64,000 nucleotides of DNA from Octopus sinensis (lineage: Eukaryota): assembly GCF_006345805.1 (NCBI RefSeq), contig NC_043003.1:7812001-7876000 (forward strand). Direction: 5' to 3'. This document shows, piece after piece, positions 1 through 64,000 of this stretch. The translations under genes and the position numbers were made by a program. The notes under the pieces were generated by a model. The model saw only the letters and a program-made list of their open reading frames with translations, ran no database searches and was not told the DNA's origin. How positions within the stretch are numbered: position 1 is the first letter of the stretch; every line of letters starts with the position of its first letter.

Positions 1-208
1 TGATTGATTTTATTTTATTTATTTATTTATTTTGTTAATGTTGATAATATTGATCGCGTTGTTGTTGCTGCTTTCATTTTTTTTTCGCGTTCTTTAGATG
101 TGAATGAAAACAGAAATAGATCATATAAGTTCACAGCAATATCTATTTATCTTAAGTCCGCTCTCTCTCCCGCTCTTTCACTCTCACTCTATCACACACA
201 CACACACC

Positions 209-242
<34 letters not shown>

Positions 243-246
243 ATAT

Positions 247-249
<3 letters not shown>

Positions 250-301
<52 letters not shown>

Positions 302-378
302 TACAGACAGACAGATAGATAGATAGATAGACGAACAGACAGATGGACACACTCACACACACACACACACACACACAT

Positions 379-413
<35 letters not shown>

Positions 414-418
414 TATAT
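250..418. repeat. Compound microsatellite (GATA)n/(GACA)n/(CA)n flanking the Tx1 3' end
   Basis: Direct reading: long agat/agac runs with a CA run, ending immediately before the Tx1 terminal AATAAAGAAA (minus strand). Confidence 0.95.
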
Positions 419-808
419 GTTTCTTTATTAGCCACACAGGGCTGCACACAGATAGAACAAATTACAAGGTAGAGCTTTTCTTTTGAAGGTTAAAAAAAAA
501 AAAAAAAAAAAAAAGGAAGGGGGAGTTTCGATCAAAAGGGATCGTAAAAGGAGAGAAAGAGGACAAAAAAAGGGGGGTTAAAAAAAAAAAAAAAAAAAAG
601 GGGGAGAGGAAAAAAAATGATCAATAGGGATCGTTATCACAGAAATGTCAATATGAAGTGTAAAGGGGAGGACAGGTGAGGTTACCCGTGGAAAGAAAAG
701 CCTACGGAAAAGACACGGTAACCTCGGTCAATGAAGTCACATTTTATATTTCTTTTTTTTTTTTTTTTTTTTTGCAAATAAGCAACTCTCTGTTTTCGAT
801 TTCTGGGT

Positions 809-3800
809 TCATAGGACTATGCTCAAGGTGGCTTCGTCATTCATACGTGCCATTCTTGCTACATTCACCACTTTTTTTAAAACATTCGCTAGACAAACTT
901 CCTTTCTCAACTTTCCCGGTACTTGAAGAAGTTGATGAGAGATTGACCAGAGAGGAAAGTGTTTGTCTCCAATCCTTTCAGACGCGTCCACCAGATACAT
1001 TCTTTCGCCATAGCCACAAGGATGATGAAAATAGCTCTTCCTTCCCGTTTGAAGGAAGGAGGCGTGACAATATTGACGATAGACTCAGCTGATAAACCGA
1101 CTCGTCCCACACGTGACAGCAGTTGTTCGACATAAGCCCACAGGTCGGAAATTGTTGGACACTGAACGAGTGCGTGCAGAACGGTTTCGTCGCTCTGACC
1201 GCATCTCGGGCAGGTCGGCCCCGTTTCTCGAGCCATGTCTGTAGAGCTTATCCGAACGGGTAGCGCTTCTCGGTAGCACTGCCAGGCCAGGGATCTCTGG
1301 AAGTTGTCCATGGGCCCTGGCCCGAAAGTCGTCCCGAACAGGCGGGTCAGGTACTCCTCGTCGACGTCCAGGTTCGCCCCGAGCTCGTCGTCGTACCTCC
1401 CCTCCACTAAACCCCTATAGAATGCTTTGGTTGTGTTGAAGTCACTTAAGGTCGACCCAGGACGGCAGAGTTGCTTGAGAGCAACGCGACACTCGCGGTG
1501 CCATTCGCCCTTCCTCGGCCTCTTTTGATCCACGACTGCAATTCGGTCATGGAGACGAGCTGCGGGAAAGCGTGCCTCACAAACGGCGACCACACCTGTT
1601 CACCGTCGTCTACATAGAGCCAGAGATGTCGCAGTCTCAGCGCGTGTCTGCGCATCATCAACCACGGCATGCCCAGCCCTCCTTTTAACGGGTGTTGACA
1701 GCAAATGGATCGCCTGACCATCGGGACGCATCCTTTCCACAAGAAGCGAAAGAGGATGCGTTGTAGTTTGGTGATGGTAGGGTCGGGACAAGGTACGACG
1801 GTCAGGCGGTAGTAGATGACGGACGCGATGTACGTGTTCGCCACCTCCGCTCGACCTTTTAGGGACAGTTTCCTCTCGGCCCATTGCCGGGCGAGAGTGA
1901 CCACCCTACTCGTTATCTCGTTCCAGTTCTTCTCCACTTGGAGGTCCGGACCAAACCAGACCCCGAGCAACTCAACCGGGCCGTCGGTCCAGCGTCCCAC
2001 GACGGAGGCGCTGGTGGACGGCATGGGCTTGCTTCTCCAGGTGCCTAGTCGCAAGCCCACTGACTTTTCCCGGTTGATTTTCGCTCCTGTCACCGCTTCG
2101 TAGTTTTTCAGTGTCTCGCCGACCAGCTCGATGTGCTCGTGGCTAGACACTATGACGGTGACGTCGTCCGCGTATGCAGACACGCTCGTCCCGCATCCCA
2201 ATTCTCGCGGGATGCCCCTTAGAGTCGCCAGCTTCCGCAGTAGTGGCTCAAGAGTCAATACGTATAGAAGCGCCGAGAGGGGGCATCCCTGACGGACCGA
2301 GACGACGAATGTCGAAAGGTCTCGATAGATGTCCATTTACGCGAATTACCGAACGGATGCCTCTGTACAAGGCAGCTATCCAGCCGCGGAAGACGGGACC
2401 GAAACCAGCCGCTCTCAGGACTGCCTCCAAGTATCGATGGTCTACCCTATCAAAGGCTTTCGATTGATCCAAGTTGATCAGGGCCCCACCCATGCCAGGT
2501 TCGTTAACTACCCTGTCTATGATGTAGCGCATCAGATGGAGGTTGTCATGGATGGTCCGGCCTGGCACGGCGCATGTTTGCGCCTTGTCGACCAGTTTCT
2601 CGATGACAAGCGCCAACCTCTTGGCTAGCACCTTGGCCAAAATTTTCAAGTCTGCATTAAGCAGAGTGATGGGCCTAAAGTTATCTATTACATTTCCCTT
2701 GTTTAGATCTTTCTTCAGCAGTGTTACGGCTCCTCGGCTCACAAAACCAGGAATGCTCCCGTTTTGCTGCCAGTTGCAGTACACCGCCGCCAAGAGATCT
2801 CCAAACAAGTCTGGCATACAATTGTAAAGCTCGTAGGGTAGACCATCCAAACCCGGTGATTTGTCCCTCGAGCATTCTGCCATCGCTTCCCGCACTTCCG
2901 CCGCCGTGATGGCACCTTCGCAGCACCCTGCCTTTCTTGTCGAGAGTCGTGGTATGGTATGTAGGTAGGCATGAAACCCTACCCTTCTCTCCCCTCCACT
3001 CGTTCCGAACAGTCGGGCAAAATGCTGTGCTGAAAGGCCTCACACATTTTACTTGGCTCGAGCAATTCGCGCCCCTGTTCATCTACCAGTGACCGAATGG
3101 TGGCTTTGTTGCCCTGTTGCGCCTCTGCCACCCGGGCCTCTCTCGCGGCTCCAACACCTTCGTTCCTTAGAGCACGCATCCTAGCTCTGACAGCACATCC
3201 TTCGTGTTTGGCGTTGAAGTGTTGGTCGAGGGCCAACCTCGCCGCCAAAACGTCGGATGCGATGCCGCTTCTAATTGCCTCTTCTAGCTTCTTAACTAGC
3301 TCACCCTCTACTCTATTTCTATCTATGGCTAGTGCTTTGCTGTACCTAATCGCTTCTGCTTTTACTGCTCTCTTGAGGGCAAACCACCATTTGTGTGATG
3401 ATGGCTCCCGTCAAAGCCCTCTTTACTAGTGTGCTAATCCGGTCTCTGAAAACTTGTCTCGATGGGAAAGACGCGTTTAGTTCCAGTATCCGGGACCCTG
3501 CCTAAGTGTCTTATCTAAGTCTAGCGTACATGTCACAAGTTTGTGATCCGTGTAGCTGACTATGTGGAATTGTGGACATCCTATGCTATCTCTATCTACT
3601 GTCCTACACAGTATCCTATCTAGATACGATCTCGACGACCCGATGCGGTTGCTCCATGTCCACGTTGGCGCATTCGGGTGGTCTAGTCGGAACCTGTCAG
3701 ACAGTTGAAAGCGTCTGAGCAGGTCTCTGAGGCATTTGCATCCCCGTCTATTCCTATCTCTACCCACGTAGTCTACATGCGTGTCCAAGGTAGCATTCCA

Positions 3801-4222
3801 ATCCCCCATAAGAGTAAAGGACGAGACGTTCCCAAGAAAACTTCTAGACGTTGAAAGAAATCCGCCCGACCTGTTAAGGGCGGTGCGTAAACTGATACGA
3901 GTCGAAAAGCGCACCCATTGCTGCCGTCGACATCCAGGACGACCAGTCTACCCTCCGGGTCTACGAATATTGTCCTTACATTGAGATCCAGACTCTTGTG
4001 AAAAAGTACCGCGGTGCCACTACCGCCCATTCTCGGCAGACAGGGGGAAAAATAAATGTTGAACTGTCCGCCAAACATGGTCTTTAGGGCCCGCGGATTG
4101 TGGAGTCTGGTCTCGCTTATGGCTATGATTTGTAACTTATGTGACTTTATGTCATTTAAGAGGTACCTTGTTTCCAAGGGGACCCCAAGCCACGCGCATT
4201 TACACACACCAATCTTGATCAT
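809..4222 (-). pseudogene. Tx1 ORF2 (APE endonuclease + reverse transcriptase + Zn finger), frameshifted as assembled
   Basis: Frames join across ORFs 3773-4222, 3477-3914, 2979-3248, 2248-2895, 1446-2336, 907-1593 and 809-1000. Motifs: ISETR, SVYAP, MGDWNA, YLDRI, TDHK (APE); LDQSKAFDRVDH, VRQGCPLSALLY, AYADDV (RT); CPRCGQSDETVLHALVQC. Confidence 0.92.
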
Positions 4223-4253
4223 AGTTCTAATGAATTAGAATACAGAGGGTTAC

Positions 4254-6549
4254 TTACTGCTCGAAAGTTTTTGCTTTCTCCTCCGTTGGTTTGTCCTCGA
4301 GAAGATCCCAGTACAGTTTCTTTGTGAGATATTTTTGGCATTTACCAACCGCACTGGGGAAAATGCCTTTGAGTGTGTTGCAGACTTTTGGAGATGTGTA
4401 ATATTTTGATGTGGTCTGGTGGTGTTGTGTATGGGTGATTGTGTTTTTTATGTCTCTTCTGTTATGTTGTTTTTGATTGATGTATTCCATCAAATTTGTG
4501 TTTTTGGTGTCTATGGCTGTGAGCATGTTTGCTGTATATGTTTTTGTGGTGTTGGTGTGGCTGTTGTTTGCGTTGGGTTTTGAAATGTCTTCGGGAGATG
4601 TATTTCCCCCTGCTTTGTTCGTGTTTGCATTTGGTTTGGTTGTGTTTCTGCTCTTTATTTTCCTTCTTTTTGTAGCTATTTGCCATTCCTCACTGGTTTC
4701 GTCTTCCGACGAAATTTCTGAGGAATCAGAAGGGGGTAGGGGTATGTTGTGGGCTTCTATGTATGTCTGTGTAAGTGGTTGTGTTGTTGTTTTCGTTGTT
4801 GTTGGTTGTTGAGTGTTTGTGTGTGTTGAGTGCGGTATAAGGGATGGGGGATCAGTTTGTGTGTGTTTTCTTTGTTTTTCTGTTCCTTTGGGTTTTGCTG
4901 TCGTTCTTGGTGTTGGAATTGGTTTATTTGTTGTTGGTGTGTGATGATTCTGTCTTGGCGCTGGTGTTGGTGTTGTTTGGTTGGGTTGGCTTGTTCTTTG
5001 TTGTTTTTCCTGCATTTCCGCATACAGCTTCTTGACTAGCTGTCCATATTGTGGTGTGGGCAATAATCCTGGCTTTTGTGATTTTTCCTGTGGCTGTTGT
5101 TGTTGTTGTAATTTTGCGGCAGATTTGCACTCCTTTTTGAGGTGTGCCTCACTGCCACATGTATAGCATCGTGGCCTTCTGCCCTCGACTACTACGTATA
5201 ACTTGCGGCCATCCTCAAGATGTACGTGGGTGGGGATTTTATTTATGTCCTCTTGACTTATGTGGAAGAGGAACTCTATTCTCTTTCCCAGCCAGTCCTT
5301 GTTTTCCGAAACACCGATATCTAGGATGTTTAAGTCCTCCATTTCGGATGTTAATGCGGATGTAATCCACAGTGTTGTAGTCACTTGGGGGACACCACTG
5401 ATAATGACTTTCGTCACCTTCTGGCCGAGGTAACTCGGTGTCAACGTTAGTTCATCAGAATGAAGGGTTATCGTTGGAATTCTTCGCCAACTCTTCATTC
5501 TGAAAAACCACCTGTACGTGTGCGAACTTGTTCGCCCAAGTCACACAATCCTTGTATCCCAGATGGGGCGTAAGCACTTTTCGACTTTGTCTGTGCTTGC
5601 CTTTTCTGGACTTTTTGTTTTTTTATTTGTGTTTTATATACAATTGTCTTTTTTTCTCCTCATTCAGTATGTGCTGAGGTATGTGTAAGAGTATTTTTCC
5701 GTTTTGATTTGTAATAAGGTTTCTGCAATCTTTAATCTGTTGTGTAGTAAACGAAACTTTTGTTACCTTTTCTTTTATCGCCTCGGCGAAGTTTGTTGTT
5801 GTTTTGTTATTGTTGTTACTGCCGGTGGTGTTGGTGTTGATGGCAGGGGTGTGGGTTGTAGGTTTGTGGTTGCTGATTATGCAACTAGCAAAGGGTGGAA
5901 AATTGCCTGCGTAATTTAGTCCTGCATTAGCGCAAATTTCGGCATTTCGTTTGCTTGTCGTCGTTATTTTTTCACTTGTTGGTGATGGAGTGAGCAGTGG
6001 TTGAAGGGAATTGTTGTTGTCGTCGTTGTGTTGTTGTTGTTGTTGTTGTATTGTCGTTCTTGGTGACGGCGGTGGTGTTGGTAGTATTAGTGGCATTGAC
6101 GGCACGGTCTTTGGTGGCGGTGATGGTGATGTTGGTGTTGTTATTGGTGGCGATATCTTTAGTAGGGATAGCAGTTTTAGTAGCAGATTCTGCCATGGTG
6201 TGGTGGTGGTGGTTGACTCACTGATGGTGTTGACGGTGCTTGGCCTTGCGACCTTTGTTTTGTATTTGTTGCTGTTGATGGTGGTGGAGTTGTCAGGTTC
6301 GGCGTATGCTAACAGAGCATCCTGTTTTTCTGTTTCTGCGTCACGCTTCACTTGCAACTCAGCCTCGTGGTGGCCAGTGGCGATGGTGAGTGCGGCGTTA
6401 GATTTGTTGTTGTTGTTGGTGGTGGTGGTGATGGTGGTGACAGCGGTGTTCACGCTGCGATGTTTAGTAGCCAGTGGTAGCAATAGTGTTTTGCTACCGT
6501 TCTGCATGACTGGCGGGCTAGCCACATGGTTTCTAGTTGCCATTTTCAA
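4254..6549 (-). pseudogene. Tx1 ORF1 (gag-like), split into 5623-6549 and 4254-5498 as assembled
   Basis: CYTCGSEAHLKKEC zinc knuckle (~5090-5170). The bridging frame reads ...WANKFAHVQVVFQNEELAK..., suggesting one ORF broken by indels. Extensive T/N/Q/P low-complexity sequence. Confidence 0.75.
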
Positions 6550-6769
6550 AATGAAAAATGGCTAAAAAACCCACGAAAGTTTTGAAAGTTCTTTTTGTAA
6601 TTTCGCCCATACAGGGGCGGAATTCTACGTGAATAATTCTCAGGTTTTTTAGTGAATGAACTTGCACAACGATTAAAACAAAATATTTGACAACAAGGAG
6701 TTTTAAACATGTAAAAGTGGCCAACTTACGTGGAGCCGATATGACTATCGTCCGTCCATTGTGTAGATA

Positions 6770-6790
6770 TAGACAGACAGACAGACAGAC

Positions 6791-6863
<73 letters not shown>

Positions 6864-6864
6864 T

Positions 6865-6904
<40 letters not shown>

Positions 6905-6905
6905 C
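6770..6905. repeat. (GACA)n(GATA)n(GA)n microsatellite flanking the Tx1 5' end
   Basis: Direct reading; same strand polarity as the 250-418 tract. Confidence 0.95.
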
Positions 6906-7270
6906 GGAAGGGATGGAGGAAAGGGATGGTTGAAAATATAAGCGAAGGGAAAGACAGTGAGTAGTGAAAAATATGTAATAATTTTTAATAAATGAAGGAG
7001 GCTGCATAAATACTAAAGTAGATTTATTTTTAAATATATGCAGCGAGGAAAATGGTCGTTTTCATATCCAATGTTTTTTTTTTTTTCGTTTTAGAATTTG
7101 AATCAAATAAAACTATATATGTATACGAAAAACATATTTACGTGCAAAGCATTTTAGCAGAGGGGCGCAATAAAAAAGATGGATAATAACGAATAACGAA
7201 TAAACATTTAAAAAAAGAAGAGACATTCTAATATGTGCATTAACGTGTGTATACAGACCACACACACACA

Positions 7271-7331
<61 letters not shown>

Positions 7332-7511
7332 TTATATAAGAATGCCTTTTTTATTTAATGGCCATTCGTTATCATCCGTCATTTTATTGCTGCCCCTGTG
7401 CACGTAAATATATACAAACATCAGATAGATAGATAGCTCTGCATATATGCATGTATATCTGTATGCATATGTGTATACATACACATAAAAGATACGTGTG
7501 TGTGTGTGTGT

Positions 7512-7549
<38 letters not shown>

Positions 7550-7690
7550 ATAATGGTGTCACTGAGACCCAAAGGTGTCAGGTAATGCTGAATAAGTGCT
7601 ATAGACAGACCATAGTTAAGTTCCAGATTCGGTAATATTGCGAATAAAAGGTTCAACATTGGTTCTATGTCACCGTGTATATTTAAGAAT

Positions 7691-7818
7691 TTTTTTGCGT
7701 AATAAGATTAAAAAAAACCAAGGCTGTATAGATATTAAAGCATTTATAGATAGGTCTTACAACTTAATGCTCTAATATCTATACAGCCTTGGCTTTTTTT
7801 ATCTTATTACGCATAAAA
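7691..7818. repeat. ~52-bp inverted repeat with ~20-bp spacer (fold-back / MITE-like)
   Basis: Left arm ttgcgtaataagattaaaaaaaaccaaggctgtatagatattaaagcatt; the right arm aatgctctaatatctatacagccttggctttttttatcttattacgcataa is its near-perfect reverse complement. Confidence 0.9.
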
Positions 7819-8183
7819 TTCTTTTATATATATATATATATACATTCATACATATATTTATATGTACATGCATTGAGGTGTAGATGCACGCATACATACA
7901 TACATACCTACATACATACATACATACATACATACATAAACGGCAGGTTCCCTAACGTCATTCCTGAAACATTGATCAAACCGCGGCTACATTTGCTGAC
8001 TGTTTCACGCAGGATCCGAACCCGCGATCGCTTGGTTGCGATGCGAACTACTTAAACATGCTGTCATTTCTGTACCTCAATTTCCATTAAATGGACAATG
8101 ATTATTATTGCATTTTTGTGTCTTTATATATAAATGCCTGTGCGTGTCTACTTGTGTGTGTGTATTTAAAAAAATTTTTTTTA

Positions 8184-9667
8184 TCTAGTTTCAGCTCACA
8201 AGCAGTGGCGCTATGCTGGGGCACTGCCATTTGGTATTGCTACATGATTTTACTTCACGTATGCTTTTTAGCAATTGCCATTTGGAGCATGAGAGAGTTC
8301 GATGCAGCTGCCCTCATCTGCACCTCCTGCCGTGAAGTTGCTTCATCTGGGATACCTGACAAGAAGTGATCCAGTTTTATTTTAAAGACATCTGCATCCA
8401 CCCCATGCAGGTCTCTTAGGTTCTTCGGGAGGATATTGAAGAGCTGTGGGCCTCGAAAGCCCAGGCTATCACAGTATCTTGTCCTACATCTTGATGGCAA
8501 ATTTGGAGTCCTTGGCACTATGCAGTGGTGCCCAGTTCTGGCATTTGTGTAACTCTCGATGCCAAAGTTTGGGACACGTCCCTCCAGGATCTTCCAGATG
8601 TATATTATGGCATATCTTTCTCGCCTACGCTCTAAGGAATAGAGTCTCAATCTCTTGAGTCTTTCTCAATAGCTTATATGCTGCATAGAAGCTATCTTCT
8701 TCGTGTAGCTTCGTTGGATCGCCTCAAGTTCTGTGTTTAACTTGACACTGGATAGTGACCATAGCTGAGAGCAATAGTCAAAGTGGCTTAGGACAAGTGT
8801 CCTCCAGAGGACCATCATGGTTTCCTGGTCTCTTGTTCTGAAGGTTCTAAGAATCCATCCGGTCAGCCGCCTACATTTCATTGTCAATTTAGCAACATGC
8901 ACATAAAAGGTTGCATCATCACTCATGTAAATACCCAGGTCTCGCACTGATTGTGCCTCTGGGATTGCAATCCCTCCAGGTCCAGTGTATTTATTGGGTA
9001 TTGCATTTAGTTTTGCATGCTGATAGCATAAAGCTTGAAACTTTTCAGCACTGAACTGCATGCTATTCTTTTCAGCCCACTTGTATATTTTGTCCAGCTC
9101 ACATTGCAGATGCATAGTGTCTTCAGGGTTCTGTATTGCCTGTGAAACTTTTGTATCATCTGCATAACTTGTGATCGTGGGTCTCTGTGTGGCTGAGGGC
9201 ATGTCTGAGAGGGCCATTATGAACAGTAGTGGTCCCAAAACAGTGCCTTGCGGAACACCGCTCACTATTTGCGTGTTAATGGAAGTGGCCCCATTGGCTA
9301 CTACCACCTGACTTCTATCCTTCAGAAAGTCATGAAGCCATTCTCCCAATTTTCCAACTATGCCAAGATCGCGCAGTTTGTGACATATCATTCCATGATC
9401 GACTTTATCAAAGGCCTTTGCAAAGTCGAAATATATGACTTCCACATTTGAGTGGTTGAGCAGTCGTTTCAGCACCCAGTCATAGTGTTGTAGGAGCTGA
9501 GTTAAGCAGCTTCTTCCTGGTCGGAAACCATGTTGGGTGTCAGGCAGCAAGTCATTTTCTTCAAGGAAGGTGATTAGTTTCCTTCTTACTATTCATTCCA
9601 TGACCTTGCTGATGTGTGAGGTCAGAGAGATAGGTCTGTAGTTCTTGGCCTCCGCTCTGCTACCTCC
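8184..9667 (-). mobile_element. 5'-truncated CR1-clade LINE (RT region plus 3' tail)
   Basis: NYRPISLTS, QHGFRPGRSCLTQLL, DFAKAFDKVDH, GVPQGTVLGPLLF, YADDT, VRDLG, YSLERRRER. Stops at ~9590 and 8666. 3' tail ...gtgagctgaaactagataaaaaaa; the 5' end abuts (TA)n. Confidence 0.9.
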
Positions 9668-9702
<35 letters not shown>

Positions 9703-9849
9703 TATATATATATTATATATATATATATATATGTGTATGTATATATATATATATGTATGTATGCATGCATGTATGTATGTGTGTGTGAGTGTACACTGCT
9801 TTTTACATCGCCAACGTGATGTTTTGTTTTGTTCTTTAATAATAATGAT

Positions 9850-10195
9850 TTCAAATTTTGCCACAAGGGCAGCCATTTTGGGAGGGAGGATAAATCGGTT
9901 AAATCCGAAAAGATGAAAGGTAAAATCGACCTCGGCGGAATTTGAACTCAGAACGTAACGGCAGACGAAATACCTATTTTTTACTACCCACAAGGGGCTA
10001 AACACAGAGACGACAAACAAGGACAGACAAACGGATTAAATCGATCACATCGACCCCAGTGCGTAACTGGTACTTAATTTATCGACCCGAAAAGGATGAA
10101 AGGTAAAGTCGACTTCGGCGGAATTTGAATTCAGAACGTAAAGGCAGACGAAACACCGCTAAGCATTTCACCCGGCGTGCTGCCGATTCTTTTAC
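9850..10195 (-). mobile_element. tRNA-derived SINE family M (Meta-like core), dimer
   Basis: Reverse complement of head ...agcacgccggg..., B-box-like GAGTTCAAATTCC, core GCCTTTCATCCTTTCGGGGTCGATAAATTAAGTACCAG; two units. Similarity to the Meta domain is from memory. Confidence 0.85.
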
Positions 10196-10419
10196 TGCTT
10201 TAGGCACAATGTACGAAATTTCTGGAGAGGGGGGGGGGGAAATCGATTTGATCCACTCCAGTACGCAACTAATACTCAGTTTATCGACCACAAAAGGATG
10301 AAAGGCAAAGTCGAATTCGGCGGAGTTTGAGTTTATTTGTATTGGCAATCAATCAACTGAGTTTGTATCGATCAGTCGGAATATTCACCGCCCTGTTAAG
10401 TACATCTTCCTGCATCTTT

Positions 10420-10661
10420 TATTCTACACCTGTTTCAGTCTATAGGCTGCGGCCATGATGGGGCACCGGATTGAAGAATTTTTAGTCGAATGAATTAACC
10501 CCACTACTTATCACTTTTTGTAAAGTTTGGTACTTAATCTCTCGTTCTCTTGCATCGAACCGCTAAGTTATGGGGACGTAAACACACCAACACCGGTTGT
10601 CAGGCGATCGTGGGGCACAAACAAAACCAGGAAGCATCATATTAAAACAAACACACACACA

Positions 10662-10733
<72 letters not shown>

Positions 10734-10905
10734 TATACAGCGACCTTTCGGTTTCCGTCTACCATATCAACTCACGAGGCTTTGGTTAGACTGAGGTTAT
10801 CGTATGCGAAATCTGCCCAAGGCCAAGGTGCCACGCAATGAAACTGAACCCGGAACCATATGGTTGGGAAACAAGCTTCTTACTACACAGCCACGCCTGT
10901 GCCTA
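10420..10905 (-). mobile_element. tRNA-derived SINE family C (CORE-like, internal microsatellite)
   Basis: Diverged reverse-complement copy of the 16175-16562 family: head, GCACCTTGGGCA core, internal (TA)/(CA), tail ...cagcatggccgcag...ctgaaaca. Confidence 0.8.
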
Positions 10906-11085
10906 TGCAATATGATTTTAGTAACTTTCGTCTGTCTTTACGTTCTGAGTTCAAATTCCGCACAGGTTGACTTTGCTTTTCATCTTTTCGAGGTCGATAA
11001 ATTAAGTACTAGTTGCGTACTGGGTCGATCTAATCGAGTGTGCCCTCCCCCAAAATTTCGGGCCTTGTGCCTAAAGTAGAAAAGA

Positions 11086-11462
11086 ATCGTTAGCATGCCG
11101 AGTGAAATGCTTAGCGGTATTTCGTCTGCCGTTACGTTCTGAGTTCAAATTCCGCCGAGGTCGACTTTGCCTTTCATCCTTTCGGGGTTGATTAAATAAG
11201 TACCAGTGACACATTGGGGTCGATTTAATCGACTTAATCCATTGTCTGTCTTTGTTTGTCCTCTCTGTGTTTAGCCCCTTTTGGACAGTAAAGAAATAGG
11301 TATTTCGTCTGCCGCTACATTCTGAGTTCAAATTCTGCCGAGGTCGACTTTGCCTTTCATCCTTTCGGGGTCGATAAATTAAATACCATTTGCATACTGG
11401 GTCAATCTAATCGACTGGACCCTCCCCCAAAATTTCGGGCCTTGTGCTTAGAGTAGAAAAGT
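11086..11462 (+). mobile_element. SINE family M dimer (tail A unit + tail B unit)
   Basis: Junction gtaaagaaata|ggtatttcg at ~11298; terminal tail ccctcccccaaaatttcgggccttgtgcttagagtagaaaag. Confidence 0.85.
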
Positions 11463-11799
11463 ATGTTATTTTAGTCATATTCTAATATCAATCCCCTTTA
11501 CGTTTTTCTACGCATTTCTTTGTGAAAATATTTCATTATTTGTAACAATCGATAAATGCTACATAAACAAACGCATGGACAACATCTGGGAAGACCCCCG
11601 CAGTGCGTCATAGCAGCTGAAATTTTATTTCGTTTCCAAACAATATTTCTTTGTAAAACATCTGCTAACCGCACATTCGCCATTAAATATTTGCTCATCT
11701 CAAGCAGTAGATATATCCTTCCCCTCAGACACACACACACACATACACACGCACAAAACATACAAAGACACGCACAAACACACACACAGAAACATACTT

Positions 11800-12032
11800 A
11801 TTTCTTTACTATCCACAAAGGGCCAAACACAGAGAGGACAAACAAGGACAGACAAACGAAAATAAGTCGATTATATCGACCCCATTGCGTAACTGGTACT
11901 TATTTAATCGACCCCGAAGGGAGGAAAGGCAAAGTCGACCTCGGCGGAATTTGAACTCAGAACGTAGCAGCAGACGACATACTGCTAAGCATTTTGCCCG
12001 GCGCGCTAACGTCTCTGCCAGCTCGCCGCCTT
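11800..12032 (-). mobile_element. SINE family M monomer with tail A
   Basis: Full head ggcggcgagctggcagagacgttagcgcgccggg; ends ...gtaaagaaata|agtatg. Confidence 0.85.
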
Positions 12033-12520
12033 ACACAAAAAACATACAAGCACACCACACATCGCGCAAACATGCACACATACACACACACACAGATATA
12101 TTCTAATGAATAAAGCTCTACGTAATCACTTGATTTACAGGAAATAGGAGATAAATTTGCCTCAGTTCAAATAATCCTCCCCCCTTAAATAAAGAGGTCC
12201 CATTTTGCTAATGTAGTTCTATACTTTCTTCGAATAGACAAACTGCCTGTTTTCACAGTTCTGTTCGATCAGATTTGACGTAACAGGTAAAAGAAATAAC
12301 GCTTCAGGCCCCTTACAACATTCACCATTTTCCATTCATTTATTTATTTATCTAACGATCTCAATAACTGATCATTTGTTTTTAATTTTCTGCTGACCAA
12401 ATACATCGAAAGTTGGACATTTGCCTATCTCAATTCGGACAACAGGTGGAAGAGCTTAACCACCCACTAGCAAATAAAAAAAAAAAATTACATTTAGTCG
12501 ATTACCAAGCTGGACAAGTG

Positions 12521-12592
12521 ACCGTGATCGTCTAATGGTTAGGACCCCACGTTGTGGCCGTGGTAACCCAGGTTCGAATCCTGGTCACGGCA
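12521..12592 (+). tRNA. tRNA-His(GTG), with two G>A deviations
   Basis: Cloverleaf: acceptor ACCGTGA/TCACGGC, anticodon stem CCACG/CGTGG with GTG at 12554-12556, T arm CCAGG-TTCGAAT-CCTGG, discriminator A, TTTTT terminator at 12608-12612. Otherwise matches the invertebrate tRNA-His sequence as I recall it. Confidence 0.9.
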
Positions 12593-12620
12593 GTGTAATT
12601 CTAACTATTTTTCTTTTAAT

Positions 12621-12679
12621 GGCGGTGCCCCAGCATGGCCACAGCTCGTGAGCTGAAACTAGATAATAATAATAATAAC
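12621..12679 (+). mobile_element. Isolated CR1-type 3' tail with (ATA)n
   Basis: ggcggtgccccagcatggccacagctcgtgagctgaaactagataataat aligns to the 3' end of the CR1 element at 8228-8184. Confidence 0.8.
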
Positions 12680-12714
12680 TTCATTATGATGAATATATTA
12701 CTTTGTGCTATTTT

Positions 12715-12960
12715 GTGGAGGTGCGTGGCTTAGTGGTTAGGGTGTCAGCATTATGATCGTGATATTGCGGTTTCGATTCCTGGACCGGGCGATACGTTGT
12801 GTTCTTGAGCAAAATACTTCATTTCACGTTGCTCCAGTCCACTCAGCTGGCAAAAATGAGTAACGCTGCGATACATTGACATCCCGTCCAGCTGGGGAAG
12901 CCATTGAAACCGGGAAAACCGGGCCTATGAGCCTGGCTAGGCTTTAAAAGAGCGCATTTC
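12715..12960 (+). mobile_element. tRNA-derived SINE (family R head, alternative body and tail)
   Basis: A box TGGCTTAGTGG, B box GTTTCGATTCC; the tail cccgtccagctgggg...gaaaccgggaaaaccgggcctatg is shared with 53296-53557. Confidence 0.75.
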
Positions 12961-13309
12961 TTTTTGTTTTATAAACATAATTATTAAAAAATTACCATGA
13001 TTAATTTAAAACCTTATTGTATCTTCACACCTTCTCCGACTAAAACCTATTGGTGTGTCCCAAAATTATTTATTATTTTTTTTATTATCTATCCATCCTA
13101 TCCCCCCACCTCGTACAAAGGATTAATCCATAAAATGCTATTTTAAGTTTAGTCATTTACTTAACGCCCCAAAGGGAAACAGAAACAAAATGGTAGGATT
13201 ACAGCCATTTTCAACTTTTCCTTTTTCTTCTCTAGGTTCTTCCTTTTTTTATTTATTTTTCACTCTGATTTGTAGCGAGGCAATTGTTGTTCATCAATAT
13301 TTCTCCATT

Positions 13310-13872
13310 TTAAGGCGGCGAACTGGCAGAAACGTTAGCACGCCGGGCGAAATGCCGTTACGTTCTGAGTTCAAATTCCGCCGAGGTCGACTTTGCCTAT
13401 CATCCTTTCGGGGTCGATTAAATAGGTACCAGTTACGCACTGGTGTCAATATAATCGACTTAATCCGTTTGTCTGTCCTTGTTTGTCCTCTCTGTGTTTC
13501 GCTCTTTGTGGGTCGTAAAGAAATAGGTATTTTGTCTGTCTTTACACACTGAGTTCAAATTTCACCGAGGTCGACTTTGCCTTTCATCCTTTCGGGGTCG
13601 ATTAGATAAGTACCAGTTACGCACTGGGATCGATATAATCGACTTAATCCGTTTGTCTGTCCTTGTTTGTCCTCTCTGTGTTTAGCTCCTTGTGGGTAGT
13701 AAAGAAATAGGTATTTTGTCTGTCTTTACACACTGAGTTCAAATTCCGCCGAGGTCGACTTTGCCTTTCATCCTTTCGGGGTCGATAAATTAAGTACCAG
13801 TTGCATACTGGGTCGATGTAATCGACTAGTCCCAACACAAAAATTTGGAGCCTTTGAGTCTAGAGTAGAAAA
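13310..13872 (+). mobile_element. SINE family M trimer (head + A + A + B)
   Basis: Single head, then three ~180-bp units joined at aaagaaata|ggtattt (~13525, ~13710). Confidence 0.9.
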
Positions 13873-13904
13873 CAATATTTCTCTATTTTCTGTTATACAT
13901 ATAT

Positions 13905-14280
13905 CTCTATCACTTGTTTCAGTCATTTGACTGCGGCCATGCTGGAGCACCGCCTTTAATCGAGCAACTCAACATCGGAACTTATTCTTTTGTAAGCCCA
14001 GTACTTATTCTATCGGACTCTTTTGCCGAACCGCTAAGTGACGGGGACGTAAGCACACCAGCATGCTAGGGGGACAAACACAGACACACACACACATATA
14101 TATACATACATATATACGACGGGCTTCTTTCAGTTTCCGTCTACCAAATCCATTCACAAGGCATTGGACGGCCCGGGGCTATAGCAGAAGACACTTGCCC
14201 AAGATGCCACGCAGTGGGACTGAACCCGGAACCATGTGGTTGGTTAGCAAGCTACTTACCACACAGCCACTCCTGCGCCT
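13905..14280 (-). mobile_element. SINE family C
   Basis: Reverse-complement match to 16175-16562, including the ggcggtgctccagcatggccgcagtcaaatgactgaaacaag tail. Confidence 0.85.
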
Positions 14281-14299
14281 ATGTAAGTATATATATATA

Positions 14300-14377
<78 letters not shown>

Positions 14378-14591
14378 ACACGCATAAAGAATATTTCTCC
14401 ATTTTCTGTTTTCTCTTTTATATATATGTATATGCTTACATATGTGGAGGGTGTAACCATGAAATCAGAAGGCATGGGAGAGGAATACTGATTTAATGTT
14501 TTCCATATGATTACAGCCGTTTCGTAATATTCTTAATATTAACCTGATTGCTTGCGGGAGTGCTTACTCTGAGATCTTCTGCTTCATTCTC

Positions 14592-14633
<42 letters not shown>

Positions 14634-16174
14634 GAAATTAATTCTAGACTGCAACTAAGAAAATCCGTCCATCTAACTTGCCAATACATCCATCAACTCC
14701 AATAATCATATAATAAAACTAGGCAACTACAACACTGTACAATGTCTTTGACTCTTACAATTTCTATATCTCTGTTCCCCAACACCTGATAACACTTTGA
14801 ATTTCTCACCAATATAAACTGAACGCTGATGCGGCTTTCTTCGTTATCGGGCGTCGTGCTTTTCAAAGATCCAATGGCCATTGCTTAAGGAGAGCATTTT
14901 AAATGGAATTATAGACTCGCTTTTTTACATTGATAATTTAATCCTTCATCTTCACTCGCGGTTTTTTGGTACGTTTCATTGCTATGGAAGAAAATAATTA
15001 TATACAGGATTTTATATCGAATCATAACAAATCAATCTGACAGGTTAAAGGTTCTTAACCGTATTAACACTCGCATATAGAAGGAGATAGAAATGAGGGG
15101 AACGGTGCAAGAAAGAGAGGGAGAGAGCTAAATATGTGATGGAGATACAGAAAGTTAATTAAAAGAGAAATATAATATAAGACTCGCAGTTGTCGTACGA
15201 ACGTGGAGAGGAGGGAAAAATAAATCTTGAAGTTAATCTTTTGGAAGAAGGACTGTCGTTTCTGATAAAAGGATGAAAAAACATTATTGAATAATAAAGA
15301 TCCTATGATATCACTGAATTGAAGATAATGTTATATTTATCGATCGTTTCCTCCAGTTTTCTTTCACTGTATTTCACACCATTCCATCAATCGAGAGATT
15401 TGCTTTTGTGATATTTTTCCCTTTCAATGCATATAATTCGTTTTTTTTTTCGTTTGATTTTTTTTGTTGTTGTTTTTTTACTAATGCATGAATTATTATT
15501 CCAAAACAAATTTTTTTTCTGGTCAAATTGTTGCTCTACTTACTCATATTTGCTCTCATTTTCTTTGTTATTGTTGTTGTTGTTGCTGATGTTGTTCTTT
15601 TACTTCTCGTCCTCATTTTTTTTCTATTCTTTTTTATTTTTTTTTCTCTTCTTGTTCTGGCTTTTGACTGCGATCTATTTTTGCTGGAATCCAATTCATT
15701 TTACTTACACTATGAATGCTCTTTGCAAATACTTGATATCAGAAACTGTTATATTTCCCTTTCTAAACAACAGTCACACATCGTTATGCACAACCACACA
15801 AAGATTCAAACGTGTTAAATACATGCAGTGTTTCATTTTGTTTTTCTGTTGTTATATCGAAAACACTCATTCTACAGAATACTAATTCGGAGCCTAGTAC
15901 CGCTATTAACTGTGTTCTGAATTATTATAAATCTTATCAAGTGACGAATTGACAGAATCGTTAGCGAGTCGGATAAAACGCCTAGAGGCATTTCTTCCGA
16001 TTGTGTACGTTTTGAGTTGAAATTCCGCCCAAGTTTGCTTTTCATCTTTCGGGGGCGATAACATAAGAACCAGCTTAACACTGCGATCGATGTAATCGAG
16101 TTGCCCTCTTCTCTGAAAATTGCTGGCTTTGAACCAAAAGTTGAAACCATTATATTACGATTATTATTATCAGT

Positions 16175-16562
16175 AGGCGTAGGAGTGGCTGTGTGGTAAG
16201 TAGGTTGCTTACGAACCACATGGTTCCGGGTTCCGTCCCACTGCGTGGCACCTTGGGCAAGTGTCTTCTACTATAGCCTCGGGCTGACCAAAGCCTTGTG
16301 AGTGGATTTGGTAGACGGAAACTGAAAGAAGCCCGTCGTATATGTGTATATGTTTGTGTCTCTTTGTTTGTCCCCCCAACATCGCTTGACAACCGATGCT
16401 GGTGTGTTTACGTCCCCGTAACGTAGCGGTTCGGCAAAAGAGATCGATAGAATAAGTACTAGGCTTACAAAGAATAAGTCCTGGGTAGATTTGCTCGACT
16501 AAAGGCGGTGCTCCAGCATGGCCACAGTCAAATGACTGAAACAAGTAAAAGAGTAAAAGAGA
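16175..16562 (+). mobile_element. SINE family C (CORE-like; resembles octopus OR-type SINEs)
   Basis: Head aggcgtaggagtggctgtgtggtaag...gttccgggttccgtccc, core gcaccttgggcaagtgtc, internal microsatellite, CR1-like tail, (agtaaaag)n end. Family naming is from memory. Confidence 0.85.
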
Positions 16563-16619
16563 GTACTTTTATTATTAACATATGTGGTTTCATTTCGTTA
16601 TAACTTTATTTCAGCTGCT

Positions 16620-17730
16620 TTAGAACTGGGCGTCCTCCGGAGGCCAAGAGTAGCAAGGGCACTTTTGTTTTGCTATGCATGCTAAAATTATCACCACATT
16701 TATTCCATTTTAGATGGTGAGTGCTTTCCGTGGTATATGGGCTGTACTCATCAAGGTTATCGTTTGTAGTCCACGGAAATTGGAGTTACCAGGGAGTTGC
16801 TTAATATACTTCACAGCTCCCTTCTTTATCATTCCCAACGCACCATTTACTACTGATATTATCGTAGTACTAATCTTCCATATTTTTGTGATTTCAATTT
16901 GCAGATCTTTATAGTGAGAAAGCTTTCCGTATTTTTTTCTTGAGACATTTTGATCTTGTGGGATAGAGTTATCTATTAACAGTCAAGTTCCTCTGTTGTA
17001 GTCCATGATCACAATGTCTGGTCGATTGGGGTCAGTTTTTCTGTCTGTTTGTATTGGGAAGTTCCAAAGGATGGTGAACCTCTCACCATTTACTATATCC
17101 TCTAGATGGTGCCTGTACCACTTATCATTGGATTTAATTTTGTAGTATTTACGAGCATTCCAGTGGATGTACTGCCCTAGTCTGTCATGTCTTATGAGGT
17201 ACTCTTTATCAGCGAGGACTGGACAGCCAGAAACAACATGAGCAATTGTCACTGAATTTTCCGCGAATTCTGCACGCGGAGTCAGATCCGTCTTTAAGGA
17301 CATTTGCATAGTAGTTTGTGGCAGGTAAGCTCTGATCTTGTGCTGCAATAACAAAACCTTCTGTTTCCTCCTTTCAGACCTGTCCCTTGTAGCCATTGGT
17401 GTGTTAGATTTTGATCAATATCTGGCTTGGACATGCGGTTAGACCATTTCCCATTTGCCATCCCAGCTGTCTTCGACATTTTTCATGCAAGCCTTCCTTG
17501 CTTTTAGTTTCATATTTTTTGCATCAGTGATTGATTTGTCACGATTTGGATCTCGATGGTCTTTCTGATTGTTAATTTCTAAATCAGGAGAGGCTATGGT
17601 AGGTCTGTCAGTATTTCGGTGTCTTCGATCATTCTTGTTAACTTTTAGGCCAAGAGACTTTTTAAATTTCTTACTTAGCTTCATGACTGAAGTTTGCTTA
17701 GAATCTTTATACTTCATTGCAGTTCGTATG
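16620..17730 (-). mobile_element. Degraded R4/Dong-clade LINE, 3' portion
   Basis: HVVSGCPVLADKEYLIRHDRLGQYIHW, ILWNFPIQTDRKTDPNRPDIVI, YKDLQIEITKIWK, IIVGALG. The 5' end abuts (ATT)n on the plus strand. Confidence 0.85.
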
Positions 17731-17762
17731 AGTTATTATTATTATTATTTTATTATTATTAT

Positions 17763-17805
<43 letters not shown>

Positions 17806-17823
17806 TGTAGTAGTAGTAGTAGT

Positions 17824-17871
<48 letters not shown>

Positions 17872-17873
17872 TT

Positions 17874-18607
17874 GAGTGAGAGGGCAGTGCATGGCATCAA
17901 AGTAATACTGGGGTAAAATAAACAAAGTCCAGTATACCCATCATGACTACCCGTCTGATAAGGTTATACCAGGCACATGCATCACAACCATAAGTGCGCG
18001 ATATAGTGATCTCATATCAAGATAAACAGCGCATCATCTTGCATGTGAGGCCCAGTTAGAATTTTCTTCAGGTTGAGAAGCCTATCCCGCTCAAAAGGCC
18101 CCTGAATAAAGGTTGTTTAAGGATGTTGAACGAAATACCCATGTTTCCAAAGGTGAATTATTCAAACTCCAAAGACTTCTAAACACATGCCTGTGATGCT
18201 CCCCACTACCTCTGCTCGTGATCAGAGATGCACATATTGTCAGCCACTAAGGGACATGCTCAACTGGTTAAGGTCAAACAACTGACAAGCGGAATTTGAA
18301 CTCACGTCTGCCGTTACGTTGTGAGTTCAAATTCCGCCGAGGTCGACTTTACTTTTCATCCTTTCGGGGCCGATAAATTAAGTACCAGTTACGCACTGGG
18401 GTCGATGTAATCGACTTAATACCTATGTCTGTCCTTGTTTGTCCCCTCTATGTTTAGCCCCTTGTGGGTAATAAACAAATAGGTATTAAGCAGAATATTT
18501 GCTGTAGCCCATCTTTTATACCAAGACAAAACAATGTACATGACACCACTTCCAATCAGTTAAGATCGGAAGCCGCGATAGCCACAACCTGGTACAGCAT
18601 CAGGACA
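17874..18607 (-). mobile_element. Unclassified ~555-bp non-coding element, copy 1, interrupted by a family M SINE (18289-18481)
   Basis: End-to-end reverse-complement match to 43917-44471 once the SINE is removed; flanked by (TAG)n and (TTA)n. The strand is assigned by analogy only. Confidence 0.85.
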
Positions 18608-19447
18608 TTTATTATTATTGTTGTTGTTGTTGTTGTCATCATCATCATCATCATTATTATTATTGTAAGGCCTTTAGTTTCGTTTTTCGTGTTTGCATGA
18701 TTTTAATCATTTTCAAGGCACCTGTCATTATATGGATTTGAGTTCTGCTTAAAATCTGCAACGATCAGCACGTTGATCCTTATCTCTATTTCTAGAACAT
18801 TTTATCTGGATAATTTCTCTTTTTTAATAATCTATCAGCTGAAGTGTCCCATACGTCAGTTAGGATGAATTTCCTTTCGTGCAACTCTTTGACAGCAATA
18901 TCCGCTTCGATTTATCATGATCCGCTTGTCTGTGTGGGTTGCCAAATTCCAAACTAATCATCTCTTTCCGTTCATATCCGAATCTAGGCTTCTATCAATG
19001 TTGCATCCGGTATCCTATTCTAATAGTTATGACACATAGTTTATATAACCCAAAAAGGTTAAATCCCAAATTTAACCTCGGAGCGCAGAAATTCGGAACC
19101 AGCACATTGAGGCATTTCGTTTGACACTGACAACTCGCCGCCTGCTTTATGTGTATGTATATATATATATAAGTTCAGCAAAACAACCAAATCTTAGTCA
19201 GTCAGTTGAGGGACTCCACTACCTCATATGTTCTTAAAATTTAACTCCACATCTTTGTCTATATATCTACCTTCTCTATAATGTTGCCACTTGATTTGAA
19301 AATTTTTGTATTAATGGAAAACCTCTATAATTGGCTGATGAGTACTCAGCATCTTAAATCTGTTGTAATACTTACAACATTTAATAAAATGATGTAGTAC
19401 GAAATGATCGTACCAAATTACCGGAGTAATTTTTGTTGCTTATTCTG

Positions 19448-19483
<36 letters not shown>

Positions 19484-19654
19484 GGTTACACAAACTGGTC
19501 AAAGTCACTAGCCCTCTCCCACACGTACATACATGCTCTCTTATACACACGCACGCACACCTTCGTTTTGGGATCACCATTATTTTATTATCTCCCCTTC
19601 TTCCTAGCTCTCCTGCGTGACCCTTCCGTCCGGTATTCGCCATGATAGATTGCT

Positions 19655-19820
19655 ACCCACTACACATTGTTTATTTTCTCTCCTTGTTTCTTTCTGTGTA
19701 CCTTTATGTCGAAGAGCATCGGCTCGAAACGTTATAGACTTTTTCACTTCCCGAGCGTTAAACTAATACATCTGTTTGTTGTCTACTCCACCTGCCTTCG
19801 TCTTTTATTTTTTGGGAATT
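19655..19820 (+). mobile_element. Penelope-type pLTR-like fragment with degenerate minimal hammerhead motif
   Basis: atgtcga-a-GAGC-atcg-GCTC-GAAACGTT at 19706-19733, embedded in pyrimidine-rich sequence. Confidence 0.5.
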
Positions 19821-19931
19821 CTCCCTATATATGTATGTATATAGAGTACACATATATATATATATATAAACATATATATAAACATATATATATAATATAT
19901 ATATATATACATATATATATATACACATGCA

Positions 19932-20012
<81 letters not shown>

Positions 20013-20117
20013 CGTGAAATTCAGACGTTGTTAGAATTTCATTGACCAATATCATTTATCTGTACACAATCATATAAACTGTCGCACATATATATATATA
20101 TATATGAGTATGTGTCA

Positions 20118-20183
<66 letters not shown>

Positions 20184-20981
20184 GGGGTCAGGAGGGAATT
20201 ACAGAAGAAACCACAGAAACCGGCCTAGCAGAAACATCACGTTAAGATGAAGGCTAATCTGGCTGTAAACATAAAAGCTAGAAAACTAGAGAATGAGATG
20301 CGTCTCCTTGAAAGAAACAAAGACGCAGACGTAATACAAAATATCAGACATTACTTCTGCTTATCGAAAGCTGTAAACAATACAGTAATAGAGACACCGA
20401 GTAATACGTAATCCGACGAAATTAATAGACAACGTTCGGAATTTGCTTGTTCCAATTTCCTGATCAAAATATCAACTAATTCACTTTCAGCTTTTGTTTT
20501 TACTGAATACGGTCACCTTATGAGTAGAGTTAGATATCATTTTATGGTGGGGATTTAGGGAAGATGATACAAATAAGATTTGTCCACAGAACTAGCTTAC
20601 CATGACGAAATTTATACAGAATACATCTATCGTCGTTTATCACTGATCCGAGATAACACTGTACATTCATCTGTGAACGCAGTTATGCGTATCATTTATC
20701 ACGAAATGATCTGTGAATAGACGGGTCGACGATCAGTCAAAGATTCTGCTTGAACTGCGAAAGCGCGCCCCAGCGACTATCTATAATGCTTGCTACGCAG
20801 AATATCACCGCAAAGCCACGTATCTTTTTTATATGAATTTGCGTACACGTGCACGATTAAGCCCCATAAGTGTCATGGTATTTTCAGCTAATTATCCTGC
20901 GTTTGAGGATTTAAAACCACTTCTTTAACTTTCTAAGACGTCTCAACGCTTCTTTGTTTACGTTTATCGTAATTTGAATTT

Positions 20982-21364
20982 GTGGAGGCGCAATGGCCCA
21001 GTGGTTAGGACAGCGGACTCGCGGTCATAGGATCGCGGTTTCGATTCCCAGACCGGGCGTTGTGAGTGTTTATTGAGCGAAAACACCTAAAGCTCCACGA
21101 GGCTCTGGCAGGGATGGTGGTGATCCCTGCTGTACTCTTTCACCACAACTTTCTCTCACTCTTACTTCCTGTTTCTGTTGTACCTGTATTTCAAAGGGCC
21201 GGCCTTGTCACTCTCTGTGTCACGCTGAATATCCCCGAGAACTACGTTAAGGGTAAACGTGTCTGTGGAGTGCTCAGCCACTTACACGTTAATTTCACGA
21301 GCAGGCTGTTCCGTTGATTCGGATCAACCAGAACCCTCGTCATCGTAACCGACGGAGTGCTTCC
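20982..21364 (+). mobile_element. tRNA(Arg-like)-headed SINE family R, full length with 11-bp TSD
   Basis: A box TGGCCCAGTGG, B box GTTTCGATTCCC; TSD AATTTGAATTT at 20971-20981 and 21365-21375; second copy at 48871-49255. Confidence 0.9.
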
Positions 21365-23764
21365 AATTTGAATTTAGTTAATCGGTTACGTCGACCCCCA
21401 GGACTTGACTGGTACCTTATTTCACCGAACCCGAGAAGATGAAAGGAAAAGTTGACTTCAGCGAAATTTAATCTTAGAACGTAAAACACCGGAAGAAATG
21501 CTACTTATGAGTTTGTCCGACGCACTAAAGATTGTGCTCTGTCATCCCCGCAGGGAGAAAGCCTACAATTATGAGGGCAGAGGGTTTCCATTTTCATCGA
21601 CCCCAGTGCTTAACAAGAACTTATTTTGCCCACCCCAGAAGAATGAGATGCAAAGTCCACCTTGATAGAATTTGGAAACACTACATAAAGTGCCGGAAGA
21701 AATTCCGATAGGTATTTTGTTCGGTTTGATAACGATTCTGCATTAGTTAGATATGATCTAAAGCAGCAAGCTGGCAGAATCGTTAGCACGCCGGTCAATT
21801 TGTAAAGTAACTTTTCGTCCGACTTTACGTTCTGAGTTCAATTTCTTTCTAGGTCAACCTTACCTGTCGTTCTTTTTGCGGGATCGATAAAATAACTGCC
21901 AGTTCAGCACTGACGACAATGTAACGACTTACCTACCCTGCAATTGGTGGCCTCGTGCCAAAATTTGAAACCGTTATTTAGAGAAGTTCTGATCAGAAAC
22001 TGCACCCGGATCAACTCCCGTTTCATCATTCTATGATGGAACAAATAAGTCACAGTGTAATACTTGTGGTCCATTCTAACAACCGTCTTCTTACAAATTT
22101 GTAGCTTAGGGTTAAAGTCAGAAACCATTATGGTTTTTATATATCTCTTCTTTTTGCCTTTTTGATTCCTCTTACTCGGCCTTTTATTATTTTCGTGTTG
22201 TTGATGGGGATTTTGCACATTATCTCTATCACTCACTCCATCTCTCACTCTCTCGCTTTGTTGCTGTCTCTCGCCTTGTTTTCCTCTATTCCTCTGAAAC
22301 TTCAAAGACCGCATTGTTTTTCTTTCAAAAGAAATCAACAATTCATAACAAAAATATTAATAGAAAACTTGTAGTTTTGATTAATCAATAGATAATTGAG
22401 GATTTGAGTTAAGCACCTCAGATGTGTGTGTGTGTGCGTGTGTGTGTGTGTTAACGCGCGCGCGCGCGTGTGTGTGTGTGTGTGGTGTGTGTGTGTGTGT
22501 CTGTGCGCAGAAGTGCATACTATAAACATTTACCAAACAATATTACAAGCTCAAATAAAAATAATAGATAAACCTTCCGTCCCGCCCCAATATTACCATT
22601 ACCAAAAAAGCTTAAATATATCAGACACAGTAGGAGGCCCTGGCGTGCAATTTTATTAACCCAATAAAAGCATAGTTAACCAGTAAAGCATAGTTAACCA
22701 GAAAATAGTTTACGCTGTAAATGCTGGAGTTAAGATACCTATCACCTAAGACAATATAATTTGAAACGGAAATGATTACAACGTAGTAGATAATATAGGT
22801 CTGTTTTTGCACCCTGCACTGCTTGACAACCGGTGATGTCTTGTTTACGGCCCCATAACCTAACGTTTCGGCGAAATATATCGATAGAATGAGTAGCACT
22901 TTTTTAAAAGAAAAATATGTACTGAGGACGATTCGTTCAACTAAAAACCTTTGAAACCGGTACCTCCAATGCCTAAAACAAAGAGAAAAGAAAAAATAAA
23001 CAGAAGAGCCATTCTTGACTTAGCAGACAGGATATCAGACATCGAACAGAACAGTCGTTACCTCTTCGACCAAATATATTTGCTTTATCTAAAACGACAA
23101 ATTTCATATAAGCATAGAAGTAAGCGCAATATGTGAATATTAAATTCCGTGCAATTCTCGGAGGATAAACAGTACATATATTACACTTTCTAAGATTTGG
23201 TCTGAATATTCGATATTCAAATTTATTACATTTACGTTGAATATATTACGTAGGTTACAAATCAACAAGTTAAATCATCTTTTTAAAATTCATCTCGTTA
23301 TTCAAGATCATTCCTTGACGGATTTGTTGGTTTGGGAGTTGTTGTTCTCTGGCGTTAATTTCTTAAATCAGTCGTCGTTGGCAGTTCCTGGAATACAGAG
23401 AATGTCTCATTTTCGTTTTACTCTTGTATATGACGGAATTCCGACCAATATGTCCATGGATGGATATATTCTCCTCGTACAAATGACTGACAGATTGATT
23501 TTGTTGGGTCACATTAAATGTCGACGGCAAATTTATTTTATGATTATTATTATCATTATTGTTGTCGTTAGCGTTGCTGTTGTTGTTGTTATGTTAATCT
23601 GACTAAAGTTTGTTCTTATTTCTGGTACAATTTATGCGTGTAGCGTATTACTACTTGTAACGATAGATATCAACAAACTTTCAATAGTCTTTCGGGTGCT
23701 TATTACTATTTATTATTATTATTATCGTCATTATTATTGCTGTTGTTGTTGTTGCTGCTGCTGC

Positions 23765-23834
<70 letters not shown>

Positions 23835-25770
23835 ATAGAAGTCGCACAGTATGCAATATCGTGAGGTTGTTTATTGAAAATATTGTGTCTACCGGGGAGT
23901 TTGTACTGTTTGTCAAGTCACAACAAGGACCTCAGACAGACAGTACTTCATGTAATATGCGTGCAGTTCGAAGCAATGCCGACTTTTGCAATACATCTAG
24001 ATTGAAGGGTATTTCTAAGGTTTTCGGATGGTTTTTCAGATGGGGTGGCATTGAACCCAATGCTCCGATGGTAATAGGGATAACCCTTATGCTTGACTCT
24101 CGTAGCTGCCACATTTTAGTGATTTCAAGTCTCAGATCTCCATATTTATCAACCTTTTCTCTTTCTTTCATGATGATATATTGATCTCCTGGCACTGCCA
24201 CGTCAATTATTAGGCACTCGTGCTTGTCTCCGGCCTTCGGTGCTCCAATACCTTGTCGAAGACCCAGAGGAATTTTGCCTTCCCTTTTCGTCCATTACTT
24301 TTTACGGTGTATGTTGGTACCACGCACCCGTAACCTCATATCCATACTTACAGCATAGTAGCCAGTTGAGGTTTTGGTCTACTTTGTCGTGTCTACGCTT
24401 ATTCTCTTTCTGCGCAAGATTTTCACAAGCGCAAACAATGTGAGTCACGCTTTCGACCCTCTTTCCACACATTCTGCAGAAGTCCGTTGCACTTGTGTGG
24501 TATATATTCTTTTTCACTGAGTTGGTATTCAATGCCTGGTTCTGGGCAGCAATGATTAGGCTCTCAGTATTCTTTTTTAGGTCACCTTTAAGACACCTCA
24601 ATATTGCTTCCTGGTCTTTTAATTTGTTGGTTTCACGGTAGAACTGACCATGTAACTCCATGCAGAGTAGGGTTTCTTCTCTCTTGTTGGCTATTCTGAT
24701 TATGAATTCATGAACACTCTTAAGTTCATTTTTGTGAAATCCTTCTGCATTAGCAGCATACTATAGCAGGTCTTCTTTGATGTTTACCAAATATTGTGTC
24801 ATGTTTCTTCTTTCACTCTTGATGCATTCCCGTACGCTAATCAGGCCATGTTCACCTTTACCTCTCTTAATGTAGAGCCTGTGTACATTCGCCATAGTTT
24901 GGAGGGCACCATACATTGTCATTGACTTTCGGGTAGTACGACGAATTAGTTAATCTCCGCTTGTGTCCATTTCAGGAAAGGTGCACTATAGAGGACTACA
25001 GCATCCCCTACAATTTACTCTTTTCTCTCCGCTTCAAAGTAAGCACAGTACTCTTCGAGAAATCCGAATTCCATCCTTATATCCTTGCTGCATATTTGCT
25101 CAATCTCAACCAGCCTCTCCTTTTCAGGCTCTTTTTTTGCGAACAGTTTAAAATTATCCATAAAAAGAAGATGGTTGAAACGCGGTCCATTCTTTTTCGG
25201 CTCATAGTGCGCATTGACTTTGCGTAGGAATGCAGAAAGTGGAATCAAGGCTATAATAAATAACAGAGGTGAACAAGAGACTCCTTGGACGATACCTATT
25301 TTGATTGTTACCTCGGCCAGTTGCTGGTTGTTATAGGAGAGACATGTTTTCCAAATAGTCATTCTGTACTTAATCAATGCACACATGTTCTCAACTACTC
25401 CACACATATCGAGTGTTTCCAAAATCCACGAATGCGGCAACATGTCGTAAGCCTTTTTGAAGTCTATCCAGGCCATGCATAAGTTCTTTTGGTACCGTTA
25501 AAAGTTCTTTATTATAACCTTATCTATCACAAGGTGGTCCTTGGTGCCCTTGGATTTTTTTCGGCATCCCTTTTGTTCTACTAGCAGTAGATTGTTTTCT
25601 GCAAGGAACGTATATAACTCCCCTGCGAGGATACCTGTTTATGCTTTCCACAGGAGGTTAAGACAAGCAATGGGTCGGTAATTTCCAACCTCATTGCCCT
25701 TTGACCGATCTTTCATTAACACTGTTGTTTTCCCCTCTACCATACACTCCGGAATTGCACTTTTTATTAT
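23835..25770 (-). mobile_element. Degraded 5'-truncated R4/Dong-clade LINE
   Basis: RT: AWIDFKKAYDMLPHSWIL, GIVQGVSCSPLLF, HLLFMDNFKLFAK. CRMCGKRVESVTHIVCAC; RLE end KYGDLRLEITKMW..IGALG..LQKSALL. The 3' end runs into (AAC)n/(AAT)n on the element strand. Confidence 0.9.
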
Positions 25771-28223
25771 TAAGGTGGTGAGCTGGCAGAATCGTTAGCA
25801 TGCCGGACAAAAGACTTACCGATATTCCGTCCGTCCTTACGTTCTGTGTACAAGTTCTACCGAGGTCGATAAAATAAGTCCTAGTTGAGCAGTGGAGTCG
25901 ATATAATCGACTTCATCCCTTCCCCGAAATTGCTGGCTTTGTGCTAAAATTTGAAATCATCATTATTATTATCAATATTTATATTTATACTTTCAACATT
26001 GAATGATCATTTATTTTAATCTCATCTCTGTAAACTATTTAATTCAGTATTAGCCAAAATTTTATCCGTTTTTCTTTGGATATTATAATTGTATTGAAAT
26101 TAAATATAATCAGATAGTGTAGGTAAACTCGTTTAATGTATTTCCTTAGAAATATATTAGTATACAATCAAATTTAACAAGATCGAGTGCATTCAAATGT
26201 AAGAAGAATATTGGACAGTAGGACACAAAAATGCATGCATCTTATGATCTAATGTCGTTTACAGTAATTTACGTGATTTTTGCATATGTTTAGGACCAGA
26301 ATATTATCTCTGGACTATTTCCGCAATGACAGATCTTCTCACGTTCGAATACACTCAGCGTGTTAAATACGATTCTATGCAAATAAATTTTATTCAACGC
26401 TGCTTCTTTTGTGCAACACAATTTATTGAATTCTAGCGCCACCAATTTTTACGCACACCAGCAAATGTACCCCATGTGGTTTTAATAAATGATACTTTCT
26501 TGAATTACGGATTTGGTGTGGGCAGCCGATGCATTAACGGTCCATAATGTATTTTTCCCATAGGTCTTCTCGGAAGAGAACTTTTTCCCAGGGATTATAT
26601 TTACATCGAAAGGTCTTCTCGCGTTCGAATGCACTCGAATATGTCAAGCAGGACTTTACCCAAACATATTTTATTGAATGCTGCTTCGTGTGTCATTATT
26701 TATCCAACAGAAATATATTTAATTTTTACGTATATTTAAAATTACTCTCTTAAAATGTTTTGGTCTACTCGGTAGACCAAGAACTAGGAAAGATGGACGA
26801 TATCCAAAGCATCAGTTGGAATCCAGTCAGAAAGTGTAATGATGACGGTTGCTTCTGACAGAACCCTATGAAGAGGGTGCCTGAGGATTCTAACCCCCAC
26901 GCCCACACCAGTATTAGTGGGCGGAGAAAACGGGTAGATAAATAAGAAAACAATATTAAAGCTCTACCCCGAAGTTTTGAATTTTATCTCTTCATGCATA
27001 GAGCAAAATATTCTGTTTATCATCTTTATTAGCCTCATCACCTCTACTCTAGTCTTCAAAATTTCCCATTTGCTTCTCATTTAGTTAGTCTATCAATTTT
27101 CTTCCCAATTCTTTCTAAACTTCCACTTTTATTCTTCTCAAGAATTTTATTTTGTTATTTTATTATTCTTTGTCTTCTTGTAACTCTTATTATTATGTCT
27201 ATTTTTTTTTTCAGAAACGAAAACAAAAAACACTAGTTTCTTTGAAATTTTAAATTCTTTTCTCATATTTCTTTTATCTTCAAAATTTTTGATTTTTTTC
27301 TTAGTTCGATTATTTTTCATTGCCTTTAGTCTATGATTTCCGAAAATTATGTATCTTCTGCTCTATAATACTGTTTCATTTCTCTCTTAATAGTTATTGC
27401 TAAAGCAGCAGCATAAAATATATTATCTATATTTATATTTCTACATTTTTGTATCATTCAAATAATTATAGTGTGGCGGCAGTGAACCCACCTCATGAAT
27501 ATTCTTTTGTTTGTAGAAAGATATCTTAACCTTTTGTTTATATTTTTACCTTATAGCTTCAAATTTACATATTCAAATTTAAATTGCTTCTACCTTAATT
27601 CCTAAAGCCATCTCGCCATTTATTTTTCAAGGTGCTTTCGTGTTTTTACTGTTGTTTGTAGCAGTCATTGGCTTCTACTAGCTTCGCCATTACCTATGGT
27701 AATGTTTTTGGCTTCGAACATTAGGCGCTTACAACTAAGCAAATCTTTTCTATTTCTTCCTTTGAGTTTTCTGGTTATCTAACCTTGAATTGATAAACTA
27801 TAAACGACAGCCATCACCGAAAAATTTACTGGCATTATCGATCTTTAATTGAAGAATTCTTCCATGCCGTTGGCTTTAGTTTGTCATAGATAATGGTTTG
27901 GATTGGAATAATAGTAAAACGAGCGCTAAGATGAAGTGAGTGAAGATGTTAATTAATTAATATACTGTAATGAAGAAAAAAAAGTATCTATAAAGAAGAC
28001 AACTATAGTGAAGAGAAAAAGAGAGAATATTCAAATCATAAATTCTAGATACGAAATTCAGAGGAGACAGGCCTAAAATTAAATATAGAATTAGATATAG
28101 AAGGGAAACCACGATGCCGCGGGTTTAATTGCAAGCACCCTGACAACTCAGCCTTCACTTTCGGCTTTAGTTTATGCTTACAATTTCCTTGGTGTTTTTT
28201 TGTGTCTAATAAAAAGAACGGAT

Positions 28224-28490
28224 AAGGCGGCAAGCTGGCAGAAACGTTAGCACGCCGGGCGAAATGCTTAGCGGTATTTCGTCTGCCGTTACGTTGTGAG
28301 TTCAAATTCCGCCGGGGTCGACTTTGCCTTTCATCCTTTCGGGGTCGATAAATTAAGTACCAGTTACGCACTGGGGTCGATGTAATCGACTTAATACCTA
28401 TGTCTGTCCTTGTTTGTCCCCTCTGTGTTTAGCCCCTTGTGGGTAATAAAGAAATAGGTATTTCGTCTGCTGCTACGTTCTGAGTTCAGT
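28224..28490 (+). mobile_element. SINE family M monomer plus start of a second unit
   Basis: Complete head; tail A ...agccccttgtgggtaataaagaaata|ggtatttcg (junction 28456/28457). Confidence 0.9.
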
Positions 28491-28633
28491 CAGCAAATTC
28501 GCCATTACCCTTTGCCGGAGCCGCGTAGATCTTAGGTGTTTCGCTCATAAACACACAAATCGCCCCTTCTGAGATTCGAACTCGCGATCCCCCGACCGCG
28601 AATCCGCTGTTCTAACCATTAGACCATGTGCCT

Positions 28634-28700
<67 letters not shown>

Positions 28701-30169
28701 CACACACACACACACATATATACATACACCAACTTTCACACAACAACTTTCTCACCTATATATATATATATATATATATATAGATATATATATATATATA
28801 TGTATGTATATATGTATATATGTGTATATATATATATTACAGAAAATACAGGTATTCTGTAAAATACCGACTCACTCGGCACTTCTCAGTTTGTTTACAA
28901 AATATTCTCATACACATGTGTGTGTGTGTGTGTGTATGCATGTATGTGTATGTGTCTACATGTATATAATTACATTCAAGACTACTTTATTTGATATATT
29001 CATTTATTTATGAGATAGTATATTAAAATTCTAAGGAGATTTGTCCGTTAATTATAGCAGCTGAACCTAAATACATTTACGAGATTAGATTGAAGTGAAC
29101 GCCTTGCTATTACAGGCAAGTAGTACATTTACTGATATTTGAAAAGAAAGTTTTGATAATTTTCATCAACAACCTTCTCCAGCTGCAGCCAGCCTCAACC
29201 ATTCTCCTGCCAAATTTACCGAAGATTCTAATACCTTTTAGTCGTTTTATCTTTGCTGTCGTTTCTTTACATTTTCTCTTGTGGTTTTTAAAAAACCCGT
29301 ATCTCTTTTAACGAGAGCCGTTTAATCTGCGTGTATGTATGCTTGTGTGTGTATATGTCCGTATCTGTGGGTGTGTTCATTTATTTCTTATTTAGATTTT
29401 TTTTTGTCATTTGGCACGTCTTATGTAACATATTTTCTTGAAGTTTTACATATCTTCTGGGATTTTCCTATTGCTTATAGTCACTTTTATCTCTCACCAA
29501 TCATTTTTTTCTTCTTTTATCTTCCATTCTTTTTTACATCACGCAATTTGATTTCTAACTTTTTCAAAGTTTTCCATTTAAACTTTGAATGTCTATCGAT
29601 GTTAAGTCTTCTTCGGCAAATTCATCTCAATTTTTTTTTTTATCAACACATAATTTATTTTTTTCTTTCTAATTTTATTATCACTAACTTTAATGTTATT
29701 TTCCTCATTTGTTGCTCAACGGCTGTAATAATTTTAAATCACATCAGCATAAAAGCTACCCAACCGACAAATGAACGTCCCTCCCCTCACTAACACTACA
29801 GTCATCAAGAATATAACGATATACCATCGATCTGCCGTTTTCTATTTCTATCGCCATTACAATGTTCTTTGAATCCCTCTCAATTCACCATTTCTGTATC
29901 TAAGCTTTCAGAATTCAACAATATATCACAACTATCAACGTAGATCTGACAATAATTGTAGAAACACCAAAACAAAATATCTTTTTAAGCAACATAAAAG
30001 TACAATCTCTGCAGTGGCAGATGCAGGAATGTTGTTCTTGTTTTCCGCGCAACACCCTTTCTAGCCGAGCAGACACCAGAAAATCGAGACCAAGGTTTTT
30101 CGGGCAACAGTCAAGGAAAAAGGAGTCAACCCTTACTAGAATAAGAGTTGCCAGACCTACTAGATGTTA

Positions 30170-30518
30170 CAGTTCTATATTTAAGAGATGAGGAATTATG
30201 AACATTATTTAAATTATTTACATTATTTACATTGGACGGATATTTGTCCTCATCTTGTTTGTTGTCAACACAGGGTTTCACCTGATATACCATCCAACCT
30301 TCATCAGGTGTCTTGGAGAAATTTCGAACCTGGGTTCTCATTCCTAAGGTATTTTCTGTTGTTGTTGTTGTTGTTGTTGTTGCTGCTGTTGTTGTTGTGT
30401 TGTTGTTGTTGTTGTTGTTGTTGTTGCTATTGTTGTTGTTCAGGTCACTGCCTGGAATCGAACTCGGAATATCGGGGTAAGTAGCCCGCGCTATTAACAC
30501 TACGCTATATGCCCGTGG
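30170..30518 (-). mobile_element. tRNA-headed element: tRNA-like head + (AAC)n + Penelope-like tail with degenerate hammerhead
   Basis: Minus strand: TAGCGTAGTGTT (A box) and GAGTTCGATTCC (B box) at 30518-30441, (AAC)n, then GACAC-CTGATGA-aggttggatggtatatcaggt-GAAAC-cct-GTGTT at 30312-30267. Confidence 0.65.
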
Positions 30519-31427
30519 GAATATGGCGTAGTGGACTAGATGTTACCCGACCTGCCCGCTAGAGTGCGCAGTCTATGTTTGTTGATATTTTCAACTTTCG
30601 GGCAACACCAAAAAAACAAAATCCTGGACCCCGCCGCCTGCTTCAAACCCAAAGACCTGAGACACAAAAATACAACTCAGCATCAGACATCTGTGGTTCT
30701 CAAGCGAGGTTCACTTGGCCCCTGGGGACTCATAAAGGATTTTCTTGTTAAAATTTAGGGTTCCCTAAATTGTTTATATTTCTTCAAGACAAAAATATTT
30801 CAACAATTTTTTTATACAATTCATAATTTTTATCATTAGGGTCACTAGCCTCAAGACCCCCACAAAAAACACATATTGCCTGAAGCAGACCCAAAAGTGC
30901 CACCCTTTTAAAAGTGCCAGCCAGATCGGACCGCCCCTACCGCTCCCCCTAGGTACGCTAGCGATTAGGGTTCTGCGAGCTGACAGGATCTTTAGCGTGT
31001 CGGACAAAATGCTTCGCGGAGTTTCATCCGGTTCTTTACATTCTGAATTTGTACATCACCAAGGAATCTTGCTTTTATCTCTCTGGGACCAACAAAATAA
31101 AGAATCAGCCAGCAACAGCTAAAGAATGGGGGGGAGTGAAGCGATGGCGTCGCCAAAGCCCCCTTCCCTCAAAATTACAACCCTTTTATCTAAATCGTAA
31201 ACCATTATTAGCACCAAAGGAGGGAATGTGGCAGAATCGTTACCGAACTGGACGAAATGCTTAGCAGTATTTGCTCATCTTTACTGTTCTGAGTTCAAAC
31301 TCCGCCGAGGTGTACATTGCCTCCTATCCTTTCGGAATCCATGAAACAAGTACCAGTCGAGCACTGGGGTCGATAAAATCAGCTAGCCCTTCCTCCAAAA
31401 TTTCAGACCTGTAATATAAAGGATCAT

Positions 31428-32048
31428 TAAGGCAACGAACTGATAGAAACGTTAGCACGCCAGACGAAATTATGCTTAGCGGTATTTCGTCTGCCGCTAC
31501 GTTCTGAGTTCAAATTCCGCCGAGGTCGACTTTGCCTCTCATCATTTCGGGGTCGATTGAATAAGTACCAGTTACTGGGGTCGATATAATCGACTTAATC
31601 CGTTTGTCTGTCCTTGTTTGTCCTCTCTGTGTTTAGCCCCTTGTGTGCAGTAAAGAAATAGGTATTTCGTCTGCCGCTAAGTTCTGAGTTCAAATTCCGC
31701 CGAAGTCGACTTTGCCTTTCATATTTTCGGGGTCGATTAAATAAGTACCAGTTACGCACTCGGGTCGATGTAATCGACTTAATCCCTTGTCTGTCCTTGT
31801 TTGTTCCCTTTATGTTTAGGCCCTTGTGAGCAATAAAGAAATAAGAAACGTCAGCACGCCGGGCGAAATTAAGCTTAGCGGTTTTTCGTCTGCCTTTACA
31901 TTCTGAGTTCAAATTCCACCGAGGTCGACTTTGCATGTCATCCTTTCTGAGTCGATAAATTAAGTACCAGTTGCGTACTGGGGATCGATCTAATTCACTG
32001 GACCCTTCCCCCAAATTTCGGGCCTTGTGCTTAGATTAGAAAAGAATA
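31428..32048 (+). mobile_element. SINE family M trimer
   Basis: Junctions aaagaaata|ggtatttcg (~31660) and aaagaaata|agaaacgtcagc (~31845); terminal tail B. Confidence 0.9.
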
Positions 32049-32471
32049 TAAAGGATTATTACTGTTGCTGTTCTTCTTCTTGTTATAATCATTATTATTG
32101 CATGTAAAGCTGGTTAATTCCCTTCCTTTGCAACGACAATCACGTAATGCCTGCTTTAGCACGTAATCTCCGTATGGTTCCGTTTCTGTCGGTCTTAGGA
32201 CCCAGGTGTTAAATGGAAGCTAATTAATCGATTTGAGGAGAAGAAAGAACGAAAAGAGAAAACCTCATACCTAACGATATTCCTGATATCATCTAATTAA
32301 TTATTGAATAGCAACAGGGGAGGTGGTAATATTAGTACAGAGTGATGGTAGTGGTGATAATGGTGGTGGTTGGTGGTGGTGGTGGTGGTGGTTGCAGCGG
32401 TAGAAATATGGGTGGTGATGATGGAGTAGTAGTAGTAGTATTAGTAGTAGTAGTAGTAGTAGTAGTAGTAA

Positions 32472-32504
<33 letters not shown>

Positions 32505-32749
32505 AAGAAGTAGTAGTCGTAGTAGTAGGGGTGGTGGTGACTGTAGTAGCAGTTTTGATGGTAGTAGTAATTATCGTTGTTAAAAGAAGGGACGTCAGGT
32601 GGCGGTAGGGTAGGGATCATCTCACCCCTCCACCTCGTATTAAAATAGACATAATAATAAGAGTTACAAAAAGACAAAGAATAATAAAATAACAAAATAA
32701 AATTCTTGAGAAGCATAATAGTAGTAGTAGTAGAAGAAGAAGAAGAAGA

Positions 32750-32787
<38 letters not shown>

Positions 32788-32814
32788 ACGAAGGAGTAGT
32801 AGTAGTAGACGAAG

Positions 32815-32847
<33 letters not shown>

Positions 32848-32850
32848 AAA

Positions 32851-32916
<66 letters not shown>

Positions 32917-33557
32917 ACGAAGGAGTAGTAGTAGTAGTAGAAGTAGTAGTAGTAGTAGTAGGTAGTAGTAGTAGTAGTAGGGGCGGTGATGACTGTAGTA
33001 GTAGTTTTGATGGTAGTAGTAATTATCGTTGTTAAAAGAAGGGACGTCAGGTGGCGGTAGGGTAGGGATCATCTCACTCCCCCCCCCGCCTCGTATTAAA
33101 TCGCATTTATTCAAATGTTTATTATTGATGAATTACATTAGTGTCTTTAACGATAAATTTGTGTGGTCGTATGCTTGTCTCTAAAACCGTTTCTTAACAT
33201 TGGAGGAACACAGCGAACTCAAGAAGTATCTCGTCCTACAGTCCATTTCATAACACTACATATCCACAAAGTTACCATCACCCTTACCTTTCGTGTTTTC
33301 TGCAGAGCCGATAAAATAAAATACCCGTCAGGTATTCGGGTCGATGTAATCGAGTAAGACTCACCCTTATATCCCACCAGACCTTGTGCCTTCATTAGCT
33401 GCATATCCTCCGTTTTTACGTTCTGGTCTCAAATTCCGTTGAGGTTGCCCTTCATCGGTTCTGGGTCGATATTATAAGTAACAGTCTAGAAGTGGGGTCG
33501 ATGTAACCGACTAGCCCGCATCCCTAAACATTATCAGGTTTTGCTACAGAAGAGAGG

Positions 33558-33618
<61 letters not shown>

Positions 33619-33619
33619 T

Positions 33620-33952
33620 ATGTTTGACTTTTGCTTTATGTCTGTACAAGTTGGCCCCAAGTCTCACCCAGAGACCTCAAGAGACAACAGGTTGGAAGTT
33701 CACGTTGTTGTTATGCCTAGTGTGCCATATATTTGGTTGTGTTTTTTTTTTTGGTGTTGTACTAGTGAATGTCTAATACATAAATTTTTTTTAAAAAGTT
33801 TGTTTTAAACATTGGGATTACATAGAGAGTATTTTGCATAGGATATGAGTAGTTTCCATGAGGACTATCTTTTGAATTTCTGCTATTTTGGGGTTTCCTG
33901 GTATCTGAGTTAGGTATCAATCAGCCCCTTTCGCTATCATTCCCAGGGCACC
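33620..33952 (-). mobile_element. Short 5'-truncated R4/Dong copy inside (ATT)n
   Basis: Minus strand IGALGMIAKG..YLTQIPGNPKIAEIQKIVLMETTHILCKILSM*, then 3' UTR; (ATT)n on both sides. Confidence 0.85.
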
Positions 33953-34670
<718 letters not shown>

Positions 34671-35092
34671 CTGGTTGTATGGAAAATTTTCAATACCAAT
34701 AACACCTTATTATTGTTTGCATTGTATCATTATCAATATGTCTGGTATTCTTACTTCTGCAGTCGGTTCTTGTCTTTTTATGCTTCGTTGATTGAATACA
34801 ACGTACGACAATAAAAATGTCATCGAAGGCCATTGAACTAACACACTCACAATTCTTCTCTTAAGAGATGAATACAATATACCGAGGCTGCTTTTCGTTT
34901 CTTACAGCAGGAATATAATTGTATATTTAAACAGGGGAAAAGTTGGTTAGCTGAATAATCAACCATAGTTTATTACAGACACAGAAAACAAAAGTGAAAA
35001 CTACTTCAACATTGTCACATCAGAATACATCCGATCTTCCACCACGTTGTAGTTTCACTCTTACATATAGACAAAAAAAAAATGTTCACAGT

Positions 35093-35515
35093 AGGCGCAG
35101 GAGTGGCTGTGTGCTAAGTAGCTTGCTTATGAACCACATGGTTCCGGGTTCAGTCCCACTGCGTAGCATCTTGGGCAAATGTCTTCTACTATAGCCTCGG
35201 GTCGACCAAAGCCTTGTGAGTGGATTTGGTAGACGGAAACTGAAAGAAGCCTGTCGTATGTATGTATGTATATGTATGTATATATATGTATGTGTGTGTG
35301 TTTGTGTATCTGTGTTTGTTCCTCTAGCATTGCTTGACAACTGATGCTGGTGTGTTTACGTCCCCGTCACTTAGCGGTTCGGCAAAAAGAGACCGATAGA
35401 ATAAGTACTGGGCTTACAAAGAATAAGTCCCGGGGTCGATTTGCTCGACTAAAGGTGCTGCTCCAGCATGGCCGCAGTCAAATGACTGAAACAAGTAAAA
35501 ATAAAAGTAAGTAAA
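35093..35515 (+). mobile_element. SINE family C
   Basis: Same head, core, internal microsatellite and tail as 16175-16562. Confidence 0.88.
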
Positions 35516-36333
35516 AACATATCTGACCAAGGCATTGCGATTAAAACATATAAATCATGAAATTCTGGAACTTAAGCTACACCAGAAGTTATATGTATGT
35601 AAATTATAGAGTATTTGTGTAAACAAAGCTAGTTAAGTTGTTTTCCCGTAGATTGTAAAAAAGGTTGAATAAATTTAATCGATATTCGTATCTTATTGGT
35701 TTCTCATCAGAGGCGTCTACATCAATTTGACCAACCTCAGAGAAACAAACAACCAATTTGTTTATAAATTCAACAATCAGAGTTGCTTCAGAAAATTGGA
35801 GCATACTAATTTGCATAAGATATGGGGGCCTGTCAACGGGGATCTTCAGTCCACACAGTTTCAAAGTGTGATATAATACATGTACAATGAGAGAAAAGCA
35901 TAACTAAAGATACAGTGATGTCACACAACCTCACAGCCTATAACACCTTAGAATCTTCTTTCTCTCTCCCCTTCTGTCTCCCTTCCCTCATTCCTACCCC
36001 CTTCTCTCTCTCATTCTCTACATCGTTCTCCAGTCACCATTATCCCTACAAATATCATTGTCACCGTCTCCGCCACCGCCACATACGGGAGTTAGAGCAT
36101 TACACTCATTTTTACGTATGTATAAACATATATTGCTTGTTCTTGAACTATTGATACTAACATTGTTGTAGCGAACGTTGCTACCAATTGGCTTCTTCTC
36201 CATCTCCACCCCACCTCTTTTTAATCTTTCTTCGCTTTTTTATTCACGCGCTTTCGCTTATTTGGTATCTTCTGGTGCCGTTATATTTTCTTTGATTGTT
36301 TCGTTCAGTCTTTCATACTACTACTACTACTAC

Positions 36334-36415
<82 letters not shown>

Positions 36416-36544
36416 CCTATCTACTATAGGCACATGGCCAGAAATTTTGGAGGTGGTGGCTAGTCGATTACATCGACCCCCAGCGTGTAATTGGTACTTA
36501 GTTTATCGACGCCGAAAGGATGAAAGGCAAAGTCGACCCCGGCC

Positions 36545-36594
<50 letters not shown>

Positions 36595-36605
36595 TAATAA
36601 TAATA

Positions 36606-36654
<49 letters not shown>

Positions 36655-36774
36655 TAATAATAATGATGATTATAATAATAATAATAATAATAATAATTAT
36701 TATTATTATTATTATTATAATGATGATGATGATGATGACGATCATCATCGTAATAATCATAATAATAGTAATTG

Positions 36775-38150
36775 TGGACTAAAAAAATGTATGTTTCTAA
36801 TACCAAGAGGATACACAACGGCGAGAAAATCAAGGATATTGAGACAAATGGATGAGAATATCTGGGGATTTTAGAATACGACAAAATCAAGGAAAATGAA
36901 ATGCAAAAAAGCTTTAGGCAAGAATATCGCTGAAGAACCGAGTTAATTATGGGAAGAAGACTCAATGGAGAAAATAAAATCAGAGCAATGAACAGATGGT
37001 CTGTTTCATTAATGCGATACGGCGCAGGTGTTGTAAGATGGACAAAGAATGTGCTTGAGGAAATGAAGAGGAAAACTAGAAAAGTGATGACAATTAATGA
37101 ACGACACCCCAAAAGCGATATTGACAGACTGCGTGTTCCTAGAAACAGGGGTGGAAGCGGTCTCATAAGATGCAAGATCTATGTTGTCAACAAGAAGAAC
37201 TGTCTGGCATCTTTGTTTACCGCTGTTAAAATTAACACTATAATACCTACCGAAAAGGCAATGCACCCACAAACATTTAAGAAACCAGATGAAGAAGAAA
37301 GAGTAAATGACTGGAAAATGAAACCGTTACATGATCAATACCTCAGAGAAGTCGAAGGAAAAGACAAGATCAACACTTGAAGATGGCTAAGGAAAAGTGA
37401 TCTGAAAGGATGCACTAAGGCATTGATTGTGCAGAGCCCAGGAACATGCTCTGAGAACTAATGACACTAAGTTCCAAATAGATAAGAATAGAGAATCACC
37501 CCTTTATAGAATGTGTGGCAGCAGAAACGGTGCATTCTCACATATTCTGAGTGTAGTAAGCTGGGACAAAAGCAGTACAAAAGGAGGCAGAATAACGTGG
37601 CTAAGTTCGTCCACTGGAGGCTATGTGAAAAGTACCGCCTGAATAGAGCACGGAAATGGTACGAATAAGAACCAGAAGGAGTCACCGACAACAAGGAACA
37701 TAAGATACCGTGGGATTTTTAGAATCTAATGTGACTCCCTAATCGATACTCAGTAACCAGATATTGTTGTGGTAGATAAAGGGGAAAAAAAGAAAGCCAA
37801 ATCACAGATTTTGCAATAATGGAGATACACACATAAGGGGCAAAGAACTAGAAAAGACTGAAAAGTACCGATGACATTGTAAGAATGTGGACTATGAGGA
37901 GAGCGTCTGTCATTCCAGTAGTTATAGGGGCATTCGGGAATTGACATGAGAGCAGAGCAAGTCCAAAGAACTGCGCTGCTGGGGACAGCTAAGATTTTGA
38001 GATTCGTACTTGGAGATTCCTACTTTTAATGTCTCCCAGGACAATTAACAACCAGGTATCAAAGCTTATAATGTGCGGAGAGAGACCCTGAGAGACCTCT
38101 GACAGCAGGATGCTGTCCGCTCTCACAGAATCATACCAGAATAGACAAGA
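36775..38150 (+). mobile_element. Degraded 5'-truncated R4/Dong-clade LINE
   Basis: YLGILEYD, RLNGENKIRAMNRWSVSLMRYGAG, HPKSDIDRLRVPRNRGGSGLI, KPLHDQYLREV; (AAT)n on both sides. Confidence 0.88.
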
Positions 38151-38188
38151 CCGAATATTATGAGAAGTAATGCAAAATAATAATAATG

Positions 38189-38226
<38 letters not shown>

Positions 38227-38248
38227 TAATAATAATAATAATAATAAT

Positions 38249-40650
38249 ACGCTCCCATGCGCACACGGTAAGCTAGTTCAGCTGCTCAATGGAATTATGA
38301 GAGACCCAAAGAAAACACCTGAATGGTTAGCAAGTGGCATCACTTACCTACTCACAAAGAATAACGAAACCAACCTTCCAAAAAACTATCGGCCTATAAC
38401 CTGTCTATCCACCACGTATAAAATCCTAACATCTATCCTGGCGGAGAAAACATATGCATTCATGGAGAAGAACGATATTTTCCCCATTGAACAAAAAGGG
38501 TGTCGCCGAGGCTCTTACGGATGCAAAGATCAACTGCTAATCAATCGTATGATCCTTGAGAACTGTCACAACAAGCGCAGAAATCTCAGCACCGCATGGA
38601 TTGACTATAAAAAGGCCTTCGACAGTATACCGCATCCATGGATCTTGAGATCGCTGGACATCTTCAAAATTTCCCCTGTGATTTCAAACTGCCTGAAGCA
38701 CAATATGTCGTTGTGGAATACGAATCTCCAATTATACCACTCTAATGGAGTACTTGCCTCAGAAAATATAAACATCAACTGTGGAATTTTTCAAGGTGAC
38801 TCACTTTCACCTTTAATATTCTGCATAGCCCTAATACCCCTTACAAATGAATTAAACAGAACAGGGTATGGGTATAAAATTGCCAATAAAAAAATAAGCC
38901 ATCTAATTTATATGGATGACTTAAAACTTTATGGTAAAGACAATAATATACTTGAAGGCCTATTGCGCACCGTGAAAGCATTCAGCGATGACATCGGGAT
39001 GGAGTTTGGACTTGAGAAGTGTGCCAAGGCCACTTTCCAGAAAGGGAAAGTGAAGACCACAAATTCAGTCGTGTTAGATGTTGACACAGTCATAAGAGAG
39101 CTTGAGCAAGATCAAACATACAAATATTTAGGGATAAATGAAGGCTCTGGTATTCAGCATGCAAGCATGAAAGAGAAAATCAGGAAGGAATGTTATAGGA
39201 GAGTTCGTGCAGTCCTGAATCTGAACTAAATGCACGTAACAAGGTGTTAGCTATAAATTCCTTAGCAGTTCCAGTTGTTACTTATAGCTACAATGTGTTG
39301 AACTGGAATATGAGTGAAGTAAAGAATATAGATAGGAAAATACGCAAGCTGCTGAGTTGTAATAGGATGCACCACCCAAAGGCAGACGTAGATCGCCTTT
39401 ACCTTCCCAGAGCCCAAGGAGGTCGAGGCCTATCCAATTTGAACTAGCTTACAAAACAACCACAATTGGACTGGCCAAATATCTCGAAATATCGAATGAC
39501 TGCATGCTAAAGCTCGTGGAAAATCACGAGAGACGAAAGAAGCTTCATTCTATCATAAAGGAAAGCAAAAAATTTGCTATTGATCTCGTGCAGGATACCC
39601 AAACTGAACAACCCGAGGGAAGTACGGCAACTATTGTTGCAAAGAAGGTGAAAATGATGGCAATGAAGAAAGCGCACGAGCAATTGGCTGATAGGTGGGA
39701 GGAGAAACCTCTGCACGGCAAATATGTGACCCGCAGCAAACAAGCTGATGTTGACCAGAAGCAAACCCATCAGTGGCTACGGAGCTCAGGGCTAAAAGCA
39801 GAGAGCGAAGGTTTCATCCTGGCTGCTCAAGATCAAAGCCTATTAACCCGGAACTACCAGGCCAATGTGATGAAAAATGGAGCAGACCCAAAATGCCGAT
39901 TCTGCAACGACATGATTGAAACAGTGGACCACCTAATCTCTGGATGTAAAGTCTTAGCACCAGTGGAGTATAAATTAAGACATGACAGAGTTGGCCAATA
40001 TCTCCACTGGCTAATAAGTCGGCATTACAATATCAAAACTGCCGACAAGTGGTATAATCACCACCCTGAGGCTGTAACTGAAGGAGAAAATGTAACCATT
40101 CTGTGGGACTTTCCAGTACATACAGACCGAACCATCAAGGCCAATAAACCAGATATTGTTGTGAAAGACCAAAACAATAAAGTTTGCTTATTGATCGACA
40201 TGAGCATCCCCTGTGATCATAATATCTCAGCGAAAGAGTTTGACAAGCTCAGAAAATATAAAGACCTACTCATTGAAATTGAGAAAATGTGGCATCTCAA
40301 GGCGGTACAATATCAGTGATCGTAGGAGCACTAGGAATGATCAAGAAGGGAACCGAAAATTATATGAGAATGATCCCTGGCTTACCATCCCTACAAGAAG
40401 TGCAAAAGATTGTCTTAACTGGTACATCACACGTATTGAGAAGAGCATTGTCGATGTGAGAACTGTTGCTGCTCATGTATTTTAATTGAAATTAAAAAAA
40501 AAAAAAAAAAAATGAACGAACTACTGAGTTGTTTAATGGCCTACCAATGTGTACTATGAGTTTCTTTGCCCTAGGAGTCGGAAGACACTCGGCAAGAAAT
40601 GGAAGCAAATTGAGAGAGAAGAAAAAAAAAGGAAATAAATAATAATAATG
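38249..40650 (+). mobile_element. Young 5'-truncated R4/Dong-clade LINE (RT, CCHC, RLE)
   Basis: NYRPITCLSTTYKILT, WIDYKKAFDSIPH, GIFQGDSLSPL, HLIYMDDLKLY; CRFCNDMIETVDHLISGC, RHDRVG, KPDIVVKD..LIDMSIP, KYKDL. A few 1-bp frameshifts; (AAT)n upstream and aataataat at the end. Confidence 0.93.
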
Positions 40651-41581
40651 AGAAGAAGAAGATTTTTTATCATCCACTAAGGATTCACAAAAATATTGAA
40701 GCCCGTACATGACGAAACAATGAGGACTTGCATAAAAGATCGTGTAAAAAGAAGGATAATAAGGAAAAGTATCTTTATTAATATAACTACAACTACGACG
40801 ACGACGACGACCACCACCACCACCACCACCTCCATCACAGTCACCACCACCACCACCATCACGGGGACCATCATGACTACGACTATTATTTTGCCTTCTT
40901 AATCTGTTTTATCATCTCGCATTTCCTTGTTTACGATTCTTTCACTCGGCTTTTGAAAAACATTGGTATTCACACTTAGATTTTTGCCAATTCATTCACT
41001 CAGGTTTTTTTATAATACTCAAAGATGTTTTCTAAAGGCAGAACCAAAACAGTTCTTTCCAGCTTTTGTCGTATTATGTTTGGACATTTGAAGAATCTAC
41101 GAAAGCTACTAACAAAATTAAAACTACAACTATTTATATATTGACTACGGAAGGGTGCTTTCAATTTTGACTCAAACTTCTCATCAAATTATACTATCAG
41201 CGATAAAGTGAGAGATACTAACAGCCTGAAGTACATATCGTTAGACGTAGACAAATATAGGTATATCATATACCATAAAAAAATCCTTGACTACGCTGAG
41301 TTACTTCCCTTAGCGCATTTTTGGTTAAATTGTGCAAATTATAAAGTCCACAAATGTGTGAGATTTTTCCATTTTTTCTTTATAAATACTAAGTCCCTGC
41401 TAGTGAGGATTAGGTCGGACAATTATACTGCTGATGGCTATTGAGCCAGAAACACATGTCAACGACGGTTCCCTTATTTTCAGAGAATAAGTTTATCTTA
41501 GTCGAAAGGTCTTCGACTAAGGAGAAAAACTGGAGATAAGTCTGGACAATTGTCGGGTTGATGACGGTTATTGAGGCAGAA

Positions 41582-41975
41582 TAAAAGGCGTCGAGCTGGC
41601 AGAATCGTTAGCACGCCGGGCGAAATGCTGAGTGGTATTTCGTCTGCCGTTACGTTCTGAGTTCAACTTACACCGAGGTCGACTTTGCCTTTCATCCTTT
41701 CGGGGTCGATAAAATAAAGTACCAGTTACGCACTGGGGTCGATGTAATCGACTTAATCCGTTTGTCTGTCCTTGTTTCTCGCCTCTGTGTGTAGCCCCTT
41801 GGGAGTAGTACAGAAATAGGTATTTCGTCTGCTGCTAAGTTCTGAGTTCAAATTCTGCCGAGGTCGACTTTGCCTTTCATCCTTTCGGGGTCGATTAAAT
41901 AAGTACCAGCTACGCTCAGGGGTTGATATAATCGACTTAATCCGTTTGTCTGTCCTTGTGGGTAGTAAAGGAATA
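41582..41975 (+). mobile_element. SINE family M dimer with 16-bp TSD
   Basis: GGTTATTGAGGCAGAA at 41566-41581 and 41976-41991; both units end in tail A (the second is internally deleted). Confidence 0.92.
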
Positions 41976-43289
41976 GGTTATTGAGGCAGAAATACATGTT
42001 TAGTACTGTCTTCTTATCTCCAGACAATAACCCAGTCCTTTTCCTTAATGCCATGTCAATTTTGGAGAATACTGGAATCTTGAGTTTATCTCCTGTTCTC
42101 AAGAGGAGCTGGTCTTAATTGCCACTTGGTAATTATGCTACAACCTCTAGAGGTGGAGATGATTTCAATAAATCAAAAATTTATGCTGTGTGATCGTAGC
42201 TATACTTCTATTTGTATATGTTGTACAATTATATGTCACTCACCCCCAAATTATTTTTCTTGGCTCATTTATATTTAAATCATGTCATTAGTCACTTGAC
42301 TAAAGAGTCGTCGGGTTTTAATGCCACGAGTTGCTTTGCGTTGTGTCTGGGTAAATGTATTAATGCCTCCCCTCCCCCACTTCCAAAGAATTGATAGAGA
42401 CGAAACAAAACAAGCTCAAAGTGATCCACCAACTAGAAACTGATGGTTAATTTAGTGGTTTACAATGTCAGATTTTACTTATTACGAAATAAAATAACTA
42501 TTTTCTGGTAGAAAAAAAGTAGTCAAAATTATCTGATTATTTCTGTTGCTTATAATATCATTCGCAGATAAAAGAATAAAAAACGACAATATTTCAAATG
42601 GAATTTGAAATAAGAGATAATTCTACAACACAGTTCACAGAGATACTACCTCTCCCCTACATTTCGACACAATTTATTTTAAAATCTGTTACAACAAGAC
42701 TAAATTAACAACAAATAATATAAAACAAACTGTTTGATTATTCAGTAAGTTATGTTATTTTTTTCTTTTTAATGTCTTGTATTTATTTTCTGTTCTTCGT
42801 ATTTACCAAACTAGATTCAGCCGAGAATAAATATCTCTTGGACTCACGTTTAAATCCTTCGTCGCAACGTGTATTTATCTCCAATTTCAAGAAACCTGGC
42901 ATTATACAATGGACCCTATTAAATTCCAGTCATTCATAAATCACCGTGTACAGTTGGAATTTGAGTATTAAATAACAAGTAAAAAAAAAATATAATGTAA
43001 ACCAAAGCCAGGAATTGGAGTTGATTCCAAGTTGACTTTAATTCTATTTATCTCACTGATGATTATGCTCAAGCTTTGTGTGCTATTAGTTTCTTATTCC
43101 TGTAATTTGAAAAAAAATTTTTTTTTTTGAAAATACGTTTATTTCCAAGACGCCAGCATTACAACGTTTCTTCATAATCTCAGAACACAATGACACAGTC
43201 AACAATAAAACGTTATTCAACGCCGCAATTTAATAACACTTTTTCCAATACGAAAATAACTCTATATTATGCTTTTCCAAACAATAATG

Positions 43290-43351
<62 letters not shown>

Positions 43352-43352
<1 letters not shown>

Positions 43353-43820
43353 TAGTTTTATTTTTATAGCGTGCTTTCACTTCACTACCGAGCGCAGCTC
43401 TGTGTGCCTTGGGTTTGTGCTGTGATTTGTTGTGATGCTCTGATGGTTATTGTATGGAAAGTGTTCTGCGTAGGATGTGTGCAGTGCCTAGTAGTGTAAT
43501 TTTCTGTATGTTATATGTGTTTGTAAGTCCTGGTGTTTTTGTTATGTATTTGTCTGAATATTTTTTTATCATGCCTAATGCACCTACTATGATAGGAATT
43601 GTTTCTGTTTTCAGATTCCACATTCTAGTTACCTCTATTTCCAGGTCTTTGTATTTTGAGAGTTTCTCCATTTCTTTTAGAGACACGTTGTCATCTGAGA
43701 CACGTTGTCAATTAGAAAGCATTTTTTTTCTTCATGATCTCTGACAACTATGTCTGGTCTGTTGGCCTCTCTCTTCAAATTTTCTTCCGTTTCTCGCCGA
43801 GTGTTTTCCGTAAACCTAGA
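43352..43820 (-). mobile_element. 5'-truncated R4/Dong copy
   Basis: RPDIVVRDHEEKKCFLID, KLSKYKDLEIEVTRMWNLKTETIPIIVGALGMIKK; the tail runs into (AAT)n on the element strand. Confidence 0.88.
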
Positions 43821-43851
43821 GCAGAGAAGATCATTCTGCCAGCTCACCGCC

Positions 43852-43916
<65 letters not shown>

Positions 43917-44471
43917 TGTCCAGATGCAGTACCAGGCAGTGGCTCTCATGGCTTCTGATCTTAACTGATTGCAAGTGTTATCATGTACATTGTTTTGTCT
44001 TGGTATAAAAGATGGGCCACAGCAAATATTCTGCTCAATACCACAGATTTGCTTGTCAGTTGTTTGACCATAACCTGTTGAGCATGTCCCTTAGTGGCTG
44101 ATGATATGTGCATCTCTGATCACGAGCAGAAGTAGTGAGGGAGCATCACAGCTATGTGTTGAGAGGGATTCTTTGGGGTTTGAATAATTCACCTTTGGAA
44201 ACAGGGGTGTTTCGTTCAACATCCTTAAACAACCCTTATTCAGGGATCTTTTGTGCGGGATGGGCTACTCGACCAGAACAAAATTCTAACTGGGCCCCAC
44301 CTACAAGGTCATGTGCTGTTTGTCTTGATATGAGATCACCATGCCGCACACATATGGTTGTGATGCATGTGCCTAGTGTACCCTTATCAGACGGGTAGTC
44401 AAGATGGGTATACTGGGCTTCGTATATTTTACCCCAGTGTCACTTTGATGGCATGCACTGCTCTCTCACTC
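43917..44471 (+). mobile_element. Unclassified ~555-bp non-coding element, copy 2, embedded in (AAT)n
   Basis: Same termini as copy 1; pure (AAT)n on both sides. Confidence 0.85.
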
Positions 44472-44519
<48 letters not shown>

Positions 44520-45285
44520 TATCCTTTCTACTATAGACACAAAGCCTGAAATTTTGGTGAGGGGACTAGTGGATTACCTCGACCCCAGGTTTTCTCCGGT
44601 ACTTTATTTATCGATCCTGAAACGACGAAAGTCAAAATAATGATTGATATTTTTTGGCAGATGCGAAGAACAACTTCGCCTTTACGATGAATGTGTTTTC
44701 GCAACACACACAACGTTTTAGTAGAAGAGATTCTGGTGGGCTGGTGTGTTGACATGTCTTTCGTCAGCCACTCATATTCCCAGACCTGTTAATCTGACAA
44801 TAGCCGATTATCTGTAGTGCGGTTCTCCCCTCCACCTTCTCTCTCTCATTTCTGCCTATATTTTCATTAAAGGCTGAGGGTCTTTTATATTCCACATCCA
44901 GTTTATCCTTCTGTATTTGTCTCCTGTTTTATTTGCTTCGATTCAAATGTTCTTATACGAGTAGTTCAAAGCCGTATCCACTTTCATTTATAATTACTGC
45001 AATGTCAGGATTCATTAATTGGATTAACCAGAATGATGCTCATGCCACGAGATTTTCCCAAGACTACGATGACCATCTTCTTTTATCTTAGACTGCGGCC
45101 AAGCTGGAGCACCACACTGGAGAGTGCAATCGAACAAAATCCACACTAGTGCTTATTTTTCGTATCAATTTTGGTTCTTTTTCTATCGACATCTTTTGCC
45201 CCGAACCATTAAATTACAAAAACATAAACAAACCAACACCAGTTGTGAAACGATGAGGTGAACAGCTACACAGAGACACACACAT

Positions 45286-45409
<124 letters not shown>

Positions 45410-45574
45410 TGTATGTATGTATGTATGTATGTATGTATGTATGAATGTATGTATAAAGTTAAATGAAGAGAAAAAAATGGAGATAAGGAAGTTAACAATT
45501 ATTTATTATTAACAAATTGGCCATCTTCGCTTCTTACAGCCGTTTCAATTAATTCTCAATAATTTAACTACATA

Positions 45575-45961
45575 TCTCTATATATATAAAGTTGAAGTTG
45601 TCTGTGTATGGCAGGTTTGGTAGCCTTCAACTAACACTATCCCCTCCGAGACCCTGCGGCGCAAGTTCACCACAATTCAGAGTATGATAGAAGAAGGCTT
45701 GCTCTTCCTTCCGTACAAGAAAATATTCAAATTGGACCATGTTAACATCAAAAATTATTTACATCAAAAAGGTGCTTCTATGAAAATCCCTATTTTAAAC
45801 GATTTTTTGATTGCTGTGTCGCCATTTTTCGGTGTATTTCAAATAGAAAAACGTTCACTTAAAAAGAATAACAAGCTACATAATGCAAAACTTTCACTTT
45901 TCAAAAATTCCAATTCTAAAGGGTCGAAACAAACTCGATCAACGCCGGGCGATACTGCTAG
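45575..45961 (+). mobile_element. Non-autonomous Helitron
   Basis: A|TCTCTATATATATAAAG start, subterminal GC-rich caacgccgggcg, CTAG|T end; second copy at 51853-52250. Confidence 0.8.
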
Positions 45962-46278
45962 TCGTATATAAAGGGGTAGTATAAGACATGGACTAAGAAA
46001 ATCGAGTAACACTTGATGTAACTATCATGACACGGTAATCTGATGACTCGATAGTCTTGTATGCTGAAAGAAATAGTGCATGAAAAAGTTTCCGAAACGG
46101 GCGTAATCATATAGAAGTCACGTGGTAAGATGAATATCTCCAAATTGATGTTTATATAAATGTTTATATATATGTGTGACTGTGTGTATGTGTGTTTGTA
46201 TGTGTGTGTGTTTGTGTGTGCGTGCATGTATATGTGTGTGGGTGTCTATGTATGTATCTGTGTATTTTTATATATATT

Positions 46279-46441
46279 AGGCGCAGAAGTGGCTGTGTGG
46301 CAAGAAGCTTGCTTACTAACCACATAGTTCCTGGTTCAGTCTCATTCCGAGGCACCTTGGGCAAGTGTCTTATGTATAGCGTCGGTCCGAAAAAAGCCTT
46401 GTGAGTGGATTTGGTAGACGAAAACTGAAAGAAAGCTGTCG

Positions 46442-46504
<63 letters not shown>

Positions 46505-46762
46505 TGTGTGTGTGTGTATGTGTGTGTGTGTGTGTGTGTCTGTGTCTGTGTCTGTGTGTCTGTGCTTGTCCCCCACCATCGCTTGACAACTGACGTTGGT
46601 GTATTTATGTCTCCGTAAATTAGCGTTTAGGCACAAGAGACGGATAGAATAATTTCTAGGCTTACAAAGGATAAGTCCTGGGGTCAATTTGTTCGGCTAA
46701 AACGGTGCTCCAGCATGAACAGTGAAGTGACTGAAACAAGTAAAGGAGTAAAAGAGTAAAAG
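46279..46762 (+). mobile_element. SINE family C with expanded internal (TG)n
   Basis: Same architecture as 16175-16562. Confidence 0.85.
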
Positions 46763-47103
46763 ATTATAAAATCGTTAATAATAAAGAGTATGGTGACTTG
46801 TTCATCCACAAAATTTATTTTACAACCTTATACAGCATATCATAATGACCTACACATGTTTCCATTGCGCACACTACTGGCGGTTGCACATGCAACCTGA
46901 CAATGTTATCTGAGTAGCTTCTTCGGGGTCTATCCATTTGATCAGTCTCGAAGTCAACTGAGTGGAATGACTGATGACAAATTGTAGTCACAGACCGTTA
47001 AATATTGATGGAAGTGGGTGGCCATAAACTGGAATTTAAGTGTGAAACAATGCGGTATCCTCCGGATAATATATCCCTCCCAACTCACAAACACAGATGT
47101 GTG

Positions 47104-47170
<67 letters not shown>

Positions 47171-47171
47171 T

Positions 47172-47255
<84 letters not shown>

Positions 47256-48265
47256 CAGTCAAAGTTGAAAGAAAAATTTTTTAAAAGAAAATTCTTCTTT
47301 TTTTCTTCTTCTTCTCTGCCAAGCTTCAGAATTTTCCCCTCTGCCAGTTCAGGGACTTCTTCTTTCTCTCCACCACCTCCTTCCTTACTTTACTACTATT
47401 GCTGTTTAGAATAACACCTACGCACGCCAATATTATAATCAATACATTCAAAAGAGATGTCTCAAGAATTCAATCACTACTACCACCCACAACAAGTCAC
47501 TTTCAGGGCACCTGACCATCTAACATCCTACTATTATCATGGCACTCCCCCAATCTTCTTCTTCTTCTTCTTCTTCTTCTTCTTCTTCTTCTTCTTCTTC
47601 TCTTCTTCTTCTTCTTCTTCTTCTTCTTCTTTGCCAAGAATACACAACGATCTCGAACCCAAAGGAGTAAACAAGAGAGACAGAGACAGGCACAAACAAG
47701 GAAAACGTCCCTTGTATTTGAATACTATGCAAATATTCTCTTAAAAAAACTTTTGTTCTAACTTTTCCAAAAATTTAATTGTTTTCCATACTTACAGTTG
47801 AAAAAGTCTCAATGGCTGAAACCGGTACTGAAATGTTTTTTATGATAAAATAATTTTAGCATTTTCTACCTTGACTTTCTTCCATATATATCAACTCATG
47901 TGTTCCTTTTCAACCTTCAACATATATATATTATATAGGGGTCATTATTACACATAAATGCCACACGCTAGGAGGGACTCTTAAAGTCAAGACTACTAAA
48001 ATAAATAAATATATCGCACCGAACGAAACTTTCGAAGCAAGACATTTAAAAACAGAATTTAGCTCCATGTTACCTGTGATTTCGTAATCAGTGCAGTGTT
48101 TTTCATGCTAACTACTTGATAAATTCTTATGAAGATTTTATCCTATTTTTAAATATATATATATATAATTTTGAATATATATATACATACATACATACAT
48201 ACATACATACATACATACATACATACTACATACATACATACATACATACATACATACATACATAC

Positions 48266-48316
<51 letters not shown>

Positions 48317-48870
48317 CATACAATGGACTTCCACATAATTTCCGTGTTTCAAGATCATTCGCATCGATCTGCCTGGTGCAATAGTAGAAGACGCTTCAAC
48401 CAAGTGCTGCGTGGTGGTACAGAACCCCAAACCATTTAGTTCCAAGGCAAGCTTTTTAAACATACACCCGTTCAGCCCACGACAGCTCTGCTTGAGCAGT
48501 TCCAGAATCCAAGATGTTTTGGCAACGAAAGTCATGGCTTTAATCTTGCACTGTATATCGAGAAATCTATTATCCAAATTATTCTTCCATTTCTAAAGAG
48601 AGCGTAATGTAAATCGAGTAAGATTGGATTACTAGTTCGATCAGCGTGAGATGCTTCCTCGTTTGCGTGTCATCATTACCATAATCAAGAGATTCTTAAT
48701 TTTCTGATAAACCTTGACAATAATATTGGATCAATAATTTTTAATCTCTTTGTCTCTTTGTATCTCTGATTTACCATGTCAAAAACCTAAGGTCCCTCGA
48801 TAATCCATTCATATATTCTGCTCTGTGTGGTTTAATGCAATGTCTTTTTTGTTGGTTATATATGATGCCA

Positions 48871-49255
48871 GTGGAGGCGCAATGGCTCAGCAGTTAGGGC
48901 AGCGGACTCGCGGTCGTAGGATCGCAGTTTCGATTCCCAGGCCGGGCGTTGTGAGTGACGTTGAGCGAAAACGCATAAGGCCTCACGAGGCTCCGGCAGG
49001 TGGGGGGGGGGGGCGAAACCTGCTGTACTCTTTCAGCACAACTTTCTCTCACTTTTTCTTCCTGTTTCTGTTGTACCTGTATTTCTAAGGGCCAGCCTTG
49101 TCACACTCTGTGTCACGCTGAATCTCTCCGAGAACTACGTCAAGGGTACATGTAGCTGTGGAGTGCTCAGCCACTTGCACGTTAATTTCACGAGCAGGCT
49201 GTTCCGTTGATCGGAACAACTGGAACCCTCGTCGCAACCGACGGAGGGCCACCAG
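48871..49255 (+). mobile_element. SINE family R, full length
   Basis: Colinear with 20982-21364; near-TSD tat(g/a)atgccag. Confidence 0.85.
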
Positions 49256-49271
49256 TATAATGCCAGCATGA

Positions 49272-49660
49272 AGGCGGCGAGTTGGCAAATTCGTTAGCAG
49301 GCCGACAAAATGCTTAGCGGTATTTCGTTTGCCGTTATGTTCTGAGTTCAAATTCTGCCGAGGTCGACTTTGCCTTTCATCCTTTCGGGGTCGATAAATT
49401 AAGTACCAATTACGCACTGGGGTCGATGTAATCGACTTAATCCGTTTGTATGTCCTTGTTTATCCCCTCTATGTTTAGCCCCTTGTGGGTAGTAAAGAAA
49501 TAGGTTTTTCGTCCGCCTTTACGTTCTGAGTTCCAATTCCACAGAAGTTGACTTTGACTTTCGTTCTATCAGGGTCGATAAAATAAGTACCACTTGAGCA
49601 ATGGGGTCAATGAAGTCAAATTACCCCTTCCACAACATTGCTGATCTTGTGGAAAAATTC
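49272..49660 (+). mobile_element. SINE family M dimer
   Basis: Junction aaagaaata|ggtttttcg into an older unit at ~49502. Confidence 0.85.
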
Positions 49661-49769
49661 GAAACCTCACCAATATCGACATAACTTCCCGTAAATGAAA
49701 GCACCAAATCTGATCTGTTATGCTTGTGTGTGTATGCATGCATATATTTTGCCGTATTCTTTCGATAAA

Positions 49770-50530
49770 GGGAGACCTTCTGACTCTTTTCAAGGTTGCT
49801 TTGGCACATTTTTCTGAGGAAAACTTCAAGCTTTATTTCTTTGGTAAATCCATTTACTGTCTCTAGTAATGTTTCCAGTTATTTATCATTTGTAGCGTAC
49901 AGTTTTTGCTCATCCGTGTACAAGAGACGGCTGATTGTTTTCCGTAACAGTCATATCTACATCCAGTTCTGATTTCATTATCCAATTATTTTTCAGAACG
50001 GTAAGATGTGATTTAAGAGAGAGATTTAGATGTGTTATATCCAACACGTCGAACGACGACGTAGTGGCTCCGTTGGTTTGTGAAGGCTATAGTTATTATT
50101 GAACACCAAGTTTAATCTGATAAAGTTGGCTTGTAATCAAAAACCTTCCAGCCATGCCCATAATCTTTTTCCGGCACAGTGTACTAAGATTCTAAGACGG
50201 GAGCGTGAGATTTAATGAAGAATTGACTGCTCTTTCTAGCAGGTCGTACACTGACGCTTGTGTGAAATATAGTCATTAGATGTCTCCACCTTATAAAGCG
50301 GATCTGTTATCAATGGTGTTCTAGTCGTGACCATCACGTGACCATGTCAGGTAAAGTTATCGGTGCCACGCAGAAAAGGAGTGGAAAGAGCTTGTTTCCA
50401 TGGAATATCCCTCTTCTAACGGGAATGGCTTTGATTTTTATGAGTCTCCCTTTTGTCTGGAGCACTCTCTGTTGTAGCAATGTCAACCGTTTATTTATGG
50501 AATGTTTTATGTATTTTATGATTATTAGTG
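49770..50530 (-). mobile_element. Highly degraded R4/Dong RT fragment with an internal insertion
   Basis: IPVRRGIFHGNKLFPLLFCVA (50530-50340) and SRLLYTDEQKLYATNDK..LETV (49950-49780). Confidence 0.7.
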
Positions 50531-50544
50531 CTACCATGTTATTA

Positions 50545-50635
<91 letters not shown>

Positions 50636-50664
50636 GTTGTTGTTGTTGTTGCTGTTATTTTGGT

Positions 50665-50830
50665 TTGACTGAGGTTCGGTCTTATTCCTGGTAGGAATTA
50701 TTGGGCAGCGAGTTACTACCTGTAACATTGGGTATCCACAAGTTTTCAGCAGTCTTTCGAGTGCTTAGAACCTTCCTGAATCCTTGCTGTCTCTAAGAGA
50801 CAAACTATCTGTAGGTGTTCTGCCGGACAT
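50665..50830 (-). mobile_element. Very short R4/Dong 3' end between trinucleotide tracts
   Basis: Minus strand ...RKVLST-like C-terminus; 3' UTR ending gaataagaccgaa resembles the ends of other copies (e.g. ~38150). Confidence 0.55.
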
Positions 50831-50875
50831 TCTATTACATTCTATTATTATTATTATTATTATTATTACTACTAA

Positions 50876-50920
<45 letters not shown>

Positions 50921-51493
50921 CTCCGCCTCGCTAATGTGGAGGTATTGTTTTCAGTCGTGCTTGTTTATTTGTGCGTTGACAAGACAGCTTAAGAAGCGTT
51001 GGGTGGATTCGGATGAAACTTTCAGGCATGTTTGGCCTCATGACTGACACGAACTGATTATATTTGGGGATCAATCCTGGGCCGGACAAGGATTCTGGAT
51101 TATTTGTTATATTTACTTTACATGAAGTATTATGATCTTACGTTCACTTTCAAGTCTTTCTCTGATTATCTCCCTTGAAAGAACGCTCGTGGTTTCCACG
51201 TACGTTATGGCGGCGTTGCTGGTTCCAAAGTTTTGTTTTCGTTTCTCTATTATTAATTTTACTCTCGTCTCTATCTTTGTAATAACTGAAAGATAAAGAA
51301 AGCAAACTAGATAAACAAACGGCAGCAAAACCGTTCAAAATTAAATGACATTAACATATTCAGTAACAATGATAAATTTAATTTATCCTCGACAATTTTT
51401 AGTTTTACCAATTTTGAATATATCGCTCCTGTTTAAAACCTCTTACCTATTCGACAACTGCATTTCTAGCTCTGCCTTGAAGGAAGCTTTACT

Positions 51494-51670
51494 TCTTGGA
51501 TTCACGTTTCTGTGTGCAACGATGTTGTTAAACTTCCGTTAACAGCACCGTATGCAGGTCCTTTCCGTCTTCCTTCACGCACGCATAAATTTTTCACTAT
51601 AGACTTTAATGGTCGTAAAAACACTATGTCGGTGGATAGACTAAAAAAGGACCTTCATAGAGAAAACTGA
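51494..51670 (+). pseudogene. Ty3/Gypsy integrase C-terminal (GPY/F) remnant
   Basis: SWIHVSVCNDVVKLPLTAPYAGPFRLPSRTHKFFTIDFNGRKNTMSVDRLKK, matching the PYxGPF...IDxNG..SVDRLK pattern. Not in the ORF track. Confidence 0.8.
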
Positions 51671-51852
51671 CCCTGTTCCCACTGCAGACGACACACACAC
51701 ACATTACAAACACGGCCCGCACACCCACCTTCACATTCCAAGCCTATTATTGGGATCGATCAGTTACCGGACAAGGATTCTGGATTATTTTTCTGTTTTT
51801 TTTTGTTTTTTTTAACATTCTCGTTTGTGAGAGCAGTCGAGTTTATTTCAGA

Positions 51853-52250
51853 CTAGCAATATAGCCCAGCGTTGCTCGGGTTTGTTTTCTTTACGACCCT
51901 TTAGAATTGGAACTTTTGAAAAGTAAAAATGTTGCATTATGTAGCCTGTTATTCTCTTTAAGTGAACATTTTTCTGGTTGAAATACACCGAAAAATGGCG
52001 ACACAGCAGTCAAAAAATCGTAAAATATAGGGATTTTCATAGAAAAAAAACACCTTTTTTATGTAAATACTTTTTTGTGTTAACATGGTCCTGATTTGAA
52101 TTTTTTCTTCTAAGGAATGAAGAGCAAGCCTTGTTCTATCATACTCTCAATTTTGGTCAACTTGCGCCGCAGGGTCTCGGAGGAGATAGTGTTAGTTAAA
52201 GGCTACCAAAACCCTCCAAACACAGACAACTTCAGCTTTATATATATAGA
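51853..52250 (-). mobile_element. Non-autonomous Helitron, copy 2
   Basis: A|TCTATATATATAAAG...caacgctgggctatattgCTAG|T on the minus strand; colinear with 45575-45961. Confidence 0.8.
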
Positions 52251-52336
52251 TATTCTCATTCTAAAAATCATCTCTGGCTAATCGTTGTGAGGACGTTGGT
52301 GTTGCCTTGGAGGAGGTTTGCGCTCTTTGAGTGCTC

Positions 52337-52373
<37 letters not shown>

Positions 52374-52486
52374 GATTATGATTATTATTATTATTATTGT
52401 TGTTGTTGTTGTTGTTGTTGTTGCTGCTGCTGCTGCTGCTGTTGTTGTTGTTGTTATTACTACTATTTTTATATATTATATTTTCT

Positions 52487-52605
<119 letters not shown>

Positions 52606-53295
52606 TATCAGACGAGGATTAACGATAGCAAATTGGATTTTAGCGCAAAAACAAATAAATACTCGCAACAGAAATTGTAGTAAAAGATAGAAATTACATC
52701 AAAGAAGAAGAAGAAAAAAATTACACTGCATTTGGTGTGCTTTGTTGGTCAAAGAAAAAGTGAGACAGCAGTAGCAAACATGGCTGCCTGCAGATTATAA
52801 CTTACATTAATTAAAAACCAGTGAACAAACAATATAGAAGTAATAACGTGTTGTTGTTGTTGTGTTGTTTTTCTGTTTTTCTTCCTTTGAACTCAAAGAA
52901 GAAACATCTAACAACTATAGAAATGAAAACGGCAGCAACTGAAATAACAAAAACTAAAAACAAACAACGCAAAACATCGTTTCTTTGAATTTTACAATTA
53001 ACAAGAAAAACATGTGATCGTAGGTTATTATCCTACATTATAGGCCCCGGTTGGAGCTGCGTGGTAAAGAAACTCGTTTTGCAGCCGCGGGGTTTCGGGT
53101 GTCCGATCCTACTGTGAGGTGCCTTGGGCAAAGTGTCCTCTGCAGTAGTCCCGGAGCCGACCAGTGAATACCTTGAGAGTGAATGTGGTTGATCGAATTT
53201 GGCCTAACACACACACATACACGCACACACTCATGCACACACATACACATACAAGCACGCATGCACAAACTCATGCACAAACACATATATATATA

Positions 53296-53557
53296 CAGGC
53301 ATAGGACCGGTTTCCCGGTTTCCTTGGCGTATAGATTCCCCACCTGGACGGGACGCCGGTCCGTCGCAGGTGAGCTGCAAGATGCAGGAGGAAAGAGTGA
53401 GAGAAAGTTGTGGCGAAAGAGACATTACCTTCTGCCGGAGCCGCGTGGAGCTTGGGTGTTTTCACTCATAAACACAGACATCGTCCGGTCTGAGATTCGA
53501 ACCCGCGATCCCTCGACCGCGAGTCCGCTGCTCTAAACACTAAGCTATGTACCTGCA
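53296..53557 (-). mobile_element. SINE with family R head/body and the 12715-type tail
   Basis: Head and first body segment as in 20982; tail cccgtccaggtgggg...gaaaccgggaaaccggtcctatg. Confidence 0.75.
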
Positions 53558-53574
53558 CACTCATACAAATATAG

Positions 53575-53772
<198 letters not shown>

Positions 53773-54078
53773 TATTCATATTATTCAAAATATTCAACGT
53801 AAACACGAAGTTTCTACCTTTATAAACAAGGGGTTACAACACCTTTACTTGTGAGATTTTTGCTGCCCTGGTATCTATTTATTAATTTTTCTGTGTTAAT
53901 TGTTAACAAGGTAAAAGTACACTCATCTATTTATAACATATATATATATACATATATATGTAGGTCCCGGGTTGAGTCGGGGTTTACCACAGTAAATAAG
54001 GTACTCAATACATTGCCGAGTAATTAATTTATTTTATCTAGAAAATATAATATATATATATATAATATATATATATAG

Positions 54079-54127
<49 letters not shown>

Positions 54128-54260
54128 CACTAGAGGTTGTGTTAACCCAAGAAGAAGGGATCGTTCATCCAAAAAGAAATGCTGATGCCATACCGAGTAC
54201 GTTTGGGGGATTAATTCCCTTAAAATAATAGGGGCATATATAAAAACATAGATTATATTC

Positions 54261-54661
54261 ATATAAAAGAGGAAAAAGAAAATGGAGATGGGAAGTTATT
54301 AATTGCTTATTATTAACAGCAAATTAATCATCATCCCTAATAGCATTTTCGGTTAATGGTCAGTAAATATGAGCATAATGTCTTCAGAAGCAAAATAAAT
54401 ATACACTTGAATGTTCATGTGTTTATGGATTCACTATAAAAAACTGAACTGTATCATTCAGTGTGCTATAATGGAATCCATAAAACAATATAAAAAAAAT
54501 CTTAAGGTTTATTTTTCTCCCTCTGAAGAAATTATGCTCAGGTTATGTAAATTAATATTTACTTAATATTTACTGAGTATTAATTGAAACACCTGTAAGG
54601 GATGATTTAATTTGCGGTTAATAATAAAACAATTAACTTCCCAATCTCCATTTGTTGTTTC

Positions 54662-54670
<9 letters not shown>
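54261..54670. mobile_element. ~410-bp fold-back MITE-like element (also ~55946-56360 and ~57635-58045)
   Basis: Imperfect terminal inverted repeats (agaggaaa..aaatggagatgggaagtt / aacttcccaatctccattt..tttcctct) plus nested inner inverted arms; TA context at both ends. Confidence 0.8.
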
Positions 54671-54738
<68 letters not shown>

Positions 54739-54850
54739 CAATTAAGATTCAAGTCAATTCTAATGAATTTACTTGAATGCGGTACTTAACTTAGATGCAC
54801 CAGAAAACTGTATGGTGTTAACCATACAGTAATGTGGGGTGATTATAAAC

Positions 54851-55058
54851 GAGAAAGAGGCAACAAGAATGGATTAGTTTTTAGTACAATTGTTTCATAC
54901 AAGACAGGCTTTATTAAAAGTTGCAAATATTGCAGCAGATAAAAGTGTCCCGTACTCATCAGCTAATATCTGCTGCAATATTTGCAACTTTTAATAAAGC
55001 CTGTCTTTGTATGAAACAATTGACTAAAAACTAATCCATTCTTGTTGCTTCTTTCTCG
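54851..55058. repeat. ~90-bp-arm inverted repeat with ~26-bp spacer (also ~56545-56750)
   Basis: gagaaagaggcaacaagaatggattag...gcagcagata / tatctgctgc...ctaatccattcttgttgcttctttctc. Confidence 0.92.
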
Positions 55059-55091
55059 TATATATATAATATATATATACATATATATATA

Positions 55092-55131
<40 letters not shown>

Positions 55132-55574
55132 TATATCTATGCATATATATATATAAATACATATATATATGTGTGTGTGTGTATGTGTATATATATATAT
55201 ACATATATATATGTATGTGTGTATGTATATATATATTATATATATGTGTGGGTGTGGTGTGTCTGTATATATATATATATTTATTCATACATATATATCT
55301 GTGTGAGTGTATGTGTGTGTGTGTTTGTGTGTGGTGTGTGTGTGTGTATGGTGTGTGTGTGAAAGTAAAAATACTTGTTTACACCTGCGTTAACTCCATT
55401 TTTTATTCATATTATTCAAAATATTCAACGTAAACACGAAGTTCTACCTTTATAAACAGGAGTTACAACACCTTTACTTGTGAGATTTTTGCTGCCCTGG
55501 TAACTATTTATTTATTTTTCCTCGTGTTAATTGTTAACAAGGTAAAAGTACACTCATCTATTTATTTAATATAT

Positions 55575-55605
<31 letters not shown>

Positions 55606-55727
55606 TATATATATAATATATATATATTATATATATATTATATGTAGGTCCCGGGTTGAGTCGGGGTTAACCACAGTAAATAAGGTACTCAATACATTGC
55701 AGAGTAAATTAATTTATTTTATTCTAT

Positions 55728-55799
<72 letters not shown>

Positions 55800-56349
55800 T
55801 ATATATATATATATATTCCACTAGAGGTTGTGTTAACCTCAAGAAGGGATCGTTTCATCCAAAAAGAAATGCTGATGCCATACCGAGTACGTTTGGGGGA
55901 TTAATTCCCTTAAAATAATAGGGGCATATATAAAAACATAGATTATATTCATATAAAAGAGGAAAAAGAAAATGGAGATTGGAAAGTTATTAATTGCTTA
56001 TTATTAACAGCAAATTAATCATCATCCCTAATAGCATTTTCGGTTAATGGTCAGTAAATATGAGCATAATGTCTTCAGAAGCAAAATAAATATACACTTG
56101 AATGTTTCATGTGTTTATGGATTCACTATAACAAACTGAACTGTATCATTCAGTGTGCTATAATGAATCCATAAACACATATAAAAAAAATCTAAGGGTT
56201 TATTTTTCTCCCTCTGAAGAAATTATGCTCAGGTTATGTAAATTTAATATTTACTTAATATTTACTGAGTATTAATTGAAACACCTGTAAGGGATGATGA
56301 TTAATTGCGGTTAATAATAAAACAATTAACTTCCCAATCTCCATTTGTT

Positions 56350-56407
<58 letters not shown>

Positions 56408-56784
56408 ATATAATATATATATATAAAAGCAATTAAGATTCAAGTCAATTCTAATGAATTTACTTGAATGCGGTACTTAACTTAGATGCACCAGAAAACT
56501 GTTGGTGTTAACCATACAGTATGTGGGGTGGGTGATATAAAACGAGAAAGAGGCAACAAGAATGGATTAGTTTTTAGTACAATTGTTTCATACAAAGACA
56601 GGCTTATTAAAAGTTGCAAATATTGCAGCAGATAAAAGTGTCCCGTACTCATCAGCTAATATCTGCTGCAATATTTGCAACTTTTAATAAAGCCTGTCTT
56701 TGTATGAAACAATTGACTAAAAACTAATCCATTCTTGTTGCTTCTTTCTCGTATATATATAATATATATATACATATATATATA

Positions 56785-56824
<40 letters not shown>

Positions 56825-57267
56825 TATATCTATGCATATATATATATAAATACATATATATATGTGTGTGTGTGTATGTGTATATATATATATACATATA
56901 TATATGTATGTGTGTATGTATATATATATTATATATATGTGTGGGTGTGGTGTGTCTGTATATATATATATATTTATTCATACATATATATCTGTGTGAG
57001 TGTATGTGTGTGTGTGTTTGTGTGTGGTGTGTGTGTGTGTATGGTGTGTGTGTGAAAGTAAAAATACTTGTTTACACCTGCGTTAACTCCATTTTTTATT
57101 CATATTATTCAAAATATTCAACGTAAACACGAAGTTCTACCTTTATAAACAGGAGTTACAACACCTTTACTTGTGAGATTTTTGCTGCCCTGGTAACTAT
57201 TTATTTATTTTTCCTCGTGTTAATTGTTAACAAGGTAAAAGTACACTCATCTATTTATTTAATATAT

Positions 57268-57298
<31 letters not shown>

Positions 57299-57434
57299 TA
57301 TATATATAATATATATATATTATATATATATTATATGTAGGTCCCGGGTTGAGTCGGGGTTAACCACAGTAAATAAGGTACTCAATACATTGCAGAGTAA
57401 ATTAATTTATTTTATTCTATAAAATATATATATA

Positions 57435-57483
<49 letters not shown>

Positions 57484-58069
57484 TATATATATATATATAT
57501 ATTCCACTAGAGGTTGTGTTAACCTCAAGAAGGGATCGTTTCATCCAAAAAGAAATGCTGATGCATACCGAGTACGTTTGGGGGATTAATTCCCTTAAAA
57601 TAATAGGGGCATATATAAAAACATAGATTATATTCATATAAAAGAGGAAAAAGAAAATGGAGATTGGAAAGTTATTAATTGCTTATTATTAACAGCAAAT
57701 TAATCATCTCCCTGACCAGCATTTTCGTTAATGGTCAGTAAAATATGAGCATAATGTCTTCAGAAGCAAAATAAATATACACTTGAATGTTTCATGTGTT
57801 TATGGATTCACTATAGCAAACTGAACTGCATCATTCAGTGTGCTATATGAAATCCATAAACACAGATATAAAAAAAAATCTAAGGGTTTATTTTTCTCCC
57901 TCTGAAGAAATTATGCTCAGGTTATGTAATTTAATATTTACTTAATATTTACTGAGTATTAATTGAAACACCTGTAAGGGATGATGATTGATTTGCTGTT
58001 AATAATAAAACAATTAACTTCCCAATCTCCATTTGTTTCTCTTATATTATATATATATGTGTGTGTGTG

Positions 58070-58118
<49 letters not shown>

Positions 58119-58214
58119 CATTATAATATGCATACATATATATGTGTGTGGTGTGTATGTGTATATATATATATATACATATATTATGTATGTGTGTATG
58201 TATGTATATTTATT

Positions 58215-58245
<31 letters not shown>

Positions 58246-58247
58246 TG

Positions 58248-58295
<48 letters not shown>

Positions 58296-58347
58296 TTATT
58301 CATACATATGTATCTGTGTGAGTGTTATGTGTTTGTGTGTGTGTGTG

Positions 58348-58389
<42 letters not shown>

Positions 58390-60097
58390 TGTGTGTGTTG
58401 TGTGTGGTGTGTGTGTGTGTAAATACACAAGCAGAAACGAGAAGGGTGAATTACAGTAGCAGCAAAAATCGAAGGGCAGAAGATCTGACGATGAAAATGA
58501 TATCCGATGCATCTTTGTCTGGTTCAGTGGTGCCACAGATTGCCTGGACAGTTTATGAAAGTTAACTACAAGATTTTGAAAAGTTGGTAGAAGAGAAGTC
58601 TTTATAAGAATGCGGGGAAAAAACAAACGATTCAAGACTCATCAATTATTTAAACAGAGCGGAATAAATAACAGTTTATAGCAAATATTAAATTAGTAAA
58701 ACCAATATTCTAGGACATGTGCAACCTTTTCACAAACCGAATGAAAATCTTGTGAATGTTAGTCGAAGCTCAAATAATCCTAGATGTAATATACACTCAC
58801 ATGCGCGCGCATGCGTAAGTGTTTGTGTGATGTATGTGCATGCGTACATGCGTGCAAGCATGCGTGCGTGTGTATGTATGTCATTATTCAGTTTGTTCCA
58901 AGATTTCTTGTCAAGAAAGAACCGCTTTCTAACCTAGATCCAAGGCTCCTTCATTGGAATTTCAACATCAACAACAGAGTATTTTTGTTTGTTATGTATG
59001 TATGTATGTATGTATGTATGTATGTATGTATGTATGTATGTATGAATGTATGTATGTATGTATGAATGTATGTATGTATGTATGTGTGTGTGTGTGTATG
59101 TAATGTATGTATGTATGTATGTATGTATGTATGTATGTATGTATGTATGTATGTGTGTGTGTGTATGTATGTATGTATGTATGTATGTATGTATGTATGT
59201 ATGTACAAGTTTCCGTAACAATCTCATTGTACACGGGCCTGGCACCGAAGCTTTTGAAGTGTAAATCTCGAGTTCTATGCCTAAAAGTGTGTGTTTGTGT
59301 TTGCTTGTTTGTAGAAATGGCATCTGTAACATTAGCAACGAAAGAAAGTTGTTTCGGAATTATAGAGTGACATAGCATATGCTGCGAAGATTATTTCGAT
59401 AAATAATTATTTAAGCATTAGATAGTCAATAACTTTACGTCGACTGCGGATTATTCTCGTTTTCTGAATGACGCCAGTCTATCTTCCACCGGAAATATTC
59501 CTAAAAATATCTACAGCCTTAATACAAATGGCTAGATTAACTAAACTACACAGAATTAAGTGTATTTCCTGAAAATTCACCGACACTTGCAAATGAAGTT
59601 AAAATAGTGGAGTACTTTATTCAGCAGATAACTGTGTCTGTTTTGTAGCAGAAACATTTAGTTTGGTTGAGATAACAACGTTTATATGTTACTGATAGTT
59701 TGGGTATAGTGAAGTAGCGAGCTGGCAGAATCGTTAGCACGTCGGTCAAAATGCTTAGCGGCATTTCATCTGACTTTACGTTTTGAGTTCAAATTTCGCT
59801 GAGGCAAACTTTGCTTTTCATCCAGACGGAAATCGATAAAATAAGTACCATTTGAGAGCTAGAGTCGATGTAATCGACTTGGCACCGACTCTAAATTCCA
59901 GGCCTTGTGCTTATAGTTGAAAGGACTAATTTGCGTATATTAAAGGCTAGCTGGTAGAAGAATTGTTTCCATGCCGGACAAAATATTTGGTGGTATTTCT
60001 TTCGTCTTTACGTTCTGAGTTCAAATTCAACCACGGTGAACTTTGACTTTCATTTCCTTCGGTGTTGATTAAATAAGAACCAGTTGAGCGCGTATTT

Positions 60098-60690
60098 GGT
60101 GAGCTGGTTGAAACGATAGCACGCCGGGCGAAATGCTTAGCGGTATTTCGTCTGCCGCTACGTTCTGAGTTCAAATTCCGCCGAGGTCGACTTTGCCTTT
60201 CATCCTTTCGGGGTCGATTAACTAAGTACTAGTTACGCACTGGGGTCGATGTAATCGACTTAATACCTATGTATGTCCTTGTTTGTCCCCTCTGTGTTTA
60301 GCCCCTTGTGGGTAGTAAAGAAATAGAAATAGGTATTTCGTCTCTGCCGCTACGTTCTGAGTTCAAATTCCGCCAAGGTCGATTTTGCCTTTCAACCTTT
60401 CGAGGTCGATAAATTAAGTACCAGTTACGCAGTGTGGTCGATATAATCAACTTAATCCGTTTGTCTGTCCTTGTTTATCCCCTCTATGTTTAGCCCCTTG
60501 TGGGCAATAAAGAAATAGGAATCGTTACCATGTCGGACTAAATGCTCAGCGGCATTTCGTCCGTCTTTACGTTCTGAATTCACATTCTGCCGATGTAGAC
60601 TTTGCCTTTCAATCTCGACGTCGGTAAAATATGTACTAGTTAAATATACGATCAATGTAACTGACGCGCCCTTTCTCTTCAAAAGTGCTT
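60098..60690 (+). mobile_element. SINE family M multimer within a cluster of older copies (59714-60090)
   Basis: Junctions aaagaaatagaaata|ggtatttcg (~60332) and aataaagaaata|ggaatcgtta (~60518). Confidence 0.85.
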
Positions 60691-63536
60691 GCTTTGTCAT
60701 GTTTGTATGTCTACCACGTGGGTCTACATTTATTCTATTCAAGTGTAGAGATCTTTTATACGGTCGAAATTTGGATTTAATTCAAAAGTATTCACTTATG
60801 AAACTGTTTAATGATTTGTTGGTAAGCGTGTTTCGAATACGAATACAGGAAACAATTAAATGCTAAACATTAAGTGCTAATCAATCAATAATACTAAACG
60901 ATTAAGTGTCAAACATAAAACGGGTGATGCAAACAATCTTTAATTTTCGAACACGGAATAACAATATTCGTTATGAAAATTTCCAGTTGAAGATTGTGTG
61001 TACGTGCGTGCATGTATGTATGTGTATATGTATGTATGTATGTATGTATGTAAGTATGTGTGTATGTATGAATGAATGTATGTATGTATGTATGTGTGTA
61101 TGTATGCATGTATGTATGTATGTATGTACGCATGTATGTATGTATGTACGTATGTATGTATGTATTACGTATGTACGTATGTATATATGTATGTATGTAT
61201 GTATTACGTATGTATGTATGTATGCGCGTATGTATGTATGTATGTATGTATGTATGTATTTATGTATGTATTTATGTATGTATGTATGTTTGTGTGTGTT
61301 TGTGTGAGTGCGCATGCGTGAGGGCGTGCTTGCGTGCGTGCGTACGTGTGTGTGTGTGTGTGTTTGTATGTGTTTGTGTATGTTTGTGTGTTTGTGTGTG
61401 CGTGCGTACGTGCGTGTGCGTGTGTGTTCCGTTCTACTTTTAATTACTTGAAGTTTTCCCGTAGGGAAGGAGCTGGTTTCTAGCAAAAACACAAAGCTCC
61501 GTTGTCCTTGGAATATGGATAACAAAAGACAAATTCTCATGTTGAGCGTGAGAGAAGTTTCGCATACTATTCTGAAATATTCTTCTTAAATATTGCACGA
61601 TAGCTGACTGGTTTCTATTTCAGAAAAAAAAAAGAAAAATCCTTTTCCAGATTGTCCCCGAGGCATACTACAACAAAACCTTTTAAGACAATTATTATTA
61701 GTATATATGTGTAATCATTGTCTGGTTTCGTATGTTCTCTATGAGTTTTATTTAAGCTCTTTTTGAAGGAGTTCAAGCCGTTCGCTAATAAAATGAAAGA
61801 AAACATTTTTTGGAGTTAGCAGTTCCCGGGGCTTGTTAATATGTGGCTGTATTAGTACGTACCAGCACCTAAGTGTATGCATTCGCATGTATGCTATGTA
61901 TAAACATGGCTCTGTAGTACTGACGTGTTTGTACGTTCTCTGTGTGCACGTGTGCACGTTATTAGTTTTTAACATATCTACATCTCTGTCTTTGTGGATG
62001 CACATGACCACGTGTGTGCATATTTTCATTTATGTATATATATATATATAAAAAAATTATTTTCGAATTCTTTTCTTTTATGAGGTTTTCACGCTAACTA
62101 CCCGATAATTTCTTGTTAAGATCCCTTATTAAGAGGTTATCCTTAATTGTTAAACTTATTCCGAAATACTTTTCATTACCCGACATGCAGTTCGTAAAAA
62201 GCCCGCCATTTACCGGATATATGATTTATAAACATTCCATGTGCTTGGCCGGAGTGGGCAGTTGTCTGTTCGTCTTCGCTACGTAAGGTTGGTAGTTTAT
62301 TTATGATGTGTTCAGAATCAGTTCTGCTGAGGATCATAAGACGTAAGTTGAATGTGAAATCACGGTGATACAGAACTAAATTCATTTTTTAAATGTCTTG
62401 CTTTGAAAAACTGCATTTAGGTATGATTAGTATAATTTTGGTAGTAATGACTTTGTCCCTCTTAGTGTGAGGCATTTATGTGTAATAATGCCCTCTATAC
62501 AATATAGATATATATATATATATATATATATACAATATACACGACGGACTTCGACACAGTTTCCATCTATTACTTTCACTGACAAGGTATTGGTTAACCC
62601 ATGGTTATAGTAGAAGTCACTTGTCCAAGGTGCTGCATAGTGGAACTGAACCTGAAACCACATAGTTGTAAAGCGAAGTTCATAACGACGCAGCCATACC
62701 TGGACTTAGATTTTAGCAATTTATATTAATTCTAAAGGGATTTCAGATTACGTTGCCGTATGCCAAAAATGAAGACGCAATAGGCACTGACAGAATGTCG
62801 GTCGGATGTTTTTCCTCCAATCGAATCATTTTTCCCAAAACATTCAAATGCGATCAGAGGATCAGAGGACAATAAACTTCACGGAACTTATGCGAAACGG
62901 ATAACAAAATACCTATAAAGGTGAATATTTTAGGTTATAAAATATTCACAGAAATAGCTGTTAACAAGGCCACGTTAAAAATTTCCGGAAAAACATTAGA
63001 GAAAGTCATTATAGAAATAATCAGAATAATCACAGTAATAGTAGGAACTGCAATGAAAACAGGAAACACGGTTATTAGTTATTATTTCCTTTCTCAAAAT
63101 CGCAGGTCCGCACAGAATGCGTTTAATATTTCAAACCTGATGGAAAAAAAAATATGCAAAGTTATACATTTCAATATCAACGGCAACAAAGGCGCTTTTA
63201 TGGACTATAAGATTTTATCGCCACATTAGGCATCTGCATTGCAACATTTCATGGAAAATGTTAGCTGCCTCCATATAAAACGCCCCATATTCCAATTTAT
63301 ACTCAGATCAGGTTAGAAGAAACCAATTAAAATGATGCTAGTTGCATAACACATAAAACCTAGCTTCCAGTACAGATACACAAGTGTCATTCGCATATTA
63401 ATGAGATATGATGCTACATTAGCAGCGCAGGCTTTCCAAATAATAACCTACATAACAAAGTGCATTAATTAATAAAAGCACATACACAAGTATATACGCA
63501 TATGAGTGTGTGTTTCTGTAGACACACGCACATATA

Positions 63537-64000
63537 CAGGGTGTGCCAAAAAGATGTATTCACTCTTTGACTTCCCAGTACTCATGCATTTTGTGTTCAG
63601 GTAGATGTTTATTGATATACATACAATCCTAAAAAGTTAAATTAAATTCAGGAAAATAAATTGTTGTAGAAACGATTATTTATTGTCATTTAGAATTATT
63701 TAATGTTCTCTCTCGTTCCTGCGTGTTCGCAAATGTTCAAACTGCCTTCCTTCATTTTCCAAACAAAGCTGATAACGTCCAACAATGGATTCGACAACAT
63801 TGCCAGACATTTCATTTAGAATTGCAAGGCATCGTATTCGAATTTCATTTTTCAAACCATCAATTGTCACCGGTTTTGCAGCGTAAACCTTATCTTTGAG
63901 ATGTCCCCAGGAAATTCAACGCCACCTCTCCTCCCAATCCATTTGTTTGGATTTGTTGCATCGAGATAAGCCCGTACATCCGATGGTAGTGAGGAGGAGC
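63537..64000 (-). mobile_element. Tc1/mariner-superfamily transposon 3' end (runs off the window)
   Basis: TA|CAGGGTGTGCCAAAAAG terminus; minus strand APPHYHR / DVRAYLDATNPNKWIGRRGGVEF / WGHLKDKVY...LCLENEGRQFEHL*. Confidence 0.85.

What the first reader, a model, noticed from the sequence alone, without database searches (positions are those of the whole stretch)
420..455. SINE family M tail A is homologous to the extreme 3' end of the Tx1 LINE
Tx1 ends (minus strand) TCTGTGTGCAGCCCTGTGTGGCTAATAAAGAAA. The SINE tail at 28422-28454 reads TCTGTGTTTAGCCCCTTGTGGGTAATAAAGAAA: 28/33 identical, ungapped, both terminating at the same point (seen). Shared 3' ends are the classic sign of SINE-LINE partnership (established mainly for CR1/L2/RTE). 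A Tx1-clade partner would be unusual, and would let the SINE borrow a possibly sequence-specific endonuclease (inference).
Basis: partly seen in the sequence, partly recalled or inferred. Interest (0 to 1): 0.85.

Follow-up and report, generated by a model that had tools for sequence, protein, structure and literature searches.

The report
Octopus SINE tail borrowed from LINEs
The last ~50 bases of a very abundant short repeat (SINE) in the Octopus sinensis genome match the conserved 3' end of a group of L1/Tx1-type LINEs, so those LINEs probably copy the SINE, although the LINE in this window is a cousin of the best-matching one rather than the best match.

Summary
The LINE on the minus strand ends at 420-452 with the quoted 33-mer. 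The SINE 33-mer at 28422-28454 is 28/33 identical to it (27/33 for the commoner genome variant). Homology covers about 47-50 nt and stops at AAAGAAA (local score 40-45; shuffles 14±2).

Genome-wide, the LINE 33-mer has 9,107 copies; 30 of 30 sampled sit at 5'-truncated LINE 3' ends. The SINE 33-mer has 143,675 copies, with TSDs and 5' truncation.

This LINE is not the closest match. Sister families in the same genome have ORF2 57% identical, open over at least 1,112 aa, and about 63 tails. All 20 sampled tails score higher (50-67), and in the best the last 31 nt, including the SINE terminus GAAATAG, are identical.

The window's family sits inside (TCTA)n microsatellites. Well under 1% of SINE tails do.

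In Argonauta hians, SINE and LINE tails share Argonauta-specific changes, which points to a working partnership within this LINE clade.

The Tx1 label rests on published RTclass1 and tree classifications of this genome. My own pairwise test was inconclusive.

Verdict: a real SINE-LINE tail pair and a new member of a known kind; the named partner needs revising.

The parts
420..452 (-). 3'-terminal 33-mer of the LINE (family A), the sequence quoted in the finding
   Evidence: Exact match. 9,107 genome copies at <=2 mismatches. 30/30 sampled copies lie at LINE 3' ends.
420..469 (-). About 50 nt of LINE 3' module homologous to SINE tail A (CCTTGTAATTTGTTCTA + 33-mer)
   Evidence: Local alignment of 47 columns plus a 3-nt gap, score 40-45 against shuffles 14 +/- 2. 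A small hairpin AGCC/GGCT is predicted.
420..6761 (-). Full-length but frameshifted L1/Tx1-type LINE: ORF1 with CCHC (4254-5540), APE endonuclease (3477-4234), RT (1446-3039), zf-RVT (907-1599), 3'UTR 420-906
   Evidence: ORF list. Pfam Exo_endo_phos, RVT_1, zf-RVT, zf-CCHC. An open copy elsewhere (P0001, 1108 aa) best matches human L1 ORF2p, 1e-46, against R2 at 1e-19. The 5' junction was read.
243..419 (.). (GATA)n = (TCTA)n microsatellite flanking the LINE 3' end; on the element's strand it reads CATA(TCTA)n
   Evidence: Sequence. The same junction is seen in 28/30 genomic copies.
6762..6900 (.). (TCTA)n/(TCTG)n/(TC)n microsatellite directly upstream of the LINE 5' end
   Evidence: Sequence. 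5'-truncated copies elsewhere abut (TCTA)n in most truncated copies sampled.
28225..28456 (+). SINE copy with tail A (head and core 28225-28392, tail A 28393-28456). It is followed by a fragment of a second unit (28457-28488).
   Evidence: Sequence. blastn map of SINE units in the window.
28408..28456 (+). LINE-derived module of SINE tail A (CCTTGTTTGTCCCC + 33-mer + TA)
   Evidence: The terminus GAAATA was fixed by comparing TSDs.
9976..10008 (-). Tail-A 33-mer of another SINE copy
   Evidence: 3 mismatches.
13675..13707 (+). Tail-A 33-mer inside a three-unit SINE array (13313-13827)
18447..18479 (+). Tail-A 33-mer of a 5'-truncated SINE monomer (18305-18487)
31626..31658 (+). Tail-A 33-mer in a multi-unit SINE array (31445-31994)
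41586..41975 (+). Two-unit SINE ending in tail A, flanked by the 15-bp TSD GTTATTGAGGCAGAA
   Evidence: Sequence. It shows that tail A can be the functional 3' terminus.
49468..49500 (+). Tail-A 33-mer of a SINE copy (49272-49508)
60291..60515 (+). Two tail-A 33-mers (60291-60323 and 60483-60515) in a SINE array

Best explanation
Tail A of this SINE is a LINE-derived 3' tail of about 47-50 nt, (CC)TTGTTTGTCCCC TCTGTGTTTAGCCCCTTGTGGGTA(A/G)TAAAGAAA-TA. It is homologous to the conserved 3'-terminal module of one clade of L1-superfamily LINEs in octopods, classified as Tx1 in the literature. The SINE RNA presents this module to the ORF2 protein (endonuclease plus reverse transcriptase) of LINEs of that clade, which nicks a target and reverse-transcribes the SINE from its 3' end. 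That would account for the TSDs and 5' truncations. The LINE in the window (family A) targets (TCTA)n microsatellites and carries a diverged version of the module. The most likely mobilisers of most Octopus copies are low-copy sister families (family B) whose tails match the SINE up to and including its terminus. Shown: homology, co-terminal ends, retroposition hallmarks, closer tails in sister families, and SINE and LINE tails changing together between Octopus and Argonauta. Inferred: recognition of the module by ORF2p, direction LINE to SINE, which family is the mobiliser, and the Tx1 assignment.
For: Homology: 28/33 ungapped; 47 columns, score 40-45 against shuffles 14 +/- 2. The LINE terminus is genuine: 9,107 copies; 30/30 co-terminal, 13 reaching more than 1.5 kb into ORF2 and the rest 5'-truncated at varied points. 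SINE: 143,675 tails; TSDs of 11-20 bp and 5'-truncated copies, terminus GAAATA; a 27-nt tail-only insertion with a 16-bp TSD. Sister families: a zf-RVT scan found 23,363 first-look candidates, and among the 150 scored were many long open frames, up to 1,126-1,140 aa. Their 3' ends carry ...GCCCCTTGTGGGTAATAAAGAAATA, with local scores of 58-63 for four of the six tested. 63 tails match a family-B pattern. 20/20 sampled score 50-67 against 45 for family A; the best is 44/49 with the last 31 nt identical. ORF2 is 57% identical to family A, and both best match human L1 ORF2p. The module is old in the LINE lineage: an Argonauta hians LINE, 65% identical in ORF2 to family A, ends TCTGTGTCGGCCCTTGTGGCTAATAAAGAAATCTAT. 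Co-variation: Argonauta SINE copies end ...CGGCCCTTGTGGCTAATAGAGAAATCTAT. Over the last 36 nt each species' SINE is closer to a LINE of its own genome (33/36 and 34/36) than to the other species' SINE (28/36).
Against: No experiment shows trans-mobilisation. Family-B tails are few (63) against about 144,000 SINE tails. Some family-B copies sit in the same repeated target, while the SINE is dispersed. Other LINE clades were not searched exhaustively for similar tails; I checked about 300 kb of sampled DNA and the CR1-like LINE in the window. The Argonauta comparison rests on one 10-kb locus. A few hundred SINE copies carry the family-A type terminus GAAACATA, so family A may also act on the SINE. 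Tx1 membership was not confirmed by my own comparison.
Confidence: 0.8

Rival explanations
1. One reading: the (TCTA)n-targeting family A in the window is the LINE that mobilised the bulk of the tail-A SINE copies.
For: It has the highest copy number of the clade (9,107 tails) and young copies 96-98% identical to the window copy. A minority of SINE copies end with its own terminus GAAACATA(TCTA)n or lie inside (TCTA)n on both sides (L144, L146-L149, L151; about 520 pattern hits). The Argonauta relative of family A has the tail that matches the Argonauta SINE. LINE variants with G at position 22 exist (L140-L143, L145).
Against: Six fixed differences and a 3-nt indel separate the two tails, and no intermediates exist (0 hits). 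All 20 sampled sister-family tails are closer. Most SINE copies end GAAATA, not GAAACATA. 0 of 44 sampled terminal SINE copies lie in (TCTA)n. Only 66 exact G-type tails are followed by (TCTA)n, against about 3,500 one-mismatch hits, about 30 of the 34 listed being LINE-type.
Confidence: 0.13
2. The resemblance is chance similarity between two T/G-rich, AATAAA-containing ends.
For: Both ends contain a polyadenylation-like AATAAA and low-complexity TG runs.
Against: Score 40-45 against a shuffle maximum of 27. The same module sits at the 3' end of several LINE families and in a second species. SINE and LINE tails co-vary within species.
Confidence: 0.01
3. The direction is reversed: the LINEs picked up the tail from the SINE, for example by a SINE inserting at their 3' end or by template switching.
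For: The SINE is far more numerous. Template switching between the homologous tails probably does occur, because SINE bodies with a LINE-type terminus exist.
Against: The module is present with family-specific upstream sequence at the end of LINE families only 57-65% identical in ORF2, and in Argonauta, so it was probably in their common ancestor. No SINE core sequence precedes it in any LINE copy.
Confidence: 0.03
4. Tail A is an internal segment, and the SINE moves through another tail (tail B) or another unrelated LINE.
For: 37% of tail-A sequences are followed by another unit, and several arrays in the window end in tail B.
Against: Many monomers and dimers end exactly at GAAATA and are flanked by TSDs. 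A 27-nt tail-only insertion has a 16-bp TSD.
Confidence: 0.03

Closest known systems
UnaSINE1 / UnaL2 of the eel (L2 clade), the experimentally proven 'stringent' SINE-LINE pair (Kajikawa and Okada 2002, as cited in PMC3747384 and PMC4494074)
   Same: A short shared 3' module with a small predicted stem-loop, followed by a short terminal repeat. The SINE is proposed to be recognised in trans by the LINE's RT.
   Different: A different LINE clade (L1/Tx1 type, not L2). Here there is no experiment. The terminal repeat differs between SINE (TA) and LINE family A (CATA(TCTA)n).
SINEU / Tx1-Mar in crocodilians (Kojima 2015, PMC4494074)
   Same: A SINE proposed to be mobilised by Tx1-clade LINEs. 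The LINEs are target-specific.
   Different: There the case rests on a shared insertion target and shared 5' heads, and SINEU ends in poly(A). Here SINE and LINE share a specific 3' tail, and the SINE does not share family A's target.
L1-clade SINE/LINE tail pairs (maize/sorghum SINEs; Chlamydomonas SINEX-3_CR / L1-1_CR; Ohshima 2012/2013, PMC3472496, PMC3747384)
   Same: Rare cases in which an L1-superfamily LINE shares a specific 3' end with a SINE. Only 3 of 58 surveyed pairs were of this kind.
   Different: Those are plants and algae, with poly(A)-ended tails. This is an animal lineage ending in non-A repeats.
Kibi, Koshi and crocodilian Tx1 families that target (TC)n, (TTC)n, (TTCC)n (Kojima and Fujiwara 2004, via PMC4494074)
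   Same: An APE-type LINE found inside one microsatellite type on both flanks.
   Different: The target here is (TCTA)n, and the host is a mollusc.
Octopus tRNA-derived SINEs OK, OR1, OR2 (Ohshima and Okada 1994, cited in PMC4758252)
   Same: Abundant octopus SINEs. This family may correspond to one of them.
   Different: I could not compare sequences, because that paper is not in the library. No LINE partner for octopus SINEs turned up in the literature searches.

Membership tests
SINE-LINE pair with a common 3' tail (stringent type) | Significant sequence similarity confined to the 3' ends of SINE and LINE | tested here: met
   47-49 aligned columns ending at AAAGAAA(TA). Score 40-45 for family A and 50-67 for family B, against shuffles 14 +/- 2.
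SINE-LINE pair with a common 3' tail (stringent type) | The shared sequence is the true terminus of both elements | tested here: met
   LINE: 30/30 co-terminal copies. SINE: TSDs begin directly after GAAATA. Family B ends GAAAT(A/C)(A/G).
SINE-LINE pair with a common 3' tail (stringent type) | The SINE shows retroposition hallmarks (TSDs, 5' truncation) | tested here: met
   TSDs of 11-20 bp, with starts anywhere from position 1 to 139 of the SINE. A 27-nt insertion has a 16-bp TSD.
SINE-LINE pair with a common 3' tail (stringent type) | An autonomous partner with an intact ORF2 in the same genome | tested here: met
   Family B has an open frame of at least 1,112 aa with EN, RT and zf-RVT. Family A has a 1,108-aa open ORF2 in a 5'-truncated copy. 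The window copy is frameshifted.
SINE-LINE pair with a common 3' tail (stringent type) | Overlapping periods of activity | tested here: inconclusive
   Young copies exist on both sides: LINE copies 96-98% identical to the window copy, and SINE copies 97-98% identical to the window copy. The samples were chosen by exact tail match, so no age distribution was computed.
SINE-LINE pair with a common 3' tail (stringent type) | Tail-dependent trans-mobilisation by the LINE protein | not testable with these tools
   This needs a retrotransposition assay.
Tx1 clade of non-LTR retrotransposons | The RT domain groups with reference Tx1 elements rather than L1 in a phylogeny (or by RTclass1) | tested here: inconclusive
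   BLASTP: P0001 and P0122 are 22-25% identical both to a bivalve L1-Tx1 consensus and to human L1 ORF2p. Published support: O. sinensis L1-superfamily clusters are Tx1 by RTclass1 and, in the ML tree, lie next to the clade holding Tx1_XT and KoshiTn1 (PMC10294476 Table S5, Data S1). I did not verify that my families are among those clusters.
Tx1 clade of non-LTR retrotransposons | L1-superfamily architecture: APE endonuclease, RT, C-terminal zinc-binding motif; ORF1 with a zinc knuckle | tested here: met
   Pfam Exo_endo_phos, RVT_1, zf-RVT, and a weak zf-CCHC in ORF1. The best solved relatives are human L1 ORF2p, 1e-46 and 2e-68.
Tx1 clade of non-LTR retrotransposons | Sequence-specific insertion, reported among APE-type LINEs only for Tx1 and R1 (PMC13295347) | tested here: met
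   Family A has (TCTA)n on both sides. Family-B copies share identical 3' flanks in two groups.
tRNA-derived SINE | The head is recognisable as a tRNA with A and B boxes | tested here: inconclusive
   Rfam gives no hit at E<=1 on 28200-28480. A B-box-like GAGTTCAAATTCC and an A-box-like TAGCGGTAT are visible by eye only.

The most novel reading that the evidence does not exclude
In this LINE clade, target choice is set largely by base pairing between the last few nucleotides of the template RNA and the nicked DNA, not by the endonuclease alone. Family-A RNA ending in CA(UAUC)n lands in (TCTA)n. SINE RNA ending in UA, or read through to UAGGUAUU from a downstream unit, lands at sites that begin GGTAT, GATAT or TATAT, or in (TA)n. 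Rare SINE RNAs that acquired CATA(TCTA)n land in (TCTA)n. One protein recognising one conserved 3' module could then be steered to different targets by swapping the terminal repeat. The SINE and LINE tails co-evolve or are exchanged between families of the clade.
Probability: 0.25. Interest if true: 0.7.

Novelty: new member of a known kind. Interest (0 to 1): 0.5.

Why it matters
SINEs are reported to be among the largest repeat classes in octopus genomes: 11.6% of O. vulgaris (PMC13282606) and the main transposon class in O. bimaculoides and O. vulgaris (PMC8967140). This one tail occurs about 144,000 times, yet I found no published autonomous partner for octopus SINEs. A shared, specific 3' tail with L1/Tx1-type LINEs names candidate drivers of the SINE expansion. 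It also adds an animal example of specific 3'-end sharing in the L1 superfamily, where such pairs are rare (3 of 58 surveyed). Family A, family B and the SINE together form a natural set for testing how a site-specific LINE treats a parasite RNA.

Tried and rejected
1. Intermediate tails within family A (LINE-type AAT indel plus SINE-type TTTAGCCCC): 0 genome hits.

2. Own-genome protein search with a distant homologue (P0005) to find other families failed four times. A Pfam zf-RVT family search replaced it and worked.

3. Clade naming from database names: two large homology searches returned almost no informative names.

4. Pairwise test of Tx1 against L1, using a bivalve L1-Tx1 consensus taken from PMC10294476 Data and human L1 ORF2p taken from the PDB alignment. 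Identity was the same (about 24%) to both, so it is uninformative.

5. The CR1-like LINE at 8255-9592 as an alternative partner: no tail similarity to tail A or tail B.

6. Rfam on the SINE head: no tRNA hit.

7. A scan of all fetched DNA (about 300 kb) for the shared motif in other contexts found only SINE, family A, or truncated copies of them.

8. RNA hairpin: both tails fold into a small hairpin at the same place (-5 to -7 kcal/mol). The stem is short and the register shifts, so I do not count it as covariation evidence.

Full report
**What is at the coordinates.**

The window is G000:C7:7812001-7876000 of a 2,719,151,902-bp genome. That size is identical to Octopus sinensis GCF_006345805.1 as listed in PMC10294476 Table S1.

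The quoted LINE 33-mer lies at 420-452 on the minus strand with no mismatch. The SINE 33-mer lies at 28422-28454 on the plus strand, and seven more copies in the window have at most 3 mismatches. Neither occurs in shuffled sequence. The ungapped identity is 28/33, as stated.

**The LINE.**

The minus strand from about 6761 to 420 holds a full-length but frameshifted non-LTR retrotransposon:
- ORF1 with a weak CCHC knuckle, 4254-5540
- APE-type endonuclease, 3477-4234
- reverse transcriptase, 1446-3039
- zf-RVT, 907-1599
- a 487-nt 3'UTR

The 33-mer occurs 9,107 times in the genome at <=2 mismatches. In all 30 sampled loci it is preceded by this LINE's 3'UTR. In 28 of 30 it is followed by CATA and then (TCTA)n. 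Thirteen of the 30 align more than 1.5 kb into ORF2, and the rest are 5'-truncated at different points, as expected for LINE copies. So the 33-mer is the true 3' end of this family, which I call family A.

An open 1,108-aa ORF2 from another copy (P0001) best matches human L1 ORF2p among solved structures (1e-46). R2 proteins follow at 1e-19.

**An unexpected property of family A.**

The 5' junctions of most truncated copies sit directly on (TCTA)n. The full-length window copy has (TCTA)n on both sides, at 243-419 and 6762-6900. A few older copies lie in unique DNA with ordinary TSDs (L015). Family A is therefore a (TCTA)n-embedded, target-specific LINE.

**The SINE.**

The SINE 33-mer, allowing A or G at position 25, occurs 143,675 times. 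The commoner form has G, which gives 27/33 against the LINE.

In 70 sampled copies:
- 26 run straight into a further SINE unit that starts at position 49 of the SINE.
- 44 are terminal.

Comparing 5' and 3' flanks of terminal copies shows TSDs of 11-20 bp that begin directly after ...AAAGAAATA.

TSDs mostly start GGTAT, GGTAA, GATAT or TATAT, and several copies lie in (TA)n. Many copies are 5'-truncated. One insertion of only 27 nt of tail has a 16-bp TSD. Tail A is thus a working 3' terminus of a LINE-mobilised retroposon.

**Extent and significance of the homology.**

A local alignment of consensus tails gives 47 columns plus one 3-nt indel, from CCTTG to AAAGAAA. The score is 40 with the young LINE subfamily and 45 with an older one, against 14.2 +/- 2.2 (maximum 27) for 2000 shuffles. 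Chance is excluded. Both tails are predicted to form a small hairpin at the same place, but that evidence is weak.

**Is this LINE the partner?**

Three results say it is not the main one.
1. No intermediates exist. A pattern joining the LINE-specific indel to the SINE-specific TTTAGCCCC has 0 genome hits.
2. The SINE does not share the LINE's target. None of the 44 terminal copies lies in (TCTA)n. Genome-wide, only 66 exact G-type tails are followed by three TCTA units, and some of those are LINE variants. About 3,500 one-mismatch hits exist, and about 30 of the 34 listed are LINE-type.
3. Closer tails exist elsewhere in the genome, as described next.

**The closer tails (family B).**

A zf-RVT scan of the genome gave 23,363 first-look candidates. 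Among the 150 scored were many long open frames, up to 1,126-1,140 aa, with better zf-RVT scores than family A. I fetched eight of their 3' regions. Seven of the eight end ...GCCCC(T/A)(T/A)GTGGGTAATAA..., and two of those end GCCCCTTGTGGGTAATAAAGAAATA. Local scores against the SINE were 58-63 for four of the six tested.

A pattern specific for this tail has 63 genome copies. All 20 sampled score 50-67, against 45 for family A. The best (L139, L130, L129) match 44/49, with the last 31 nt, TTAGCCCCTTGTGGGTAATAAAGAAATAG, identical to the SINE and including the SINE's own terminus.

One such element has a frame open over at least 1,112 aa (P0122). It is 57% identical to family A over 1,053 residues, and it also best matches human L1 ORF2p (2e-68).

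Several family-B copies share identical 3' flanks in two groups. One group's shared flank begins with the tandemly repeated sequence seen downstream of L116. These families therefore also look target-specific.

**Comparison with another octopod.**

A LINE of Argonauta hians (P0003, locus L108) is 65% identical in ORF2 to family A and 56% to family B. It ends TTCTGTGTCGGCCCTTGTGGCTAATAAAGAAATCTAT.

Four SINE copies in the same 10-kb locus end ...TTCTGTGTTCGGCCCTTGTGGCTAATAGAGAAATCTAT. They share the Argonauta-specific CGGCCC, GGCTAAT and terminal ATCTAT.

Matches over the last 36 nt:

| Comparison | Matches |
|---|---|
| Octopus SINE vs Octopus family B | 33 |
| Octopus SINE vs Octopus family A | 29 |
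| Argonauta SINE vs Argonauta LINE | 34 |
| Octopus SINE vs Argonauta SINE | 28 |

SINE and LINE tails therefore change together within each species. That is what a functional partnership, or repeated tail exchange, predicts. It also shows that the module is ancestral to the LINE clade. This rests on one locus.

**Traces of family A acting on the SINE.**

Among tails followed by CATA(TCTA)n, four of nine sampled were SINE bodies ending in the LINE-type GAAACATA(TCTA)n. Two 5'-truncated SINE tails lie inside (TCTA)n on both sides. About 520 SINE-type tails carry GAAACATA, mostly followed by (TA)n. That is about 0.4% of copies. It is compatible with occasional mobilisation by family A, or with template switching between the homologous tails.

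**Is it Tx1?**

My own test was inconclusive. Both octopus ORF2s are 22-25% identical to a bivalve L1-Tx1 consensus and to human L1 ORF2p alike.

Indirect support:
- The architecture is L1-superfamily.
- Insertion is sequence-specific, which among APE-type LINEs is reported only for Tx1 and R1 (PMC13295347).
- Published work on this very assembly assigns its L1-superfamily RT clusters to Tx1 by RTclass1. Its ML tree places them next to the clade holding Tx1_XT and KoshiTn1, apart from the L1 references (PMC10294476 Table S5 and Data S1).
- O. vulgaris and coleoid repeat annotations list L1-Tx1, and the passages retrieved show no separate L1 class (PMC13282606, PMC8967140).

I did not verify that my families are among those clusters.

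**What is known.**

Shared SINE/LINE tails are a classic finding, mostly in CR1, L2 and RTE. Only 3 of 58 surveyed pairs involved L1-clade LINEs (PMC3747384). A Tx1-SINE partnership has been proposed for crocodilian SINEU and Tx1-Mar, on shared targets and heads with a poly(A) tail (PMC4494074). Microsatellite-targeting Tx1 families (Kibi, Koshi and others) are also known. Four literature searches found no description of a LINE partner for octopus SINEs. Repbase entries could not be checked.

**Verdict.**

The SINE tail derives from the 3' module of an octopod L1/Tx1-type LINE clade. The window's LINE is a member of that clade but probably not the main mobiliser in Octopus; low-copy sister families fit better. 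This is a new member of a known kind, of moderate interest.

Noticed in passing
window 243-419 and 6762-6900; loci L004-L026, L061-L066: The LINE family in the window is embedded in (TCTA)n microsatellite on both sides, in the full-length copy and in most 5'-truncated copies. It behaves as a microsatellite-specific LINE with a target, (TCTA)n, that is not among the Tx1 targets listed in the papers read.
   Followed up: partly
window 13313-13827, 31445-31994, 60102-60642; G000:C1:8970295-8971818: SINE units form head-to-tail arrays. After tail A (..GAAATA) the sequence resumes at position 49 of the SINE (GGTATTTCGTCTGCC). 26 of 70 sampled tails continue this way, and one place has at least 7 units spaced about 185 bp apart. 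The junction is always the same, which suggests read-through masters or template switching at TAGG/TAGCGG.
   Followed up: partly
window 11299-11470, 13710-13880, 31844-32060: A second SINE tail (tail B: ..GGACCCTCCCCCAAAATTTCGGGCCTTGTGCCTAGAGTAGAAAAGAAT) closes several arrays that begin with tail-A units. Its LINE partner is unknown.
   Followed up: no
loci L032-L104: SINE target-site duplications begin non-randomly with GGTAT, GGTAA, GATAT or TATAT, and several copies lie in (TA)n on both sides. GGTAT equals the start of the next SINE unit in arrays, as if the RNA 3' end pairs with the target.
   Followed up: partly
L144, L146, L147, L148, L149, L151 (G000 places): A small set of SINE copies ends with the LINE-type terminus GAAACATA(TCTA)n, or lies 5'-truncated inside (TCTA)n. 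These may be rare mobilisation by the window's LINE family or RT template switching between the homologous tails.
   Followed up: partly
L120/L123/L126/L128 and L116/L125/L127: Copies of the sister LINE family share identical 3' flanking sequence in two groups. One group's shared flank begins with the tandemly repeated sequence seen downstream of L116. This suggests sequence-specific insertion by these families too.
   Followed up: no
L061, about 1181 on the reverse strand: An insertion of only 27 nt, (tc)GCCCCTTGTGGGTAATAAAAAAT(ca), is flanked by the 16-bp direct repeat ATTGCTGTATCTTTTG. It is an extremely 5'-truncated retrocopy of the tail.
   Followed up: no
L108 (Argonauta hians BAAFZT010000001.1:9783835-9793847), 6013-6650 and 7620-9309: The Argonauta LINE 3' region is present twice in tandem with different tail variants. 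Four SINE copies nearby carry the Argonauta-type tail ending GAAATCTAT.
   Followed up: partly
window 480-790 (minus strand 3'UTR): The LINE 3'UTR holds three long T runs (A runs on the plus strand) and a CGATC..GATCG inverted repeat. The lengths of the T runs differ between copies.
   Followed up: no
window 8255-9592 (minus): A fragment of a second, unrelated LINE: RVT_1 and a CR1-like C-terminal region. Its 3' region shows no similarity to tail A or tail B.
   Followed up: partly
window 28200-28480: Rfam finds no tRNA or other family in the SINE head at E<=1. The tRNA origin is not detectable by this test; only box-like motifs are visible by eye.
   Followed up: partly
L063, L065, L067 against window 4920-6761: Other long copies of family A align with the window copy only downstream of window position 4920. 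The 5'UTR and N-terminal ORF1 region differ between subfamilies.
   Followed up: no

What the first reader, a model, noticed from the sequence alone, without database searches (positions are those of the whole stretch)
18289..18495. Independent support for the GGTATT target: tail-A SINE inserted into an unrelated element, with a 5' inversion
The uninterrupted copy (44020-44060, reverse complement) reads ...gacaagcaaatctgt|GGTATTgagcag. In copy 1 the SINE ends aataaacaaata directly before GGTATTaagcag, so the motif comes from the host element, not the SINE. Eight target bases (aaatctgt) are lost, and 18289-18305 is the reverse complement of 18321-18337, a short inverted duplication of the kind seen at retrotransposon 5' junctions.
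Basis: seen in the sequence. Interest (0 to 1): 0.7.

Follow-up and report, generated by a model that had tools for sequence, protein, structure and literature searches.

The report
Truncated octopus SINE inserted at GGTATT
A shortened copy of a common octopus short retroposon (SINE) sits inside an unrelated repeat, joined at a GGTATT hexamer that both the repeat and the retroposon family carry; it is a real but fairly ordinary irregular insertion that only partly proves a GGTATT "target".

Summary
One of two copies of a ~555-bp repeat carries a 191-bp insert at 18291-18481. The other copy (43915-44475, minus strand) is uninterrupted and reads aaatctgt|GGTATT there. The insert is positions 57-233 of a 233-bp "tail-A" SINE, preceded by 14-17 nt that are the exact reverse complement of SINE 73-89. 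Eight host bases are missing and there is no target-site duplication, whereas canonical copies have 16-17-bp duplications.

- GGTATT is also SINE position 50-55, so the hexamer is a 6-bp overlap. In 9 other junctions the "GGTATT after tail A" simply continues into the next SINE unit.
- The insert starts just after that motif, so it spans almost exactly one array period.
- The inverted piece copies sequence inside the direct part, so it is snap-back rather than classical twin priming.

A preference for GGTATT-like sites does look real and specific to tail A: 10 of 15 tail-A flanks against 0 of 18 tail-B flanks. Tail A matches the 3' end of an L1-like LINE in the window.

Best reading: reverse transcription primed at GGTATT, with irregular 5' resolution. 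Capture at a double-strand break is not excluded. Interest is modest.

The parts
17870..18290 (+). Host ~555-bp repeat, copy 1, part upstream of the insert (matches positions 1-425 of the uninterrupted copy)
   Evidence: BLAST 88.7% identity; global alignment
18289..18290 (.). GC shared by the host sequence (gacaaGC) and the inverted segment: 2-nt overlap at the 5' junction
   Evidence: Read
18291..18304 (-). Inverted segment, reverse complement of SINE positions 74-87. With the shared bases it forms the 17-nt arm 18289-18305, which pairs with 18321-18337
   Evidence: Exact reverse complement; hairpin -18.9 kcal/mol, z = -5.7; expected by chance 3e-4 per window
18305..18481 (+). Direct segment: tail-A SINE positions 57-233 (5'-truncated body plus complete tail A)
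   Evidence: 96.6% identical to 28280-28456; groups with A28224_U1 and A60102_U1 in the unit tree
18482..18487 (+). GGTATT: 6-bp overlap between host (position 434-439 of the uninterrupted copy) and SINE position 50-55
   Evidence: Three-way alignment, where the hexamer is the only block shared by all three sequences at the junction; GGTATT census
18482..18607 (+). Host repeat copy 1, part downstream of the insert
   Evidence: BLAST 89.7% identity to positions 434-559 of copy 2
43915..44475 (-). Uninterrupted host repeat copy 2. It holds aaatctgt at 44043-44050 and its only GGTATT at 44037-44042
28224..28456 (+). Closest full-length tail-A SINE, used as the coordinate reference 1-233. It is followed by SINE 50-81 at 28457-28488
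418..6760 (-). Frameshifted LINE: ORF1 with CCHC knuckle, AP endonuclease, RT and zf-RVT. Its last ~50 nt are homologous to SINE tail A, so it is the likely partner LINE. It is flanked by (TCTA)n on both sides
   Evidence: Pfam hits; tail alignment score 27 against shuffles 8.1 +/- 1.5, max 16; flanks; RT nearest to human L1 ORF2p
41585..41975 (+). Tail-A dimer flanked by a 16-bp target-site duplication GGTTATTGAGGCAGAA (41566-41581 and 41976-41991): a canonical insertion at a GGTATT-like site outside any SINE
11799..12032 (-). Tail-A monomer. Its 3' flank aGTATGTTTCTGTGT repeats the 5' flank GTATGTTTTTTGTGT
   Evidence: read by eye; the low-complexity flank defeats the automatic duplication search
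13312..13872 (+). Array: head, A unit, A unit, B unit with tail B. The whole array is flanked by a 17-bp duplication. Units 2 and 3 share 29 nt with private variants starting at GGTATTTT
31429..32044 (+). Array: head, A unit, A unit, then SINE 17-168 with tail B. Flanked by a 16-bp duplication
60102..60665 (+). Array with a young A unit, an older A unit and an old unit (95%, 90% and 75% identity to the reference), nested in an older SINE

Best explanation
The block 18291-18481 is a recent, 5'-truncated retroposed copy of a LINE-dependent short retroposon. It belongs to the tail-A family of an octopus SINE superfamily and was integrated into a pre-existing copy of an unrelated ~555-bp repeat.

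Proposed steps:
1. (Inferred) The bottom strand of the host was opened next to its only GGTATT. Its 3' end (…AATACC) primed reverse transcription of a tail-A RNA at the end of tail A.
2. (Shown) The hexamer at the junction is common to the host and to the sequence that follows tail A in most genomic copies.
3. (Shown) Copying ran through tail A and the body to SINE position 57.
4. (Inferred) The nascent end was then extended for 14-17 nt on its own product, or on a second priming site of the RNA. This gave an inverted duplicate of SINE 73-89.
5. (Shown) That end was joined to the upstream host DNA at a 2-nt GC overlap.
6. (Inferred) The top strand was broken 8 nt upstream of the first break, not ~16 nt downstream. 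This explains why 8 bp are lost and no target-site duplication exists (both shown).

At family level, tail-A copies prefer GGTATT-like sites. Every SINE of the superfamily carries GGTATTT at position 50-56, so most insertions land in other SINEs and build head-to-tail arrays. The host-repeat case is a rare hit outside a SINE.
For: - Identity of the insert: 96.6% to a full-length tail-A copy, covering 57-233.
- Retroposon nature of the family: 16-17-bp target-site duplications around canonical copies and whole arrays. Tail A is homologous to the last ~50 nt of a LINE with AP endonuclease, RT and zf-RVT.
- Order of events: the host copies differ by 10.4%. The insert differs by only 3.4% from its nearest relative and sits in the youngest clade, so the uninterrupted paralogue shows the pre-insertion state.
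- Junction: the host's single GGTATT coincides with the junction (about 0.002). The 3' end of the insert is the canonical family end at position 233, as in monomers.
- Family preference: 10/15 tail-A against 0/18 tail-B 3' flanks are GGTATT-like (p = 3e-5). Two of 4 non-SINE tail-A flanks are within one edit of GGTATT (p = 5.5e-4). One of these is the true 16-bp duplication GGTTATTGAGGCAGAA.
- Arrays are not simple local duplications. Units of one array belong to different lineages in A41585 and A60102. The terminal units are a different subfamily, with a B-type core and tail B.
- Literature: target deletions, 5' truncation and junction microhomology are described variants of target-primed reverse transcription for L1 (PMC2912911, PMC1920257). 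A link between the first bases of target duplications and the RNA 3' end is reported for RTE-related SINEs (PMC6007223).
Against: - There is no target-site duplication, so nothing shows that a LINE endonuclease made the break.
- The hexamer cannot be assigned to host or donor.
- Only 1 of 28 non-SINE GGTATT sites in the window is occupied, and a second GGTATTTCGTT-like site in the same host copy (18134-18139, minus strand) is empty.
- The only tail-A copy in 62 kb of Octopus bimaculoides is at AATAATATAAGG.
- The partner LINE itself lies in (TCTA)n, not at GGTATT.
- This model does not explain why the direct part begins exactly after the SINE's own GGTATTT (about 1-in-80 coincidence).
- There are only two host copies and one window, with no reads and no empty allele.
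Confidence: 0.55

Rival explanations
1. Capture at a double-strand break. A break in the host repeat, not made by a LINE endonuclease, was repaired by microhomology-mediated joining. The filler was a SINE cDNA or RNA, or was copied from a genomic SINE array. The right end annealed at GGTATT because array-derived donors carry tail A followed by GGTATT. Snap-back synthesis made the inverted piece, and the left end joined at GC. In this reading GGTATT says nothing about a target preference.
For: No target-site duplication, an 8-bp deletion, and overlaps at all three joints (2, 1 and 6 nt). These are the hallmarks listed for non-classical L1 insertion (PMC1920257). Nine genomic junctions read tail A followed by GGTATTTCGTCTG, so donors carrying the hexamer are common.
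Against: The 3' end is intact and lies at the canonical family end, whereas endonuclease-independent inserts are usually 3'-truncated. The same GGTATT-like 3' flank occurs in a canonical insertion with a 16-bp duplication (41566-41581 and 41976-41991) and is specific to tail A. This points to the normal integration machinery.
Confidence: 0.25
2. Unit-length template. The transposing molecule was one array period: SINE 57-233 followed by GGUAUUU. It could be an RNA cut or terminated at GGUAUUU|C, or a unit circle. It was primed at GGTATT, the polymerase ran off the template end at position 57, and it snapped back there. The same templates would add seamless units to resident SINEs and build the arrays.
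For: The direct part starts at 57, the base after the SINE's GGTATTT, and ends at 233 followed by GGTATT. That is one 184-nt period minus one T. Snap-back is what reverse transcriptases do at template ends (general knowledge). Some copies have GGTATTTT or GGTTTTT at this site, which resembles a Pol III stop.
Against: This is a single case, noticed after the fact. No other isolated unit-length copy occurs in the window or in L008. There is no evidence for such an RNA. Most copies have only TTT at the site. Full-length RNA with homology-guided 5' joining explains the arrays equally well.
Confidence: 0.08
3. Coincidence or artefact. Either the insertion site is random and the hexamer match is chance, or the junction with its small palindrome is an assembly error.
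For: One event only, and no reads are available. GGTATT is a common hexamer: 50 in the window against 43 expected.
Against: The host has one GGTATT in 561 nt and it is the junction (about 0.002). A perfect 17-nt inverted repeat is expected 3e-4 times per window. The insert has 6 private substitutions relative to its nearest relative, as expected for a real aged copy.
Confidence: 0.05

Closest known systems
5'-truncated and 5'-inverted L1/Alu insertions (target-primed reverse transcription, twin priming; PMC2912911)
   Same: Intact 3' end, truncated 5' end, an inverted piece at the 5' junction, and short microhomologies at the 5' and inversion junctions. Target-site deletions are described for truncated L1 insertions.
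   Different: In twin priming the inverted segment comes from RNA upstream of the direct segment, and the insert keeps a normal target-site duplication. Here the inverted 14-17 nt duplicate SINE 73-89, which lies inside the direct segment 57-233, and there is no duplication. 5'-inverted SINE (Alu) insertions are very rare, with one found in PMC2912911.
Endonuclease-independent (non-classical) L1/Alu insertion at double-strand breaks (PMC1920257)
   Same: No target-site duplication, a small target deletion, and microhomology at both ends.
   Different: The 3' end is complete and the site matches the family's usual GGTATT-like flank.
Target-preferring non-LTR retrotransposons of the Tx1 clade and the SINEs they mobilise (PMC4494074)
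   Same: The partner here is an L1-like LINE with AP endonuclease, RT and zf-RVT, lying in a microsatellite. Insertions recur at one short sequence inside another repeat family, as with Tx1 in Tx1D or Tx1-9_AMi in Harbinger elements.
   Different: Clade membership of the LINE was not tested. The preference is loose (GGTATT, GGTTATT, GTATGT, but also AATAAT and AGAAACG). The LINE copy itself is in (TCTA)n.
RTE-related SINEs whose target-duplication start correlates with the 3' repeat of the RNA (PMC6007223)
   Same: The first bases of the target relate to what the template RNA can pair with. This gives a way to read GGTATT as a priming overlap rather than a nuclease motif.
   Different: A different LINE type is involved. 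There is no 3' microsatellite on tail A. The overlap would need RNA that reads through into a following SINE unit.

Membership tests
SINE (LINE-dependent short retroposon) | Short, many dispersed copies | tested here: met
   37 matches to the 233-bp reference in 64 kb; 24 matches in 76 kb of Octopus bimaculoides
SINE (LINE-dependent short retroposon) | Copies flanked by target-site duplications | tested here: met
   16-17-bp duplications around A13312, A31429, A41585 and the L008 monomer. Not met for the 18291-18481 copy itself
SINE (LINE-dependent short retroposon) | 3' tail shared with a LINE | tested here: met
   Tail A aligns to the last ~50 nt of the LINE at 418-6760(-): score 27 against shuffle maximum 16
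SINE (LINE-dependent short retroposon) | Head derived from a tRNA, 5S or 7SL gene with an internal Pol III promoter | tested here: inconclusive
   ARAGORN and Rfam find no tRNA or other RNA family in the head, even at E <= 10. Only a B-box-like GAGTTCAAATTCC is visible by eye
Twin-priming 5' inversion | Inverted segment derives from template sequence 5' of the direct segment | tested here: not met
   Inverted piece = reverse complement of SINE 73-89; direct piece = 57-233
Twin-priming 5' inversion | Normal target-site duplication retained | tested here: not met
   No duplication; 8-bp deletion
Twin-priming 5' inversion | Microhomology at the 5' junction and at the inversion junction | tested here: met
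   GC (18289-18290) and C (18305) are shared
Endonuclease-independent insertion | No target-site duplication, target deletion, microhomology at both ends | tested here: met
Endonuclease-independent insertion | 3'-truncated insert at a site unlike the usual integration site | tested here: not met
   The insert ends at the canonical position 233, and the site is the family-typical GGTATT
Target-specific non-LTR retroposon | Same target sequence at independent insertions in unrelated contexts | tested here: inconclusive
   Non-SINE tail-A flanks are GGTATT, GGTTATT, aGTATG and AATAAT. The excess is significant (p = 5.5e-4) but n = 4
Target-specific non-LTR retroposon | Partner LINE belongs to a clade with a sequence-specific endonuclease | not tested
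   Known only that the RT is nearest to L1 ORF2p among solved structures and that a zf-RVT domain is present. No clade phylogeny was done

The most novel reading that the evidence does not exclude
Tail-A elements are "self-homing" retroposons. The machinery of their L1/Tx1-like partner opens or primes at GGTATT, a motif that every SINE of the superfamily carries at position 50. New copies therefore stack head-to-tail behind the head of resident SINEs and build satellite-like arrays. The exactly unit-length insert in the host repeat would then mean that the transposing template can be a unit-length RNA that starts just after the motif and ends with it.
Probability: 0.2. Interest if true: 0.55.

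Novelty: new member of a known kind. Interest (0 to 1): 0.3.

Why it matters
SINEs make up about a tenth of octopus genomes (PMC13282606), and most families are unclassified. If tail-A elements really prefer a hexamer that lies inside their own superfamily, three things follow:
- It would explain why these SINEs occur as head-to-tail arrays.
- It would give a concrete route from dispersed retroposons to tandem repeats.
- It would assign a partner LINE with a testable site preference.

The single insertion studied here is mainly useful as a dated, paralogue-controlled example of an irregular integration: deletion instead of duplication, snap-back at the 5' end, and a 6-bp overlap at the 3' end.

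Tried and rejected
**More genomic copies (mostly failed)**
- Two exact-pattern scans of metagenome contigs gave no usable copy.
- One scan of prokaryotic genome contigs gave none.
- ENA contigs encoding related LINE proteins (L001, L009) contain neither the SINE nor the host repeat.
- The window's own LINE ORFs are not on record.
- Only one useful outside locus was obtained: L008, 76 kb of Octopus bimaculoides chromosome CM046612.1. It came through a SINE-derived annotated protein and holds one tail-A copy and no host repeat.

**Other searches that led nowhere**
- A full-text search for SINE sequence strings found nothing.
- Searches for a tRNA or other RNA origin of the head were negative.

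**Ideas tested and rejected**
- The A41585 target might be a diverged copy of the host repeat, because its duplication GGTTATTGAGGCAGAA resembles GGTATTGAGCAGAA. Rejected: the flanks do not align above shuffles.
- An empty-site paralogue might exist for the young copy at 28224. Rejected: its right flank belongs to another repeat whose homology starts 14 nt away, so it is not an empty site.
- The arrays might be simple local tandem duplications. Rejected: units of one array fall in different lineages and the terminal units are another subfamily.

Full report
**What is at the coordinates**

The window is eukaryotic repeat-rich DNA, with microsatellites, LINE fragments and a dense short retroposon. 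A SINE-derived ORF matches an annotated Octopus bimaculoides protein. A 76-kb piece of that genome (L008) carries the same retroposon superfamily, so the source is an octopus.

The host "555-bp element" has exactly two copies in the window. They are 17870-18290 plus 18482-18607 (+) and 43915-44475 (-), at 89.6% identity. The minus-strand copy is uninterrupted and reads gacaagc-aaatctgt-GGTATT-gagcag. The plus-strand copy reads gacaagc-[191-nt insert]-GGTATT-aagcag.

The 8 missing bases are the largest of four indels between the copies and lie exactly at the insert. The stretch 18289-18305 is the perfect reverse complement of 18321-18337. It forms a hairpin of -18.9 kcal/mol, z = -5.7. Such a repeat is expected 3e-4 times per window. 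The hexamer is 18482-18487.

**What the insert is**

BLAST of the insert against the window finds about 35 related pieces. Full-length copies define a 233-bp element, with 28224-28456 as reference:
- head, positions 1-49 (aaggcggcgagctggcagaaacgttagcacgccgggcgaaatgcttagc)
- GGTATTT, positions 50-56
- a core conserved to about position 168
- "tail A", positions 169-233, ending gtaaagaaata

A sister family has the same head and core with a different "tail B".

Canonical copies and whole arrays are flanked by 16-17-bp target-site duplications. Tail A is homologous to the last ~50 nt of a frameshifted LINE at 418-6760(-): local score 27, against 8.1 +/- 1.5 (maximum 16) for shuffles. That LINE encodes a CCHC ORF1, an AP endonuclease, an RT and a zf-RVT domain. 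Its RT is closest to human L1 ORF2p among solved structures.

So the family behaves as a LINE-dependent SINE. A tRNA, 5S or 7SL origin of the head could not be shown.

The insert consists of the direct segment 18305-18481, which is SINE 57-233. It is 96.6% identical to 28280-28456 and belongs to the youngest clade. This is preceded by 14-17 nt that are the reverse complement of SINE 73-89.

GGTATT(T) is an internal motif of the SINE, at position 50-56. After tail A, 8 junctions in the window read exactly GGTATT and a ninth reads GGTTTT. All 9 continue as SINE sequence (tcgtctgcc…). These are head-to-tail arrays in which a unit 50-233 follows the head or a previous unit.

At 18482 the hexamer is therefore a 6-bp overlap between the host and what normally follows tail A.

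The direct segment also begins at position 57, the base after the SINE's own GGTATTT. The insert plus hexamer is thus one 184-nt array period minus one T.

Finally, the copy has no target-site duplication.

**Is there a GGTATT preference?**

Evidence that the preference is real:
- Within the host the hexamer occurs once in 561 nt and is the junction, about 0.002 for a random site.
- Tail-A monomers end at …gaaata without the hexamer (window 11799-12032; L008 40606-40899). GGTATT is therefore not part of the SINE's 3' end.
- Across the window and L008, 10 of 15 tail-A 3' flanks are GGTATT-like against 0 of 18 tail-B flanks (Fisher p = 3e-5). Tail-B flanks mostly start AAT… or ATT….
- Among the four tail-A flanks that are not SINE sequence, two are within one edit of GGTATT (p = 5.5e-4). 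These are the host case and the 16-bp duplication GGTTATTGAGGCAGAA around the dimer 41585-41975. A third flank is aGTATGT.
- Arrays are not simple local duplications. Units of one array fall in different lineages (A41585, A60102). The last units are B-type with tail B.
- In A13312 an A-type piece is bracketed by 29 nt of resident sequence with private variants.

Evidence that limits it:
- Only 1 of 28 non-SINE GGTATT sites in the window is occupied. By contrast, 9 of the SINE copies that carry the position-50 motif have a tail-A unit directly upstream of it. The bare hexamer is therefore not sufficient; longer homology to the SINE, or sheer target abundance, also matters.
- The one tail-A copy in O. 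bimaculoides is at AATAATATAAGG.
- Two tail-A junctions go into SINE head position 17.
- The partner LINE sits in (TCTA)n.

**Mechanism**

The most economical account is target-primed reverse transcription started at GGTATT. Copying ran to position 57. A short snap-back or second-priming step then produced the inverted duplicate, and the 5' end joined at a GC overlap. The top-strand break lay 8 nt upstream of the first nick, which gives a deletion instead of a duplication.

The intact canonical 3' end, the tail-A-specific flank, and the same kind of flank in a canonical insertion with a duplication all argue for the normal machinery. Truncation, target deletion and junction microhomology are known variants for L1 (PMC2912911). 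Classical twin priming does not fit, because the inverted piece lies inside the direct segment and no duplication is kept.

The main rival is capture of SINE cDNA or array-templated filler at a pre-existing break (non-classical insertion, PMC1920257). It explains the missing duplication, the deletion and the three overlaps, and it makes the hexamer uninformative about targeting. It fits less well with the complete 3' end.

A more speculative reading is a unit-length template ending in GGUAUUU. It would explain why the copy starts at 57, but it rests on one case.

**Comparison and verdict**

The insertion is an irregular member of a known class of events. The family-level pattern resembles target-preferring L1/Tx1-type systems that insert into other repeats (PMC4494074), and also the link between target start and RNA 3' end seen for RTE-related SINEs (PMC6007223). 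Membership in either class is untested.

The finding is of modest interest on its own. The possible self-homing of tail-A SINEs into position 50 of their own superfamily is the part worth a genome-wide test.

Noticed in passing
window 330-417 and 6761-6870, flanking the LINE at 418-6760(-): The L1-like LINE whose 3' end matches SINE tail A lies between (TCTA)n tracts on both sides. This is what a microsatellite-targeting LINE would look like.
   Followed up: partly
window 17735-17869, 18608-18665, 43850-43914, 44476-44515: Both copies of the ~555-bp host repeat have ATT-type trinucleotide microsatellites at both ends. The element may insert into, or generate, (ATT)n. Its nature is unknown, and it is absent from the 76-kb O. 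bimaculoides locus.
   Followed up: partly
window 41566-41581 and 41976-41991, compared with 44029-44042(-): The target duplication of the A41585 dimer (GGTTATTGAGGCAGAA) matches the host target (GGTATTGAGCAGAA) at 14 of 16 positions, although the surrounding flanks do not align. The preferred site may be longer than the hexamer, or this may be chance (n = 2).
   Followed up: partly
window 13526-13554 and 13710-13738: Units 2 and 3 of one array share 29 nt with private variants (ggtattttgtctgtctttacacactgag) and then diverge into A-type and B-type cores. Resident sequence is duplicated on both sides of an inserted piece, over about twice the usual duplication length.
   Followed up: partly
window 10191, 11084, 31844, 60519; L008 4425 and 69650: A second recurrent junction: tail A or tail B joined to SINE head position 17/18 ((A)GAATCG or AGAAACG). 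Together with the AAT… start of most tail-B target duplications, this suggests a different site preference for the tail-B machinery.
   Followed up: partly
window 12521-12592 (+): An apparently intact tRNA-His (GTG) gene lies between SINE arrays.
   Followed up: no
window 53666-53781, 54901-55007, about 56616-56700; 55069-55228 and 56762-56921: Long near-perfect hairpins (56-nt and 41-nt arms), and a local repeat about 1.7 kb apart that carries one of them. These could be foldback or MITE-like elements or a small segmental duplication.
   Followed up: no
window 18134-18139 (-): The same host copy carries a second site on the opposite strand, GGTATTTCGTTC, which matches the SINE's GGTATTTCGTCT at 10 of 12 positions. 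It is unoccupied.
   Followed up: no
L008 40781-40790: A 10-N assembly gap inside a tail-A SINE of the O. bimaculoides chromosome, with duplicated SINE sequence on both sides. This is a likely assembly artefact at a repeat.
   Followed up: no
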